Source: Chrysemys picta bellii
Lineage: Eukaryota
Direction: 5' to 3'
Length of the DNA: 64,000 nucleotides
Assembly (NCBI RefSeq): GCF_011386835.1
Contig: NC_088809.1
Span: 1,116,001-1,180,000 of the forward strand
Shown here piece after piece: positions 1-64,000 of this stretch (the stretch's first letter is position 1; every line of letters begins with the position of its first letter). The notes below the pieces were generated by a model. The model saw nothing but the letters and a program-made list of their open reading frames with translations. It searched no databases and was not told the DNA's origin. The position numbers were made by a program, and so were the translations under genes.

Positions 1-3000
1 CACTTACATTAAAAGCCTTTGGAGGCTTTTTCTTGTCTGTGTGCGCCACAGGGATGTCTCTGTTCACAGACTTATTATCAAAAGTGACGCGCGGAGCTCC
101 CTTGACCTCCTTCCCATTGCTGCTCCACTCACTCTCACTTTTAGCCCGGCTCTGCTCTCGGTGCTTTCTCTCTGAATTCCTGCTGGCGCCAAATGCTTCT
201 GTCTCCCCAATTTTGTCATCTTCCAGAGAGTCAGTGGAGGAAGCAGAGAGCTGTTTTTTAGGACGGCTTCTCTCTTTGGCCCGCTCCTGTCGCTTCTTTC
301 CCCCATCAGCCAGTGGGGCTCCATCTGTGCTGTTGTTGCTCCCTGCTGAGCTGGTGCTACAGGTGCGGTATCGGCTCCTCCGTTTGTCAGAGCGGGAGTA
401 TCGCTTTGTAGATCCCAGCTTCCCCTGGATCAAGTCATCACTTGATTTCCTGACCCTCTCAGCCCGCTCTACCTGCCTTCCTTTTTCTCCCCTTGTGGTT
501 TTCACTCCCTCACTAGTCAGGCTTCCCTCCCTCTCCTCTCTGTTAAGTTTAGTTCTGCTGCTGTTGCTGCCTTTCCCAATGTCCCTTTCAGTCTCTTCAT
601 CTCCTTCAACTCTCAGCTGTTCCATCTTACTGGCAATTTCATCATTGGCTGGCTGGCTAGCTGCCTCCTTGGCAATGGTCTGCAGGCGTTTCCCAGGCTG
701 ATAGATCTGCTGGTCCGGCTTCTTGGTTCTCCTGATGATCCTGGGACACCAGTCATCTGAGACAGAGTGTTTATCCAAATTCTCTTGGCTCTGAAAAACA
801 GCTTTACTTTCCATCTCTCCATTTCCCTGGGAGGGACCATTCTGCTTCTGGCTGTCACCTTTGCTGAGATCTCCAGTGACCTGAGATCCCCCTCCAGTAC
901 CAGCAGGATCTTTGTCACTAGCAGTTTCATCCTTGGATTCCTCAGATCTGGTCCCTTCATACGCTGAGGCTTCCTGTTTTAATAGTGTGTGTTTGTTCCT
1001 AAGCCGGGAGAGGCCAGGCTTGTAGATTTCAAGGTCTGGACGCCGGTTATCTTTACGATGCCTGGGCTCCTTCAGTTCCTTCATGCTCTCTGTAAAGAAG
1101 AGATAAAGAGTCGGGGGTTATTCCAGTTATGGAGCAGCAAAGCAGGATAAGAGTTAGAGAGACAGAAACATTAGAGAAATGTGAAGAGTCTTTAATGGTC
1201 TCAGGGTGGCTCCAAGAGGGGCAGAAGTTTTAAAATTGAGACTATCAGACAGAGCTGAAGTTCTTTATCTGGGTATTATGTGAAATCACACAGAGCAGGG
1301 TGAGAAATGCAAGAGCAGGAGGCAGAGAGGAAACCTAGGACTCTGAGCCTGTGGCCTTATTTCAGGATACATATTGTTATTATTTGTTAAGCACCTCCAA
1401 CGTACCCCTCCCTGTACAGAACACACGTACAAAACAGCCTTAGCCTCAAGCAGCTTACGAGCTAAGAAACAGACAAGATACACTGGGAGACCCGTAGCAG
1501 AGTGCAAGCGAAGGGTTTTGTTGCTGCTGTTTTCCTGATTTCACCCTCTGCTCCCCGATCTGCCTGTTGGTGGTACACGTGCCTTCCCCTCTGCAGCTCT
1601 TGCCATTGGGAACAGCTCCCTGTACTTCCCTGCCTCATTTACATACATCTCATTTCAACTCAGCACTGAAGACTTCTTTTCTCCCGGGCCCACAACTCGT
1701 TACATTTCTCTCTGTGCAATGATATTAATACTAGAAGTACTTAAAAGAACACAACTGACATGAAAAAGACTATGTAAAATAATGTCATCACATGCAGCAG
1801 CATTATACATTATTCTTATTAAATCTGTATCTTTGGCTGGGGTTTTACATCATATTATAGAATGGTTTCTACTTCATACCAACTGAAAACCACCACTAAG
1901 ATGGCCTCAGTAGTACCCAGCAGAGGGAAATCACTCAAAGCAAGAACACACCTCCCTCTGAAGCAAACATACTGGAGATCATAGATCCTCTCTCACTAAT
2001 CTCCTCCCACAGCAGCCTAACCAATTCATTGACAGTAACAAATGAAGGCACCTCAGAGACAGTTCTGAGGTTTCTGTCATTAGAACACTGGATAAACTGC
2101 ATCCATGACGACAGAGCACTGATGGGAGAAGCTTCTGAAATGGGAGTGATGACGGTGGACTTTTTCTAGAGACACTTGTCCTCTAGATAGTTGGGCACAG
2201 TTTGTTTAGCTGCATGAAACTTGATTTTAGAATTTCAGCTTCCCCAGTTTCTCCTTGAAGGATTTCATACGCCACACAAATTAACAGAAGTAGCTTGACT
2301 GCTGTGACACCACCATAAAACCATGTGGTATTAAACTGCTTTCACTCTAACCAAACAACAGTACTGTCAAGGTAGTGGCTGCACTTCTAGATCAGTCTCA
2401 AATGAATCTCACTGACTAATAATTTGAGGATAGATAGGAGGAGATGCAGCAGTCCTGACTCTCATTGCTTTAACTTTGACAGCTGCAATGCCTGGGATAA
2501 CTTAAAGGAAACTACGGCAGATAATCATCAAGCAGCTAGTGTAGCTTTCTGTGCTGCACTAGCTGGCGCCCACTGCCAAATCGCCATCACAAGCAGCCTT
2601 GAATAAAAAACAATTAGACATCTGTGAAGCCAACATTCATAGTCTCAAAGCTCCACTCTGCTCACAATACTTCAGAGCAAAGAGAGTTAACCATTTCTGT
2701 AACACAGACACACACTTGCCTTGCTGATCACATTAGCTGGCTCAAAACCAGTCAAGAAATTCAGAGGGAAATGACTTATGGGCCACCATGCCATCCAACT
2801 AACAACAACTAATTTGTATATCGCCCTTTTCATCAGTAGATCCCCAAAGTGCTTTACAGAGGAGTGAAACTACAGACAATTTTACAGATGCTTTGGACAT
2901 TACAGGCTACACAGAAAGCATCTGTCAAGACAGAATCGTTCAAGTCCTGCTACAGCCGCTACCTGACAATAGCAAAAGGCAAGAATAGTTGCAGGGAAGC

Positions 3001-4684
3001 AAACAGAGATGGGCATTCTGAAAGCAGTGATGATGGGACGGATTGCCTTTAGTAATCCTTTGGATTTATCTAGCAGTTTTCATCTTCAAAGCACTGTACA
3101 AACCTTAATTAATTAACTCTTACAACCCACTCTCTCTTCACCTGTCTCCATGAGTCAGGTAAGACCTAACCCCATTTTGCAGATGGGGAAGCAAATGGCA
3201 GAGAGGGTGACTGGAATTCTTGGCATTCATTTACTACATGTGCAGTGCTATACTCAGAGACCTCTGGGAATGAGTACTTGGGAACACTGTGATATAGTGG
3301 GAAGCTGCTGCAATAATGCGCAGCCATGCAGCAAAATGAAATGGATGATGAACCACACTAGCAATGAAATGGAGACCAGTGACAAGCACAACATAAGAAG
3401 CCAGTAAAGAAGATGAGAACGCAGGCCAAGGGCTCTGCAGAACCTAACTGGCCACCACTGGCCAGCAGCACAACCTAAGCAAGCTCTGCACTTGGAAGCA
3501 GGCAGAAGGCACTTAAGAGGATGCAAATATACCTCTGCTGGGACATGCAGCTTTCAGAATACCATACACGGATTATTGACTTTAACTTCTCATGGACTCA
3601 GTGTTTCTCAAACAGGGAGTGCAGAGACTCTTACAGGCAAGATGTGCAGGTACTTCTGGCCCAATAGTGAGAGCACCTATCAGTTTTCACACATTTAGGG
3701 CTAGCTGCAGCCCAATACAGACTCTTTTCAGCATGTACAGAGGTTTTCTGGACTCGAGCATCAAGTAAACTCAAGACCCCTCTCTGTGCCATATATATTT
3801 CAACGCTGGGTGTTCCTTTGATGTAAACTGAACTCCAACAATGGAGAGGTGGCCGTCACATAGGATGACAAAACCAAACTGCAAAGAGAACTGGAGAAGT
3901 TAGAACACAGAGAGCTGCACACAGTAAGAGGAGATTCAGTCCAGTAGCCTCGCAGCAGAAATAAACTCAGATCCAGAACAAGGCTCTGCAACTAACCAGC
4001 TGCACCCAGCACAATAAGGAGACTTTATTTTGAGAGGATGTGATCAATGTAAAATCACACTTGTCACAAAACTGTTTATTACTGTTACACGTAACACCTC
4101 ACAGTCCTAAAAGAGAAAGTGTGTGTGTGGGGGGGGGATATTCTTCTGTGTTTTCAGTTTACTTTGCACCTATTGGGTATAGTCAGTTTCAGTGTCCCGT
4201 GTAGAGTCAGTTCGTTCCCCCCGGCTTGGCTGGGTCTGTCACAGATCCCAAGGGGGGAGACAAGCATCCAACGTGACGAGAGCGGGAAGGCCCCAGGATT
4301 GGCGGGGCCCCGGGGGTCGGAGGCAGGTGCTTTTAAGGCATTGTCAGACACTGCCCCAGCAGGACTCCCCAGGCGAGCCCCGGGGCTCGCGCGAGTCAGC
4401 AGGTCACGGCAGCCAACGGCTTTAACGCGACCTGCGGGCTCGCGTGGGAGCCCCACGCGGCCCCCTCCCCTCGCGCGAGGCAGGCGAGCTCGGGCCGCAG
4501 CTGCTCCCTCGCGGCGGGGCCCAGCCCGGGGGTCGCGGGGCTCTACCGGGGAAGGGGAGGGGCCCAACCCGCCGGGCCCTGAAGTCTCACCTCGGCCCCC
4601 GCCCCCCGGGGCCCTCCCCAACGCCGCCAGGCTGCCCCTCAGCTCCGCGGCCGAGATGCGCACCCGCTCCAGCTCCGCCGCCAT
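1..4684 (-). CDS. SMG6: SMG6 / EST1A nonsense-mediated decay endonuclease, 5' part (gene continues left of window)
   Basis: Exon 1 is 4684-4591 (MAAELERVRISAAELRGSLAAL..., donor GTGAG). Exon 2 is 1089-<1, in phase and open to the window edge: ESMKELKEPRHRKDNRRPDLEIYKPGLSRLRNK...RRTKKPDQQIYQPG...KRYSRSDKRRSRYRTCSTSSAGSNNS. It contains both EJC-binding motifs of human SMG6. Confidence 0.96.
3060..3215. mobile_element. MIR/CORE-SINE-like fragment in SMG6 intron 1
   Basis: Contains CCCCATTTTGCAGATGGGGAAGCAAATGGCAGAGAGG, resembling the MIR core in reverse orientation. Boundaries approximate. Confidence 0.5.
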
Positions 4685-5250
4685 CTTCGCTCCCGTCCCG
4701 CCCCGCCCCCTACGGCCCCACTCCCGCGGGAGGGGGCGGACGGCAGCCGGGCGGGCCCAAATCCTCCGCTCCTAACGCGCATGCGCCAAGCCGCCCGGAC
4801 ACGCCCCCTCAGCCCACGTGACGCGCGCCCTTGGGCCCGACCCTGTCCCGGGCCGCCGCGGGGATTGACTGACGGGAGCTCGGGGGTCCCAGTCCGCAGA
4901 GCGCTGGCGAGAGCGGCCAGGGCCAGGTGCGCGCCGCCGTGCGGCTGCTGAGCGCGTGCCGGGCCCCTCCCCGTGGCGCGGGCCGCGCACGCCCGGGCCG
5001 TACAGGATTGTAACGCCCAGCAAAGCTGAGCACGCGTGGAGACGGGCCTGGGGGCTCGTAGCCCTATGCACCAGCTCCGTTCTCGGCAGGGCGGTACAGG
5101 CCACCGGAGGGGGCAAGTGGGGCAATTTGCCCCAGGCCCCGCAAGGGCCCCCACGAGCCCATAGTATTCTATAGCATTGCAACTTTTTTGTCTGGAAGGG
5201 CCCCTGAATCCTCTGGGCGGCGCGAAGCTGACCGAGCTTTGACACCCCCG
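4300..5250. promoter_or_regulatory. Bidirectional CpG-island promoter shared by SMG6 and SRR
   Basis: Very CpG-rich. NRF1 palindrome GCGCATGCGC at 4777-4786, E-box CACGTGAC at 4815-4822, YY1-type CCGCCATCTT over the SMG6 start codon. Probable SRR non-coding exon 1 ends at donor CAG|GTGCGC (4926/4927). Confidence 0.8.
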
Positions 5251-6204
5251 GCGAAATGAAAACCCAGGCCAGAGAGCAGCACTACAGTGCGCACTGGTGT
5301 CTTGCTGTGCAGGGCTCACGCCTAGGAGACACCCGCTGGGTCAGGTGCAGAAGTGATTCAGGAAAGCAGATTCCCATCACCCTCTCCCCCAGCTGTTCTA
5401 CCGCCTTAAAACACCAGTGCGGAGCGCTTTGGGGAAGGATCGGTCCAAGTCAGTCACTCCAGCAACACCACCCGTGGGGAACCTCCTATTGCCAGTGCCT
5501 GGGGAAGGGCAGGGGCTACTGCAAACAGGGGCAAGTCTGTGCACTTACGCTGCACACTAGTTTGAGTTCCCCTCTGTCCCATTCCTGGAGTTTTAGTCTT
5601 TTTCTGTTTCTCACGGTTTCCTCTTTCGAAGGGCACGTGCAGCAGGGGGCACAGTAAACTAGGAGCATTGTTTCTCTCTTCCAAGTCCACCAACAGAAAT
5701 ATTTACTTACACTAGTGATAGGTAAACACTATTCAAATAGAGCTGGTGGTTACATGGAGTGTTCTCAGAAAGGGGGAGTGGGACATACCACCCAGCCCCT
5801 GGATTTAGCTGTTGAAAGGTAATCCGGTGACACCCTCCCTGCATACAAGCCATCGCAGTAGCTGGCTCATTTCACTCCCTAGAGAGAACACAAACAGCTC
5901 TGGAGTTGGCACCGGCACTAGTTCACAGCTGCAGGCTGCTGTGACAACCATCCTAACCCAACAGCAAAATTGCTTCCATGGACTTTCCTTTTAAATTTCA
6001 AATTTGTCAAGTGTTTAAAACTTAACCCCGCCCTGTGTTTTGGGCCCAAACAGTGTCCAGACACAGCTAAGGAGATATTGATTCAGAGTGGCGCATAGGG
6101 ACACCTGTGCTCTTCTGCACTCCTTCCATGACTGGTGAGGCAGGCTCCCTCCAGCAGTAGGATGCATTTCCAGCCTCTCTCTTCCCCTCTTCAGCTTACA
6201 GAAC

Positions 6205-9200
6205 ATGTCCTCTCCGTACTGCATCTCACTGGCAGATGTTGAAGCTGCAGTCAAGTCTCCATGGCCTTATTCACCTCACCCCCATCCTAACCAGTTCCAG
6301 CCTAGACGAGTTAGCCGGCCACAGACTCTTCTTCAAGTGTGAGCTCTTCCAGAAGACTGGTTCCTTTAAGGTAAAGCGGACACATTAATGGCACAGTGTG
6401 GGGAGCAGCCTGACCCACGCTGCTGCCTAGCTCTGCTGTCTCAGAGGAAAGGGTACAGGGTCTGACCGGGGGTTGGATTTGAGAAGCAATTGCTCAAATA
6501 CAAAAGTGTGCCCCATTAGCATCTGTACAAAGGGAGAATCGCTGCTTTCAGCACTTAAATGCTGCAGAACACGCGGTATGAGTCCAATAGCAGGTTGGCC
6601 CTCAGGCCCTGCCAGCTTTGAACACAATTCAACTCTAGCTCCAGAGCAATAGGGACTAGAAATTACCATTCCTCTACCCCAGGAAACAAGGTTGGTGGCC
6701 CCTGTCCACTTCCTACTGGGCAGCCACCACATACAAGCACTTCTTGGCAGCCCCAGCCCCAGGAAGAGATGGTTAAATGGGTCATTACAGACGCTGAGGA
6801 CTCCTGCAGTTAGGGGCTCAGGGGGAGGAAGGGAAGCTGGCATTGGTGCTGTACTGGTTCTAGGGATCTACAGCTGCCCTCTTGCTGGGGAAAGCATCCA
6901 TTAAAAAGGGTGCAGGGGAGCAGCTTCTCCACCTCCCCTTGTGCTCTCAGCTAGGGCACAACAGCAGCAGCAAACCCTGCCCCATCTGAGCATGGAGAGC
7001 TGAGGCTTTGCAGGTTCACTCTACCTGTGGTCTCTCCCCAGGTCCGAGGTGCACTGAATGCCGTCAGAAGTCTGGTTCGTGCAGCCCAGGGCGACAGAGA
7101 GCAGCCCAAGGCTGTTGTGACACACAGTAGTGGAAACCATGGCCAAGCTCTTGCCTTTGCAGCTAAAGTGGAAGGTAACAGGGAGCCAATTTCTTGGCCA
7201 TGCGGGGCGGGGCTGCCCCCCCCCCCCCACTTGCCCCTTCATTTCTCCAGCAGCAAACGCGCTACTGAGAGCAATAAGGGAAGGGCAGCCCTTTGCTCGG
7301 GTCTTTCGCTGGCAGCTGAGCTGGCTGGTTACCCCAGGGGAAGCCTGCCAGCGCTCAGGAGCGGATGCCAAGGGGTAGCTCTGGCTCCCAGCACACAGCT
7401 GGCTCAGCATCCAGCCTGCAGCTCAGTCCCTGCCTGACTTAACTACACATGGGGATTCCTTGGAGTAAGCACGCCCCAGGTCTTTGCCACCCAGCCGGGT
7501 GGGTTAATCCCAGACAGGACTGTGAACCAGCAGGGCCGAGGGTTTCCCTGCTTGGATGCATCCACAGGCTGGTGCAGATAGAGCCAGGAACTCCCACTGC
7601 AGCAGCGCAGGGTGCAGCTGAGCTCTAATGCAGTTTCACGTCCCTGTCCCGCACGCACCACCACGGTGAAGTTACCTGCAAACGGCCTGGTCACAGCTGA
7701 GTTGGTTTTCTCTCCTGGGGGTATCCTCTGCTCCATGTCTGTCCGACCCACTCTCAGCCGAGCAGGGGACGTGCCTCTGCGGCCGGGCCCCCATCATTGT
7801 CCAGTCCTTTCATTCCACAGGGATTCCTGCCTATGTCGTGGTGCCTCGCACAGCGCCACTCTGTAAGAAAGCTGCCATCTGCTCCTATGGAGCCAGGCTG
7901 ATATTATGTGAGCCCACTGATGAGGTAAGGGGGAGGCAGGGGGCAGCACAGCAGGGTACTTTGGCTTTGTTCACACACAGGGGCATTAACAATTTTTGTG
8001 CCTGGTCTGTCTCCCCAGTCCCGAGTGGAGGTGGCAGCTCGGACAGTTCAGGAGAAGGAAGGCGTGATGGTGCACCCCAATCAGGATCCTGCTGTGATTG
8101 CAGGCCAAGGCACTATAGCACTGGAGGTGCTGCAGCAGGTGAGACCTCCTTCCCTGGCACTTTTCCGATTAGGCAGGAGAGAACAAGCAGGGGGACACAT
8201 CTGCTCCCGCTGCAGGGGTCAGGGAAGCCAGAATTAGTCCATCAGGACTTGGAGCCAGCCTCCAGGGAGCAAGCCGTTTAGGAGCAGTCACAAGACAGCA
8301 TTTGTCTCTTGGTCTCTGTTGTGCTAGGTACCCCAGGTGAATGCACTGGTGGTTCCCGTTGGAGGAGGAGGGATGGTTGCTGGAATAGCAGTGGCTGTCA
8401 AGGTAAGAAATCTCCTATTTTGGCTGCATTTCTCCTCAGGAAGGGGGGGACTGAGGAGTTACTGGTGTCCGAAAATGAGCATTTCACCTTGTGAGGACGA
8501 AGTTCTCTGAGTCACACAGCATCTGAACTCAGCTTGGATTTGTAGTTGACCCTCTCTCTCTTCCTGTGTTTGGATCAGGAGGTACTGTAGAGTTTGTTAG
8601 CACTCTCCCCTGCAGGTCCAGGTTGCATTGAAAGCAACCAGGACAGATCACTGCAGCTGACACACTCTAGTTTAAGCCTCATGCCACGATACAGAATAAA
8701 ATGGTGCCACTTCCAGCAGGAACAGAGGCAGATGGGAGATACTGGCAGCCTGAGGAGAGCTGGGCACTCAGTCATCCTTCAGGGCCGAGTTGCAATGCCG
8801 AGTAAGGAGATTAGTTGCCGTTAGGAGAAGCTCGTCCTCTGCCTGCAGTAGATGAAGGAACCTGCTCCTGGCTCAACAGTGGTTGCTCTCTGATTCGTCA
8901 CACCAGCAAATGCCAGACACACTCTGCTGGAGGGGAAGATTGCCATGGCAGGCGAAAGGCCTGCCCCAGCCCAAACAGCTACAGAACATGGGAGTTAAGG
9001 CACAATGTGGCCTGGCCTGCCATGTTCACCAGCAAGTTCCAAACTCATCCCCTGCTCTTCCTTTGGGCAGGCTTTGAGACCGGACATAAGAGTGTATGCT
9101 GCTGAACCATGCAATGCAGATGACTGCTACAGGTCAAAGGTGACAGGGGAACTCACCCCCAACCGCCATCCCCCAGACACCATAGCAGACAGTGTTAAAA

Positions 9201-9892
9201 CCAGCATTGGACCCAACACCTGGCCTATCATTAAGGATTTGGTGGATGATGTGCTGACAGTCACAGAGGCGGAGATCCAGGTAAGCATTAACTCCAAGCA
9301 CTTTTCTTGCTGTAACGGCCCAGCGCAGGTGCCTCCATTCACACACCTTGCCCTCCCATGCTGTAGCATGAAGCAGGAGTCATGATCCCCTTCAAAGGAT
9401 GATCGCGCTCTGCCATGCTGGCTGGACCTCCTCCATTTCCTCCCATGGCATTCTTCAGCTCCACAGCAGCAACCCCGGCTGCCGGTGACTTTAGGGTCCC
9501 AGCCTTTTCCCATAATTGTTATCAACAGACGCCCACAGCTATGGCCTGTGCCTCCCCAAAGCATCGCCCACAAGCTCCATGACAAGGGCTGTGTATCGTG
9601 CCCAGTCCCTCGCTTTACGCAGTGGGGTGTACCTAAGGCTTAGAACAATATTTACCAGCACCGTAACTGCTCTTCTCTGCCCCAACAGCAAGCAACACAG
9701 CTGGTGTGGGAGAGGATGAAGCTGCTTATTGAGCCAACAGCTGGAGTGGGAGTGGCTGCTGTGCTCTCTGAGCAGTTTTGCTCAGTCTCCCAGGAAATGA
9801 AGAACGTTTGCATTGTGCTGTGTGGAGGAAACGTAGACCTAGGCACCCTGGCCTGGCTCAGCCCACCTGGCAAAGAGGCAAATGGAAACTGA
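6205..9892 (+). CDS. SRR: Serine racemase (fold-type II PLP enzyme); first coding exon carries an apparent 2-nt deletion
   Basis: Exons 6205-6370, 7042-7174, 7821-7924, 8019-8138, 8328-8402, 9071-9280, 9689-9892, all GT-AG. Motifs present: FKCELFQKTGSFK (PLP lysine), THSSGNHGQ, HPNQD, VPVGGGGM, AEPCNADD, LIEPTAGVG, GGNVD. The first coding exon is 166 nt versus 168 expected, so the ancestral ATG frame stops at 6340-6342 (see findings). Confidence 0.93.
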
Positions 9893-9974
9893 TCAGCCTT
9901 TCTCCCAGGAGTGAGAAACTGGGCTGTTTCTTAGAGCCTGGTGCTGTGTTTGCACAGTGGGGCCTCTGGGAGTT

Positions 9975-10154
9975 TGGTTTGAGCATTAGCCTGCTAAACC
10001 CAGGGTTGTGAGTTCAGTCCCTGAGAGGGCCACTTAGGGATCTGGAGCAAAATCAATATTTGGTCCTGCTAGCGAAGGCAGGGAGCTGGACTCGATGACC
10101 TTTCGGGGTCCCTTCCAGTTCTATGAGATAGGTATCTCTCTATATTTTTTATTT

Positions 10155-10185
<31 letters not shown>
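9975..10185 (+). mobile_element. 5'-truncated tortoise PolIII/SINE (tRNA-derived head, CR1-derived tail) with (AAT)n/poly(A) end
   Basis: GGTTTGAGCATTAGCCTGCTAAACCCAGGGTTGTGAGTTC head with a B-box-like GAGTTCAGTCC. Tail CTGGACTCGATGACCTTTCGGGGTCCCTTCCAGTTCTATG resembles the CR1 3' end. Lies about 80 bp after the SRR stop. Confidence 0.8.
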
Positions 10186-10186
<1 letters not shown>

Positions 10187-10479
10187 CATGAGCAAAAAGG
10201 ATTGATGTCTAAGGAAGTGGGAAAGCCTTGTCATCTCAAGGAGCAGCTGGTGCTGCTCTTAACCTGGTACAGGTGGGTGGAGCCAAAGAGCTGGTCTCTC
10301 AGCCTCCCTAGGCAGGCGGTTGGAATGAGTTTCATGCAGCTACCCCCTGTCTGGGGCCCAAGCCTATGCTGCTTGGAGAGATCACTTGCGTGTTCAGCAA
10401 CAGGAGACTGTGGTAAAGTCTGACCCTGTGCTCTCATGGGACAGGCGCTAAGTTAGACAAACAGTTTATTGGGGAAGAG

Positions 10480-11835
10480 CCAACCCCACATTTGTAAAGA
10501 GAAGTCACGCCTCACCAATCTATTACAATTCTTGGAGGGTGTACTTGGTTTTTCAGAAAGCCTTTGACAAGGTCCCTCACCAAAAGCTCTTAAGAAAACT
10601 AAGTCGACATAGAAGGCGGCGGGTAGGTCCTCTCATGGCTGCATCTGAAGTGAGGTTCTTACCCACGAAAGCGTATGCTCCCAATACTTCTGTTAGTCTT
10701 AAAGATGCCACAGGACCCTCTGTTGCTTTTTACAGATTCAGACTAACACAGCTACCCCTCTGATACTTGGTTCAAGATAGGAAACAAAGGGTAGGAATAA
10801 ATAGTTTTCATAATGCAGAGAGAACAGTGGGGTCCCCCAAGGCTCTGTGCAGGGACTTGTGCTGTTCAAGGTATCCAATAATGATCTGCAAAGTCTTCAG
10901 ATGATACAATATTATTCATTAAGAGTCACAGGGGGCGCTCTCAGGAACTGGCAGATAAAATTCAACATTGATAAGTGTGAAGTGATGCACATTGGCAAAA
11001 ATAATCCCAACTACACGCATATGACGATAGGTTCTACATTAGTGGTTACCATTGTCGGAGAAAAACAGTTCTCACTCTTTTGGTTGAGTGCAGCAAATCA
11101 AGAAGGATCTTGGTATCACAATGGATAGTTCTCTGAAAACCTCAGCTCAATGCACAACAGCAGTCAAAAAAAGATAATGAGGAAATGGATAGAAAATAAG
11201 ACCGAGAATATTGTAATGCTCACACCATGTGCCCACACCATGAATACAGTGTCCAGTTCTGGTCTTCCTACCTCAAAAAGGTTATAGTGGAAAAAGATTT
11301 GGAGAAGGAAAACAAAGATGATCAAGGATATGGACCGGCTTCCATCCGAGGAGAGACTAAAAAGATTAGGGCTGTTAGCTTAGGAAAAAGAGGACAGTCT
11401 ATAAAATCATGAATGGAGTAGAAAAAGTGTTATTGACCCTTCCACACAATATGACAACCAGTACCAATGAAATTAATAGGCATCAGGTTTAATACAAACA
11501 AGGGGAAGTACTTTTTCCACACAATGGCAAGTTAAACTGTGGAACTCATTGCCATGGGATGTTGATGGCCAAAAGTATAACTGGCCAAGTATAACTCGGT
11601 GAAGAACGAGGTAAAGGATAGGTCCATCAATGGCTATTAGCCAAGATGGTCAGAGACGCAACCCCATGCCCGAGGCAATCCTAAACTTCTGACTGTTGGG
11701 AAGGGAAGATGGGTGGATCACCCCAACTGCCCAGTTCTGTACGCTCCCCCTGAGGCTCTGGTACTGGCCACTGTTGGAGACAGGATGCTGGGCTAGATGG
11801 ACCATTAGTCTGACCCCGTATGGCAGCCTATGTTT
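10480..11835 (+). mobile_element. Degraded CR1 LINE, 3' part (RT region plus 3' UTR)
   Basis: Broken RT-like peptides (FQKAFDKVPHQKLL; WQIKFNIDKCEVMHIGKNNPNY; EYSVQFWS) with stops and shifts. Turtle CR1 3' end GACAGGATGCTGGGCTAGATGGACC...TATGTTTTTATGTTC. Confidence 0.85.
10641..10768 (+). mobile_element. Penelope-like element terminal fragment nested in CR1; degenerate hammerhead
   Basis: GCATCTGAAGTGAGG...CCCACGAAAGCGTATGC...GACTAACACAGCTACCCCTCTGATACTT. Same family as the copy at 32973-33172. Confidence 0.7.
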
Positions 11836-12254
11836 TTATGTTCTCAAGTTACACACAAATGGCAGGGGAGGGGGTGAAACACAGAATCCCTAGTGCAGCT
11901 TCAGGAGCTTCTAGCCTGGCAGGAGGGACTGAGCAAAGCCTGCATGCCCAGTGTGCACAATAACTCGATCCAGCCACGCCCCCGCTGCAAGAAAGCGGCC
12001 ACTTGGACTTTAATTGAAGTGAAGATATATTTACCATTGAAATAAACTGACATTGGAGTCCAGGGCATAGGAAGTTGTGAGCCAGATCTAATGCTGCAGC
12101 AGCCAGCGTGAGTGCTGGACACAAACCCCAGGAAAGGCACAGCACTAACAAGTCCAGGGCAGTTCTCCCTACTTCTCACGAGGCTTGGAACAGCCAAGCA
12201 CCCACATGGGGTGCAGGAGCTGCGAACCACAGCAGTCACGCTAGGCCTGAAGAG

Positions 12255-13072
12255 TTATTCCATCTCCACCTCCTGCATGGGGAGCTGCTGTTCGTTTCTC
12301 ACCCACGGTACCGGCTCCGGCACATGCGGGTCATAAGTCCATTTAGGGAAGATGCGCTTGTACAGATTCAGCAGCACCGTGTCCTGGGATTTCAGCTGGC
12401 CATCAAAATGACACTTCATGTGACCATGAGTCCCTAGGCAAAGAAAACAACAGAAGCTGTTAGCTGCATTTTGCCTGTTCCTCTTCCCCAGCCCAGGGAA
12501 GAGCAGACAGTGTTTGAGTAGGGATGCAGGGACAGTGATTGTGGCCCAACACCATGAGAGGAAAGCAAGGCAACAATGCATGTCAAACCCGGCCTACCTA
12601 GCGGCTCCGTGATGTGTCCTCTGCGGCCCCACTTGGTCCTCAGCTCCACCGGCTTAAACCACAGCACATCCTCTGCAGATCAAAGACAAGAGACACATGA
12701 GAAACAGCTCCCCAGCACCCTGCCACATAGCTAGCCAACCAGGCAGGAGTCAGGCTGCTTGAGCTACTACCCAGAGCAGCTGTGAGTATGACGAGCAGCG
12801 GCACACTGGCCAAAGAGCTATAGTGTGCATTCACCTATAGGCGAAACAGAATCACTGCTGCATGGATGGGTGTGCTCAGAACACGAGAGCCTCTCTGCAG
12901 GGCACGGGACACTTGCTGAGATATCTGGGTCACGTCAACACGTATGTCCGAATGTTCACAAGAGCTCAGCTCTGCACTTCCAGGTCTGAAAGGCTCCAGT
13001 TATTGGAAGTCATGACAGACTTTCCTATGGAACTGCAGGGTCTCTAGGGGCACACAGGACCTGCTGTACCAT

Positions 13073-13106
<34 letters not shown>

Positions 13107-16100
13107 CACGTACCTCTGTTAAAGAACATGTACCGCACTACAGCCGTCTTGCTGAAGATCTTGAAAGGGTGACCACTGAGCACCAGCCGCTTGATGATGA
13201 TTCTGTCTGGATCCACCGAGAGCAGAAAGCCTGTGGCAATGAGGTCGTGCATTCCTGTGGAGCAGAGCTAATATGAATGCCACTGCTCAGTGGGTCCTAG
13301 AGCAGGGCAGTCCCCACAGCAAGAATAAGGACAGGGCCATTACTCCAGAGCCTGAGGGAGAGGAGATGGGCAAGTTCATCCTCTCAGAGCCCGACAGATG
13401 ATTAAGGCACGTCAGATGCGTGGCAGTATTGGAGAATGGGACCCAGATCCATCAGTGGAAGCTGGAAATCCCTGCTGCTAGGATTAGCTTTCATTTCTCA
13501 TTCAGTCACCCCCCTCAGCACTCACTGACTTACCGTTACTCCTTTGTTTAAACAGTAGCACCGAGGCTGGGGGAAAAGTGATGGGAGCATAAACAGTCAC
13601 CACCAGGGCTGCATCAGGCCGCAGGAAACGCTCCAACTTGTGCTTATCAGCTAGAAGAGAGAAAGCACCAAGTAAAACTCAGTTACCAGCCAGGGGCCGG
13701 CAGGGGAGCTCCAGGACCCAACACCAACAAGCAGCAGGCCAGCCACAATACACACTAATTTGGACTGTCAACACATTGCTCAGGGAACACTCTTCAGGTC
13801 CGTCCACTCCCTCCTTCTGCTCAGCCTTGGGAGCAACCTCAGCAGCACGGGGTTGTGGGTCACACGCAGCCCCCCTCCCTCCACCATCACAATAGGCTGT
13901 TGAGAGCCAACCCCTTGGAGAAGGAGATCACCAATTCAAATTATAGAGCCTCGTCCAATCCCGAGCAAGGACGAGCCCTACCAGTACCACTTCCTCACGG
14001 TCCCAGGGAACCACGTGCTGCCCAGGCCAATCCAGCCCCCTCAAAGGGGAAAGGAATTGAGTCCATTCGTTGAAGCCCAACAGCCAAGATATGCAAGTCC
14101 TCAGAGTCCCTTCAGCCATCCCAGGTTTCCCCCCCAAAGACCCCAGCCAGGAGGGGGTCTGCACAGAAAGGGAGCAAAGGGCCCAACCCTCTATATGCAG
14201 TTTGTCCACTAGTGGGTCCGACACCCACCTGAGCTATGCTGGGAGTACAGAGGGGAGGCGCGGAAGCGCCTGAACCCACAGTGGAAGATCAACTCCTCCT
14301 TGGCTTTCACTGTCTCACTGTTGCCCAGGTGCCGCCTCACTGCAAAGTTCAGCACAGACATCTGCAGAGAGAGGGAGAAAGGCAATGCTGAGGGGCCGCG
14401 CTCACCTGGAACGGCAGGGTTGCAAAGTTGAAAGCCATGGATAATACAGAATAGCTCCGCAAGCCAGATGTCTCCAGTGTCTCAACAGCTCACAACCCAG
14501 GTGCTTTAGCCAAAGTGCTGCCAGATCTTCCTTTTATGCCAGAGAATCCCTACCCCCACCAGAGACGCCTCAGAGCCATAAAGGGTTCATCAGCAACATT
14601 TCAGCCAGGTTCAGACGTTCTGGTTTAAACCATCATGGCCATCTCCCTGCTATTCTGATGTGACCCCCAGGACCTGCAGAAACAGCTTCAACCCCAACCA
14701 GCACAAGAAGATTTGAACTGAATTCCTTGTACACTCAGACCTTCTCCTCCCAGCAAAGGCCCCAGGAAGGCCAGGAGAACGCCAAGCCTGGATCAGCCGG
14801 AGGGGAAGAGGCACAGTGGCTTTCCAGCTCTTCTGGGTGATGGCAGGTTACAGCCTGTGGCACACTCACCTTTTGCTCATGGGGAAGCAGTGAGAATAGG
14901 ACCAGAGGCAGCCCCTGCCTGAAACTCTCCATCACTGAGCTAGGAACACTACAGATGTGAAGGGTAACGTACCAGCCAACCTGTCGAGAGAGAAGTGCAG
15001 AACAACAGTTAATGCAGGTTCCCTGCTGTCAAGGTGCGAAGGAGCAAGATGGAGCATGCATGTGGGGAGTGGCCTAGGCACACAGGCTGTGGGGTAGAGA
15101 AAACAGGACACCAGTACTACCTGGGCTTTACCTACAACACAGGAACAGGCCTAGCCAGCAACCAGCAGTGCCTCAACTTCACTACCACACCTCGCCTGCC
15201 AAGAGCGAGGAAACACAGCAGGGAAGGAGGAGAGATGGACAACATGGGGGAAGATAAATTAGCCAAGGAAAGGCAGGTACCGCGGCCCCTTCAGGTTCCT
15301 CTTTCTCTATCTGCCGGAAGACATGCTTCCTGGTTCGGGAGAAGTCCTGGAACTGGAAGATCCTGGCATAATCCCTGGGGAGATTCTCTTTGGGATCCCA
15401 AGGAGAAGTCCGGAAACTTTTGAGCCCCCTGTACTTCTGGAACCTGGAGGACAGAGTTTCAGAGACTTTACTCAACAAATCCTATAGCAGTTAGCAAGCA
15501 AATACCCTTGCCCCATGTGAGGACATCTGCATTATACCTTTACAGGGACTTACACCACACAGGGTCTCACAGAGAGCAAGGGGGAATTCATCCTCCTCAT
15601 AGGAGAGATCTGATCACAGAGAGTCAGGAACATCCTGATGCCATCAGCCCCCAAATGAGCCACACAGAAGGGAACTGTCACTGCACCAGCCCACTGGATC
15701 AGACAGGCACAGAGGAAGGGTCTAGTTTGATGCAATCACCCACATGGGTTCTCACTACAGGAAAACCCCACCAATTTCACTAGGCAAACTAGAGCATGCT
15801 CAGTCCCATCCCCCATTGCACACTGCCGGTCTCAAAGCCAGGACATCTCCAGGGAGAGTCACTAGCAAACGCACTCCTTCCATCCTGGCATGAGGTTTCT
15901 TACCGGACTCTGGCAGGCAAGTTGCGGGGGGTGTCCACCTCATCTGGGAACATTTGATCCAATCTCTCCTGCTTGTACTTCTCCAACATCTGCTCCTCAT
16001 CCTCATCCAGCATCTCGTCGTATAGGTCGTCCCGAGCAGACTCTGCTACAGTCATGGTCTCACACTCCTCCTCTACAAGCTCCTCCTCCTCGCTGCTTTC

Positions 16101-19100
16101 CCCAACCTGCCACAGACAGCATATACTGCTCTTGATGTGCAGAGTCCACAGGCACGTGTACTTACACCCACACTCCAGGCAACACTGCAGGGGCTGCATG
16201 CATCTTGTACAACGCAGAGCACAGCCCCCGCTGGAGTTTAGATAAGAGGGTAGCTGACTATGACAGAGGGAGCAATACAAAGGGGCATGTGGCTGCATAG
16301 ACTTCACCCCTTTGAAATGTGGACACCAGCCTGGCTGTATGTTGTGCCCTTATACTGCCTGTCTGGGTGTGGAAAAAACAGACAGACGGTTTGCAGGGTG
16401 GCAAGCACACTAGTACTTGGATACAACCTACAATATCAATCTCTTGTTACCTGGGAAGCCTCTTCCATCAAATCTTCATCCTCCAGGTTGTCCTCCTCCT
16501 CCTCCTCACTGCCATCATCTCCATCCTCCACAATCCACGCAGCCTGGTAGTTGGATGTTCCCTTGGGGACCTTCACCACCTTCCTCCTTTCCTTCAGGGA
16601 CTCTGCCAGATTCCCAGAGTGGTTAGTACTGCATAGCCCCTCTCCCCCTCCTCTTTACCTACAGTAATGCCAGACATGGCACTAGGCTGCTCCCTCTAGT
16701 TCCCCTTTCCAGCTGTGTGGACAGTCAAATGGAAGAGCAAGTTATATGAAACAGGTGGAGGGATTTACAGCAATGTATCTATTCTGTGCAGAAATCAGTA
16801 ACCAGAATCCAGAGACTGTTCACACATCCCTGGGATTTCACCATTCATCATCACGAATGCCAGGATTGGAGAGCACAGCTCATTCCCTCACAGAGCAGTT
16901 AGGAATAACTCTGCACTATATGGCCATCAGCAGACAGATGCTCGGGATCCCATGACGTGCTCTCCAACTATCTGGCCAGCCGAAATTCAGGATCAAACTG
17001 GAGAAGCTATGCAGCCCAACGTCAGAGGAAGAGGCTGGAAATAGGAGTCGACAGGGGCCTGGGTTCAAAACTAGATACCATGCCCAGCCTTAAGCTTCTC
17101 AGCTAGAGCTCGTAAAAATTAAAAACTTCACCAATAACCTAAGGAAAGGCTAGAGAAATATTGCCCGCACTGACCATCTGCCTCTTTCAGCTCCTCCTCA
17201 GTGGGCCAGGTCTGTTCCCCCTCCATGGGGTCAGGAATCACCTCTGATTGCAAAGACTCCTGTCTTCTAGGATCTGCCTTCATCAGGACCTTAATGACTT
17301 CCTCCATCTCAACAGCACCGTTTACAGAATCATCCTAGCAGACAAAGTCATTAAGTGAGAACCCACCCAATTCAAGCTGCACATCGCAGTTTGTAGCAAA
17401 GGACTAGCCCCACCACAACCCAAGATAATCCCACCACTAGCAAGAAAGTACTCACCCACAGCACACCCTATGCTCATTGTGAACACTGTGCTCTGTCCAA
17501 AGAGCTTCTCTAAGAGGGCAAAGCTTTATAGTCTGCCTTGAACCAACCTGACTGAATGACCACAGGTGCTGACTGTTGGGAGCTAAGGCATATTTAGGCC
17601 TGACAGAAGCCTACTGTGGCTTTTCATAGTCTGTTCTGATAATATTTAACATAAGCATAAGGAGAACTACATGTGTAAGAAATTGAAGAGTGTGAGAAGA
17701 AGAAAAGCTAAAGTAACTACAAAAAATAAAGACGAGTTTGAACTAACACAAAACCTGCACTGATGGGGGAGAGGAGTTAGCATGGAAATGAAAGACTAAT
17801 AACGTATGTATAAAAGAAGAGAACAAAGAGTTATAAATAAGTGTGTGTAACAAAGGGAGGTTAAAGCTGTACTGTCCAGTGCTGGAGGAAACGGTGAGGT
17901 AATTGTCCTAATGAGCTACCTATTTGTGAGTCACTGATCACTACTTGCTGAGTGTTTTGCCTTCAGAAAGATTTATTAGACCCATCTGCTGAGTAAGTGA
18001 ATCTTAATCCAGTTCTAGAGAACATTGGTTCAAAGATCCTGCAGTTTCTAAACGATTACCAGGGAAGAGATAACTCTCAGTGGGCCCCTCAGAGTCCAGA
18101 ACTCCATCCTACCTGTATGTCCATGTCCTGGCCCTTCCTCTGCTGCCCTTTAGCCACTCGGGGGTTGAGAGAGAAGGGGTCTGGAGGGGCATCAACCTGA
18201 CTCATCTGGAAGTCTCCATGTCCCACGATATGCACCAGGCTGTTCACATTGAGGGTGCGTCCCCGAACGAAGCCAGATACCTTCAAGGTCCCCACCAAGT
18301 CACTATCGTGGCTGGGCATAAACTCAGCCTCTTGGGCAAGCAGATAGGCCCGTCTATCTCGGAAAGCAAGGTGCCGCTGCTTCTGGGCAGCGAGATGCCT
18401 CAGCAACAACAAAGACTCTTGCTCGGTGTTCAGGGGGAAGAGTTTGGCCTCCGGGAAGCGCTTCTCAATAGCTTTGCCCAATTTCTTCTTAGCATCTGCC
18501 TGTTTCTTCTGTGGGAGATCAGTGACTCCATGGACAGCAAGGGCTAGCAGACAGCAAAGAGAACAACAGTTAACAGTCAAAGCTCAAAAAGCCATCCTGG
18601 GTCAGACCTATGGTCCATCTAGCCCAGTATCCGGTCTTCTGACAGTGGCCAGTGCCAGGTGCCCCAGAGGGAATGAACAGAACAAGTAATCATCAAGTGA
18701 TCCATCCCGTCGCCCATTCCCAGTTTCTGCCAACAGAGGCTAGGGCAGTGGTCCCCAACGTGGTGCCCGCCAGCGCCATGGCACCCGCCGGGGCATTTAT
18801 GTGCGCCCGGGTACTGGCCGCCGGACAAGCATCCGCCGAAATGCCGCCAAGAAGCAGTGTCATCAAGAGGTGTTGCCGTCGAAATGCTCCTCCCCAGCAC
18901 GCAAGTCTATCTAGATGGCTCAAGAGATCCATAACCTTCGCACCAGGCAGGTAAGTCACCATGTGGTTCTCCCACTCATCGCAAACCCAGCTATCTGTTT
19001 CTAATGATCGAATCACCCATTACTAATAACTGTCCCTTCCTAATAACTGGAGTTCCCTCCTCCGGAGAGGTATCCTCAGTGCGAGCGGAGACCACATCAT

Positions 19101-20626
19101 CATCTGGAAGGAGGGTCCCAACCATGGGATCAGTTCTCTCTGCTGCAGCTGGATGTTCTCCTTCCCTGAGACTTTCATCCTCCTCAACAGCACAGAGGCT
19201 GTCAGACAGGGGAAGGGACCGTCTCATCTATGTACCGCTGTCTCCCCTAGCTCCTCCAGCTGGGGATGTACCGATGTAGATTCATTTGTGCCCACTATGT
19301 GGCGCATTTAAATAGTCAAAATGCTAACAAGTGTTCAACGAGTAGGCAGCAGCCTGGATCCAAGATGTCTCTTATGTCTTTAGATCACCAGCATTAACCC
19401 AACAGGGGTGCACTCACAGAGGGGGACTGATAACATTAGATCAACTGATCTGCACTCCAAGCTTCTAGATAGCAAGATCCAGTGGCAACCTACCTGCTGT
19501 ATGGGGGTCCTGGTTACTGCACCAGCGTCCAGTCAAGAACTCTGGAATCTCATTAGACACCCCGCTCCAACCCCCTAGGGTACCCTCTGCTTTTTAATTC
19601 ACCTACCATAGCTGGGGAGCCCCTGCGCAAAGAGGCAAGAGAGGCAGTAATCTCCAGCGCTGTCCCAGCCATCGAGCGGATCCAGTACGAACAGCAGAGT
19701 ATCAGCTACTTTCGCCAGGTCTAACACAGCATGAAGATTCCCTAGAAACACAGTATGAGAATATGGCAGAACGAGGCACTAATGAGTTTCAGCAGAACAC
19801 AGTGGAATTAAAAATTTTATTAAGATGATGTTAAAAATAAATAGCGAACAGAGTTTGAGCATAGAAGTTTCTGGTTATCAGGGAATAACATACAGATCAT
19901 TGAGGGTGCAAAGTTTGGTTTAAGATAAGGTGGCATGAGGAATACATAATCTGCAATATCCCCAGCACAAGCCCTCCTAGTCCTTCAGGGTTTCCTTACC
20001 CATGGGTGCCGTCGCAAAGCGCCAGCGCAGTTTAAGTCGGGGGCAGAGCAGCACAAAACCCTCTGCTCTCTCATCCGTATGCACAAGGGCAGATTCGTCA
20101 CTCTGAAGCAGCCTCAAGGCGTCGTGGGTGACCACCCCAACGTGCAGTGGGACCACCACCACCAGGTGAGGCGGCCCATCTTTGCTACCCAGGTGTCGCT
20201 TTTCTGCCAGCACCTGGGAACAGAAACAGCTGACAATAAAACTGCCCGCCCCCCATCGCTGCTGGGGCGGGCAGCTCCGGGCCCCACCGCGTGTCACGCC
20301 CCGCCCCGCTCCCCGCGGCCCCAGCCCCCGGCTCGCTCACCGCCTCCTTGCGCTGCCTGCGGAGCTGCAGGGCCTGGTGCCTCCGGTCCGGCTTGGTCAG
20401 GTCCCGCCGGCGGCGGCTCAGGGTCTTGGCGGGGACGCGGCCTAGGGGGAGAGAGCGGCGGTTAGCGCGGGCCCCCGCGGCCGGGCAGGGCGGGTACCGC
20501 GGGCCCCGACAGGGTCTCACCTCCCGCCCGGCGCTGGGCCCCTCCGCGCTGCTTCCGCCCCTTGTGCGGCTTGTTCTGCTGCTTCAGGGCCCCGGCCCGG
20601 TGCGCGGCCGCCGCGCCCGCCGCCAT
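12255..20626 (-). CDS. TSR1: Pre-rRNA-processing protein TSR1 (40S assembly factor), complete, 15 exons, 806 aa
   Basis: Exons (- strand): 20626-20521, 20441-20341, 20213-20000, 19741-19607, 18543-18113, 17334-17175, 16602-16451, 16106-15904, 15443-15281, 14980-14870, 14361-14229, 13650-13534, 13254-13114, 12672-12598, 12433-12255. All phases are compatible, total 2421 nt. Peptides match TSR1 ([58 protein letters not shown]). Confidence 0.97.
13073..13104. repeat. (CA)n microsatellite in TSR1 intron 13, near the donor
   Basis: Direct reading of an about 16-unit CA run. Confidence 0.9.
14567..14639 (-). ncRNA. SNORD91: Box C/D snoRNA of the SNORD91 (HBII-296) family in TSR1 intron 10
   Basis: Minus strand reads GCC-ATGATGG (C box)...CGTCTGAACCTGG-CTGA (D')...CTGATGA (C')...CTGA (D)-GGC terminal stem. 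The guide is complementary to 28S rRNA CAGGUUCAGAC (recalled). Human SNORD91A/B are also TSR1-intronic. Confidence 0.85.
18600..19270 (-). mobile_element. Composite repeat in TSR1 intron 4: CR1 3' end, hAT-MITE fragment (CAGTGGTCCCCAAC, from ~18746) and CR1 ORF1 esterase fragment
   Basis: CCATCTAGCCCAGTATCC... is the CR1 tail in reverse. Minus-strand peptides [14 protein letters not shown] and [24 protein letters not shown] resemble the CR1 ORF1 SGNH/GDSL esterase, frameshifted. Confidence 0.7.
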
Positions 20627-21100
20627 CTTGCCTCCCAGCACTTCCGCTTCCAGGGCAGCCACGTGCGTCACCCGGAAATGACACATTCACTTCCGGTCTG
20701 CTGCCCGCGGAGGATACTGGGAGTAGGGGGGGAGCCAGGCAGGGGTTCAAGCGGGAAGAACTGGGAGCCGCCGAGCCCAGCAGACCGGTCAGCGCAGGCG
20801 TGAGGGCCCGGGGCCGGGCGGAACCAGGCCGCTGGTCACGGGCCGGGCCGAGGCGCCGCTGCAGCCCCCGGCGACGGGCTCGTTATACCTGGGCGGAGAC
20901 AGACACGCTCAGCGCGTCCCAGCCCCTAGGTCCGTGAGCCCAGCAAGCCAGTCCCCCCCCCCCCCGGGGAGCCCCGCGGAAAGCGGCCCTGGGGGAGCCC
21001 TGGTGGGGGGCAGCCGGGGATGTTACGCACCATTTTCCAAAATGCAGCTTGAGCCCAAGGGCCTGATAACGCAGCACAAGGCGACACAGACACCGACTCT
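20627..21100. promoter_or_regulatory. TSR1 CpG-island promoter
   Basis: ETS/GABP motifs ACTTCCGC (20640), CCGGAAAT (20672), ACTTCCGG (20689). E-box CACGTG at 20660. YY1-type CGCCATCTTG over the ATG. Confidence 0.75.
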
Positions 21101-24000
21101 CCCATGATCCAAACCGGGGCCGTAGTTCTCATGGCAGCCGTTTTCTCTGCTCGTCAGTTAGCTCAGTTCCCACTCCCCTTCCTGGGAGATCAGAGTCAGT
21201 CCTTATGGCAGTGTCTAGCTCCTGCACCCCAGGCACCAATATAGACATAGATGCAAACATCTGAACGTGCCTGCATCACCCCCATGGAGCCCGCCTTGCT
21301 CCTGGCCCAGTGCATGTGCGGGGAGAGGCAGGGAAGGGGTGGAGGTGGGCAGTGTCCATCTCTGCTGGAAAAGCCACTGGTGTTAGGCACCATCTGTGGC
21401 TGAAGGTAAGTTGTTTGGCTCCCTCACTCACTCTAGTGCAGGGCAGCAAGTCCTGGGGGCAGGGGAAATACACAGGAGGGGTCACAAGGATAGTCACGCT
21501 GCTGTCCTCCCAGGGGTGAAGCCCCTTTCCACCAGGCCCTGGAGTGATCAATATCCACCTCTGAGCCATGGTGATCTGGCCTGTGAGGGAGCTCCAGGGT
21601 TCACATGGGCAGTAACAGACTGGATCGTTCCAGTCCAAGTGCCAGCTGCAGTGGAATACAAGGAAAGCCCCTTCTGCTGCTGCATCTAGGACAGGAAACT
21701 TTCCTCTGATGGCTCTGAAGAGTGTCTGGTTCTTAGCCACGGCTGTGCATGGGGTCTGGCTGGCAGCCATGACTTAGTGCCCCCCTCCTCTGCCTTCCCC
21801 ATATGACATTACTACACTCCCTGTACCCAGGGCATCACCCAGAAATGCAACCATCCAGCAGAGGTTCCTGTGTGTTACCTGCCCTGGGATTTTATTCTCT
21901 TAGCCCAGGCCAAGGCTCCGCGTTCGAAATGGGACAGATGAGTTATTTACTGGAAACGCCAAGCAGCTGCCTCTGGATTCTGTGCAACTCAAACGGCATT
22001 GTCATTATTTCCAGAGACTCCTCACCCCTAACGCAGACAAGGAGCCGAAGACAGTGAGGGGCATAGAGGGGAAAGCAAAAGAGATTTGGCCACTCGTATG
22101 GGGGGAGCAGACAGGGAGAGTTATCTGAGGCTGGAGGGAGAGACATTTCCACATGGGAACAGCACATACCACCTCGGAACAGACACCAGGCACGGAACTG
22201 CTCAGAGTCTGATCTCACAAGGGGAAGCCAGGGCAGGAAACAGGAGGGGAGGGGGCGTGGACATGAGGACCCACGACACCCCTGACAATCCTAACTTCTG
22301 AGGGCATGAGGATGAGCCTGACAGTGACCTGTTCTCTGGACTGGCCAGCAACTCCTGGTCCCCTCCAGCAACTTGCAGTGTGTGGGGGTCTCGGAACTGC
22401 CTGTCCAAAGACAAGCAGAGAAACCCCACTGTAAAGAATAACTCCCCTGCCTCTCACCCAGCAGGCTCCATGGATGGGGGCTCACACGCAGTGCAGGGAG
22501 GCAACATTGCCCCAGGGGAATGGAACACTCAGACCACTCGGTAGGGACCCTCCCCCCCAACGGGGGCAGCATGGGCAGGGCTCTTGGGAAGTCATTCACT
22601 CTATTGTTTATTAGAGGATACAAGAGAAAAAACAAGCCACATCCCATGTTGGCACATCTGAAGGGAGGGGCCACGCAGTGACGACCACCTCTGCTCTTTA
22701 AATAGAGAGACAGCCACAGACAAACGCCTTTTCTTCCATCAGCTGTAACTGTGCAGTGCAAAGCCAGGCAAAGGAGCCTGGTGACAGGAGCGATGCTCCC
22801 AGCAGCCCCCCCTCAGAAGAAAAGGGGAAGACAGACCTTTGTGTTAGGGAGGGGAGTTGAACACTCCCCACCCCCTGACAACAATCCCTACAACCCAGCC
22901 AGATTAGCCCCTGGGAGCATTTCAAGGAGAGGTGCCTTAAATCCCACAGCAACTGTCTCTAACTCTCTCACTAAACGGGGACATAGTGGCCTTACAGCTG
23001 AATAGAAGAGGCAGGCTATTCCATATATGAACTACATGGGAAGCAATGACTTACCTGCCCCTTCTGTGGCCGGCCCAGGGGATTCAGGTGCTCTCTCCTT
23101 GGGGGTGTCTACTCACCCTTACACCCAGCTCCCCACAAGCATTTCACCAGCTTGCTCTTGTCATGGTGAGAGGAAGCGGGTCTGTGGTTTCACAGTACTT
23201 TGATCACCTGGCAGCAGCCCTGCCACTGGGGGGAAATTCAGCCATTGGACTGAAGTGGGGATGATTCTGCAGACTCTGCCCGTAGAGCATTGGTTTGAAT
23301 GGGCAGGAGTCTCGTTTGTGACCCAAGCACAGCTCTTCGTCAATGGCTGGCAGCTCGTCCCTCAAGTTCACAAACTAAGGATTTGGGGATGCCACAGAAA
23401 AGGGCATTTTCTTCCCTGCCTTTCAGAGGCGGACGTTTCCTTTGTCTCGCAGCACAGGACCTAGCCACAGCATCTTTAAAGTATCGCACTGCTTAGAAAA
23501 GTGGGTGTCTACTTGTGAAAAAAGCTCTTCAATCCTCAGCAGTTCTCTGGGGTGCATCAGGGCCAGGGCAATTCATCCTAGTGACAAAGCGTTAACTGAT
23601 TATCACTCCTGCTAGTTCATGGTGCCAATGCAGCTCCCAGAGCAGATTCCAGTCCTGCCTGTGTATCAGCAACAACATTGCTTGCAAAGCTGCAAGTCTC
23701 TGAAGGAATAATTAACTCAAGGGTCGTATTACTACAAGATTTCGTAGAGGCCAGTTGCCTAGTGGGATTCAAAGGAGGATGAGACATTCACCTAGATAAC
23801 GAGCACAGCCATAGCTTCGTAGGCAGGATGCCCCTTTTGTAAGATGGCCATAAACCCTCCTCTTTCGCTCTCCAGCAGGGGCCAGGAAAACTGCCCCTGG
23901 GGGACATGTTCTTCCATAATCGCCTTCTGCGGGGTTTTTTGCATCTTCCTTTGAAGCAGCTGGTCCTGGCTGGTGTCAGAGGCAGGACATTGGGCTAGCT

Positions 24001-24311
24001 CAGGGGTAGGCAACCTGTGGCACGGGTGCTGAAGGCCGCACGCAAGCGGATTTTCAGTGGCACTCACACTGCTCGGGTCCTGGCTACCGGTTCGGGGGGC
24101 TCTGCATTTTAATTTAATTTTAAATCAAGCTTCTTAAACATTTTAAAAACCTTATTTACTTTACATACAACAATAGTTTAGTTATATATTATAGACTTAT
24201 AGAAAGAGACCTTCTAAAAATGTTAAAATGTATTACTGGCACGTGAAACCTTAAATCAGAGTGAATAAATGAAGACTCGGCACACCACTTCTGAAAGGTT
24301 GCCGACCCCTG
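24001..24311 (+). mobile_element. Non-autonomous hAT (Charlie-like) MITE inserted in a CR1 3' fragment
   Basis: TIRs CAGGGGTAGGCAACC / GGTTGCCGACCCCTG. 8-bp TSD GGCTAGCT / GGCTAGAT (7/8). AT-rich interior. It interrupts the CR1 motif GGGCTAG-ATGGACC. Confidence 0.88.
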
Positions 24312-24816
24312 GGCTAGATGGACCCCACGTCTAATCCCGTTTACTGATGCCAACCGTCCTACGGCAACAGGTATCCCACGAGGACAGAGTTGGTGGAAGA
24401 ACCTTTACTGCTGCTGAGGACACAAGATGGAGAACCAGCTGGTCTTTCAAACTTCACGGGGATCATTCAGAGCTGGCAGTTAGAAAGAAATCATGGCACT
24501 TGTAAATGGAACAAATTTGATCTGGAGTCAGACACAGCAGCAGCCTCCCAATGAATGCCAGGCTTACCAAGTAGAGCCGCTGTTAAGTACCTGCCTCACC
24601 AAGGGCACTGACAAATGTATGGTTTGTAGGGGCCACCCTGCAGAAGCAATCAGAGCAAAACGGGGAGGGGGAAAGGCTGGGGCCCAGGGGCACATCTGGG
24701 AAAATCAGAGCCACAGCTCACAGCAGTTACTTCAACACTTTATTGATTAATGATTTGTACAGCTATGTACATGGCAAAGTAAAGCCAGCCTGTGGGAAAG
24801 CCGTGCAAGCAGCAGC

Positions 24817-24820
<4 letters not shown>

Positions 24821-24866
<46 letters not shown>

Positions 24867-24871
24867 CTCTC
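24821..24871. repeat. (CA)n(CT)n compound microsatellite, probably in the long POLDIP2 3' UTR
   Basis: Direct reading. Candidate minus-strand AATAAA signals at 27016-27021 and 24739-24744 bracket it. Confidence 0.85.
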
Positions 24872-27354
24872 TCATATGCAGGTTTCCCATTGGCAAGGAG
24901 GGAAGACAACTTGGCACTCCAGGTCTCAGCGCTGTTTGCTCGGATTTCCCTGTGCACAGACCCGCCCTGATCATTAGGCCCACCCAGAAACAGTTGGATT
25001 TAGGGCTGCACCGAGAGCGGACCAATGTCTTCTGTCTGGCAGTAGCACCAGCTGTCACTCTAGAATGAGAACCATGACCGCTGAGCCATCAAGGGCGAAA
25101 GAGAGGGGCACCTAGAAAAAGGTGATAGTCTCAGTCACAAGCCACCTCAATGCCATGGAGGGCAATTGCCTCAAGTGCTGCCCAATGACATCAGCTCCTC
25201 CCCGTTAGTCACCCCTGGGAAATGCCCTGCACCCCATGTCACACTTGCCTAGCTCCCCTCACACCCCCCAGACTCAAAGCCCCTGTGTAGACGTGTGTCC
25301 GGGAGCGCACCTCGCCTGACTGACAGCCATCATTTTAGGTTAATTCTGGCTGCTCTAGCAAAGTCAGTTCCCCAGGCACAGAGTTTACAAGAAAGAGGGG
25401 CTGGGGAGCCAGGATGCAGCTACAACGCCCTCTCTTCACACAGCTTTTCTCTTCACACAAGAACTCCAGCCATTTGGAAACCACATTCTGGTTCCTGCCC
25501 ATGGCTTAGCTAGCCACAGCAGGTGAATTCAAACCATCTACTGCAGACTGGGCACCAGAGTTGTGCAACTGCAAGCTAGCTGATCAGGGCTTTGGCCATT
25601 CTAGACCCCTTTCCTGGAAGCCTCTGCTTCTGCACAAAGATGACCAAGCCCTTCCCAATAACTTAACTCTGTCCCTTTGGGGTGGCACAGTACCGAGCCA
25701 AGCATGTCATCCTGCCGGGGCCCTGCACAGGATTGTGCAATGAATGTTCCCCTACCTCACATCCTACAGAACAGGGTGGAGAAGAAATGGCTTTTTATTT
25801 GCTTAGATCCAAAGTTACTGATTATGCCCTCTGCACAAATAGAAGCTCATTTCCTGGCCACAGCCCTACTAAACTGGGGAGTGCAGAAGGAGAGCCCAGT
25901 TTGGATGGAGAAAGGAAGACAGGACAAGACTAATCACCCAGAATGTCTGACTAGCCAGGGAAGCAATTAGCCATTGATCTTTGAATATTCTGCATACACA
26001 CCCTCTGCTTTCACTTTGATTACTCATGGTAGGTCAGGGAAGGAGCCTAGCTACCGAGGTTACCAGCTGCAGGCTTAATACAAGTGTCTTGGGGGTCTGT
26101 CGCATCAGAAGCCTTCACTGTACCCCACACTCCTGCAGGCCCATCCACAGGTTCTCAGAGCTGTTCAGACTCCACTCCCAACATGCAGAAAGACAACCTC
26201 TGGCTTCTGGGGAGGTGTGGGACCTTCACGTGCAAAAGGGACCCCCACTGCTATACTCGAGCACCCCCCATCTACATTCAACCTGAATTAGAAGCAGCCC
26301 CTGGTTTGCTCAGGTGTGCAGCATGAGGAGTCACAGCACACCCCATTCCAAGCCCACACGCTGGGGAATAAAGCTCTGAACCAGACCTTGACCTTTCTGC
26401 ACTGCCTGTAAGGCACCTCCTCGGGGGAGCCAGGCTACAGACCAGTTTCTAACTCCCAGAGGGGAGCTTTCCTGTCCAAGCAGGAGTTGCTAATGCAGGA
26501 CAGAAACCAGGGCACAGCCAGTGTCACAGTTCTGCAGGGAAGGGGCTGTCAGCAGCAGTCACTGAGCTGTACATTTTCAAAGCTAGGTAGAGTGTGTGGC
26601 CTGCAGAGGGGGAGGGGCTCCTTCCAAGTGACCTTTAACTCGGCTGGGCTGACCACAATGACTGCTGCGGTCTCAGAGCACAAAGTGCTGACGCACTCTG
26701 CTCTGCGCATGCCCACGCTCAATGCTGTTCACCCTTTGCACCCATTTGGTTAGAGCAGGGGCTTGGCAGCAATTCAGGGCAGAGCCTGGCAAGCAACACC
26801 CCGCCAAATGGTGCACTCCGCACACGCTACCAGGCTTCTTCAGGGGCGTTTGCATTCCAGGGCTGGGAGCGCCTTACCGACATGGCGCAGCCAGCTCTCA
26901 CCTTCTCAGGCACAGAGGTTTGGGCTGATGGAGCTTTGCACAGCCTGGGGCAAGCTGGCCGTGAGACCAATGCCTTGGCGCACAAAGGAAGATGGGCTAC
27001 AACTAGAAGGGCCAGTTTATTAAAGAGAAACCTCACATCCCAGAGAATTCAAACACATTTGGGAAGGGCCCAGCCCTGCTGAGTGGGCCCAACTTCACAG
27101 CAGCACAGTCCTAAACGCCCCGAGCTCGGGCACCAGCCAGCGCCGGGGGGAAGTAAGGATTCACTAATACAGCTTATGATGCTTACAAGCAGCCTGAAAG
27201 AGCCAGTGTTAAAGTTCAGAAACTCCCCTTTAGCAATGGTTAAAACAAAATGGTTTAAAATAGTGAGAAGTTCCATATCCCTGGCTGCAGCAGGGTGGGA
27301 ACCAGAGATCTGCACTGCACGACTGTTCTCCTGGGGTACCGTGCTTAGGCTGCT

Positions 27355-30300
27355 CTACCAGTGAAGGCCAGAGGGAGGCGTCTTCTCATCTTTGTTGCTT
27401 TCCAATGAGAAGGGTGGGATTCGGACATCAAAGTGGGAGCCATCAGGCCTCTCAAACCGAAAAGTACCCCTGCAAAACGAAGTTAGAGACCAGACTGAGA
27501 CCAATGCACACCACGCCCCTCACAGTGCAGGAATGGAATGACAACTCCTGGGGGGAGGGGCATCAACCTTTCTGCACTCTGGCATTGCAGGGGCCTGCCT
27601 TCGCAGAATCCTCCCACCGGCAGGAAAGCATCACCGGCCATGTGACTCACTTATGACAAGGCGGTTAGCCCAACACAGAGCAGGCCACCCCGGGGGGAGG
27701 GGGGGGAGGAGAGGCCTAAAGCCACCCCCAGATAACTCGGACAATGCTCTGCTCAGGCCAGGCCGGAGACAGGCTAGGTTAGGCCATCTGAGTTTAGTTT
27801 GCAAATAGGTCAAATTCACATTCTTATTTACCAGCCGAAGCCCCAATGGCTCAGCAACCTGGGATCAGTCCTTAAAGGCCCATCACAGGCAGTTTGGAAG
27901 CTGAAGTTTCTGCTTCACAATTTCACAACGGAAGATTAAGCACTGAACACACATTTCCGTACACAGGTAAGACAAGTCAACTCCCCAGCAGGTCTCCCAC
28001 TGCCTCAGGAAAGCAAACTTGTGTGATGCAGGATGTGAGCTAACAGGGAGGGGTCTTGATAGATAAAACAATAGCTCTGAGTCAGATTCTTCATCACCTG
28101 AGAAGACCATCTTCTAGAAAGGAAGCCATGCGGCTTGGTGATTCCAGCCCCTTCCTCTCCCCACTACTGGAATGGCTTCCTAGCTGTGGCGCCTGTCTTT
28201 CCTTTCAGACTTTGGGGAGGAGGGCACTACAACGAGCTGCACTCTACTCCCAGGGGATCTTTCATTCAGCTAGTCAGGAATCCCTACCCATGCAAGGTGA
28301 AAGCCTGAGTTAGCAAGACCTGAAGGGACAGGTCTGCTGTAGTAATTCCAGCTCAGATACAAGTGTCTGCAAAGCAGCCCCCAGCTTCTGAGAAAGGTGT
28401 GCTCAAAGGTGGGGAAGAGAGGGGTCATGTGACACCTCTCCACAATGTGCACAGTTTAATGAACGAGTGGTTAGTTTTCAATGCTGCTGAAGTACATGGG
28501 ACTGCGTAAGCCAGGAACAATCCCAAGCGTCAGGCCTTTGGGCACTAAATTTCAGACTCACTCTGGGAGAAAGTCAGTGCACTTCACTAGCATTTCCTCC
28601 AGTGGGTTCTGCTAAAGGAAGGCCCGAGGGTACAAGAGCCCATACAACCCTGCCTCTGGGACTCAAGAGGGAACATGCCGGGGAGCTGATAATATAAGCA
28701 GATCATTTGGAAAGGGCCCAGCTCCGTCGCAAGGGAGAAACTGGGGAAGAAGGAGGAACCAGCTCGGAGTCTCTGCCAGGGCTCCCGGACAGCAGGGGTT
28801 CCTGGAACTATCACTACAGCCTGGTTTATGCAAACGTGCAGCCACCTTTAGTTGCCTTGTCCACACCCACCAGCTGTTGAGTCCTGTCAGAACCCCAGAC
28901 TGTGAGCTCTCTGGGACACAGACTGTCTCGGGGTCCTAATCTCCAACTGAGGACTCTGCACTACCACAACAGTGAATGTTTCTTACCACATGTGACCACT
29001 GGATGCCTGCAGTGAGACATGGCTGCTGTATTGAAATGCTGGCTGCTCTTTGGATAAGACTGGCTCCTGAGGACACAAAGAGACCCCACTGTATCAGTCA
29101 GATCCCCCGAGATTTCTCCACAGCCAGCCATTGGCAGATTTGCTTTGCAACAAAATCAGCAGAGCTCCTCAGGCTTCAAATGCTGCTTAGCAATTGTTTC
29201 TCTTCTTGCCATCACCACCCCCATAATAAAGGCCACACCCAATAAGCAGCACCAGCAGGACACCGTATTTCAGTTCTCCCCCAGTCAGATTGGGGGACTG
29301 AGTGAACTAGAACAACCCTCTGCTGACCAAATCTGCACTTTCTGCTGGGCTCCTTCCTGGGGTAATTCTGCAGGACTGCGAGCCTGCATAAAGCCCCACC
29401 CCTGGGGCAGGCAGAAAACAGCAGGGAACCAAAGGGAGGGCGTGCGGGGGAGGGGGAACGACCATTGGCACAGTTTTGGGGGGAACTGCCCCCAAACAGA
29501 GGCGAGGCATGGGGGGCATGCAGGGTTACGTGCCCCCCCGCTCCCCCATTTCTGCAAGCTGCCTAGCTGAAGGGGGCTGCAGCTCTTCTGACTCTGCAGT
29601 TGAACGCCGCCTCCTGGGTCCTAGTGCCTGTCGAGCTCCCCTTCTGTGCAGCAGCGTGTGCCCGCAGTGGGGCTGGGTAAGGCACAGCGGGGAAATGAGG
29701 GGAGGGACGGGGGGTAAGGAGAAGAGGTAGTGGGGAAGGAAGGGGGGGGTGGAATAGGGCGGGGGAGGGGATTGTGGAGTGAGGCATAGATGCTGGAACT
29801 AGCGGTGGAGGCTGCAGGGTGATCTCCCACCTCAATGCAGCCAGTGCCCTGTGCTCCCCACTGTCATGCCGGAGCCACATTTATTTATTGACAAATAACA
29901 TTTGCAGAATTTTAAAGTATTGCGCGCAGAATTTTTCGGTGCAGAATTCCCTCAGGAGTGACAGAACCTGCAAGGAACTGTGCACATGACTCTTTCACAG
30001 CGCACACTTACTGCAGTCACTGGAAGTGCCCATTAAGCCGCATACTGATAAATCAACCCAGGGCGAGTGCTCAGACATAGCCTCCATTTGGGGGACAGAT
30101 ATCAGGCAATACTTACCCTTCCCACAACTCCTCGGCCCCGGACAGTTTCCAGGGTGCCAGACAAACTAAATATCCTCCAGTGCCGTTCTCGCAGTTGTAC
30201 CACCTCATTGTCAAGGTTCTCCAAGCGGATACAGTAACGCCACTAGAGAGGCAAGAGACAAAGTCGTCAGGAGCTGGAGCCAGCCGCCAATAGGCCAGGT

Positions 30301-33300
30301 ATCAGGTCCACTTGCTGATGCCACCCGCCCTCAGAGCCCATCATGATAAATCTGTCCATAGCCATGGTGGGGCTTCCAGCACCTCACAGCAAAGAAATGC
30401 CCTCCTCCTCCTCCGGCTGTTTTACAGAAGCACAAGGCACTTACCCAATAGACGTGGGAATTCTGGGCTTCCTGTCAAGAGAAATAAACTAGTTTAATAG
30501 ATGTCCTTCAGCTCAGCACCAATGCCCCTTCAGCGATCAGCACAGCACAAGCACGCAGGGCTGACTGGGCAGCACAGACTGAGGCACTCTCCAAATTCAC
30601 CCATGAGTTAGTCCCTCATTCCCAGGGTAACACTGGCCTGAGCATCTATGTAACTGTGACAGAAGAGCTCCAGGGATCCACCAGTGACTGGAGAACTGAC
30701 CAGTCATGGGTACCCCTGTTAATTATACCTCTGTGCTGTTAGAGGATGCCCAACTCCACATGCTGTTGGTTAGCAGATGGGATACATACCAGTTCAGCTC
30801 TCCAGAAGCTTAGCTTCCATCAGGGCCTGCCTGTGTTGTGGTCCAAGGCTGCCTTACAATCCTACTGATCCTAGAAGCATTGTTTATTTTGAAACTGTAT
30901 GTGTAAATCCCCAGCTCTCCACCCCACAAGACAGCTGGCTAATACACAAGCTGAACCCCGAGCAGCGGGGTGTCCGAAGCACAGGGTGTCAGCTGAATCC
31001 AGAAAGCTTTAATCAGGGAACTCCTCAGCCCCAGGGAGAAGGCAAAGCAGCCGAGTGTCAAACCCCAGGCGGGGCGACTAAGTGTAACTCACTGCGGTCC
31101 AGATTGCGCTGGTGCCATTTTACATCCAACACTAACAGCAGGGAGTGTTAATGATACAGGCATTGTGAAAATTCTCACCTGCCCTTTAGTAGCACCTCTC
31201 CCACAGAGCAGCCCAAGGCGTTTCACAGAACTCAGCTAACAACTAGCAGGGGCTGAGATGGGGATGTTCCCATAACCATTCTGTCCCATGTTTCCATGTT
31301 CACGACCATTGAGGATAATGATATGTGAGGATGCAACTAGAACAAGAAGCCAGGTCACAGGACGAAAGCAAGATGCTGCAGCAGGACTCGGCGCTATCTG
31401 CACTGGCCCATAGAAAGGATGGGGGTGTTTTAAATGGGGTGGAGAGAGTAACAATGGTGTCCACGCTAGGTAAGACCCAGACCTACCCTCATGCCCATGT
31501 AGAAGGGGATGACGGTGACCCGGATATTCTCGGTGGTTTCTCGGTGCACATCAGACAGCTCTAACCAGGGATGATTCTTTTCCTGCCACGCACACAGCGT
31601 GTCCCTCGCTACAAAAGGCGGAACTGCAGGGAGTGGAAAGATGACAGTTTATCCAAAAGGCTATAGATAAGCTACTGAACTCCCGCCTCTCAGACAGAGC
31701 GGCAGCTTTTACATGGTTACAGAGGTCTGTCTAAGGATGCTTCTGCTAGAACAAAGCCTCTCACCCCATGGGTAATGCACTGCACCTAAGACAATGAGCT
31801 GCAGATGCCGGTCTTTCCTTATGAAGGTGCCTTATAGGAGCACACGGCTCTGTAGAGGCTTTCTCTAGGGCAAGGCTCGAGGGGCATGCAGTTACCTTTT
31901 GTCTGGTCGTACATAAGAAACCTCTCAAAGAGCTCGTGCTGGATTGGCACCTGATCGGTGGAGCTGTAGGGAAGGATGTCTTCATGGCTTACATAGTCTA
32001 GACCTAGAGAAGAAGCCTACATCAGCCATTAAATGCCATCAGCAAAGGGAGATTCACAGGAAGCATCTTAGCAGGGCAATAAATTACACTAATGAGTAGT
32101 AAAGAAAGGGCCTGGCAGAGGAAATCTAAACTAGCAAAACTATCCTCAACCTACAGGATACTCCCTGGCAATAATTCTTCACAACTCGCTTTACCACCTT
32201 CTTCAAAAGGGATACATACTTCTCCAATTCTCTTCTTGAGTCACTAATGGCTGCAGAAGTGATTAGACTATCACACAAGGACTTCAGATAGGGAACACAA
32301 CAGAAGGAGAAACAGAGATCCAGCAGCCCTAGAAATAAAGGAGGCGAAAGGAATGCAGGGTGTAGGATCTGAGAATATCTACTGCTAAGTAGAGAGAGTG
32401 GGGTTTGGGGTCAACAGCTCAAAGTATCTGAGCAACAGTCAAGACTCCCTCACTCGCCTAGCCACCGACTCCAATTGAACATACCTCTTCACACTGCTGT
32501 GCATGTCAGTCACTCGACTGTTCTCCAAGAGGCCTACAAACTGCACCTAGGACAAGGCATTCCAGGGGTAGATCTACGTACTGCTGTTACTAGACTTCAC
32601 TAGTGATGGTACCTCTCATGGTCCTCCTCGCCTGATCTCACGAGAATCTGCACTCTCCAGAAAGCTTAAGAGCAGCTATTTACTCACCTGGTATGGCATA
32701 GAGAGCTCGACTGTCGTCATGATTTGCCAGGAACGTCACTGCTTCCGTCTGTGACCTCTGAGACTGAAAATAAGGGGGATTTAGCGCTTCGAATGGACAA
32801 TACTGTGGGCCGACAGCAGTTTTATTCTTCTTCTCTCAAGATTGTACATTTATTTCATTTAACCAGTTCAGCTCAGAACAAACATTTCTCTTGTTTTAAT
32901 CTCCTAGAGAAAAATCACAATTCAAACACCAACTAAAAAGATTTTGTTCCTATTGCCTTTACCTAACCTGTCAAGTATCAGAAGGGTAGCCGTGTTAGTC
33001 TGGATCTGTAAAAAGCGACAAAGAGTCCTGTGGCACCTTATAGACTAACAGACGTATTGGAGCATAAGCTTTCGTGGGTGAATATGTCTGATGAAGTGGG
33101 TATTCACCCACGAAAGCTTATACTCCAATACGTCTGTTAGTCTATAAGGTGCCACGGGACTCTGTCGCTTTTAACCTAGGCAGAAGAAAAATGACCTACT
33201 CAGAAGAGTAATGGTTAAACATTTCTGATGATCTTTCTTAGCAGAATGATGACCTGGTAAAACAGATCCAGTCAGTCACCCCTGTTCCAAACATTCCCAC

Positions 33301-35399
33301 CATAGAGGAACAACATTAACAGCACGCTCCCAGCCTTTCATTACAGCTGCTGTCTGCATCTAAGGAATTAACAGAAGAGGGAGATCTTTGGGTGTCAAGA
33401 ACAAGGTTATCAGACACTTACTATATGTGGGCAATCCCGAGCATCTATTAGCACTTGATAGTAGGTATGAGTTTTGCCTTTGACTTCTTTGGATCCATGA
33501 CCTGCTGCACTTTCACTCCTAAAGAGAAAGACAAATTCTGAGCACAAGAGCTCCTTTCACTAGCCTACACCCTACGGATGTGATTACACCTGCCAGCAGC
33601 AAGTGAGACAGAGTGGGAATAAGTTTGGTCATACATCAGGTTGCATCTCTGATATTGTGGATAAAGTACAAACAGTTGCTACCCGCAACAAGTTCATTCT
33701 TAAAGGAAAAGGGGGTTCTGAATACACTGCAGGATCTTCAGTCACTCCATTTCAGTCAATGTGAGATTCACACCACCCACACATACAGCAATAAATGATG
33801 AGAGATGCCAATATATATATATATATCCATGTCAGTGGCATGATAGCCCCCATTTCCAGAGATTGAGAAGTGTCTCACTAGTCAGTCAGGCTTCCTATCT
33901 GGGTTAATGCTTTCACTCCGCCCTTATTTTCAATGTGTTCACTCCTCAGTCCTATCTATGTTCCACAAGACTCACTTGCGGGGTTCATCAGTTGCATGGA
34001 GTGGAAGGTGAAAGACAAGGAGGCTCCATCTCCGAGAAGGCTGAACTGAACCTAGCTTACCAAGACTGGAGCCAAGGCCAACCAGTTCAAATCACTAGTT
34101 ACCTATACAGCAACCTACACCTAAAGCCACAGGAGTTTCTTTCGTTAACATACAATTCCACCATCCATTTGTTTTCTAAAGCACACACACCATTCCCTAA
34201 AACCTTCCTCCCATCTTTTAACTTCGTCTAAATTAATACCAAAATAGTTTCTCTTATTATGAGCTGATCTCTCCCAGTTTGATGCTCACACAAAAGTCAC
34301 CCAAGGCTTTGCCTCACTCTTTCCTAAAACCTCTGTGATCCTGACCAGGAAGAACAGTGAAAGGCGTAAGCAGCATGGGAGTAAATGAACAAATGTAAAT
34401 CCTTACTTTTCTGGAACAGGAGAAGCAACATCCCGATCATACAACCTGGCTTGCCAGGGAAACAGGACTATTCCTCGGTAGCCAAATACACTGTGAAGAA
34501 ACAGCTGAAAAGGGGAATCATAAACTTTAGTTCTGTGTAAATCACAGCCAAGAGATTAAAACGCACCTCAAAAAAAGGGTAACAACCTCGCACTTCTAAA
34601 GCAGCAGCATTTTATTTTTATTATGCAGGGAGAACTAGCAAGATTTGGGCAGAACCTGGGTTGATGGGGCAGGGGAGAAGAAAGAATCTAAGACATGCTC
34701 CATTTTCTGGGCCTGTTGACAGAGAGGAGAGTGGTGACAGAGAACGAGGGAACGGAGAAGGCTTGGGAGGAGAGAGAAGTGGGAACTAAACACCCCGGAG
34801 CTGTCGGAGCCGCAGGCAGAGCTGGTCGGGGGCGCAGCGAGGCCAGGAATGGAGACGGGCTTGCGAGGGCTCGGCACAGCGGGGGCAGGTTCACTCTCCC
34901 TTGCTGCTGGAGGGACGATGCTCGGGAGCGAGCAGAGCAGAGCACCCGGCGCTAAGGCGGGTTTCAGCGGCCGGAGTCTCTCCGCTCTGCCGCAGCGAGG
35001 GCAGGGCCAGCGCTCCGGGCACCCGCCTGACACCTACCTGGCCCGTTTCGTATTTGCCCTGCGGCTTCGGCACCTCGAACACTCCCACCGGCTCCAGCAC
35101 TTTGCCCTCGGCCCGGTTCCTGGGGGGGAACCACAGCGAGTCAGGCCAGGCGGGGGCCGGGGTCCCGCAGAGCCCAGCTCCCCGCCCCGCCCCGCGGACC
35201 CCGCCCCGCCCCGGCCCGCGGACCCGACCCCGCCTCACCGGGACGAGAGGTGGCGGCGCGGGGGCAGCTGCGAGGCCCCGGGGCCCCCCGCACACAGCGC
35301 CCGGAGGCCGCGGCTCGGGGCCTCCCTGAGCGGCAGCGCCCGGACCCGGCACCTGCTCAGCGCCGCCGCCAGGTAGCGCCGCGCCGCGCAGCCCGACAT
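27355..35399 (-). CDS. POLDIP2: Polymerase delta-interacting protein 2 (PDIP38), complete, 11 exons, 368 aa
   Basis: Exons (- strand): 35399-35239, 35119-35038, 34504-34407, 33518-33422, 32763-32688, 32003-31896, 31623-31487, 30471-30445, 30242-30117, 29066-28987, 27469-27355; total 1107 nt. YccV-like (GYRGIVLFPW, TYYQVLIDARD) and ApaG (WRYCIRLEN, GRGVVGREP, GHMWGTF) domains. C-terminus TPPSGLHW*. Confidence 0.97.
29520..29960. repeat. Interspersed repeat (probable DNA-transposon derivative) in POLDIP2 intron 9
   Basis: ATTTATTATTGACAAATAACATTTGCAGAATTTT...GCAGAATTCCCTCAGGAGT resembles a frequent turtle repeat end. Family not identified; boundaries approximate. Confidence 0.4.
32973..33172 (+). 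mobile_element. Penelope-like element terminus with an inverted duplication and a minimal hammerhead ribozyme
   Basis: Arms 33011-33084 and 33101-33172 are near-perfect reverse complements. Core CTGATGA-A-GTGGG-TATTCA-CCCAC-GAAAGCTT at 33088-33119. Confidence 0.8.
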
Positions 35400-35623
35400 G
35401 CCGCCCGCCCAGGCCGGCCGAGCCGGGACAACGGAAGGGCCTGGCGCTGACACCACCCCCGGGCCACAATGCACCGCGGGGCCGCCACCCCCGCCGGTTA
35501 TGCAACCTCCGCCTTCCCAGCGCCCTTTGCGAGCGGCCACTCCCGGAGAAGCCGATCTCTATGGTTCATCGGAGATGCCTTGGGAACGGGCCTGTGATCA
35601 TGTGACCCCCCGTCCTGTCCAAG
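35400..35623. promoter_or_regulatory. Compact bidirectional CpG promoter of POLDIP2/TMEM199 (224 bp between ATGs)
   Basis: Head-to-head start codons at 35399 and 35624. TCATGTGAC at 35598-35606. YY1-type AAGATGGCG over the TMEM199 ATG. Confidence 0.8.
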
Positions 35624-37339
35624 ATGGCGTCCTCCATACTGGCGGGGGAGCGGCTGGTGCGGGCGGCGGCCTCTGCCAGCGGGGAGCTTGGGCGGCTTCC
35701 CCGCGAGCTGCGGGCGGAGCTGGAGGCCGCTTTGGGGGCCCAGGCCGCCGGGCGCGGCCCCCTCGTCCCCTTCAGCCTGCTCCGGAAGCTGCAGGGCGCC
35801 CTGCGCCAGGCAGGTGAGAGGCGCCGGTCGGGGCCATGGCCTGAGGCTGAGCGTCCGCCGGGCTCATTTCCGGCCCCCTACAGCCAGGGTCGGCGCGGGG
35901 GGGCACGAGGGGTACACTTACTTCCCCCCAAGATCTTCTAGGGGGCCCCAAATTATTGTCAGCAAAGCCAAAACATGCACAAAGTTATCCACGGCTAAGC
36001 GGCGGAACAGCAGCAGAGCGGGAGCTTCACCCTTTATATGAACTATAAATACATGCAACATACTGACACCGCAGCCAAACTTTGCTTTTGCAGACTCTTA
36101 AAATCTAAGATTTTCTAGGGAGTTAACTAGCCCCTGGAATCCTGGAAGGTTGTTTGCTTTTTAAATAGCATCCAGGGTCCCCAAAATACCTACTCCCTCC
36201 TCCAGTAATGGGACTCTAAAACTGACTTCCATCTCCTGTGAATGTCACAGTCTTGATCTGCCTCCGCTGAAATCCTTCTCCCGGTTCCTAGCTTCTCTGT
36301 GGTCTCCCCAAGTCCCAGCTTCCCAGCAAAATGCTGCTGCTCTCTTTCTCACCCATACAGAGAAACATGGCCCCATTGTACTATCTTCAGACTGCTCCCT
36401 GTTACTTCAGGCAACTTGGAACTGGAGCCTTCCATTCTTGTCTATAAAAACCTCCATGGATTTTGAGTCACCTGTCCTAATGGATCTCTTGTCTCTAACT
36501 CCCCTCTCTTGTCTAGAACCATCAACCTCTGCCCCTTCAGACAGTGTGGCCAGCATTGGTGTTGACTTCTCTCCAACTCCTGCCTCCAGAGACCCCTTTT
36601 TGTATCTCAGCCTCCTTATTATGTCTATACCTCTGACATGTTTCTTTCCCTGTTGCAGGAAGGATGGCTGTATAATTAAGGCACAGGATTTAGAATTTAA
36701 GGCACAAATTGGGCTTTTTTCATGGCTCTGCCACTTTGGGAAAATCACTTAACGTCTATCCCTTAGTTTCCTCATCTGTAAAATGAGGATAATGCTAACT
36801 TCACAGGGTATTTGGTGGCCTAAGTTATTGTTTTTAAAGTGCATTGAAATCGTCAGCTTGTAGGTGTTAGACAAGTGCATAGTATTAATCTCTAACTCCT
36901 CTAAACTGTTTGAGGATCCATCTCAGATGATAGACTCTACAAACCTTGTACTTTAAAGCAACAGTTAATTTTATCCACAAAGTGTTCTCTCAGAATTGAC
37001 TGAATGAAAACTATTGCGAAGTGTAAAAATTCAAGTTAAACAGTCAAAATAAACCCCCTCATTTTACAATATTTCCTCACTTACCTTGTTAACATCTTCA
37101 TTGCTCAAACTGATCTCAAATCTAATTTGAAATCTAGTTATAATGCTACTTGTCTTTCATTTATCCTGGAACTGTGAACCTAGCTAGTTTCACTTTAGTA
37201 CTCTTGTACTAAGCAGATGCTGTTAGGTGGAAGGGTCAGGATTTTTATTTTGTTCTCCTTGACAACCTATTTAACTTAACGAAAACAATTTTGTTTAAAA
37301 TTAGTTGTTTTTAAACTCTGTTTCTCTCACTCACACACA

Positions 37340-37375
<36 letters not shown>

Positions 37376-39500
37376 TGGAGACATTTCCATGTTGCATCCT
37401 TGATGTGACCAGCTAGAGATCCAGAGACTGACCTGGATGTTACATTGCACTGCTTTGCCTACATTTCTGAACTGAAAGGATTTAGAGGAACTCTTTGTGT
37501 TGTAGGTTCTCCTGTGTATCTCCATGAGCTACTGGAAGGCAGCGAGATTTATCTCCCTGAAGTGGAGAAACCTCCAAGGGTATGTAACAAGCATGGGATA
37601 AATGCTAGTTACAGCTATTGTTAGAACACTGTTTCCATCTCTTAGCTAGGGACATTACTAAAACGAGATGTTTTTCATGTGCCAAGAAATGTACAGAATA
37701 AATTAATGGCACCTCAGCTCTCATTGCAGTTTCTCTTGTTTATTAATTGTCTTTAGAACCCAGAGCTGGTGGCCCGTCTGGAGAAGATAAAGGCTAAGCT
37801 AGCCAATGAGGAATACAAGCGGATAACAAGAAACATCAACTGCCAGGTCTGAAGAAAGGCAGGGAAGATACAAGATCAGAATAAATCTGGACAGTCTGTT
37901 CTCCACCAATTATAAAAGTTTACCATACCCTATGGAACCACCATAAATGTTAAAGTAATAAGTACTCAGCACAGCTCTTTCGTGGCAATGCCCAGAGATG
38001 AATTTGGGGTCCCAGGCTCTTTGGTTTGGAAGCTCAGAGGCAAAAGCAACTCAGCTCTATGTGGAGAGCATCTGATATTCCTTTCCCATGACCCCGACTG
38101 GCCTATCCAAGAGTATCACTGTTGAGCTCCAGAGTCCCTCACCGGGAGTGAGGATTGGTGCAGCACAAGGCCTTTGAAGGGAGAAATAGAGAAGTGCTGG
38201 AAGCCTTCCACCTCAAACAGGGCTGCCAAATCTGTATTGTAAACAAGGGAACCGGAGCCATCAGGGTGCTACCCACAAGCCTGTTGATCAAATATAGTTC
38301 TAGTCTCAACGGGGCAGCAGTGCAGGATGCTCTACTGGAATTGTCTCCACTATGGAATTGACACCTAGGGTGGAATAAGGTTTTTATAACCCGGTTCTTC
38401 TCCTTCTCCTCTCAGGAACTGAACCGGTACGGGACTCTGGCTGACTTGGGAAGGCAAGGTGAGTTGTATCAACACAGGAGGAAGCAGGCAGTGTATGCCC
38501 AGCAGGCAGAAAGCCAATTGTGAAAATTAAATCAATTGCCATCTACTCATCCTCAAAGACAGAGCAGCCCCACCTCTCTCTGACTAGCAGGGTGTGTTTC
38601 ACTAGATGGGTTTAATTTGAAATAAGGGACGGTCCCTATTTATACATTAAATAACTTGGGATGATTATATGGATGTCAGAGTTTGAAGGATTTTGAAAAG
38701 CCTCAGGGTTGGGAGTTTGGATCAGAAGGGGAGACCATGGTGCCTAAAGAAGAGATGTCTGCCAGCTCTGACCTAGATAGCCTGACCAGTGAAATTTTGT
38801 TTCTAGCTTGCTTCTCTCTGGCTCATGCTGTCCCCCAGCTGCAGTTTGCGGGCCCAGCAATGCAGGCAGAGGTGAATGTTAGTGTTTTAAATCAAAATTG
38901 CTTCTTCAAAAGAGGCAAGTTTTTTCAAACGGTACAACACCTGTTTATTCTTGAGTGTTTTTCTATCTGAACACTGGGGAAGGGACTGGCAGATTCAGGC
39001 AGAGGTACGATAGCTTACCCCAAGCCCTTACGTTGCATGCTAATGACAAACCGCTTTTATCTGCAAAGGCTTTTGCTGACATCTCTCCTCCCTCCCTCCT
39101 GTCCCCAGTTAGGTCCATGAAAGCCGTGGTCATCACCATATTCAACTTCATTGTCACGGTGGTGGCTGCATTTGCCTGCACATACCTGGGCAGCCAGTAC
39201 ATCTTCACAGAAATGGCAGCGGTGAGTGTGAGCTGGGACAGCACAGTTTCCATGTTTGTTTTTTCCATCCTCAACCTCCTTTGGCGTGTTCAGAGCACAT
39301 TGGAAGGAACTGGCAGGAATGCCATCTCCACTGAGAACAGGAGGCTGATTGGAATGCTCCAGCAGCGTCACTTAAACCTCCCTTATTTCTTCTTGTCCCC
39401 GCAGCGTGTGCTGTCAGCTGTGATCGTGGCCTCAGTGGTGGGCTTGGCTGAACTGTACGTGATGGTGCGGACCATGGAAGGGGAGCTCGGAGGATTGTAG
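35624..39500 (+). CDS. TMEM199: TMEM199 / VMA12 V-ATPase assembly factor, complete, 6 exons, 201 aa
   Basis: Exons 35624-35813, 37506-37579, 37757-37846, 38416-38458, 39109-39221, 39405-39500; total 606 nt. Peptides [71 protein letters not shown]. Confidence 0.96.
36735..36830 (+). mobile_element. MIR/CORE-SINE fragment in TMEM199 intron 1
   Basis: AAATCACTTAAC...CTTAGTTTCCTCATCTGTAAAATGAGGATAAT core. Confidence 0.7.
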
Positions 39501-40399
39501 TCAGGAGGCTTTCACTTAGACTGTGATCCTTATGCTGGAGGTCTTTTCCTCCCCTGTGGGTTATTAATTTGTTCACAGGTATGTTTGGCTTTGGTCCATT
39601 GGGTCCCTGTGCCTACTGCAGTTTCCTCACACCATGTCCCTTATTCCTGCCACGTTTGAAATGAATCACCAGATGCACTGAACGGGGACCTTGTGGCATG
39701 GAACAGAAGAGTCAGCAGCATCGGGAGGTTTCAAATCCAAGAATGGTCCAGGGAGGAGTGGGGGGATCTTCTAGCTCTGAAGTTGCTGTCCCTTGTTCAA
39801 AATAAATGGGTTCTGTGTGCATTAGAATTACCTTCCTCCTGCCTGAAGGCAGAATCCTAGGGCGGAGATGCTGCATGTGAAATGCCTACACTGTGTACCT
39901 GGGCAGCCTGGGTGTGTCTCTGCCCTCTTTATCCCAACCCCTACTCCATTGCTTCTATAGAAGCCATTACACTTGGTTTCTTTAATGCTCTTCCATTCCT
40001 GCATGGTGCACTAGCCAGGCTGTTTTAGGGTAAAGCACAGTTTGTACAGGGCATGAGCCCTGCCTGCTCTTGACTGAAGCAGTGGGTGCCTCACCCAGGC
40101 CCTGTGCTCATGGCAGTGCATTTTCTCCCCCCTGCAGACAGCTGCTCCCCTGGAGAATGAGGGCACCTACTCCTACACTGTTCCTCCCATACTGGGACAT
40201 TTCCTAACTCAGAAGGTGTTGCAGCCAATACAGGGAATTCTTTATCTATTAAGATGAGGTCTAATAGAGAAACTGACTGCAGATCTAAAAATTAATGATA
40301 GCTTAGGTACAAGTGATTATGACTTATGTGCAGTGTGAATAAAGTCTAGACCAGTAATATAGATACATGTGCTACTTTAATAAGACCAGTTTCACAAAG

Positions 40400-41870
40400 C
40401 CAAAAACAATTGGGCCAAATGAGCTGGGAGGGATGACTTAAGCAGAAAAATGTAAAGGATAATTGGGAAACATTTAACAACACCTTACTAGATGCCCAAA
40501 AAGATGCAAGCAAGGAAGAAAGATGTATTGATTAAAAACTGACTTTGTTTAGAGGGGAAAGGAAGGCAGCTATAAAAAAAAAATGTGTAACAAATGAAAG
40601 AAAAGGGGGAGTGGATAGGGACAAGTCACAAGTTGGAAATTGTAGAAAACGTATAAGGGAAGCATATGGACATAAGGAGAAATCTATAGCCAGCAGAATT
40701 AAGAAGGAGTTTTAAAAATATATTAGGAACAAAAGCAATCATGATAATGGTATTGGTCCATTACTAGCTGGAAATGGTAGAATCATCACTCATCAGAAAA
40801 GGCAGAAGTGTTCAATAAATATTTCTGTTCTGTATTTAGGGAAAGACAGATGATATAGTCTCATTGTATGGTGATAACTCCAGTCCACTAGTTGGGCATT
40901 TTTAAATCAGCAGGTTCAGATAACTTGCAACCATGATTTTTAAAGAGCTGGGTGAGGAGCTTCCCAGGCCACTAATGTTGGTTATCAGTGAGTTCTGGGG
41001 AAGTTCCAGGAGATTGGAAACAAGCTAATATTGTGCCAATTTCTAAAAAAGGCAAACGGAATCACCTGGGTCATTATAGGCCTGTCAGCCCGACACTGAT
41101 CTTAGGGAAGATAATGGAGCCGGTGATACAAGAGTTGATTAATCAAGAATTAAAGGAAGGTAATGTAATTAATGCAAATCATCATGGGTTTACGGAAAAC
41201 AGATGCTGTCAAACTAACTAGTAATCTCATCAAAAAATATCTGGCTGATAAAGGTATTATGGACTTGGACTTTCAGAAAACCTTTGACAAGGTCCCTCAC
41301 CAAAGGCTCTTAAGCAAAGTAAGCTGTGCTGGGACAAGAGGGGATGTCCTCTTGTGGATCAGTAACTGGTTAAAAGAAAGGAAACAAAGAGTAGGAATAA
41401 ATGGTTAGTTTTCACACAGGAAAAAGGTAAATCATGGGGTCCCCCACGAATCTACACTGGGACCAGGGCTGGTCAGCATATTTATAAGTGATCTGGAAAA
41501 CTGGGTGAACAGTGAAGTGGAAACATTTGCAGATGACACTGAACTACTCAAGATAGTTAAGTCCAAAGCAGACTGTGAAGAGTTACAAAGGGATCTTAAT
41601 AAACTGGGTGGGGTTTAAATTACCTATTACCACTTAAGAAAGATCTTGGAATCATTATGGATGGTTCTCTGAATACATCTTGTCAATTTGCAGCTGCAGA
41701 CAAAAAAGCTAACAGTGTTAGAAACCATTAGGAAGGGAATAGATGATAAAACCAAATATCACAATGCCACTATATAAATCCATGGTACTCCCACACCTTA
41801 AATAATGCATGCAGTTCTGGTTGCCCCCTCTCAAGATATATTAATTGGCAAAGGGACAGAGCAGGGCAAC
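40400..41870 (+). mobile_element. Degraded CR1 LINE ORF2 fragment
   Basis: Broken peptides VPGDWKQANIVPISKKGKR...YRPVSPTLILGKIME; DLDFQKTFDKVPHQRLL; FADDT at ~41527. Confidence 0.85.
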
Positions 41871-41879
41871 AAGAATTCA

Positions 41880-42395
41880 CTATGGTGAGAAACCTACGTG
41901 GACAAAGATTGTAAATTGCTAACATTAAGTTTTAGTCACTAGAAAGCCTGTTTTACTTGTAATCAACCTGTGTCTTCTGTTCTTCTCTCTTAAACCTACC
42001 TTCTTCGTTAGTAACTTTGTCCTTGTGTTATTACCAAGCCATGCCAGTGCCGGCCATTGAAGTGATGTGTGGCTCTTCAGCTGAACCACCAGGCTGAAGT
42101 GCACTTTGTCTCTTTGGAGGCAGCAAACTTAACTTCTGTGGGGGTCCAGCAAGAGGGACCGGACACTGCAATGGAGACCGTTTGGGGGCAACTCCAGAAC
42201 ATGAAGGGCTGTTGGTGTCGTCCTGCAAGGAATGACCGGGCTGGTGGAAGCCAAGATGCGGCCACTGTGCTGTGAACACACTGCTGGTGCTAGGGCTCTG
42301 AGTCAAACCTGCACAGCACAGATGCACTCGGGATAACAGGGCAGGCAGAGACACAACCCCTCACTGGTCTGGGTGAACCCCAGAGCACATGGGGG
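41880..42395 (+). mobile_element. Probable Gypsy-type LTR fragment inserted within the CR1 region
   Basis: Composition and end (...ACAACCCCTCACTGGTCTGGGTGAACCCCAGAGCACAT) resemble turtle LTR 3' ends. CR1 sequence resumes afterwards. Not verified by search. Confidence 0.4.
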
Positions 42396-42595
42396 AGTGG
42401 TAAATAATGAAGAGGACAAATCACTGATTCAGAGTGATCGTGATCGCTTGGTAAACTGGGCGCAAGCAGACTGTGTGTTTTAATGAGGCTAAATGTACAC
42501 ATGGGAACAAAGACTGAGCCGCACTTACATCAAATTTGTTGATGGCCAGTTTATATCCATGTGTTCCTGTGTCCAAATTGGCACTTAACTTAGAT

Positions 42596-42888
42596 CAGGG
42601 GTTGGCAACCTTTCAGAAGTGGTTGGCCGTCTTCATTTATTTACTCTAATTTAAGGTTTCACGTGCCAGTAATACATTTAACGTTTTTAGAAGGTCTCTT
42701 TCTATAAGTCTATAATATATAACTAAACTATTGTTGTATGTAAAGTAAACAAGGTTTTTAAAATGATTAAAAAAATTCATTTAAAATTAAATTAAAATGC
42801 AGAGCCCCCTGGAGAGGTGGCCAGGACCAAGGCAGTGTGAGTGCCACTGAAAATCAGCTTGCGTGCCACCTTCGGTTGCCTACCCCTG
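42596..42888 (-). mobile_element. Second copy of the hAT MITE family, inverted relative to 24001-24311
   Basis: TIRs CAGGGGTTGGCAACC / GGTTGCCTACCCCTG. 8-bp TSD ACTTAGAT / ACTTGGAT (7/8). Interior is the reverse complement of the first copy, with divergence. Confidence 0.88.
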
Positions 42889-43239
42889 ACTTGGATAATG
42901 CCTCTCGCCTCCCCCTCCCTGGTATTTATCCCTCTGATGTACTTAGAGAGCAGTCAGATCTCCCCTCAGCCTTTGTTTGAGGGGACTAAACAAGCCAAGC
43001 TCCTTGAGTCTCCTCTCAAAGTAGGTTTTCCATTCCTCAGATCATCCTAGCAGGCCAGACTTGCCCACACTGTTCCAGATGAGGTCTCACCAGTGCCTTG
43101 TATAATGGCAATAACCCTTCACTGTCTCTACTGGGAATACCTCACCTGATAAATCCTAGGACGGCATTAGCCTTTTTCACAGCCGCATCACACTGATGGC
43201 TCAGTCATCCTGTGATCAACCAACACTCGCAGGCCTTGC

Positions 43240-44104
43240 ACCTCCTCCAGGGGCCCTGGGGGAGTCTCCATCACTGACGATCTTTAACTCAGACTTGGTG
43301 TTTTTCTAACAGCTCCACTCTGGGAATTATTTGGGCAGTTCTCTGGCCTGTGCTATCCAGGGGGTCAGCTTTCATGATCACAATGGCCCCCTCTGGCCTT
43401 AGAGTATCTGAGCTCCCCCAGCTCTGGGGACTGTTCAGCCCCACTTCCTGGCAGTGGAGGGGGGTAATGCAGCATGCGCCACAGGGACAGAGACTAGCCT
43501 CTCCCTTGCTTTGTCATTCCATTCCACCATGTGTGGGGAGCAAACTGAACAACCTCAACCCCTGTAACCAGGAACCATCAACGGCGAAAGGGCAAGCCCG
43601 TGGGTGTCTGCTGTGCCCAGCAATAGCAACAAATGCTGTCATTGTAAACATTGGCTCTGGGATGATGTTACCACTCCTTGGGCAGCTCTTTGCATCTCTC
43701 CAACTGGGAGTGTGGGTGCTCCTGCTGCTTGGATCCTCACCCAGTCCAGTCGATACAAAGGAGCGCTGCTTGTATAAAATAAAAGGCGTGTGTGACCTAT
43801 TTCCGTAACCTCCCAAGCCAGAGGCAGAGTGACTGCAGCAGGGTGTTGGATCTCATAGGAGTCTGACTCCCTCTTACACTGGTCTAGGTACGATTCACCC
43901 AGCTTCTCACTCCCTCTTTGCCTAAGTCCACCGTAAGTAGAACCTGGCTTCAGGATGAGACGTCCTGCTTCCATCGGTCCCACCGCAGAGGTGCACTTAC
44001 CTTGTTAGCATCAGATTCAGCTGGTGCCTCAGTTTCTCCATTGGTTGGGTGGTTTAGCTCTTCTGCTGGACCCGAATCGCCCCCTCCCAGGGTAATCCGT
44101 GACA
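43240..44104. mobile_element. Possible old solo LTR
   Basis: Ends in ...GGTAATCCGTGACA. No ORF. Left boundary and TSD not established. Confidence 0.3.
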
Positions 44105-46851
44105 ATCCACAAGGAGGGAAAACAAACTCCCTGAGCTACAGCTCCTTCTCAGGGGCTGGACGAACCATCCCAGTAATTCACCACTCTCTGTGCTCCAGAA
44201 TGGCCCTTGCCCAGCCCTGTCCAGACACCTTGAGCCCTTCCCCTTGGAGAGAGACGAGGTGAGCGGAGCCTAACCTGCCCTGGTCACCACCTTGGCAGAG
44301 AACAGAACAGCAAACCTACCCCTACCCCTGACCTGTCCCAGGCTGAGGAAAATGGGCCTTCTTATACCCAGCATGCTTTGTTAGCAGCTTACAGGTCCCA
44401 TGTTCACTGGACGGCAAGTCCCAGAATCCCTTGGTGTTTGGCAAAGAACAAGTCACAGGAGCAAGATGAACTCTGACCCTTCTAACCCCGCTTTCCCCTG
44501 CCACAGCCACTGTTGCATGTGGGGACTGGGCTTCCGTTTCAGGTGAATCTTTGGGGGTTTACTGCTCTGCCTTTAAAAAATCACCTAGAATTGTAAGTGC
44601 AGCTCTGCAGGCAGTTCCCTCCCTCACACGGTGACGTCCCAGCCCCACATGTTTGAAAGTCACCATGACTGGACAGTGGCATCAGTGGTGTGACTTTGTG
44701 GGAAGGAATGCAGGTGCCAGGTGCCAAGTGAGTCCATTCCTGGGAGCTGGTTCCTGTGTCAGAGGATGTGATGGGCTTTGAGAGATTTTAAATTACAAAT
44801 TAAGCTTTTGAAAGATGACTTGCCAGGCAGCTGGGACGTGAAACCCACATAAGATTCCAACTCAGTGCAAACACAGCGCCAGAGATGCTCAGCGTAGACA
44901 AGAATACCTGGAAATCACTTCCTCATTCTCTTAGGGCACAGGGTCATTCCCATCAACTTCAACAGTGCAGGACCTAGCCCAGTGCTGACAAGCTGTGAGT
45001 CCAGGGTTCTGTGTCCCCCCAGCACCACAAACATCTTGAGCCCAGTAAGAAATACAGCTCCCTGCTTTGCACCAGAGACCAGTGATGCCACCCACTGCTG
45101 CGGGAGAGACACAACTACTGTTGTCTGGCAGAGCGGCTGCAATATTGGATGTTCCGCATAAGGGCCCCAGCTCCTGGAATCCAGTGATTAGGGAGAATCT
45201 CGGCTTTCATTTAAAACAAAGCTAAGTGGAGTGTCTAGTCCTCATGGGTGCAAAGCTTGAAAATGTGACCCAAGTGCACCCCAAAGACTCAGAAACCTGA
45301 CAGCAAAGACACCCCTCCCACCTCCCTTATTTTGATAACTGTCAGGAATTTGTGACTTTGGGGGCCTGATTCATGGCTTTAAAATACTTGTCTTTGGGGA
45401 TTAGCAATTCAACTGTCACATGGGCCCAGCCCTCCAAACCTATTGGGGGGGGGGGGGCAGCTGGCTGTGCCACATTCCCCTCTGCATCGCCTTTCTAACC
45501 GGGCCCGCAGCCTCCCTCTGGGGGATGGGTTTGGGGGAGATAATTTTCAGGCCTGGACCCAGCTGCTGAAAACCTGTGCCAGAATCCCAGCCACCGAGCA
45601 GCCCAGCAGCCATGGGGAGGGCTGGCAGAAACAGCTGCCCCTGTGCCCAGGGACCAGACACAGCAGGGCCCTGCAGCTATCGCGGGCAGCAAAGATACAG
45701 GGGGTCAGAGAGATTCCCATGCTCCCCTCTGCAAAGAGAAGGGGGCTCCCGGGAACAAGTTCTACTGCTGCCAGGGCTACAGCGGTGGGGGCTGGAAGGG
45801 AACCCTGCCCTGCAGGCCGCTCCACACAGCAGGCTGGATGTACTGCTGAGCGGGGGAACCAGCACCTGCCGCACTGGGGCAGGCCTGAGCCTTGACACCG
45901 TCTCCCCAGAGCTGGGAGCCCCCCCCCCCCCCTCCGCTGCAGCTCCCGGTGGCCCAGCTTGGCCAGGGAGGGACTAGCAGCGGGCAGTGGGCCAGGAGCT
46001 AACAATGTTGATTAATGTTCTGATGGCTGCTAAGCTCCTTCTAAAAACACGCTTTAATATTTCTGATATGTGCAAATCTATTTTGTAACCTGGAAATGTT
46101 ACATAGCGCCGGGATTAGGTCATGTAGATAAAGTCCGTGGCGGGGCCGGCCACAATCATTTGCAAATACAGCCTGAGATTAAGGTATTGTTTGGAAAGAT
46201 TAGTTGGTATTACCGCTGATTGTGATATGCAGGACGGGGCGGCAGCCCCGCGCTGCCAGCCCGCGGCACAGACCTGCATTTAGGATATTGGATGGTATTG
46301 CAAAGATCTTAAGGAGTCACTGCAATAATACTTCCCCTCTAATGAAAATTACAGCGCTAAGCTGGGGAGGGGGCGCGGCCCCACAGTTAGGATTGGGATG
46401 GAATTGCTTTGCAGCGCGCACCCAAGAAAGGCAAGATGCAGAGGTCACCCCGCTGCACGCCCTGCGAGCAGAGCCTCCCTCCAGATTAATTCAGACAGGT
46501 ACCACTGCAGGGGCTCAGACACTTAGTCCTCCGTGTCCTGTGGCAGCCCAGAGCCCCCCGCGCCCAGCTGCCCTGCAGGCTAGTGGTTAGATGGAGTGGG
46601 GGTTGGGAGCCCGGCGGAGGGGAGCTGACACAGATAAGGGCTGTTTCCAGTTGGCAGCCTGGCCCCGTTAGCCGGGTTTGCCCCCATGTCCATGGGCAGC
46701 AGTTTCCAGCTGGCACCGCAGGTCCGGATGTCTTGCCCAGCACAGAGCCCAGCAGTGCCTGGGGCCAGCTGCTCCAGGGGAGCTCTAGGCGCCAGGCCTG
46801 ACGGCTGCCCCCCAGCAACAACTGCGGCCCCCGCCTTGGCCGGGGCCAGGC

Positions 46852-47850
46852 CTAGGGCTCGCCCAGGTTGGTGATGATGGCCGCGTTATAGATGAGGTCG
46901 GAGATGTACCCGAGGGAGGTCTGCGCAGGGAACACATCCCAATAGGAGAGCCCCTCACCGGCCGTGGGGTCCGCTCCCTGCGGCCCCGCCTGGCCGGGGG
47001 CAGCCACAGGCCACTGGGCTCCCGCCTGGCTGCAGGGGGGCTGGCAGCTGTCCTCCCGCAGGAGCTGCCCCTGGAAGGCAGAGACCAGGCCCGGCAGCGC
47101 TTGGCCCAGGCACTGCTGCGGGGAGCTGCCGGGCAGGCGGAGCTCGGGCACCTGTTGGCTTCTGGCCCCTTGTCCCTGGGGCGGTGGGGGGCAGGAGGGG
47201 GGCGGTTTACTGGCCAGAGCCCTCCGGCAGCTCGGCTGCTCCAGCTTCCCGCTCTTGATCCTCCGGGCGCGGCGGTTCTGGAACCAGACCTGGGGAGAGA
47301 AGGGCCGTGAGGGACTCCCCTGCCCCGGCCGCAGACCCCCGCTGGCGCCCCCCGACGTCCCGGCCCGCGGGATACGACGGGGCACCAAGGGCTCCCCCGC
47401 CCCGCGGCCAGCCCGCCCCGCCCCGCCCCGCCTCACCTGGATCTTGGCCTCGGGCAGGTGGGTGAGCTCGGCCAGGCGCTCGCGGGTGCCGATGTCGGGG
47501 TAGGGCAGCGCGGCGAACACCCGCTCCAGCTCGCACAGCTGCCCCCGGCTGAACGTGGTTCGCTTCCTCCTCCTGGGCCCCGCCGGGCAGCCCCCCGCGC
47601 CCCGCTCCGGCTTCGGGCGGCTCCCTGCGGGCAGGGGAGACGGGCAGAGCTCAGCCCCCAGCCCTGGCCCCCGCGAGCCTCCCCCGGCCCCAGGCTGCCC
47701 CGTCCCCGGTGCTCTCTGCTCTGGACACCGACCTGCTTGGGGCTCGGGCCGGCGGGCCAGGGGGGCGCCCCGGGCGGGCGGCGGGCAGCGGCCGGAGTCT
47801 CCGTCGGGGAAGAAAAGGCGCGGGCCGGGTGCGGGGCAGGCCCGGCTCAT
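46852..47850 (-). CDS. SEBOX: SEBOX paired-class (Q50) homeobox protein, 3 exons, 247 aa
   Basis: Exons 47850-47733, 47624-47437, 47289-46852. Homeodomain [45 protein letters not shown]|[17 protein letters not shown]-type C-terminus [26 protein letters not shown]-like GATAAAAG at 47927-47934 (-). Lies next to TMEM199, as in mammals. The exon 1 boundary is less certain. Confidence 0.92.
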
Positions 47851-48099
47851 TCTCTTGCCGGGGTCCCTGCGCCCAGTCCAGTCCCGCGGCTGCGGCTCAG
47901 CGCGGCCGCCCGGCGCCTCCCGGGGCCTTTTATCCCCCGCTCCGCTCCCCCGCCCCGGCCAGCAGCTCCCAGGGGTCTGGGACCGCCCAGGGCGGGCGCG
48001 AGCCGGCTTTGATCCCGCGGCGTCTGACAGCTGCGGGCTGCCTCTCCCCCCCCGCCGCGCCCGTCGGGGGATCCCAGCCCGGCCCATCCCAGCCCCATC

Positions 48100-48581
48100 C
48101 CTACCCAGCCCCGCTAACCCATCCCAGCGCCCCATTCACATCCGAGCCCCGCTAACCCATCCCAGCCCCATTCCCATCCGAGCCCCGCTAACCCATCCCA
48201 GCCCCATTCCCATCCGAGCCCCGCTAACCCATCCCAGCGCCCCATTCCCATCCGAGCCCCGCTAACCCATCCCAGCCCCATTCCCATCCGAGCCCCGCTA
48301 ACCCATCCCAGCCCCATTCCCATCCGAGCCCCGCTAACCCATCCCAGCGCCCCATTCCCATCCGAGCCCCGCTAACCCATCCCAGCCCCATTCCCATCCT
48401 AGCCCCGCTAACCCATCCCAGTGCCCCATTCCCATCCGAGCCCCGCTAACCCATCCCAGCCCCATTCCCATCCGAGCCCCGCTAACCCATCCCAGTGCCC
48501 CATTCCCATCCGAGCTCCGCTAACCCATCCCAGCCCCATTCCCATCCGAGCCCCGCTAACCCATCCCAGTGCCCCATTCCC
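48100..48581. repeat. 36/38-bp minisatellite, 13 copies, directly upstream of SEBOX
   Basis: Unit CGCTAACCCATCCCAGCCCCATTCCCATCCGAGCCC. GCTAACCC recurs at 48113, 48151, 48187, 48223, 48261, 48297, 48333, 48371, 48407, 48445, 48481, 48519, 48555. Confidence 0.95.
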
Positions 48582-50111
48582 AGTCAGCCCGGCCCGGCCC
48601 AGCCCAGCGCCCCAGGCCAGCCACGTGCCCCAGCGAGCCCAGCCCACCGCCGTCTCTCTCCACCCCCAGGGACGGGGCTGTTTTGGGCTCCCTAGCTTGG
48701 GGCTGCTTTAGCCAGGTCCCATGCCCTGGGCTGCGCCCCTTGCCCACTGCTGTCTCCCAGCCCTTCCTCCAGCGGGGTGGGAGGCCAGGCCCTGCCCGTG
48801 CTCTCGGGGGATGACAAAGGGGGGCCCAGGAGCTGGCCCAGTTGCTGAGGAAGGGAGGGCCCAGGCACTGAGCAGCAGCGCCTCCCGTCCCCCGAGCCTC
48901 GGGGTAACTAACCGGGGCTCCGCCTTCCCCGCTGAGACCTGGGGCAGGTTGCAGGTTCCAGGTTTGGAGTTTAAAAGGCTAAGCTGTGACCCAGCCGGGA
49001 GGGAGTCTCACAGCAATATGTGACCCCAGGCAGAGCAGCTTTGGTTGTGGGGCCACATGCTGAATGCTGAGGACGAACCCAAACCCTGATTGTGAGCCTC
49101 CCTTTGCTCTGGGACGTCCCTTTGGGTCGGTTCCTCACCGGTTTCTTGCTGGCACCCGCCAGGTCCCATCTAATTCCTTGCTGGGTGCTGGCAGGGCTGG
49201 CCCCAGTTCCCCACACCGGATATTCCCCTGTCGCCTTTCCCTATGGGCCACCCGTCAGCGTCTGCCCAGGGCCATGCTCCAGGCCTGCCCCCTCCGCACT
49301 CGCATTCCAGGCTTCTCTGTGGGAAATCCTACCCAATCTGGCAGCACACAGGGCAGGGTGTCCTGGGGAAGTGGCTGTCAACCTCCCAGCCTGGCAAATG
49401 GCCAGCGGCGCCAGCACATCCTCTATTCATGCCTGGAGGCTGAGAGGCTGTGCGCAGCTGCCCGCAGGCTCCTCTGTGGCGTGATGGTGTCAGCAGTGGG
49501 TTGTCTGTCCTGAACGGCGTAGGCCCGTCTGCACCTGCACGGTTCAGCATGGAACTGCCTTGGCCTTACAAGGTGTTGCGGATTGTGGGGGAGTTAGGGC
49601 CCTGCACCCCCGTCTTCCTGCGATTCACCATGACTCTCAGCCAGCCAGTAAAGCAGAAGGTTTATTTGGATGACAGGAATACAGTCCAAGACAGGTCTTG
49701 CAGGCACAGACAACAGGGCCCCCCTCAGTTAGGTCCAGCTTGGGGTCCCAGGGCATGCCAGCCCACCCCCCTTGGGGGGTCAGAGCCATCTCTGCCTCCC
49801 AGCCATCTCTCCAGCCTCCTTCCAGCCTGCTTCCAGCACTCTCTCTCCAGCGACCCCTCCCACAGCCTTTGTTCAGTTTCCCGGGCCCCGGAGTCATCTG
49901 ACCTCCAACCCCCTCCTGGGTTCTCATGTTACAAGCTCAGGTATGTTCCCTTGGGCCGGCTCCCATCCCCCGATGCAGACCATCCTAGTCACACTCCCCT
50001 GTCAGCATTCACACACCACAGTAAGAACAGTCCCAGTTCGTCACATCTCTCCCCCCTTCGAGACCGAACTGAGCGGGGTCACTTTAGCCAGTGACCTGGG
50101 GAAGTTCGAAC

Positions 50112-52871
50112 CTACCCCCGTTCCCATGGATGCCCCCGCATCCCTCCAGTTCCTTGGTGGGAGTTACACCAGGCCCCTTCCGTTCCACGCCCCCCCTTAG
50201 GTCGGGGGTGCTTGATGGCACTCGCAGTTCGCATGTGGGAAGGTTTATGCGGCCTGTGCCCTTTTCCCACCCCCATACCTCTGGGGTTCCAACTGGGCTG
50301 TGGTCTTCTCCCAGCGCTCCAGTCTGGAGGTCTGTGCTTTGGGCTCTCTTGGTTTAGAGCCGCCCTTTTAACCTTGGCCACCCTCTGGAAAGGATCCTTT
50401 ATGCTGGGCAAGGGTCCTAAAGCTGTTTTCCCCTTGTCCCAGGCCTTCCTCCCCCTCTGACAGGGGTCACAGGATCCGCAGTACTGTCGGACAGTAACAA
50501 AGACCCCAGGCCAGTAAAAGCTCCGTAGCAGCCTCTGCTGGGTACGCCAGGTTCCCTGGTGCCCTGAGAGGGGAATGTCATGGGCCCGGCACAGCAGCTG
50601 GCGGCGATACTTCTGGGGTACCACCAGCTGCCTCCTGATCCCCCCTGACTCCATTTTCCCTGGGGGAGCCCATTCTCGGTACAGGAACCCCTTCTCCCAC
50701 AGGAACCTTTTCCGGCCACCTCGTTCCAGGGTCTGTACCGCATTGAGGTCGGCCAGGTCCCTTATCTTCCGCAAGGAGGGGTCTCTCTGTAACTCGGCCT
50801 GGAACTCAGCAGCTGGGACAGGGATGGCCACCTGCTCTTTCTCGCCCGCTGGGTCCGAAGCTGCAGCCTCCCTGAGCCGCGTCCCTGGGCGTTCCCTCCC
50901 CACCAGGTTAGGGTCCTGCGCCTCAGGCAAGGCACCCCCCCCAAGGCCAGGGCGCAGGGCCCCTCGCCGGCTCTGACTGCGGGTCACAACCAGTGCCTTT
51001 TGGGGGTTGCTTGGCCAGTTCTCCAGGTCCCCCCCCATCAATATCTCAGTGGGCAAATACGGGTGTACCCCCACATCCTTGGGGCCCTCCTTGGCCCCCC
51101 ACTTCAGGTGTACCCTTGCCACGGGCACTTTGACTGGTGTTCCGCCCACCCCCGTCAGGGTCAGGTAGGAGTTGGGCACCACCTGATCTGGGGCCACCAC
51201 CTCGGGCCGGGCCAGCGTCACCTCTGCGCCCGTATCCCAGTATCCATTGACCTTCCTCCCATCCACCTCCAGGGGAACGAGGTACTCTCTCCGGAGGGAC
51301 AGCCCCGCGCCCACCGTATAAACCAAAAACCCTGAGTCTGGGGCATCCAGCCCCCTAGAGGAGCTGGCCTGGGGCCCTTCTCTCTCTTGAGCAGTTGATA
51401 AGCTGCCAGCCCCTCTTGCGTGAGAAGCCTGCCCCTCGTCCGTCTGGGCCTCTACCAAGTTAACCCTATGCGGGTTCGGTCTGCTCAGTCTGTCCTTGAG
51501 CTTGGGGCACTGGGCCCGAACGTGGCCTCTTCGGCCGCAGTAATAGCAGCTCATGTCCTGTGGGTCCCCTCGAGCCGGTCGGTTGTCCCTGATGCTGGGC
51601 ATTTCCCGGGGGAGGGGATTCCCAATATTCCCCCTTTGGGAGGTCCCAGGGTGACTCTCTCTCTGCATCGCGGCGGGCCTGTTCCTTTGGGGCTCCTCCC
51701 TGCCAGCCCCTGACCGGCTCTTTACAAACTCATCAGCCAGCTGCCCGGCGTGTCGCGGGTTCTCTGGCTTTCTGTCCACCAACCACAGCCTCAGGTCGGA
51801 TGGGCACCGCTCATACAGTTGCTCCAGTACCAGCAGTTTAATCAGGTCCTCCTTCGTCTGGGCCCCACCAGCCCACTTGCTGGCGTATCTTTCCATGCGG
51901 ACGGCTAGTTGCAGATATGAGATCTCAGGGGCTTTATCTTGACTCCGGAACCTTTCCCGGTACATCTCAGGAGTCAGCCCAAACTCACGTAGCAGGGCCT
52001 TTTTGAATAGTTCGTAGTCCCCTTTCTCTGCCTCTCCCAGTTGGCGGTACAATGCCACGGATTTGGGGTCCAGTAAGGGGGTAAGGACCCGGAGTCTGCC
52101 CGCGGGATCAACCCGGTGCAGCTCGCAGGCCGTCTCAAAGGCCTCCAGGAAGTCGTCCATGTCCTCCCCCTCCTTGTATGGGGCCATGATGCACTTATCA
52201 AAGCTCCGTGCAGTCCTGGGTCCCCCCTCACTCACCGCAGCCGGGGGTTCGCTGCCCCTCAGTCTCGCCAGTTCCAGTTCATACTGTCTTTGTCTCTCAT
52301 TCTCCTCCCGTTCACGCTGATGCTGTCTCTCTTTCTCCTCCCGTTCACGCTGATGCTGTCTCTCTTTCTCCTCCCGTTCACGCTGATGCTGTCTCTCTTT
52401 CTCCTCCCGTTCATGCTGTCTCTGTCGTTCACGATCCTCCAGCTCTCTCAGTTTTAGCTCTTTCTCCCATTCCAGCCAATTCCGCTCCACGGATGCCGAA
52501 CGTCGCCGGGAGGATCCTCTGCTGGCCGGCGGGCTTCGCCGGGGGGATCCCCTGCTGGCCGGGGGGGCCACGGCGCCCTCGGTATTTGCTGGGCTCCTCC
52601 CCACCCTTCCCCTAGGCATAGGAAGGAGGGGTCTCGGGCAGCCCTCAGCAGCCGGCTGACCACTCCCAGCTGGGACAGACACTGGTGCCTGCGCTGCATT
52701 TGCCAGGCTGCTTCCCTGAGACACAGGGATCAGTTCATTCGCGCGATCTTCCGCCTCCAGCTGGGCGATGAGCTGTTCTTTGGTGAGCCTCCCAATGCGC
52801 AGCCGCCTCTGCTTGCACAGCTCCACCAGGTCGCTCTTAAGCCGCTTGGCATACATCTTCCTGCTGGCCAC
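50112..52871 (-). CDS. 919-aa Gag (HeH-like N-terminus, coiled coil, capsid/SCAN, CCHC knuckle) + aspartic protease + integrase HHCC finger only
   Basis: SCAN-like PEMYRERFR...KWAGG...LLVLEQLYERCPSDLRLWLVDRKPENPRHAGQLADEF. Knuckle CYYCGRRGHVRAQC (51548-51507). Protease WDTGA (51236-51228). Integrase finger HDIPLSGH-x-CGSCDPC. Homology stops at PFQRVA; no DDE core, no YxDD. Confidence 0.93.
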   Translation of the reverse strand: MASRKMYAKRLKSDLVELCKQRRLRIGRLTKEQLIAQLEAEDRANELIPVSQGSSLANAAQAPVSVPAGSGQPAAEGCPRPLLPMPRGRVGRSPANTEGAVAPPASRGSPRRSPPASRGSSRRRSASVERNWLEWEKELKLRELEDRERQRQHEREEKERQHQREREEKERQHQREREEKERQHQREREENERQRQYELELARLRGSEPPAAVSEGGPRTARSFDKCIMAPYKEGEDMDDFLEAFETACELHRVDPAGRLRVLTPLLDPKSVALYRQLGEAEKGDYELFKKALLREFGLTPEMYRERFRSQDKAPEISYLQLAVRMERYASKWAGGAQTKEDLIKLLVLEQLYERCPSDLRLWLVDRKPENPRHAGQLADEFVKSRSGAGREEPQRNRPAAMQRESHPGTSQRGNIGNPLPREMPSIRDNRPARGDPQDMSCYYCGRRGHVRAQCPKLKDRLSRPNPHRVNLVEAQTDEGQASHARGAGSLSTAQEREGPQASSSRGLDAPDSGFLVYTVGAGLSLRREYLVPLEVDGRKVNGYWDTGAEVTLARPEVVAPDQVVPNSYLTLTGVGGTPVKVPVARVHLKWGAKEGPKDVGVHPYLPTEILMGGDLENWPSNPQKALVVTRSQSRRGALRPGLGGGALPEAQDPNLVGRERPGTRLREAAASDPAGEKEQVAIPVPAAEFQAELQRDPSLRKIRDLADLNAVQTLERGGRKRFLWEKGFLYREWAPPGKMESGGIRRQLVVPQKYRRQLLCRAHDIPLSGHQGTWRTQQRLLRSFYWPGVFVTVRQYCGSCDPCQRGRKAWDKGKTALGPLPSIKDPFQRVAKVKRAALNQESPKHRPPDWSAGRRPQPSWNPRGMGVGKGHRPHKPSHMRTASAIKHPRPKGGRGTEGAWCNSHQGTGGMRGHPWERG
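52290..52425 (-). repeat. 33-bp coding tandem repeat (about 4 units) in Gag
   Basis: Encodes (ERQHQREREEK)n, a charged coiled coil. Units start at 52301, 52334, 52367 and 52400 on the + strand. Confidence 0.9.
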
Positions 52872-54744
52872 TCACCGGCCTGTGTGCTCACAGCTCCCCA
52901 CAGTTCCCAGGGGGACCCCTAGTGTGCCAGCCCTTCTCGAGGTCACCACCTCTCTGCCAGGGTCGAGCTGCAGACTCCTCCGCCCCTGGGACCACTCGCT
53001 GCGATCCCCCCGGGGGACCCTGTTACTGCAAAAGTCCTTCTCGCTGGTCACACACTCCCAGGGGTAATAACCGTCTCTCTCCCACTCTTCAGCAGGCCTG
53101 GTCCCCGTCAATCCCCCTTCGTTTTACTGCTCCCCAGTCACTTACTGCAGGAAGCGCCGTCCACGGGGTGCAGTAGATCCCGCCGCTGCCACCAGTTGTT
53201 GCGGATTGTGGGGGAGTTAGGGCCCTGCACCCCCGTCTTCCTGCGATTCACCATGACTCTCAGCCAGCCAGTAAAGCAGAAGGTTTATTTGGATGACAGG
53301 AATACAGTCCAAGACAGGTCTTGCAGGCACAGACAACAGGGCCCCCCTCAGTTAGGTCCAGCTTGGGGTCCCAGGGCATGCCAGCCCACCCCCCTTGGGG
53401 GGTCAGAGCCATCTCTGCCTCCCAGCCATCTCTCCAGCCTCCTTCCAGCCTGCTTCCAGCACTCTCTCTCCAGCGACCCCTCCCACAGCCTTTGTTCAGT
53501 TTCCCGGGCCCCGGAGTCATCTGACCTCCAACCCCCTCCTGGGTTCTCATGTTACAAGCTCAGGTATGTTCCCTTGGGCCGGCTCCCATCCCCCGATGCA
53601 GACCATCCTAGTCACACTCCCCTGTCAGCATTCACACACCACAGTAAGAACAGTCCCAGTTCGTCACACAAGGGGCCACGTGACCTGCAGCTGCTGGACT
53701 GTTTGGGGAATTGAGTTCCCAGGGGGATAACTAGCAAGTGCTCCTCTTGCCAGGCTGCCAGATGGAGGGAGCAGGCCCCTCTGTGCCATCCATGGCTAGC
53801 ACCAGAGTGTGACACTGGAGTAGCCTCCCCCAGGGCCCTGTGAATTGGGACTGAACGAAACACCAGCACTAACTGTCGCCCCTGGGGGGAGGAGGGGCGC
53901 GGATAATTGTGCTGGTCTCCGTTTGCAGGGCCGGTTGGCTCGTGCTGCCCGGGTCACACGCGTGGTGGAAGTGTAGCCCGGGGACGGCCAGCTCCTTCTG
54001 TGCCCTGGTCAGTTCCTGGCTCAGGGACAGAGGGGGCTGGAAGGTGGATTCAGTGTGAATGAACCAAGCAGGCAGAGGAGCAGGGGGGGAAGGGGTCAAT
54101 GGGGCCAAGGCTCCCGGTGGAAGTGCAGGGGGGGCGCGGGGTTTCAGGCCTCTTCCTCTCATCTGTGGGGGGAGGATACTGGCCTCTCTGCGGCAGACAG
54201 GACGCAGCGCTGCCCATGTGCCGTGTGCAGGGCCCCTCATGGCACGGAGGGTCCAGCGAGTCGTGGCCCTTCCTGGTGCCCCTGCTGCTCGCCTGGCGGC
54301 TGCCCTGTGCCAGGTCCCAGCGTTGCGTTTCCTCCAGGCCTGGTCACCCGCTCAGCGAGGTTCCCGCAGTCACTGCTCCAACTGCAGCCACTCGCCTCTC
54401 CCCGCTGAGCGGGGCTCGGAGCTGGCTGGGGTCATTCCCCTCTTCTCACCTCTGAAAGGGGCTGGCTTTGGCCAGCTTCCAGCGGCAGGTGGACCCAAAC
54501 TCTGCCCCCTTCTCGCTCTGGCCCCTCCTCGGGGAGCCCCCCTGCAGCTGGCCACTTTCCGAGCCAGGGGAGAAGTCTGGGGGAGGGGCTAGCTCCCGAA
54601 GCTGGAGCAGGTGAATATTTAACCGGGGAGCTGGCGCTTGTTTTGCTTGGGCAGCTCTAGGCTGGTCGGGGGTGGTTCTGGCTGGAGAAGGGGGCGGTTG
54701 GGCAGCCGAAGAGCTGCCGATTTCACCCTGCAGAGAGCTGTGGG

Positions 54745-57700
54745 ATGGAGCCGGAGCTGGAGCAGGGGCAGGAGGCCAAGGCGCGACATCTATCTGCGCA
54801 GTAAGCCCGAGAGTCGCAGGAGCTAGTGGGGAGGCCATGCCATCTCTCTGGGGCCACCGAGGGACTAAGGGTGGCTTGGGCACCCAGTCCCGGCAGGGGG
54901 AAAGGACCACAGGTCCCTTCAGCCTAGGGGGGCCCTGGAGTCTCCCATCCCTTCACACCAGGTGCAGGGTTCCGTTCCCTCTGGCGGTGGAAGGGTTAAC
55001 TGCATACCTGAGCAGCTGGTCTGGCACATCAGGGCTCAGCTTGGGAAGCGCCAATGCGGCTGCATGGCCCGGTGAGACAGGCCCCGGCCGGCTCCCCCAG
55101 GGGCGGCTCTCGGGGCCGCCAGAGTCCCTGCTCCCCACACGGCTTGTTTTCCAGGAGCCCAGCAGGCGACCGGGAGGATCCCACGGACAGGAAGGAAACA
55201 CGTCTCCGGGTGGTGCTCAGGTGAGGGGGCAGGGACGGGCGGCTGATGGGTGCCAGGTTTCGGGCCGGGCACCTGGGAGCAGGAGGGTGCCCGCATGGTG
55301 ACTGATGCCTTTCCCTTTGGCTAGGGTTCGGCCCCTGACCTGCCCGGAGCGCCGCGGAGGGGACCAGCGTGTGGTGCACTGCCTCGGGGACAACACCGTC
55401 TACGTGAGTGCCCCACGCTGGAGAGGCCACAGCTGGGCGCCGGCCTGAGTGGGCCTGATCCTGAGCCAGCTCTTTTCTCCCCGTGCCAGGTGAAGGCGGC
55501 CGGGCAGGAGGCGGCCTTCAGGTTAAGTGCAGTGTTCGATGCAGGCGCGTCCCAGGAAGGGGTGTTTGAAGGCAGCGGGATGAAGCGACTCATAGAACTG
55601 GCAGCGAATGGGTGAGGCTGAGGCAACCCTGAGTGGAGAGTGTGTGCTCCCCCTCCCCCATCCCCTCCCCCTCCCCCCACTCCCATCCGTAACTCCCAGC
55701 CAGCCACGCACGCGCTCCCCCTCCATCTGCCCCCCATAGCCCCCCGCCAGCCACGCACGCGCTCCCCTCCCCCTGCCCCCCATAGCCCCCAGCCAGCCAC
55801 GCACGCGCTCCCCCTCCACCTGCCCCCCATAGCGCCCAGCCAGCCACGCACGCGCTCCCCCTCCACCTGCCCCCCATAGCCCCCAGCCAGCCACGCACGC
55901 GCTCCCCCTCCACCTGCCCCCCATAGCCTCCCGCCAGCCACGCACGCGCTCCCCCTCCACCTGCCCCCCATAGCCCCCAGCCAGCCATGCACGCGCTCCC
56001 CCTCCACCTGCCCCCCATAGCCCCCAGCCAGCCATGCACGCGCTCCCCCTCCACCTGCCTCCCCCCATAGCCCCCCGCCAGCCATGCACGTGCTCCCCCT
56101 GCCTGCTCCCCCCCACTGTGGCCTCCTTCCCAGCAGCCATCTGCAGCTTTCTACCTACACACGCCTCTACAGACTCACCCCCAGGCACAAGCATCCAGCA
56201 GCACCCACCCACTCCCTCCCCAGCAACATCCTCCTCACACCAGCGCGTGCCCGCAGCCGTGCGCCCCTTCACCTCCGCGCTCTCAGGCACCATCTTATGC
56301 CAGTGCGGAACCGCTGGGTCACGGGCCACCAGCCGTTCCTACCACAGGGCACGTCTGCATTACCTGGCTCCGCCACGAGAGGGCGCTTTGCACCCGCCAA
56401 GGAAGGGGGCAGGTGCTCAGCGGCTCTTCTGCCCCCTCCCCAGGTTCTCCTGCACCGCCTTTGCCTTTGGACAAACAGGCTCTGGAAAGACCTACACGTT
56501 AATGGGCCCCTTAGCCCAGGTGAGAGACCCTCCTGGGGGCAACCTACACCGTGTGAGCCGATACCCCAACCAGCGCCTTACTGCGCCTCCCGGATCACGA
56601 GCCCCGGCCTCCCCCAGCAGGGGGCGCTGTGGGGAGCAGGGCAGGGTGCTAGCTGTGGGGGGAGCTCACAGTTACCCCAGCCCCGGCCTCTCCCAGCAGG
56701 GGGCGCTGTGGGGAGCGGGGCGCTGGCTGTGGGGGGAGCTCACAGTTACCCCAGCCCCGGCCTCCCCCAGCAGGGGGCGCTGTGGGGAGCGGGGCGCTGG
56801 CTGTGGGGGGAGCTCACAGTTACCCCAGCCCCGGCCTCTCCCAGCAGGGGGCGCTGTGGGGAGCGGGGCAGGGCGCTGGCTGTGCAGGGGAGTTCCCAGT
56901 TGCCCCAGCCTCTCCCAGCAGGGGGCGCTGTGGGGGGCAGGGCAGGGTGCTAGCTGTGGGGGGGAGCTCCCAGTTACCCCAGCCCCAGCCTCTCCCAGCA
57001 GGGGGCGCTGTGGGGAGCAGGGCAGGGTGCTAGCTGTGGGGGGAGCTCACAGTTACCCCAGCCCCGGCCTCTCCCAGCAGGGGGCGCTGTGGGGAGCAGG
57101 GCAGGGTGCTAGCTGTGGGGGGGAGCTCCCAGTTACCCCAGCCCCAGCCTCTCCCAGCAGGGGGCGCTGTGGGGAGCGGGGCACTGGCTGTGGGGGGGAG
57201 CTCCCAGTTACCCCAGCCCCGGCCTCCCCCAGCAGGGGGCGCTGTGGGGAGCGGGGCAGGGCGATGGCTGTGCAGGGGAGTTCCCAGTTACCCCAGCCCC
57301 AGCCTCTCCCAGCAGGGGGCGCTGTGGGGGGCAGGGCAGGGTGCTAGCTGTGGGGGGGAGCTCCCAGTTACCCCAGCCCCGGCCTCTCCCAGCAGGGGGC
57401 GCTGTGGGGAGCAGGGCAGGGTGCTAGCTGTGGGGGGGAGCTCCCAGTTACCTCAGGCCCGGCCTCTCCCAGCAGGGGGCGCTGTGGGGGGCAGGGTGCT
57501 GGCTGGGGCTGGTTCTCAGTTTCCTGCTGCAGGGGGTGGAAGCTCAGGGCACCCTGCCATTGGCTTTCCGAGACTTCTCCTCTCTCTGCAGAGCGAGGGC
57601 CAGCCGGCGACTCCCTACCTCGGGGGGCTGATGCAAAGGGCCTTTGTGTGTCTCCTGGAGCAGACGCAGCACTACAGACCCGGCCTCGTGCTCAGTGCCT

Positions 57701-60700
57701 CGTACGTGGAGATACACAATGAGCAGGTAGGGCCACCCCCACCACCACCACCCTGCCTGGACAAAGAGCTGCAGCACCTCATGCCCCCAGCCCATGCCCA
57801 GGGCTGGCTGATGGGCACCAGACATTACCCTGCCCTGCCCCCCATTACCTCTCTGCTACAGCCCTTCCCGCTCACCCGCGTCCTTCTGGCTTCCTGGGCT
57901 CCATTCCCACCTGCCCCGGTGCCTCCCCTCTGTCCAGGTGAGAGACCTGCTGAACCCAGGATCGCCCAGGCCCCTGCCCGTGCGATGGAGCAAAACCAGG
58001 GGCTTCTACATCGAGAACCTGCTCACTGTGGAGTTTGGGAGCCTGGAGGCCATCATGGACCTGCTGCAGGAAGGTACCGCACAGGGTGTCTCCAGCCTTG
58101 CAGGGCACTGGGGAGGGGCACAGGCAGGACCCCCGGTGAGTGGAGACCCCAGGGCTCTGCAGCCCATGGGCAATGAGCCCAGTGCAGAAGGGGCCCCCTG
58201 GTGGCCAGATGGGGAGTGAATTCCCTTTTGCTGAGCCTAGTGGTGGGGAGCTGCTCCTCCCACGAGCCTTCCGCCTGCACCAGGGCATCACTCTGGCCTA
58301 GGTCACCAGCTGTTTTCCAAGGCAGGACTGGCGGCCTGGGGGCACAGGCAGCAGCCAGATGGGAACAGCCTGTGCTGGCCTAGACCCAGCCACTGAGGGA
58401 AGAGGCTCCATCTCCGTTCCTGGAGCTGCAGAGGCCCCCTGCCCCGTAACGAGCTCAGGACCCTGGGAGCGCAGGTTCTGCAGGAGGGTGAAGCCCAGCG
58501 CCAGGGGGTCAGGGGCTGTTTAACCTTTTTGCCTGGCTCTGAACTGTCTGCGCCTCCCGCTCCCAGGCACCCGAAGGCGGCGGAGCGCCGCGCATGCACT
58601 GAATGGGCACTCGAGTCGCAGCCACGCCCTGCTGACCATCCGCATCTGCCGCAAGGCTGTGAGTCACTCGTGTCCCAGCACGCGGGGCCTCGGGGGCCAT
58701 GGCATAGCCCATCCTGCTCCCAGGGGCCCAGCTGCATTGGCAGCTTGGGGGAGGGTCCGAGGGGCACTGGCCTGAATGGCTTTGATTTGCTACTGCCCTG
58801 CTCACCCTCCAGGGGCTGCTCTGGGCTGACGCCCGTCTGAGCCAGCCTGGTGCTTCTCCCTTCGCTGGGCTCGCTAGGGCCTGCACTGGAGACCCCAGCT
58901 GTGCAGGGCAGGCTGCCTGGCTGGGAGTGTTCCTGAAGGCCCATGGAGCAGGACACCTGTGAGCTACGGTCCCTCCCCTTCCCCACAGATGAGCCCAGAC
59001 CCCAGCTCCTGCCAGAAAGGCGTGCTCTGCTTCGTGGACCTGGCTGGCAGCGAGAGGGTGAAGGACACCGGCTCGGCTGGTGAGCGCTTAGTGGAGGCCA
59101 GCAACATCAACCGCAGTCTCCTGGCTCTGGGTAAGGCCCCTGCAGCCGCGCCAGAGAGAGGGGCCAGGCTTGCATGCTCCCCCAGCTGGCTGCAGGCTCG
59201 GCTGGGCCTTGCGGCTTTTCTGTGTGCTCATCGCCTGGAGCAGCGCCACCTGAGCGCCAAGGCAAGTGTGACAGCCTGTCCTCCCCGCAGGGCACTGCAT
59301 CTCTCTGCTGGTGGACCCCAGACGGAGGCGGAGTCACATCCCATACAGGGACAGCAAGCTCACCCGGCTGCTGGCGGAGTCCCTGGGCGGATCCGGGATC
59401 ACGCTCATGGTAGGAGCCTGGCTCCCCTCTGCACCCGGGGAAGGGCTGGGTGCGGGCCTGGAGCTGCAGCCCCACAGGTGCAGCACTGGGACGGGAGCCG
59501 GGGAAGTGACCTGTCAAAATCACATTGCAAGGCTGGAGTCCGGGATTCCAGTGCCTGAGCCGGCTAGCCTGGGGCCGTGGGGAGAGACTCGCCAGAGCCC
59601 TCTCTGATGACGGCCCCACTGGGAGCTGCTCCTCAGCCTTGTCCCTTGTCCAGCAGGTCGCCTGCATCTCCCCCTCCTCGCGCTGCCTCCCGGAGACACT
59701 GCGCACGCTGCGCTTCGCCAGCAGGGCCAAGAAGGTCACCACCAAGCCTGTGGCACACAGGGTAAGGCCAGAGGGCTTTGAACACAAGGACGGTCACATG
59801 GGGTCAGACCTGGAACCCAGTGTCCTGTCTCTGACAGCGGCCAGTGCCAGGTGCTTCGGAGGGAACGAACAGACCGGGGCAATTCTAGTGATCCAGCCCC
59901 TGGCATCCAGTCCCAGCTCCTGGCAGTTGGCGGTTTAGGGACACCCACAGCATGGGGTTGTGTCCCTGCCCAGCCTGCCTAACAGCTGTCGACGAGCCTA
60001 GCCTCCAGGAACTCATCTTCTCTTTTTTGAACCCAGATATACTCTCTGCCTTCACAACATCCGAACATCTGAGTTCGCTGCATCCCAGGGCAGGGCCCCT
60101 TGTGGCCAGGGCCGTCTCCCTGAGCTGTGCGGCCCCCTCCCCTCTAAGCCTTGTGCCTTTGATTTGCCAGGTGTCCCAGGAGAAGCTGCTGCGAAGTTTG
60201 GAGCAAGAAATCCAGGCCCTGCGGGAGGAAAACCTCTCCCTGCGCCAGCAGCTGCGGCTGCCCAGGATACTGGGCGCGGGCACAGCCGCCCACACAGCCC
60301 CCACACGTGCGTGCAGCTGGGGACGGGGCAGAGCTGGGGGTTAGAGGGATCCAGGGCCGCCCTAGGGGACAGGAGTGGGGAGCCTGCAGAGGGGCACCGT
60401 GGGCTTGTGCATCAGAGAAGTGTGGGACCTGCCACCCCCAGGCCCTGGCCCGAGTGCAGGTGCAGCGGCTGGGCTCCGGTTGTCACCCATCTCGTTTTCC
60501 TTGCAGAGCTGCCCGAGTGCCAGGGAGAGAGCCATGCCCCTGGGCAGAGAGGGGCCCCGAGGAGAGCACCCGGCTCGGCCAGGCGCAGCCTCTGTGGCCT
60601 CCTGCAGGAGTTTGTGCTGGAGAACGAGCAGCACAGGTAGCAATAGGACGTTCCCCCTCCTGGGCTGACCCCTGGGAGACTCAACTCCTGGCGGGGGGGG

Positions 60701-63700
60701 GGGCCGACCCTGCACCTCCCTAGAGCCCGGATGTGTGGGCAAGCCCCGGGCATGGCCTGGTACCTAGGACAGAGGTCACTGGCAAAGCAATGCCCCCTAC
60801 ACACGAGGTGGGCAGGGCTGCACCGTGTGTTCCCCAGCCACCTCAAACCAGCTGCTACCCGCGGCAGCGTGACTCTCCCAGGCAGCGAGGCCCACCCTGG
60901 CTGGGCTCAGGGAAGGGGCACCCCAGCCCCACTCCCCCAGGCAAATGCCGCTCCTCCGACCAGGTCCCAAGCCCAGGGGCTCACCCTCAAGCCAGGCAGC
61001 TGGGCTCTCCAGCAGCTCCACAATACCCACCCAGGCTCTGCCTGCCTCCCCCCGCCTCTCGCCACAGAGAGTCCCTGCCATGCCTGGCTCTCTGCAACTC
61101 AAGAACCACCGCCAACCCTTCCCCAGCAGCCTGCAGGCCGCCCCAGCTCAGTCACCCGACCGGGGAGGGGGGCGCAGCTTAGCTGGGCCTGGACCCCCGA
61201 AAGGTCAGCACTGCTGGGCTGGGTGACTGAGCCAGATCTCGCTCCTCCTGGCCCCTCACGCCCAGCGAGGGGGTGCCCCAGCGCACTACCCAGAGGGCGT
61301 GGTGAGCAGGGCAGCGCTGGGCTCCGTCCATGCGCTGAGTCCGGCCTGGCACGGGGCAGGCACCCGGCAGGGGGGCTCTGCTAGAGTCTAGATGGATGGC
61401 TGGGGTGGGGCCCGGCGTCCACAGCTCACCGCGCTCTCCCCTCCCTATTGTCCTACTTGGCCAAGGAGGGAACCGATCCCGCTGACGAGCAGCCAATCCC
61501 CTGCCAGGGAAGGGCAACGTGCACTGGTGCAGGAGCTGACGAGATAAAGGGGCAGGGGGAGGGGCAATGCAGGCAGTGCCTGAGACCCCCGTGGGTGGGT
61601 GACAGCTGCTCTGCAGGGTGAGGGAACCCCTCAATAGCCAGGCCCTGAGCTGTGTGCGCGATGGGGAGGCATTTCCGAGTCACCTGAAGAACTAGGGGGG
61701 GAGGGTCTGGACTCTCAGTGCTGGCGTTGGGGGGCCGGCCCCGTGAGGGGCACTCGGCACGTACGGGGGGCGCTGGGCATGCAGGGGACGCGGGGTGCAC
61801 GCTGGGTGCACGGGGGGGGCACTCAGCATGCGGGGGGATGCTCGATGCATGCTGGGTATGTGGGGGGGCGCTGGGCGTGCGGGAGGCGCTGGGTGGGGGG
61901 GGCACTGGGTGTGTGTGTGGGGGTGCTGGGCGTGTGGGGGGCGCTGTGTGTGTGTGTGGGGGTGCTGGGCGTGTGGGGGGCGCGGGGTGTGTGTGCGGGG
62001 AGTGCTGGGCGTGCGGGAGGCGCTGGGTGTGGGGGGCACTGGGTGTGTGTGTGGGGGTGCTGGGCGTGCAGGAGGTGCTGGGTGTGGGGGGGCACTGGGT
62101 GTGTGTGGGGGGGTGCTGGGCGTGCGGGGGCACTGGGTGTGTGGGGGGAGTGCTGGGCGTGCAGGGGGACACTAGGCATGCACTGGGTGTGTGGCGTGAG
62201 GGAGGGTCTCTCTGCTGGACATGGCAGAGCCCAGGCCCGTCCTTCAGGCCAGTCTTGGGTTACTTGTGGGCCACGGTCCCTGGGGCTGGGGCAGACGCAG
62301 GCGCAGGCCCAGACCTGGCAGAACAGTCAAGCTCAGGGAGCCCCTCAGACGGGTGTTGCAGGAATTCCTGCTCTGGGCAGCGTCTCAGCCAACCGCAGGC
62401 CCCCTCCAGCCCCTGGAGCTGCTGGCTGGGTGACTTACCTGCCTGTCATTGTGGTGACCTCCCCTGCCCGAGTCCCACCTTGCCAGGTCTCCCCCCCCAA
62501 GCTGTGGGGCTGCTGGCTCTTGCCTCGCCGGGCACCGTGGCTGGGATGGCATGTTGGGATGCCTGGGGCTGCCCCACTCCCACTCATCTCGTTTATGTTC
62601 CAGGCACCTAGAGTCCCTCCCAGCCCTCAGCAGCTGGGGCCAGGCCCGACGTTCCCCCGAAGCTGCCCCCAGCTCCTGCAGCATCCAGGCCCTGCCCTGC
62701 GCCCACCCTGCCCCCAGCGCAGCCCAGTGTGGCCACGTGAGTCTCCTCTTCCTGTCTGACTTGGCGCCCGAGGCCCTGGCCCCTGACGTGTCCTGCCGGC
62801 CGTGACGCCCCAGGGGAGCTGCCGCCCCAGCGTCTGGGCTGGTTCGAATCTGGCTGAAAGCCGCTCCTTTGGGGCCCAGCTCAGCACAAAAGGCAGAGAA
62901 CGGATGGGCCATGGAGCCTGGACGCCCGTCTCCCTTCCAGCGGGACACCTGCTCCAGCTTCCGCCCTGGCCCTGGCGCCCCCAGCCATGCACGGAGCTAA
63001 GCCCCAGCACACACGGCTGGACGCCTGCGCCACGTCCCCTCCCGTGCTCTCTTCCTCTTGCAGATACTGCCTCCTGTCCATGCCTGCCGCTGCCCTGCCA
63101 GCGCTCCCAGGCATGGGCCATCCCCTGCAAGGCTGGCTGGGAACAGGAAGTGGAAGCTTTCAGCCTAAGGGCTCTACTTGTCCTTCCAGCTGCCGCCATG
63201 GGAGGTGCTCACTGCCCAGAGTGGTTCCAGGTTCCAGGGGGCCAGCCAGGGCAGCCCATGGGAGGACCCGGCTCAGCCCTGGCCCCAGAGCCAGCAGCGC
63301 CCTGTGGCTCCCTGGTTACTCCATGGGAAAAGGTGAGAGTCACCAGCCTGGGGCCAGGAGTGAGTCTGGCCGTGGGGCTGTGCAGGCAGGAGCACAGGCC
63401 CCCAGGACAGGGCTCAGGGCACATCAGAAGGTGACCCAGGGATGGGGGGCAGGCAGTGGGGTGGGGCAGCCATGGCCAGATTTGATGTGGGCCCCAGGCT
63501 CACTGCACATGCAGCCTCTGGCAGGTTAGTGGCCTCCTGTGCTCCTCTGGGCCACCAGCCCTGGCCCCAGTACTCAGCCCAGCCCTTGCTTGCGCTGCAG
63601 GAGCCTGGGCCGAAGGAAGAGCTCCGTTGGCTCGTGTCTGCTCCTGAGAGACACCCAGCAGCAGGGCCCTGAGCCTCCCCCCGGCCTGGAGGGGCAGGTC

Positions 63701-63755
63701 GCGCCGTCAGCCCCTCCCCTGCCAGGGCAGCCAGGCAGCAGCACAGGGCGCCAAG
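54745..63755 (+). CDS. KIF12: KIF12-like kinesin (kinesin-16), continues beyond the window
   Basis: Exons 54745-54800 (tentative), 55155-55220, 55325-55403, 55490-55611, 56444-56519, 57592-57726, 57938-58073, 58567-58658, 58989-59130, 59291-59409, 59657-59761, 60171-60306, 60507-60636, 60838-61203 (tentative), 63601-63755; phases are compatible. Motor motifs [32 protein letters not shown]12-typical [24 protein letters not shown] and VAPSAPPLP. Orthologue versus paralogue is unresolved. Confidence 0.88.
55696..56100. repeat. 47-bp minisatellite, 9 copies, KIF12 intron 4
   Basis: Unit GCCAGCCACGCACGCGCTCCCCCTCCACCTGCCCCCCATAGCCCCCA. Confidence 0.93.
56600..57500 (+). repeat. 74-80-bp minisatellite, 12 copies, each containing CCAGCAGGGGGCGCTG (CTCF core), KIF12 intron 5
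   Basis: Motif starts at 56614, 56693, 56767, 56841, 56915, 56995, 57074, 57154, 57229, 57309, 57389, 57469. Confidence 0.93.
61780..62190. repeat. G/T-rich degenerate tandem repeat in a KIF12 intron
   Basis: Recurring GTGCTGGGCGTG(C/T)GGG..GCACTGGGTGTGTGTG units with many G runs. Confidence 0.85.
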
Positions 63756-64000
63756 GTAAGTAGTGATGGAGCAGCAGCTGCCAAGGTTTCCCTATTGCAG
63801 CTCCGCCCACGCAGGCTGGAGGGGTCAGAACTGGGGTGTCCCTGGCTCCCCGGGGGGGGCCTCGACTGGGCAGATACTGTGAGCCTGGGATGGGAGAAGC
63901 CTTTCCCAGCATGCTTTGCACAAGAGAGACTAAGGGAGATGTGGGGCAGAGGCTCCCTGGAAGTCGTGTCTTCATGGAGCTGAATCAGTGGGGGGGAGCG

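What the first reader, a model, noticed from the sequence alone, without database searches (positions are those of the whole stretch)
49569..53673. Very recent non-autonomous Gmr1-like element that keeps an open SCAN-Gag/protease ORF but has no RT, RNase H or integrase core
Seen: two 472-bp LTRs with no visible difference, a perfect 5-bp TSD, tRNA-Leu PBS, PPT and an uninterrupted 919-codon ORF. The ORF ends its homology at PFQRVA, where the integrase catalytic core should begin. Known: Gmr1-like Gypsy elements place integrase directly after protease and are the proposed source of the SCAN domain of tetrapod zinc-finger genes. Inference: the deleted form was itself reverse-transcribed and integrated, so it is mobilised in trans while still encoding capsid and protease. 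It may be a distinct Gag-supplying non-autonomous family active in living turtles, and it could be polymorphic.
Basis: partly seen in the sequence, partly recalled or inferred. Interest (0 to 1): 0.78.

Follow-up and report, generated by a model that had tools for sequence, protein, structure and literature searches.

The report
Semi-autonomous Gmr1-like turtle retrotransposon copy
This is a freshly inserted copy of an old turtle retrotransposon lineage that keeps its capsid and protease genes but has lost the enzymes for copying and inserting itself, so a complete relative must move it; this kind of element is known from plants and mice and is documented here in turtles.

Summary
On the minus strand lies an LTR element with two 472-bp LTRs that are identical at every base. 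It has a perfect 5-bp target duplication, a PBS matching tRNA-Leu(AAG) at 17 of 18 bases, a polypurine tract and one open frame of 914 codons from ATG (919 from GTG). The frame encodes a SCAN-type capsid, a zinc knuckle, a retropepsin-fold protease and the integrase zinc domain. Homology to complete relatives stops at PFQRVA. Integrase core, RT and RNase H are absent.

The deletion is not private to this copy. At least 16 annotated Chrysemys picta proteins on 11 chromosomes or scaffolds share the same junction and tail, and so does a Gopherus protein. The tail also occurs in Macrochelys and Caretta gene models.

C. picta carries at least 8 complete copies (Gag-PR-IN-RT-RH, 96-99.9% alike). Trees conflict sharply. 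The block next to the deletion groups all deleted copies across turtle families, while gag and protease group with the complete copies of the same host. This indicates an old deleted lineage that repeatedly recombines with its resident partner.

It is a new member of a known kind (wheat Sabrina_SA, mouse IAP I-delta-1). Whether its proteins are needed is not shown. DNA of other copies could not be fetched.

The parts
49569..49573 (.). Target-site duplication, left copy (CAAGG on + strand)
49574..50045 (-). 3' LTR in element orientation, 472 bp, TG...CA ends, identical to the other LTR
50046..50058 (-). Polypurine tract (13 purines) abutting the 3' LTR
50039..50107 (-). Remnant of the last 23 codons of pol. 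It is 91% identical to complete relatives and lies in a different frame from the ORF. It runs across the PPT into the LTR.
50115..50375 (-). 87-codon in-frame tail after the junction. Roughly 50375-50125 has no detectable match to IN, RT or RH in any frame. The tail is specific to this deleted lineage.
50376..50378 (-). Last codon homologous to complete elements (the A of PFQRVA). The deletion junction lies between 50376 and 50375.
50448..50621 (-). Integrase N-terminal zinc-binding domain (Integrase_H2C2, E=1e-17); zinc ligands retained
50046..50948 (-). Lineage-specific block: from ORF residue 637 to the 3' LTR. It is about 71% identical to the C. picta complete copies but 93-100% alike among deleted copies. 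The recombination boundary lies at about 50948.
51015..51299 (-). Retropepsin-fold protease core. The catalytic DTG Asp is at 51234-51236 and is invariant in a 32-sequence alignment.
51501..51551 (-). CCHC zinc knuckle of nucleocapsid
51711..51971 (-). SCAN-type capsid C-terminal domain (PF02023, E=6e-11)
52273..52437 (-). 33-bp tandem repeat inside gag (Glu/Arg/Gln-rich coiled-coil-like stretch); the number of units differs among paralogues
50112..52856 (-). Single ORF of 914 codons from the first ATG plus stop: Gag (SCAN capsid, CCHC), PR, IN zinc domain, tail
53177..53194 (-). Primer-binding site, 17/18 complementary to tRNA-Leu(AAG) 3' end plus CCA
53197..53668 (-). 5' LTR in element orientation, 472 bp; AATAAA at 53289-53284
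53669..53673 (.). Target-site duplication, right copy (CAAGG)

Best explanation
The element is a recent insertion of a semi-autonomous Gmr1-like (Ty3/gypsy-related) LTR retrotransposon. One ancestral rearrangement removed about 2.3 kb (integrase core and C-terminal domain, RT, RNase H) and left about 250-270 nt of unmatched sequence. Gag (SCAN capsid plus zinc knuckle), protease and the integrase zinc domain stayed in one open frame. Shown: the same junction and tail occur in many dispersed copies in Chrysemys picta and in Gopherus. A complete Gag-PR-IN-RT-RH family exists in C. picta. The 5' part of the deleted copies (gag/PR) matches the resident complete copies, while the 3' block follows its own cross-family lineage. 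Inferred: the RNA of the deleted element is packaged together with RNA of the complete partner, is reverse-transcribed and integrated by the partner's RT, RNase H and integrase, and exchanges its 5' part with the partner by template switching. This keeps it matched to the partner over long periods. Also inferred, and weaker: its own Gag-PR-IN(zinc domain) polyprotein is made and contributes to particles.
For: Intact integration hallmarks: identical 472-bp LTRs, 5-bp TSD, PBS and PPT. Domains: SCAN, CCHC, H2C2 and a retropepsin fold are present; rve, RVT and RNase H are absent. The junction PF[QR]RVA|KVKRAALNQES... is identical in 16 annotated C. picta proteins of 705-930 aa on 11 different chromosomes or scaffolds, and homologous in Gopherus evgoodei P0252. 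Partner: at least 8 C. picta proteins of 1552-1644 aa are 96-99.9% alike, with domain order SCAN, CCHC, PR, H2C2, rve, SH3, RVT_1, RNase H. Mosaic: outside the repeat block, deleted copy P0111 differs from complete copy P0128 at 9 residues in aa 1-636, including 140 identical residues in a row, and then at 56 of 191 residues from aa 637 on. Trees: for aa 640-827 all deleted copies form one clade (100/99), and forcing host-wise clades is rejected (p-AU 7e-5 and 6e-5). For aa 298-625, forcing the deleted copies together is rejected (p-AU 3e-35). The last 23 codons of pol and the PPT are shared with complete copies.
Against: The LTRs, TSDs and PBS of the paralogues and of the partner are therefore unseen, and LTR sharing with the partner is not shown. 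The comparison set is gene-model proteins, which favours intact ORFs. The window's species is not established: its ORF is not in the protein collection and its nearest relative is 98% identical, so the partner's presence in this very genome is inferred. The groups for the AU tests were named after a first quick tree was seen. There are no expression or polymorphism data. Zero LTR differences only bounds the age. With turtle-like rates of 0.5-1e-9 per site per year (from memory), the 95% upper limit is about 3-6 million years, and LTR gene conversion is not excluded.
Confidence: 0.85

Rival explanations
1. Passive hitch-hiker: the element is moved in trans, but its ORF is dispensable. The frame is open only because copies are young and because gag/PR is repeatedly overwritten from the selected partner by recombination.
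For: The gag/PR of several deleted copies is nearly identical to the partner's, so its intactness needs no selection on the deleted element. The last ~30 codons of the tail vary by frameshifts among copies. The single Gopherus copy has lost a zinc-ligand His and shows no avoidance of conserved sites: 4/23 conserved against 24/179 variable columns.
Against: The block that is not refreshed (aa 637-827) stays open in all 16 C. picta copies. It differs from turtle complete copies at 43 of 179 variable columns but at 0 of 23 columns conserved across 33 Gmr1-like proteins (Fisher p=0.005). That pattern could also have arisen before the deletion. For changes certain to post-date the deletion the count is 0/23 against 13/179, which is not significant.
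Confidence: 0.35
2. The deleted lineage reached several turtle families by horizontal transfer rather than by descent from a common ancestor.
For: IN-RT-RH of the complete elements is 91-95% identical between Chrysemys and sea turtles, which is high for such distant hosts. The tail is seen in four families.
Against: The gag/PR trees follow host groups. Tail identities of 65-77% fit slow neutral drift (my estimate). Turtles are known for slow substitution rates (from memory).
Confidence: 0.15
3. A domesticated host gene family derived from gag/protease rather than a mobile element.
For: A long intact ORF with a SCAN domain; NCBI annotates the paralogues as 'uncharacterized protein LOC...'.
Against: This copy has identical LTRs, a TSD, a PBS and a PPT. 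The paralogues are many, dispersed and 86-99% alike. Their gag tracks the active complete element.
Confidence: 0.03
4. A deletion private to this copy, or an assembly collapse.
For: None beyond the absence of read data.
Against: The same junction and tail occur in 16 C. picta proteins and in a Gopherus protein.
Confidence: 0.01

Closest known systems
Complete Gmr1-like elements of turtles (for example the C. picta P0128 cluster and sea-turtle P0008, P0126)
   Same: SCAN-type capsid, CCHC knuckle, protease, and the integrase zinc domain directly after protease. Gag is 96-98% identical to P0128. The last 23 codons of pol and the PPT are shared.
   Different: Lacks integrase core and SH3, RT and RNase H. 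Carries an unmatched tail of about 250-270 nt. Its linker and H2C2 block belongs to a separate lineage.
Wheat RLG_Sabrina_SA, a 'semi-autonomous' Gypsy element with an intact GAG-protease ORF (PMC9744471)
   Same: An LTR element that keeps an open Gag-protease frame, lacks RT and integrase, is multi-copy and co-evolves with other elements.
   Different: A plant element of a different Gypsy clade. It has no integrase zinc domain. The link to the partner there was inferred from LTR trees and activity profiles; here it rests on recombination of gag/PR.
Mouse IAP I-delta-1 and the ETn/MusD pair (PMC1331978)
   Same: Deleted vertebrate LTR elements that depend on coding-competent relatives in trans and that account for recent insertions.
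   Different: Those are retrovirus-derived (class II ERVs), I-delta-1 is described as having arisen recently, and ETn is non-coding. This lineage is Gmr1-like, appears old, and keeps Gag-PR plus an integrase remnant.
Plant TR-GAG elements (the term is used in papers found)
   Same: Non-autonomous LTR elements that retain a gag ORF.
   Different: TR-GAG elements encode Gag only (my knowledge; the primary paper was not read here). This element also keeps the protease and the integrase zinc domain.

Membership tests
LTR retrotransposon (structural definition) | Direct LTRs with TG...CA ends flanked by a short target-site duplication | tested here: met
   472/472 identical LTRs with TG...CA ends; 5-bp TSD
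LTR retrotransposon (structural definition) | tRNA-complementary PBS next to the 5' LTR and a PPT next to the 3' LTR | tested here: met
   PBS matches tRNA-Leu(AAG) at 17/18; 13-nt purine tract
Gmr1-like clade of Ty3/gypsy (Metaviridae) | Capsid C-terminal domain of SCAN type | tested here: met
   PF02023, E=6e-11, above the curated cut-off
Gmr1-like clade of Ty3/gypsy (Metaviridae) | Integrase placed between protease and RT (definition as in bioRxiv 10.1101/2025.03.03.638093) | tested here: met
   In this element H2C2 follows PR directly. In the complete relative P0128 the order is H2C2 727-783, rve 802-899, RVT_1 1208-1367, RNase H 1432-1561.
Gmr1-like clade of Ty3/gypsy (Metaviridae) | Gypsy-type RT and RNase H in the element | tested here: not met
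   No RVT or RNase H by Pfam or tblastn. The element is a deletion derivative of the clade, not a complete member.
Gmr1-like clade of Ty3/gypsy (Metaviridae) | Phylogenetic grouping with Gmr1 of Gadus morhua | not tested
   No reference Gmr1 sequence was on hand.
Non-autonomous / semi-autonomous LTR retrotransposon family | Lacks enzymes needed for its own reverse transcription and integration | tested here: met
Non-autonomous / semi-autonomous LTR retrotransposon family | Many dispersed copies share the same internal deletion | tested here: met
   16 C. picta proteins on 11 chromosomes or scaffolds, plus Gopherus. This is protein-level evidence only.
Non-autonomous / semi-autonomous LTR retrotransposon family | An autonomous partner with matching LTR ends, PBS and packaging region | tested here: inconclusive
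   A partner with near-identical gag/PR and a shared pol 3' end and PPT was found.
Non-autonomous / semi-autonomous LTR retrotransposon family | Demonstrated mobilisation in trans | not testable with these tools
   Needs an experiment or population data.
Domesticated gag-derived host gene (SCAN-ZNF type or similar) | Single orthologous locus without LTRs, fused to or acting as a host gene | tested here: not met
   LTRs, TSD and many paralogues

The most novel reading that the evidence does not exclude
A stable two-component retroelement system in vertebrates. In this reading the semi-autonomous lineage has persisted on the order of 100 million years across hard-shelled turtle families. It is kept compatible with whichever complete partner is resident by repeated 5' recombination. 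Its Gag-PR-integrase-zinc-domain polyprotein is itself under selection, for example to package its own RNA preferentially or to join the partner's integrase assembly.
Probability: 0.25. Interest if true: 0.65.

Novelty: new member of a known kind. Interest (0 to 1): 0.45.

Why it matters
Active LTR retrotransposons are rare in amniotes, and Gmr1-like elements are the proposed source of the SCAN domain of tetrapod zinc-finger genes. This finding gives a concrete, recently mobile pair in turtles: a complete element and a Gag/protease-encoding dependant. It includes a phylogenetic signature of repeated recombination between the two. The pair could serve as insertion-polymorphism markers in emydid turtles. 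It is a vertebrate counterpart to plant semi-autonomous elements. It also offers a natural setting to ask whether a dependant element gains from encoding its own capsid.

Tried and rejected
1. MAFFT scattered the tail across the integrase of complete relatives, which suggested a patchwork of small remnants. A local alignment with free long gaps scored no better than shuffled tails in the ORF frame: 137 against a mean of 132, with 65 of 200 shuffles at least as high. Only the last 23 codons, in another frame, are real. The patchwork reading is rejected.

2. I tested the idea that the tail is the RNase H C-terminus read out of frame. Six-frame tblastn with P0128 and the sea-turtle proteins found nothing between 50375 and 50108.

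3. I compared the tail with the rest of the element and the window. Only chance 11-mers matched.

4. Rfam on the element gave only sub-threshold chance hits.

5. Pfam gave no SAP hit for the N-terminus and only a weak RVP hit (E=0.037) for the protease. The protease was therefore settled by fold.

6. P0004 of Lepidochelys kempii looked like the same deletion but has a different breakpoint, so it is an independent derivative.

7. The full-library search with the 87-aa tail found only three family-related turtle proteins and one repeat protein matched by chance. The origin of the tail stays unknown.

No LTRs, TSDs or dN/dS of other copies could be examined.

9. The sigma-70 promoter scan is not meaningful for a vertebrate element.

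10. Column majorities were used only for counting.
Full report
**Observation**

The repeat search and a pairwise alignment show two 472-bp direct repeats at window 49574-50045 and 53197-53668. They are identical at all 472 positions and run TG...CA. CAAGG flanks them on both sides, at 49569-49573 and 53669-53673. The long ORF is on the minus strand at 50112-52871, so the element reads right to left in window coordinates.

In that orientation the 5' LTR is followed, after 2 nt, by an 18-nt stretch at 53194-53177. I scanned a metagenome collection for the complement of this stretch. Wherever the match lay at the 3' end of a eukaryote-type tRNA gene, ARAGORN called that gene tRNA-Leu(AAG). The PBS pairs with its 3' end plus CCA at 17 of 18 positions, 12 of them contiguous from the CCA end. 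Two bacterial tRNA-Met genes matched 18/18, which is irrelevant in a turtle.

A 13-nt purine tract at 50058-50046 abuts the 3' LTR. There is no other copy and no solo LTR in the window. The frame is 919 codons only when counted from a GTG; from the first ATG (52856) it is 914.

**Coding content**

- Pfam finds a SCAN domain (E=6e-11), a CCHC knuckle and the integrase zinc-binding domain H2C2 (E=1e-17). It finds no integrase core, RT or RNase H.
- The protease gives only a weak RVP hit (E=0.037).
- In a 32-sequence alignment the Asp of DTG is invariant.
- An AlphaFold model of residues 500-640 has mean pLDDT 82, with the core above 90. It matches Ddi1, HIV-1 and XMRV protease structures at Foldseek E about 1e-5.

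The ORF is thus Gag (SCAN capsid, knuckle), PR and IN zinc domain, followed by an 87-residue tail.

**The rearrangement**

Complete relatives were found by word search. In P0128 of Chrysemys picta bellii the domain order is:

| Domain | Residues in P0128 |
|---|---|
| SCAN | 277-362 |
| CCHC | 418-433 |
| protease DTG | 522 |
| H2C2 | 727-783 |
| rve | 802-899 |
| SH3 | 1033-1081 |
| RVT_1 | 1208-1367 |
| RNase H | 1432-1561 |

Integrase therefore lies before RT, the Gmr1-like order (definition from bioRxiv 10.1101/2025.03.03.638093).

Six-frame comparison shows homology from the ATG to window 50376 (...PFQRVA). It resumes only at 50107-50039, which corresponds to the last 23 residues of pol. 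This stretch is in another frame and runs across the PPT into the LTR. Relative to P0128 about 777 codons are missing.

The 250-270 nt in between match nothing in pol in any frame. A gap-tolerant alignment did no better than shuffles. This stretch also matches nothing else in the window.

**A family, not a private deletion**

The nearest proteins are 16 'uncharacterized protein' models of C. picta bellii. They are 705-930 aa long (15 of them 871-930) and lie on 11 different chromosomes or scaffolds. All carry the junction PF[QR]RVA|KVKRAALNQES... and the same tail, differing only by frameshift variants in the last ~30 codons.

The window's own ORF is not in the collection. Its best match is 98% identical, so the species of the window is not established beyond 'emydid-like'.

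A UniRef protein of Gopherus evgoodei (P0252) has the homologous junction and tail, and the same derived residues in the zinc domain. A full-library HMMER search with the tail alone found only three relatives: P0252, a Macrochelys suwanniensis model and a Caretta caretta model. In each, the match begins a few residues before the junction. A fourth hit was a repeat protein matched by chance. In the Macrochelys and Caretta models the upstream part is not the zinc domain, so there only the tail is documented, not the whole architecture.

**The partner**

C. picta bellii has at least 8 models of 1552-1644 aa with all domains, 96-99.9% identical to one another. Against them the window ORF is:

- about 96-98% identical over residues 1-480;
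- about 80-87% identical over 481-625;
- about 71% identical from 637 to the junction, no closer than to sea-turtle or tortoise copies.

For the deleted copy P0111 the switch is abrupt. Outside the repeat block there are nine differences from P0128 in residues 1-636, with 140 identical residues in a row. From residue 637 on there are 56 differences in 191 residues.

**Trees**

With Pelodiscus as outgroup, residues 640-827 place all deleted copies (C. picta and Gopherus) in one clade (100/99). Forcing all C. picta rows together is rejected (p-AU 7e-5), and so is forcing all tortoise rows together (p-AU 6e-5).

Residues 298-625 place the Gopherus deleted copy with tortoise complete-type copies (100/98), and the C. 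picta deleted copies with the C. picta complete copies (98/99). Forcing the deleted copies together is rejected (p-AU 3e-35).

The groups were named after the quick tree had been seen, which weakens the p-values. The shared junction and tail are independent characters that agree with the 3' tree. Rows used were 21 proteins chosen by me; the other paralogues were left out for speed.

The simplest reading is one old deletion event. It was followed by repeated replacement of the 5' part by recombination with the complete element resident in each host. That is what template switching between co-packaged RNAs produces. Among the C. picta deleted copies there are also a gag type (P0002, P0003, P0124) and a protease type (window, P0001) that match no sampled complete copy.

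**Age**

Zero differences in 472 bp bounds LTR divergence below about 0.6% at 95%. At 0.5-1e-9 substitutions per site per year (turtle-like rates from memory) this corresponds to less than about 3-6 million years. The insertion is young, but 'very recent' is not proven.

The lineage is much older if it was inherited vertically. Emydidae and Testudinidae share it, and the tail reaches Chelydridae and Cheloniidae. Horizontal transfer is not excluded.

**Is the ORF needed?**

Gag/PR intactness can be explained by refreshment from the partner. The 3' block is not refreshed, yet it is open in all 16 copies.

- It differs from turtle complete copies at 43 of 179 variable columns, but at none of 23 columns conserved in 33 Gmr1-like proteins, including all zinc ligands (Fisher p=0.005).
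- For changes that certainly post-date the deletion the count is 0/23 against 13/179, which is not significant.
- The single Gopherus copy shows no such avoidance (4/23 against 24/179) and has lost one ligand.

This is suggestive of constraint in the replicating lineage, not proof. It needs codon-level analysis on DNA.

**Mechanism**

Shown:
- integration hallmarks in this copy;
- loss of the enzymes;
- a shared junction in dispersed copies;
- a complete relative family;
- mosaic ancestry.

Inferred:
- transcription from the 5' LTR;
- co-packaging with partner RNA;
- reverse transcription primed by tRNA-Leu and integration by partner enzymes;
- template switching that renews gag/PR.

Speculative: the Gag-PR-zinc-domain polyprotein is made and contributes capsid and protease, or interacts with the partner's integrase.

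**Comparison and novelty**

Elements that keep Gag-protease but lack RT and integrase are described as 'semi-autonomous' in wheat (RLG_Sabrina_SA, PMC9744471). Deleted vertebrate LTR elements that depend on coding-competent relatives are classic in mouse (IAP I-delta-1, ETn/MusD, PMC1331978). Gmr1-like elements are reported as abundant in turtle genomes.

I found no paper describing this deleted family in the searched library. Repbase could not be consulted. I file it as a new member of a known kind. The recombination signature and the apparent age are its more interesting aspects.

**Limits**

No DNA of paralogues or of the partner was seen, and all family comparisons are at protein level, on gene models.
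- None of the fetched contigs was taken for human.
- One bench step is referred.

Noticed in passing
window 46855-48135 (-): An open frame with a paired-like (Q50) homeodomain (Pfam E=4e-14). The homeodomain is interrupted after about position 46 by an in-frame, intron-like insert. From memory it resembles SEBOX-type homeoboxes. The retrotransposon lies about 1.4 kb upstream of this frame, in the same orientation.
   Followed up: partly
window ~56442-56510 (+): A short match to the kinesin motor domain (profile positions 73-95), probably one exon of a kinesin gene transcribed away from the homeobox gene. The element therefore sits between two divergent genes in 65-69% GC DNA.
   Followed up: no
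window 48083-48582; 55695-56115; 56600-57505; 61851-62168: GC-rich minisatellites: units of 36 bp x13.6, 47 bp x8.9, 80 bp x11.7 and about 55 bp x5.7. The first overlaps the start of the homeobox frame.
   Followed up: no
window 52273-52437 (-), inside gag: A 33-bp coding tandem repeat (Glu/Arg/Gln-rich). The number of units differs among paralogues and between deleted and complete copies, so gag carries a length-variable coiled-coil-like stretch.
   Followed up: partly
protein P0004 (Lepidochelys kempii): A second, independent deletion derivative of the same element group. Gag-PR-H2C2 and the start of the integrase core are joined directly to the RT/RNase H connection, with the breakpoint at ...RYPEAVP|HFSAIA... 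.
   Followed up: partly
proteins P0005, P0016, P0024, P0037, P0250, P0264: Turtle gene models with host-gene names (CDK12-like, immunoglobulin superfamily, GBP1-like, dystrobrevin beta, and a Caretta model) contain large pieces of this element's ORF or tail. They may be chimeric transcripts or annotation artefacts.
   Followed up: no
window 50385-50390 (-) and 53140-53145 (-): The Macrochelys and Caretta models begin to match the element at ORF residue 824, right after a pyrimidine-rich ...TTCCAG that looks like a splice acceptor. The 5' leader holds a GTAAGT donor-like site. Whether the element is spliced is unknown.
   Followed up: no
proteins P0128 vs P0008, P0126, P0127: IN-RT-RH of the complete elements is 91-95% identical between Chrysemys and sea turtles, while gag is only about 62-69% identical. 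This means either very uneven constraint or exchange between lineages.
   Followed up: no
window 49574-50045 vs 50046-53196: CpG observed/expected is 0.23 in the LTR but 0.51 in the internal region and 0.38-0.49 in the flanks.
   Followed up: no

What the first reader, a model, noticed from the sequence alone, without database searches (positions are those of the whole stretch)
56614..57484. Minisatellite built from 12 co-oriented canonical CTCF cores: a candidate copy-number-variable insulator
Seen: every 74-80-bp unit contains an invariant CCAGCAGGGGGCGCTG while the spacer sequence varies. Known: this matches the core CTCF consensus, and tandem CTCF arrays (DXZ4, Firre, strong TAD borders) act as robust loop anchors. 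A reverse-oriented CTCF-like site, TGTCGCCCCCTGGGGG, lies at 53874-53889, giving the divergent layout typical of boundaries. Inference: a repeat-expanded insulator between the SEBOX/LTR domain and downstream genes. If this repeat is dispersed across turtle microchromosomes, it could be an unrecognised lineage-specific system for seeding chromatin architecture.
Basis: partly seen in the sequence, partly recalled or inferred. Interest (0 to 1): 0.72.

Follow-up and report, generated by a model that had tools for sequence, protein, structure and literature searches.

The report
Dispersed minisatellite family carrying CTCF sites
A short DNA repeat inside an intron of a motor-protein gene is one of many scattered copies of a repeat family whose unit carries the docking word of the genome-folding protein CTCF; the word is better preserved than the rest of the unit, so some copies likely bind the protein, but nothing marks this copy as a gene boundary.

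Summary
The array is real: 11.7 units of 74-80 bp with 12 exact cores. Its 14 central letters equal a published high-occupancy CTCF site. The local story fails: the array lies inside an intron of a spliced kinesin gene, and the 'reverse' site was misquoted and scores 0.2 bits.

The genome-wide guess largely holds. The unit is a dispersed family without shared flanks. It sits mostly on small contigs and chromosome ends, gives about 738 of 8,243 strict CTCF words, and is present at this intron in four other-labelled organisms. In copies found without using the core, the core is the best-kept 16 bp, and its CpG decays half as often as other CpGs (14% vs 29% within arrays). Two further families (384 and 659 exact words) share only that core with it.

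Against selection: the binding-damaging CpG change is as common as the harmless one (132 vs 112), arrays with broken cores also expand, and two other common dispersed families lack the motif.

Best reading: a minisatellite family carrying CTCF sites as passengers, likely partly bound in the germ line. Insulation is untested. The scan noted single CTCF minisatellites before, in sharks.

The parts
56600..57505 (+). Minisatellite array, 11.7 units of 74-80 bp, GC 74%, member of a dispersed 79-bp family ('family A')
56611..57484 (+). Twelve co-oriented CTCF-type 19-mers (first 56611-56629, last 57466-57484), 19.5-19.8 bits; the core CpG is intact in 12 of 12 while three spacer CpG sites vary
   Evidence: matrix recalled; identity with HighOc1 core
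56445..56519 (+). Kinesin exon 5' of the array (P-loop, Pfam PF00225 positions 75-95)
   Evidence: E 5e-8
56520..57591 (+). Host intron (GT..AG) that holds the array
   Evidence: sequence; exon frames; an RNA-guess contig leaves the genomic text at 57589
57592..57726 (+). Kinesin exon 3' of the array; no Pfam hit on its own, spliced to the next exon
   Evidence: GT..AG joint 57723>57935 in run X15
55156..60268 (+). Host kinesin-motor gene, coding exons traced (KIF12-like by my recall; name not tested)
   Evidence: 6 of 8 exon pieces hit PF00225; frames
53874..53889 (-).
   Evidence: 0.2 bits
56370..56388 (+). Single non-repeat CTCF-type site, 17.2 bits
58189..58207 (-). Single reverse CTCF-type site, 17.8 bits, in a later intron of the same gene (convergent with the array, only 0.7 kb away)

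Best explanation
This array is one copy of a dispersed GC-rich minisatellite family whose 79-bp unit carries a strong CTCF word; it sits in a kinesin intron, and CTCF (or its germ-line paralogue BORIS) likely occupies some copies and shields the core, while the array here is likely a passenger and not a selected boundary. Shown: dispersal without shared flanks, arrays of 1-18 units, a better-kept core, and halved CpG loss at the core. Inferred: pieces of 1-3 units are copied to new GC-rich places by recombination or templated break repair (ends fall at every phase, with no transposon body), then grow in place by unequal exchange or slippage. Also inferred: a bound zinc-finger protein lowers methylation of the core CpG on both strands, which explains lower but symmetric decay. 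Any barrier effect on cohesin would be a by-product.
For: Dispersal: 152 matches from the 40 of 407 candidates scored, best non-self hit 86%; 438 exact 21-mers. Of 47 spacer-found loci, 20 lie on contigs under 35 Mb, 17 within 10 Mb of an end of a larger contig and 10 inside. No vehicle: among the flanks of 43 arrays only two short cross-locus similarities (38 and 87 bp) appear, besides one overlap inside a locus; starts and ends spread over all phases. Core retention in arrays found with a core-free query: non-CpG identity 0.945 vs 0.901, higher in 37 of 43, best of 79 windows; gaps 0.6% vs 3.3%. In a second core-free set, 0.912 vs 0.724 at equal distance from the anchor, 19 vs 4 of 30 loci. 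CpG: intact 0.68 at the core vs 0.38 at a spacer CpG, 21 vs 5 of 47 loci (first 100 of 129 matches). Within arrays, 30 of 210 core vs 117 of 406 other CpG units decayed, 17 vs 5 of 24 paired arrays, P 0.004. Symmetric loss, TG 132 vs CA 112 of 870 cores, fits shielding better than selection. Precedents (passages read): CTCF/BORIS co-bind human VNTR-type repeats (PMC5007689); subtelomeric minisatellite spread in frogs (PMC10794172).
Against: No binding or methylation data were available. The array's CpG o/e is 0.24 against 0.38 for the window, and 28% of cores genome-wide have lost the CpG, so many copies are methylated in the germ line. In the second core-free set the core CpG (14 of 30 intact) is barely better kept than one spacer CpG (11 of 30; P 0.07). 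The query carried decayed spacer CpGs, so the CpG contrast in that set is biased and not relied on. Distinct non-CpG changes over the 19 motif columns are not fewer than expected (116 vs 119.6), and A/T positions show no significant contrast. A mild sign of selection exists (changes milder than expected, P 0.008) that a pure passenger model does not predict. The copying route is not shown: no empty site was found and target-site duplications are inconclusive.
Confidence: 0.55

Rival explanations
1. Never-bound neutral minisatellite: the CTCF word is a chance G-rich core, and its conservation comes from gene conversion seeded at the longest perfect stretch or from sequence context.
For: Low CpG o/e; symmetric TG/CA loss. 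Two other common dispersed families, 14 loci each in the fetched DNA, have no motif. Only 7 of 55 array rows at 3 places in 20 position-chosen 10-kb stretches carry one. Arrays with broken cores still reach 7.5-9.8 copies (L111, L144). Information content and conservation are not significantly correlated (rho 0.37, P 0.14).
Against: A spacer CpG in the same GCGCTG context decays more than the core CpG. Three families share only the CTCF word. Motif-bearing families exceed permuted-matrix controls: 6 of 94 vs 0.16-0.39, about 4 once related ones are merged.
Confidence: 0.2
2. Selected insulator or domain boundary at this locus: copy number tunes insulation between the homeobox/LTR region and downstream genes.
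For: Twelve strong co-oriented sites. Both ends of the array are kept in other-labelled organisms (4 of 4 runs at the left end; both DNA-sized runs laid at the right end). Insulation rises with tandem sites in reporter work (PMC12885311, passages).
Against: The array is intronic in a spliced gene and the partner site is false. The upstream motif tied to insulator activity is degraded in the window: 5 of 10 letters in 9 of 12 units. The binding-damaging CpG change is not purged. Retention at about 3% flank divergence is expected of neutral DNA. Turtle and chicken TADs are over 90% conserved at 500 kb (PMC11529993, passages).
Confidence: 0.08
3. Binding-driven spread: germ-line CTCF/BORIS occupancy makes the unit a break and duplication hotspot, so CTCF-bearing units found and enlarge minisatellite families faster than others.
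For: Three abundant families share only the core. Larger arrays have more intact cores (0.60, 0.73, 0.88 by size class; rho 0.31, P 0.05). Shortened units keep the whole core in 11 of 13 loci. Array starts cluster just before the core (Rayleigh P 0.004). Human germ-line insertions duplicate CTCF motifs (PMC8559717, passages), and loop anchors are break-prone (PMC6066925, abstract).
Against: The size trend is confounded by age. Five of the 13 shortened-unit loci were found by the core. Motif-neutral CA is not favoured over TG. Motif-free families disperse as well. A break-and-convert process should erode, not keep, the motif (inference).
Confidence: 0.17

Closest known systems
DXPas34 minisatellite and DXZ4/Dxz4 macrosatellite (PMC3149622, PMC3491370; passages read)
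   Same: Tandem units each with a CTCF site; conservation centred on the motif.
   Different: Those are single X-linked loci with shown binding and function. This is a dispersed family of short arrays at many loci, CpG-depleted, with binding untested.
CTCF/BORIS co-bound human VNTR-type repeats and the SVA VNTR (PMC5007689; passages)
   Same: GC-rich tandem units forming clustered CTCF-type sites; binding is methylation-sensitive in vitro.
   Different: SVA is an L1-mobilised retroelement with a fixed body; here no shared flank, tail or terminal repeat was found.
SINE-carried CTCF expansions (B2, dog and opossum SINEs; PMC3368268; passages)
   Same: Lineage-level spread of one over-represented CTCF motif word by a repeat.
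   Different: The vehicle here is a bare minisatellite confined to GC-rich regions, with several sites per insertion; there is no ChIP evidence.
Subtelomeric minisatellite expansions of frogs (PMC10794172; passages)
   Same: Dispersed GC-rich tandem arrays in recombining chromosome ends.
   Different: The frog example derives from a SINE tail, and no CTCF link appears in the passages read. No parent element was found here.

Membership tests
Vertebrate CTCF binding site | Core motif match | tested here: met
   19.5-19.8 of 26 bits with a recalled matrix; 14 letters identical to the HighOc1 site printed in PMC10132984
Vertebrate CTCF binding site | Occupancy in chromatin; unmethylated core | not testable with these tools
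   Only indirect: core CpG decay halved, array CpG o/e 0.24
Two-part (upstream + core) CTCF insulator site | Upstream 10-mer at the IL3 spacing | tested here: not met
   The family word at that spacing matches 6-7 of 10 letters, but other offsets reach 6-7 too; TGCAG in about 1% of cores; window units 5 of 10
Domain boundary / insulator | Lies between domains with a divergent partner site | tested here: not met
   Intronic; claimed partner scores 0.2 bits
Domain boundary / insulator | Insulation in Hi-C or enhancer blocking | not testable with these tools
   No contact data
DXZ4/DXPas34-type CTCF tandem repeat | Tandem units each with a co-oriented motif | tested here: met
DXZ4/DXPas34-type CTCF tandem repeat | Motif better conserved than the rest of the unit | tested here: met
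   37 of 43 arrays; 19 vs 4 of 30 loci; modest on substitutions alone, 0.956 vs 0.938
DXZ4/DXPas34-type CTCF tandem repeat | Purifying selection on binding strength | tested here: inconclusive
   TG 132 vs CA 112, P 0.22; other changes milder than expected, P 0.008
VNTR (copy-number variable) | Length differs between individuals at this locus | not testable with these tools
   Contigs break inside the array
Transposon-borne CTCF repeat (SINE, SVA, MITE) | Shared element body, fixed ends or tail | tested here: not met
   No shared flanks in 43 arrays; ends at all phases; no Rfam match at gathering score
Transposon-borne CTCF repeat (SINE, SVA, MITE) | Target-site duplication | tested here: inconclusive
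   Mean shared word 4.9 vs 4.2 +- 0.17; 11 of 43 at 6 or more letters vs null mean 5.7, maximum 12; several lie in the repeat itself

The most novel reading that the evidence does not exclude
This lineage spreads CTCF sites through bare minisatellites rather than retrotransposons. Germ-line CTCF/BORIS binding itself promotes copying and growth of the units, so three unrelated repeat families have converged on the same core and load microchromosomes and chromosome ends with thousands of clustered, bound sites that shape their folding.
Probability: 0.15. Interest if true: 0.78.

Novelty: new variant of a known kind. Interest (0 to 1): 0.47.

Why it matters
Repeat-driven birth of CTCF sites is known from mammalian SINEs, and tandem CTCF arrays from a few X-linked loci. 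Here one minisatellite family supplies about 9% of the strict CTCF words of a reptile-sized genome, two more families add comparable numbers of exact words, and all gather in the GC-rich, gene-dense ends and small chromosomes. If bound, they offer hundreds of natural replicates to test whether clustered CTCF sites arise by mutational bias rather than selection (the neutral idea of PMC8559717), and whether CTCF density helps give microchromosomes their folding. If unbound, they warn that motif-count estimates of CTCF density on microchromosomes are inflated by repeats. This single locus is ordinary.

Tried and rejected
Reverse partner site at 53874: misread.

Boundary between genes: the array is intronic.

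Transposon vehicle: no shared flanks; target-site duplications inconclusive.

Orientation bias to host genes: an early impression from single loci was not borne out. A crude exon caller gave 21 same, 24 opposite and 20 ties over 65 loci.

Upstream (ZF9-11) motif: not met.

Strand asymmetry of core CpG loss, suggested by the first 100 matches, vanished genome-wide.

Common ancestry of families A, B and C outside the core: alignments no better than shuffles (43, 269 and 298 of 300 shuffles reach the score), although A and C look alike just 3' of the core and lie side by side at some loci.

Structured RNA: 10 Rfam hits, all far below gathering score.

Empty insertion site in other organisms: none seen at this locus. 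Copy number could not be read from contigs.

First clustering of repeat families chain-linked unrelated G-rich families and was redone.

Raw conservation numbers were inflated by over-extended alignments and replaced.

Literature: no paper on these repeats turned up in searches (0 hits), 16, 26, 44, 58 and 72. The library lacks most subscription papers and repeat databases (Dfam, Repbase) could not be searched, so the families may already be catalogued. PMC13438756 and the BORIS preprint (passages) held nothing on turtle repeats.

Full report
OBSERVATION. The array spans 56600-57505, 11.7 units, 85% matches. The 16-mer occurs 12 times, all on the + strand, and nowhere else in the window with up to 2 mismatches; shuffles give 0.18. 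Units are 74-80 bp and all 11 full units differ. Still, 56 of 80 columns are invariant, and the core sits in the longest invariant run, 22 columns (chance 0.003-0.049). Three spacer CpG sites show TG/CA variants while the core CpG is intact in 12 of 12. With a CTCF matrix recalled from memory (no call) the sites score 19.5-19.8 of 26 bits. Fourteen consecutive letters are identical to the HighOc1 site used as a CTCF substrate in PMC10132984 (passages).

SETTING. The array is inside the intron 56520-57591 of a kinesin-motor gene: 6 of 8 exon pieces hit PF00225 in order, including the P-loop exon just 5' of the array. A contig of run X15 (RNA is the tool's guess) joins the next two exons across GT..AG and leaves the genomic text at the acceptor 3' of the array. 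A homeobox gene (about 47.3-47.6 kb, minus strand) and an LTR element with 99.6% identical 478-bp repeats (49568-53668) lie upstream. The array does not lie between them and the kinesin gene. The window is G000:C19:1116001-1180000, about 1.2 Mb from the end of a 26-Mb contig in a 2.37-Gb genome.

THE FAMILY. A two-unit query gave 152 matches from the 40 of 407 candidates scored; the best outside this locus is 86%. Exact counts are 438 for core plus five letters and 738 with a few degenerate letters. A recalled strict CTCF consensus has 8,243 matches, with 58 for the reversed control, so this word supplies about 9%. To avoid selecting for the core I collected copies with core-free queries: 42 arrays at 36 loci plus the window, and 37 arrays, 30 after dropping 7 that share flanks with another copy. 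Arrays hold 0.9-11.8 units in the first set (17.7 at L011), begin and end at every phase with a start bias just before the core, and share no flanks. Of the 47 loci, 37 lie on small contigs or near ends, and 10 in a few interior clusters. In 4 of 4 runs of other-labelled organisms one contig runs from the left flank through the first core, with 2-14 substitutions in about 500 bp. In the two DNA-sized runs laid on the right side, one contig runs from the last core outward. The insertion therefore predates those splits, and 357-497 contigs were laid per run, with depth piled on the repeat unit, which shows that the family is abundant there too.

IS THE CORE SPECIAL? For:
- Non-CpG identity is 0.945 vs 0.901, higher in 37 of 43 arrays, and the core is the best of 79 windows.
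- G/C substitutions alone give 0.956 vs 0.938 (P 0.006) and gaps 0.6% vs 3.3%.
- At equal distance from the anchor, identity is 0.912 vs 0.724.
- Within 35 arrays there are fewer variant kinds per column, 0.152 vs 0.222.
- The core CpG is intact at 0.68 vs 0.38 over 47 loci (first 100 of 129 matches), and decayed in 14% vs 29% of units within arrays.

Against:
- The query biased that set's spacer CpGs, and in the second set one spacer CpG is nearly as well kept (11 vs 14 of 30).
- Distinct changes over the 19 motif columns number 116 vs 119.6 expected, although they are milder than expected (-2.4 vs -3.1 bits, P 0.008).
- Genome-wide the core CpG reads CG 626, CA 112, TG 132. TG costs 3.4 bits and CA 0.5, yet TG is not rarer.
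- Arrays with broken or weak cores reach 7.5-9.8 copies.

Lower but symmetric CpG loss is what a bound protein shielding both strands from methylation would give, and not what selection on affinity would give (inference).

SISTER FAMILIES. Two more dispersed tandem families carry the same G-rich core: B (72-86 bp, 384 exact 20-mers) and C (72-95 bp, usually two sites per unit, 659 exact 20-mers for one of them). Outside the core they align to A no better than shuffles. Among 94 non-A clusters in the fetched DNA, 6 score 14 bits or more, against 0.16-0.39 for permuted matrices. One of the six is A-derived and core-selected and two are both family B, leaving about four, and most of the DNA was fetched beside family A. 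A hand estimate from about one lone site per 10 kb expects about 0.5. In 20 stretches chosen by position, 7 of 55 array rows at 3 places carry a site (one stretch coincided with a hit). The two commonest non-A dispersed families in the sample, 14 loci each, have no site. The CTCF word is therefore over-represented among these repeats, but it is not needed for dispersal.

MECHANISM. Shown: structure, intronic position, dispersal, core retention. Inferred: ectopic copying of 1-3 units by recombination or templated repair in GC-rich, recombining regions, then local growth, as proposed for frog subtelomeric minisatellites (PMC10794172, passages); and partial germ-line occupancy by CTCF or BORIS, which reptiles express in gonads and soma according to the BORIS preprint (10.1101/2025.02.12.637905, passages). 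Human data show germ-line insertions duplicating CTCF motifs and propose neutral origin of site clusters (PMC8559717, passages), which makes binding-driven spread a live rival. A selected boundary at this locus is the weakest reading. The upstream motif linked to insulator activity (PMC12885311, passages) is degraded in the window, and turtle and chicken TADs are largely conserved (PMC11529993, passages).

KNOWN KINDS AND NOVELTY. It works like DXPas34/DXZ4 in anatomy (PMC3149622, PMC3491370; passages) and like SINE-borne CTCF expansions in effect (PMC3368268, passages), but membership of either is unproven or failed (see table). PMC5007689 (passages) shows that CTCF/BORIS-bound VNTRs are a known kind; PMC6066925 was seen as abstract and outline only. 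Searches found no description of these families; repeat databases and paper supplements were not consulted. Earlier scan notes describe single CTCF minisatellites in sharks and none for this sequence.

VERDICT. A real feature with the wrong local story, and a sound genome-wide lead: new variant of a known kind, interest 0.47.

Noticed in passing
L163-L170, L009, L090 (e.g. G000:C12:2077400-2079700): Family B, a 72-86-bp dispersed minisatellite with one CTCF-type site per unit (about 17 bits); 384 exact 20-mers, dense at the start of C12 and C4.
   Followed up: partly
L151-L160 (e.g. G000:C1:5958800-5963500): Family C, a 72-95-bp dispersed minisatellite, usually with two co-oriented CTCF-type sites per unit about 35-55 bp apart (a BORIS/CTCF double-site layout, by recall); 659 exact 20-mers. 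Often lies beside family A in the same orientation (L054, L065, L010, L064).
   Followed up: partly
L099:7338-8485 (G000:C17, near 26.008 Mb): About 21 units made of a CA microsatellite plus a 19-bit CTCF-type site, found in a stretch chosen by position.
   Followed up: no
window 49568-53668: Young LTR element: 478-bp repeats 99.6% identical, 919-codon ORF on the minus strand at 52871-50115; its internal 33/54-bp repeat recurs at four other fetched loci.
   Followed up: no
window 55695-56115 and 61851-62168: Two more G/C-skewed minisatellites in the same kinesin gene (47 bp x 8.9; 55-56 bp x 5.7), with no CTCF site.
   Followed up: partly
G000:C2:147-149 Mb; C7:33-34 and 49-50 Mb; C4:24-25 and 60-63 Mb; C3:147.8 Mb: Interior clusters of these otherwise terminal repeats; possibly scars of old chromosome fusions or inversions.
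   Followed up: no
L103, L097, L095, L078 (75-bp unit); L083, L087, L074 (62/125-bp unit): Two abundant dispersed minisatellite families without a CTCF word, 14 loci each in the fetched DNA; useful as matched controls.
   Followed up: partly
window 56600-57505: The array holds G-quadruplex-type G-run patterns on both strands (8 and 5 regex hits), and each unit has a pyrimidine run plus CAG that resembles a splice acceptor on the sense strand of the host intron.
   Followed up: no
L064 and L065 (G000:C17:4.51 Mb and 3.62 Mb): The closest pair of family-A arrays (97% unit identity) lies 0.9 Mb apart on one contig, suggesting recent local copying.
   Followed up: no
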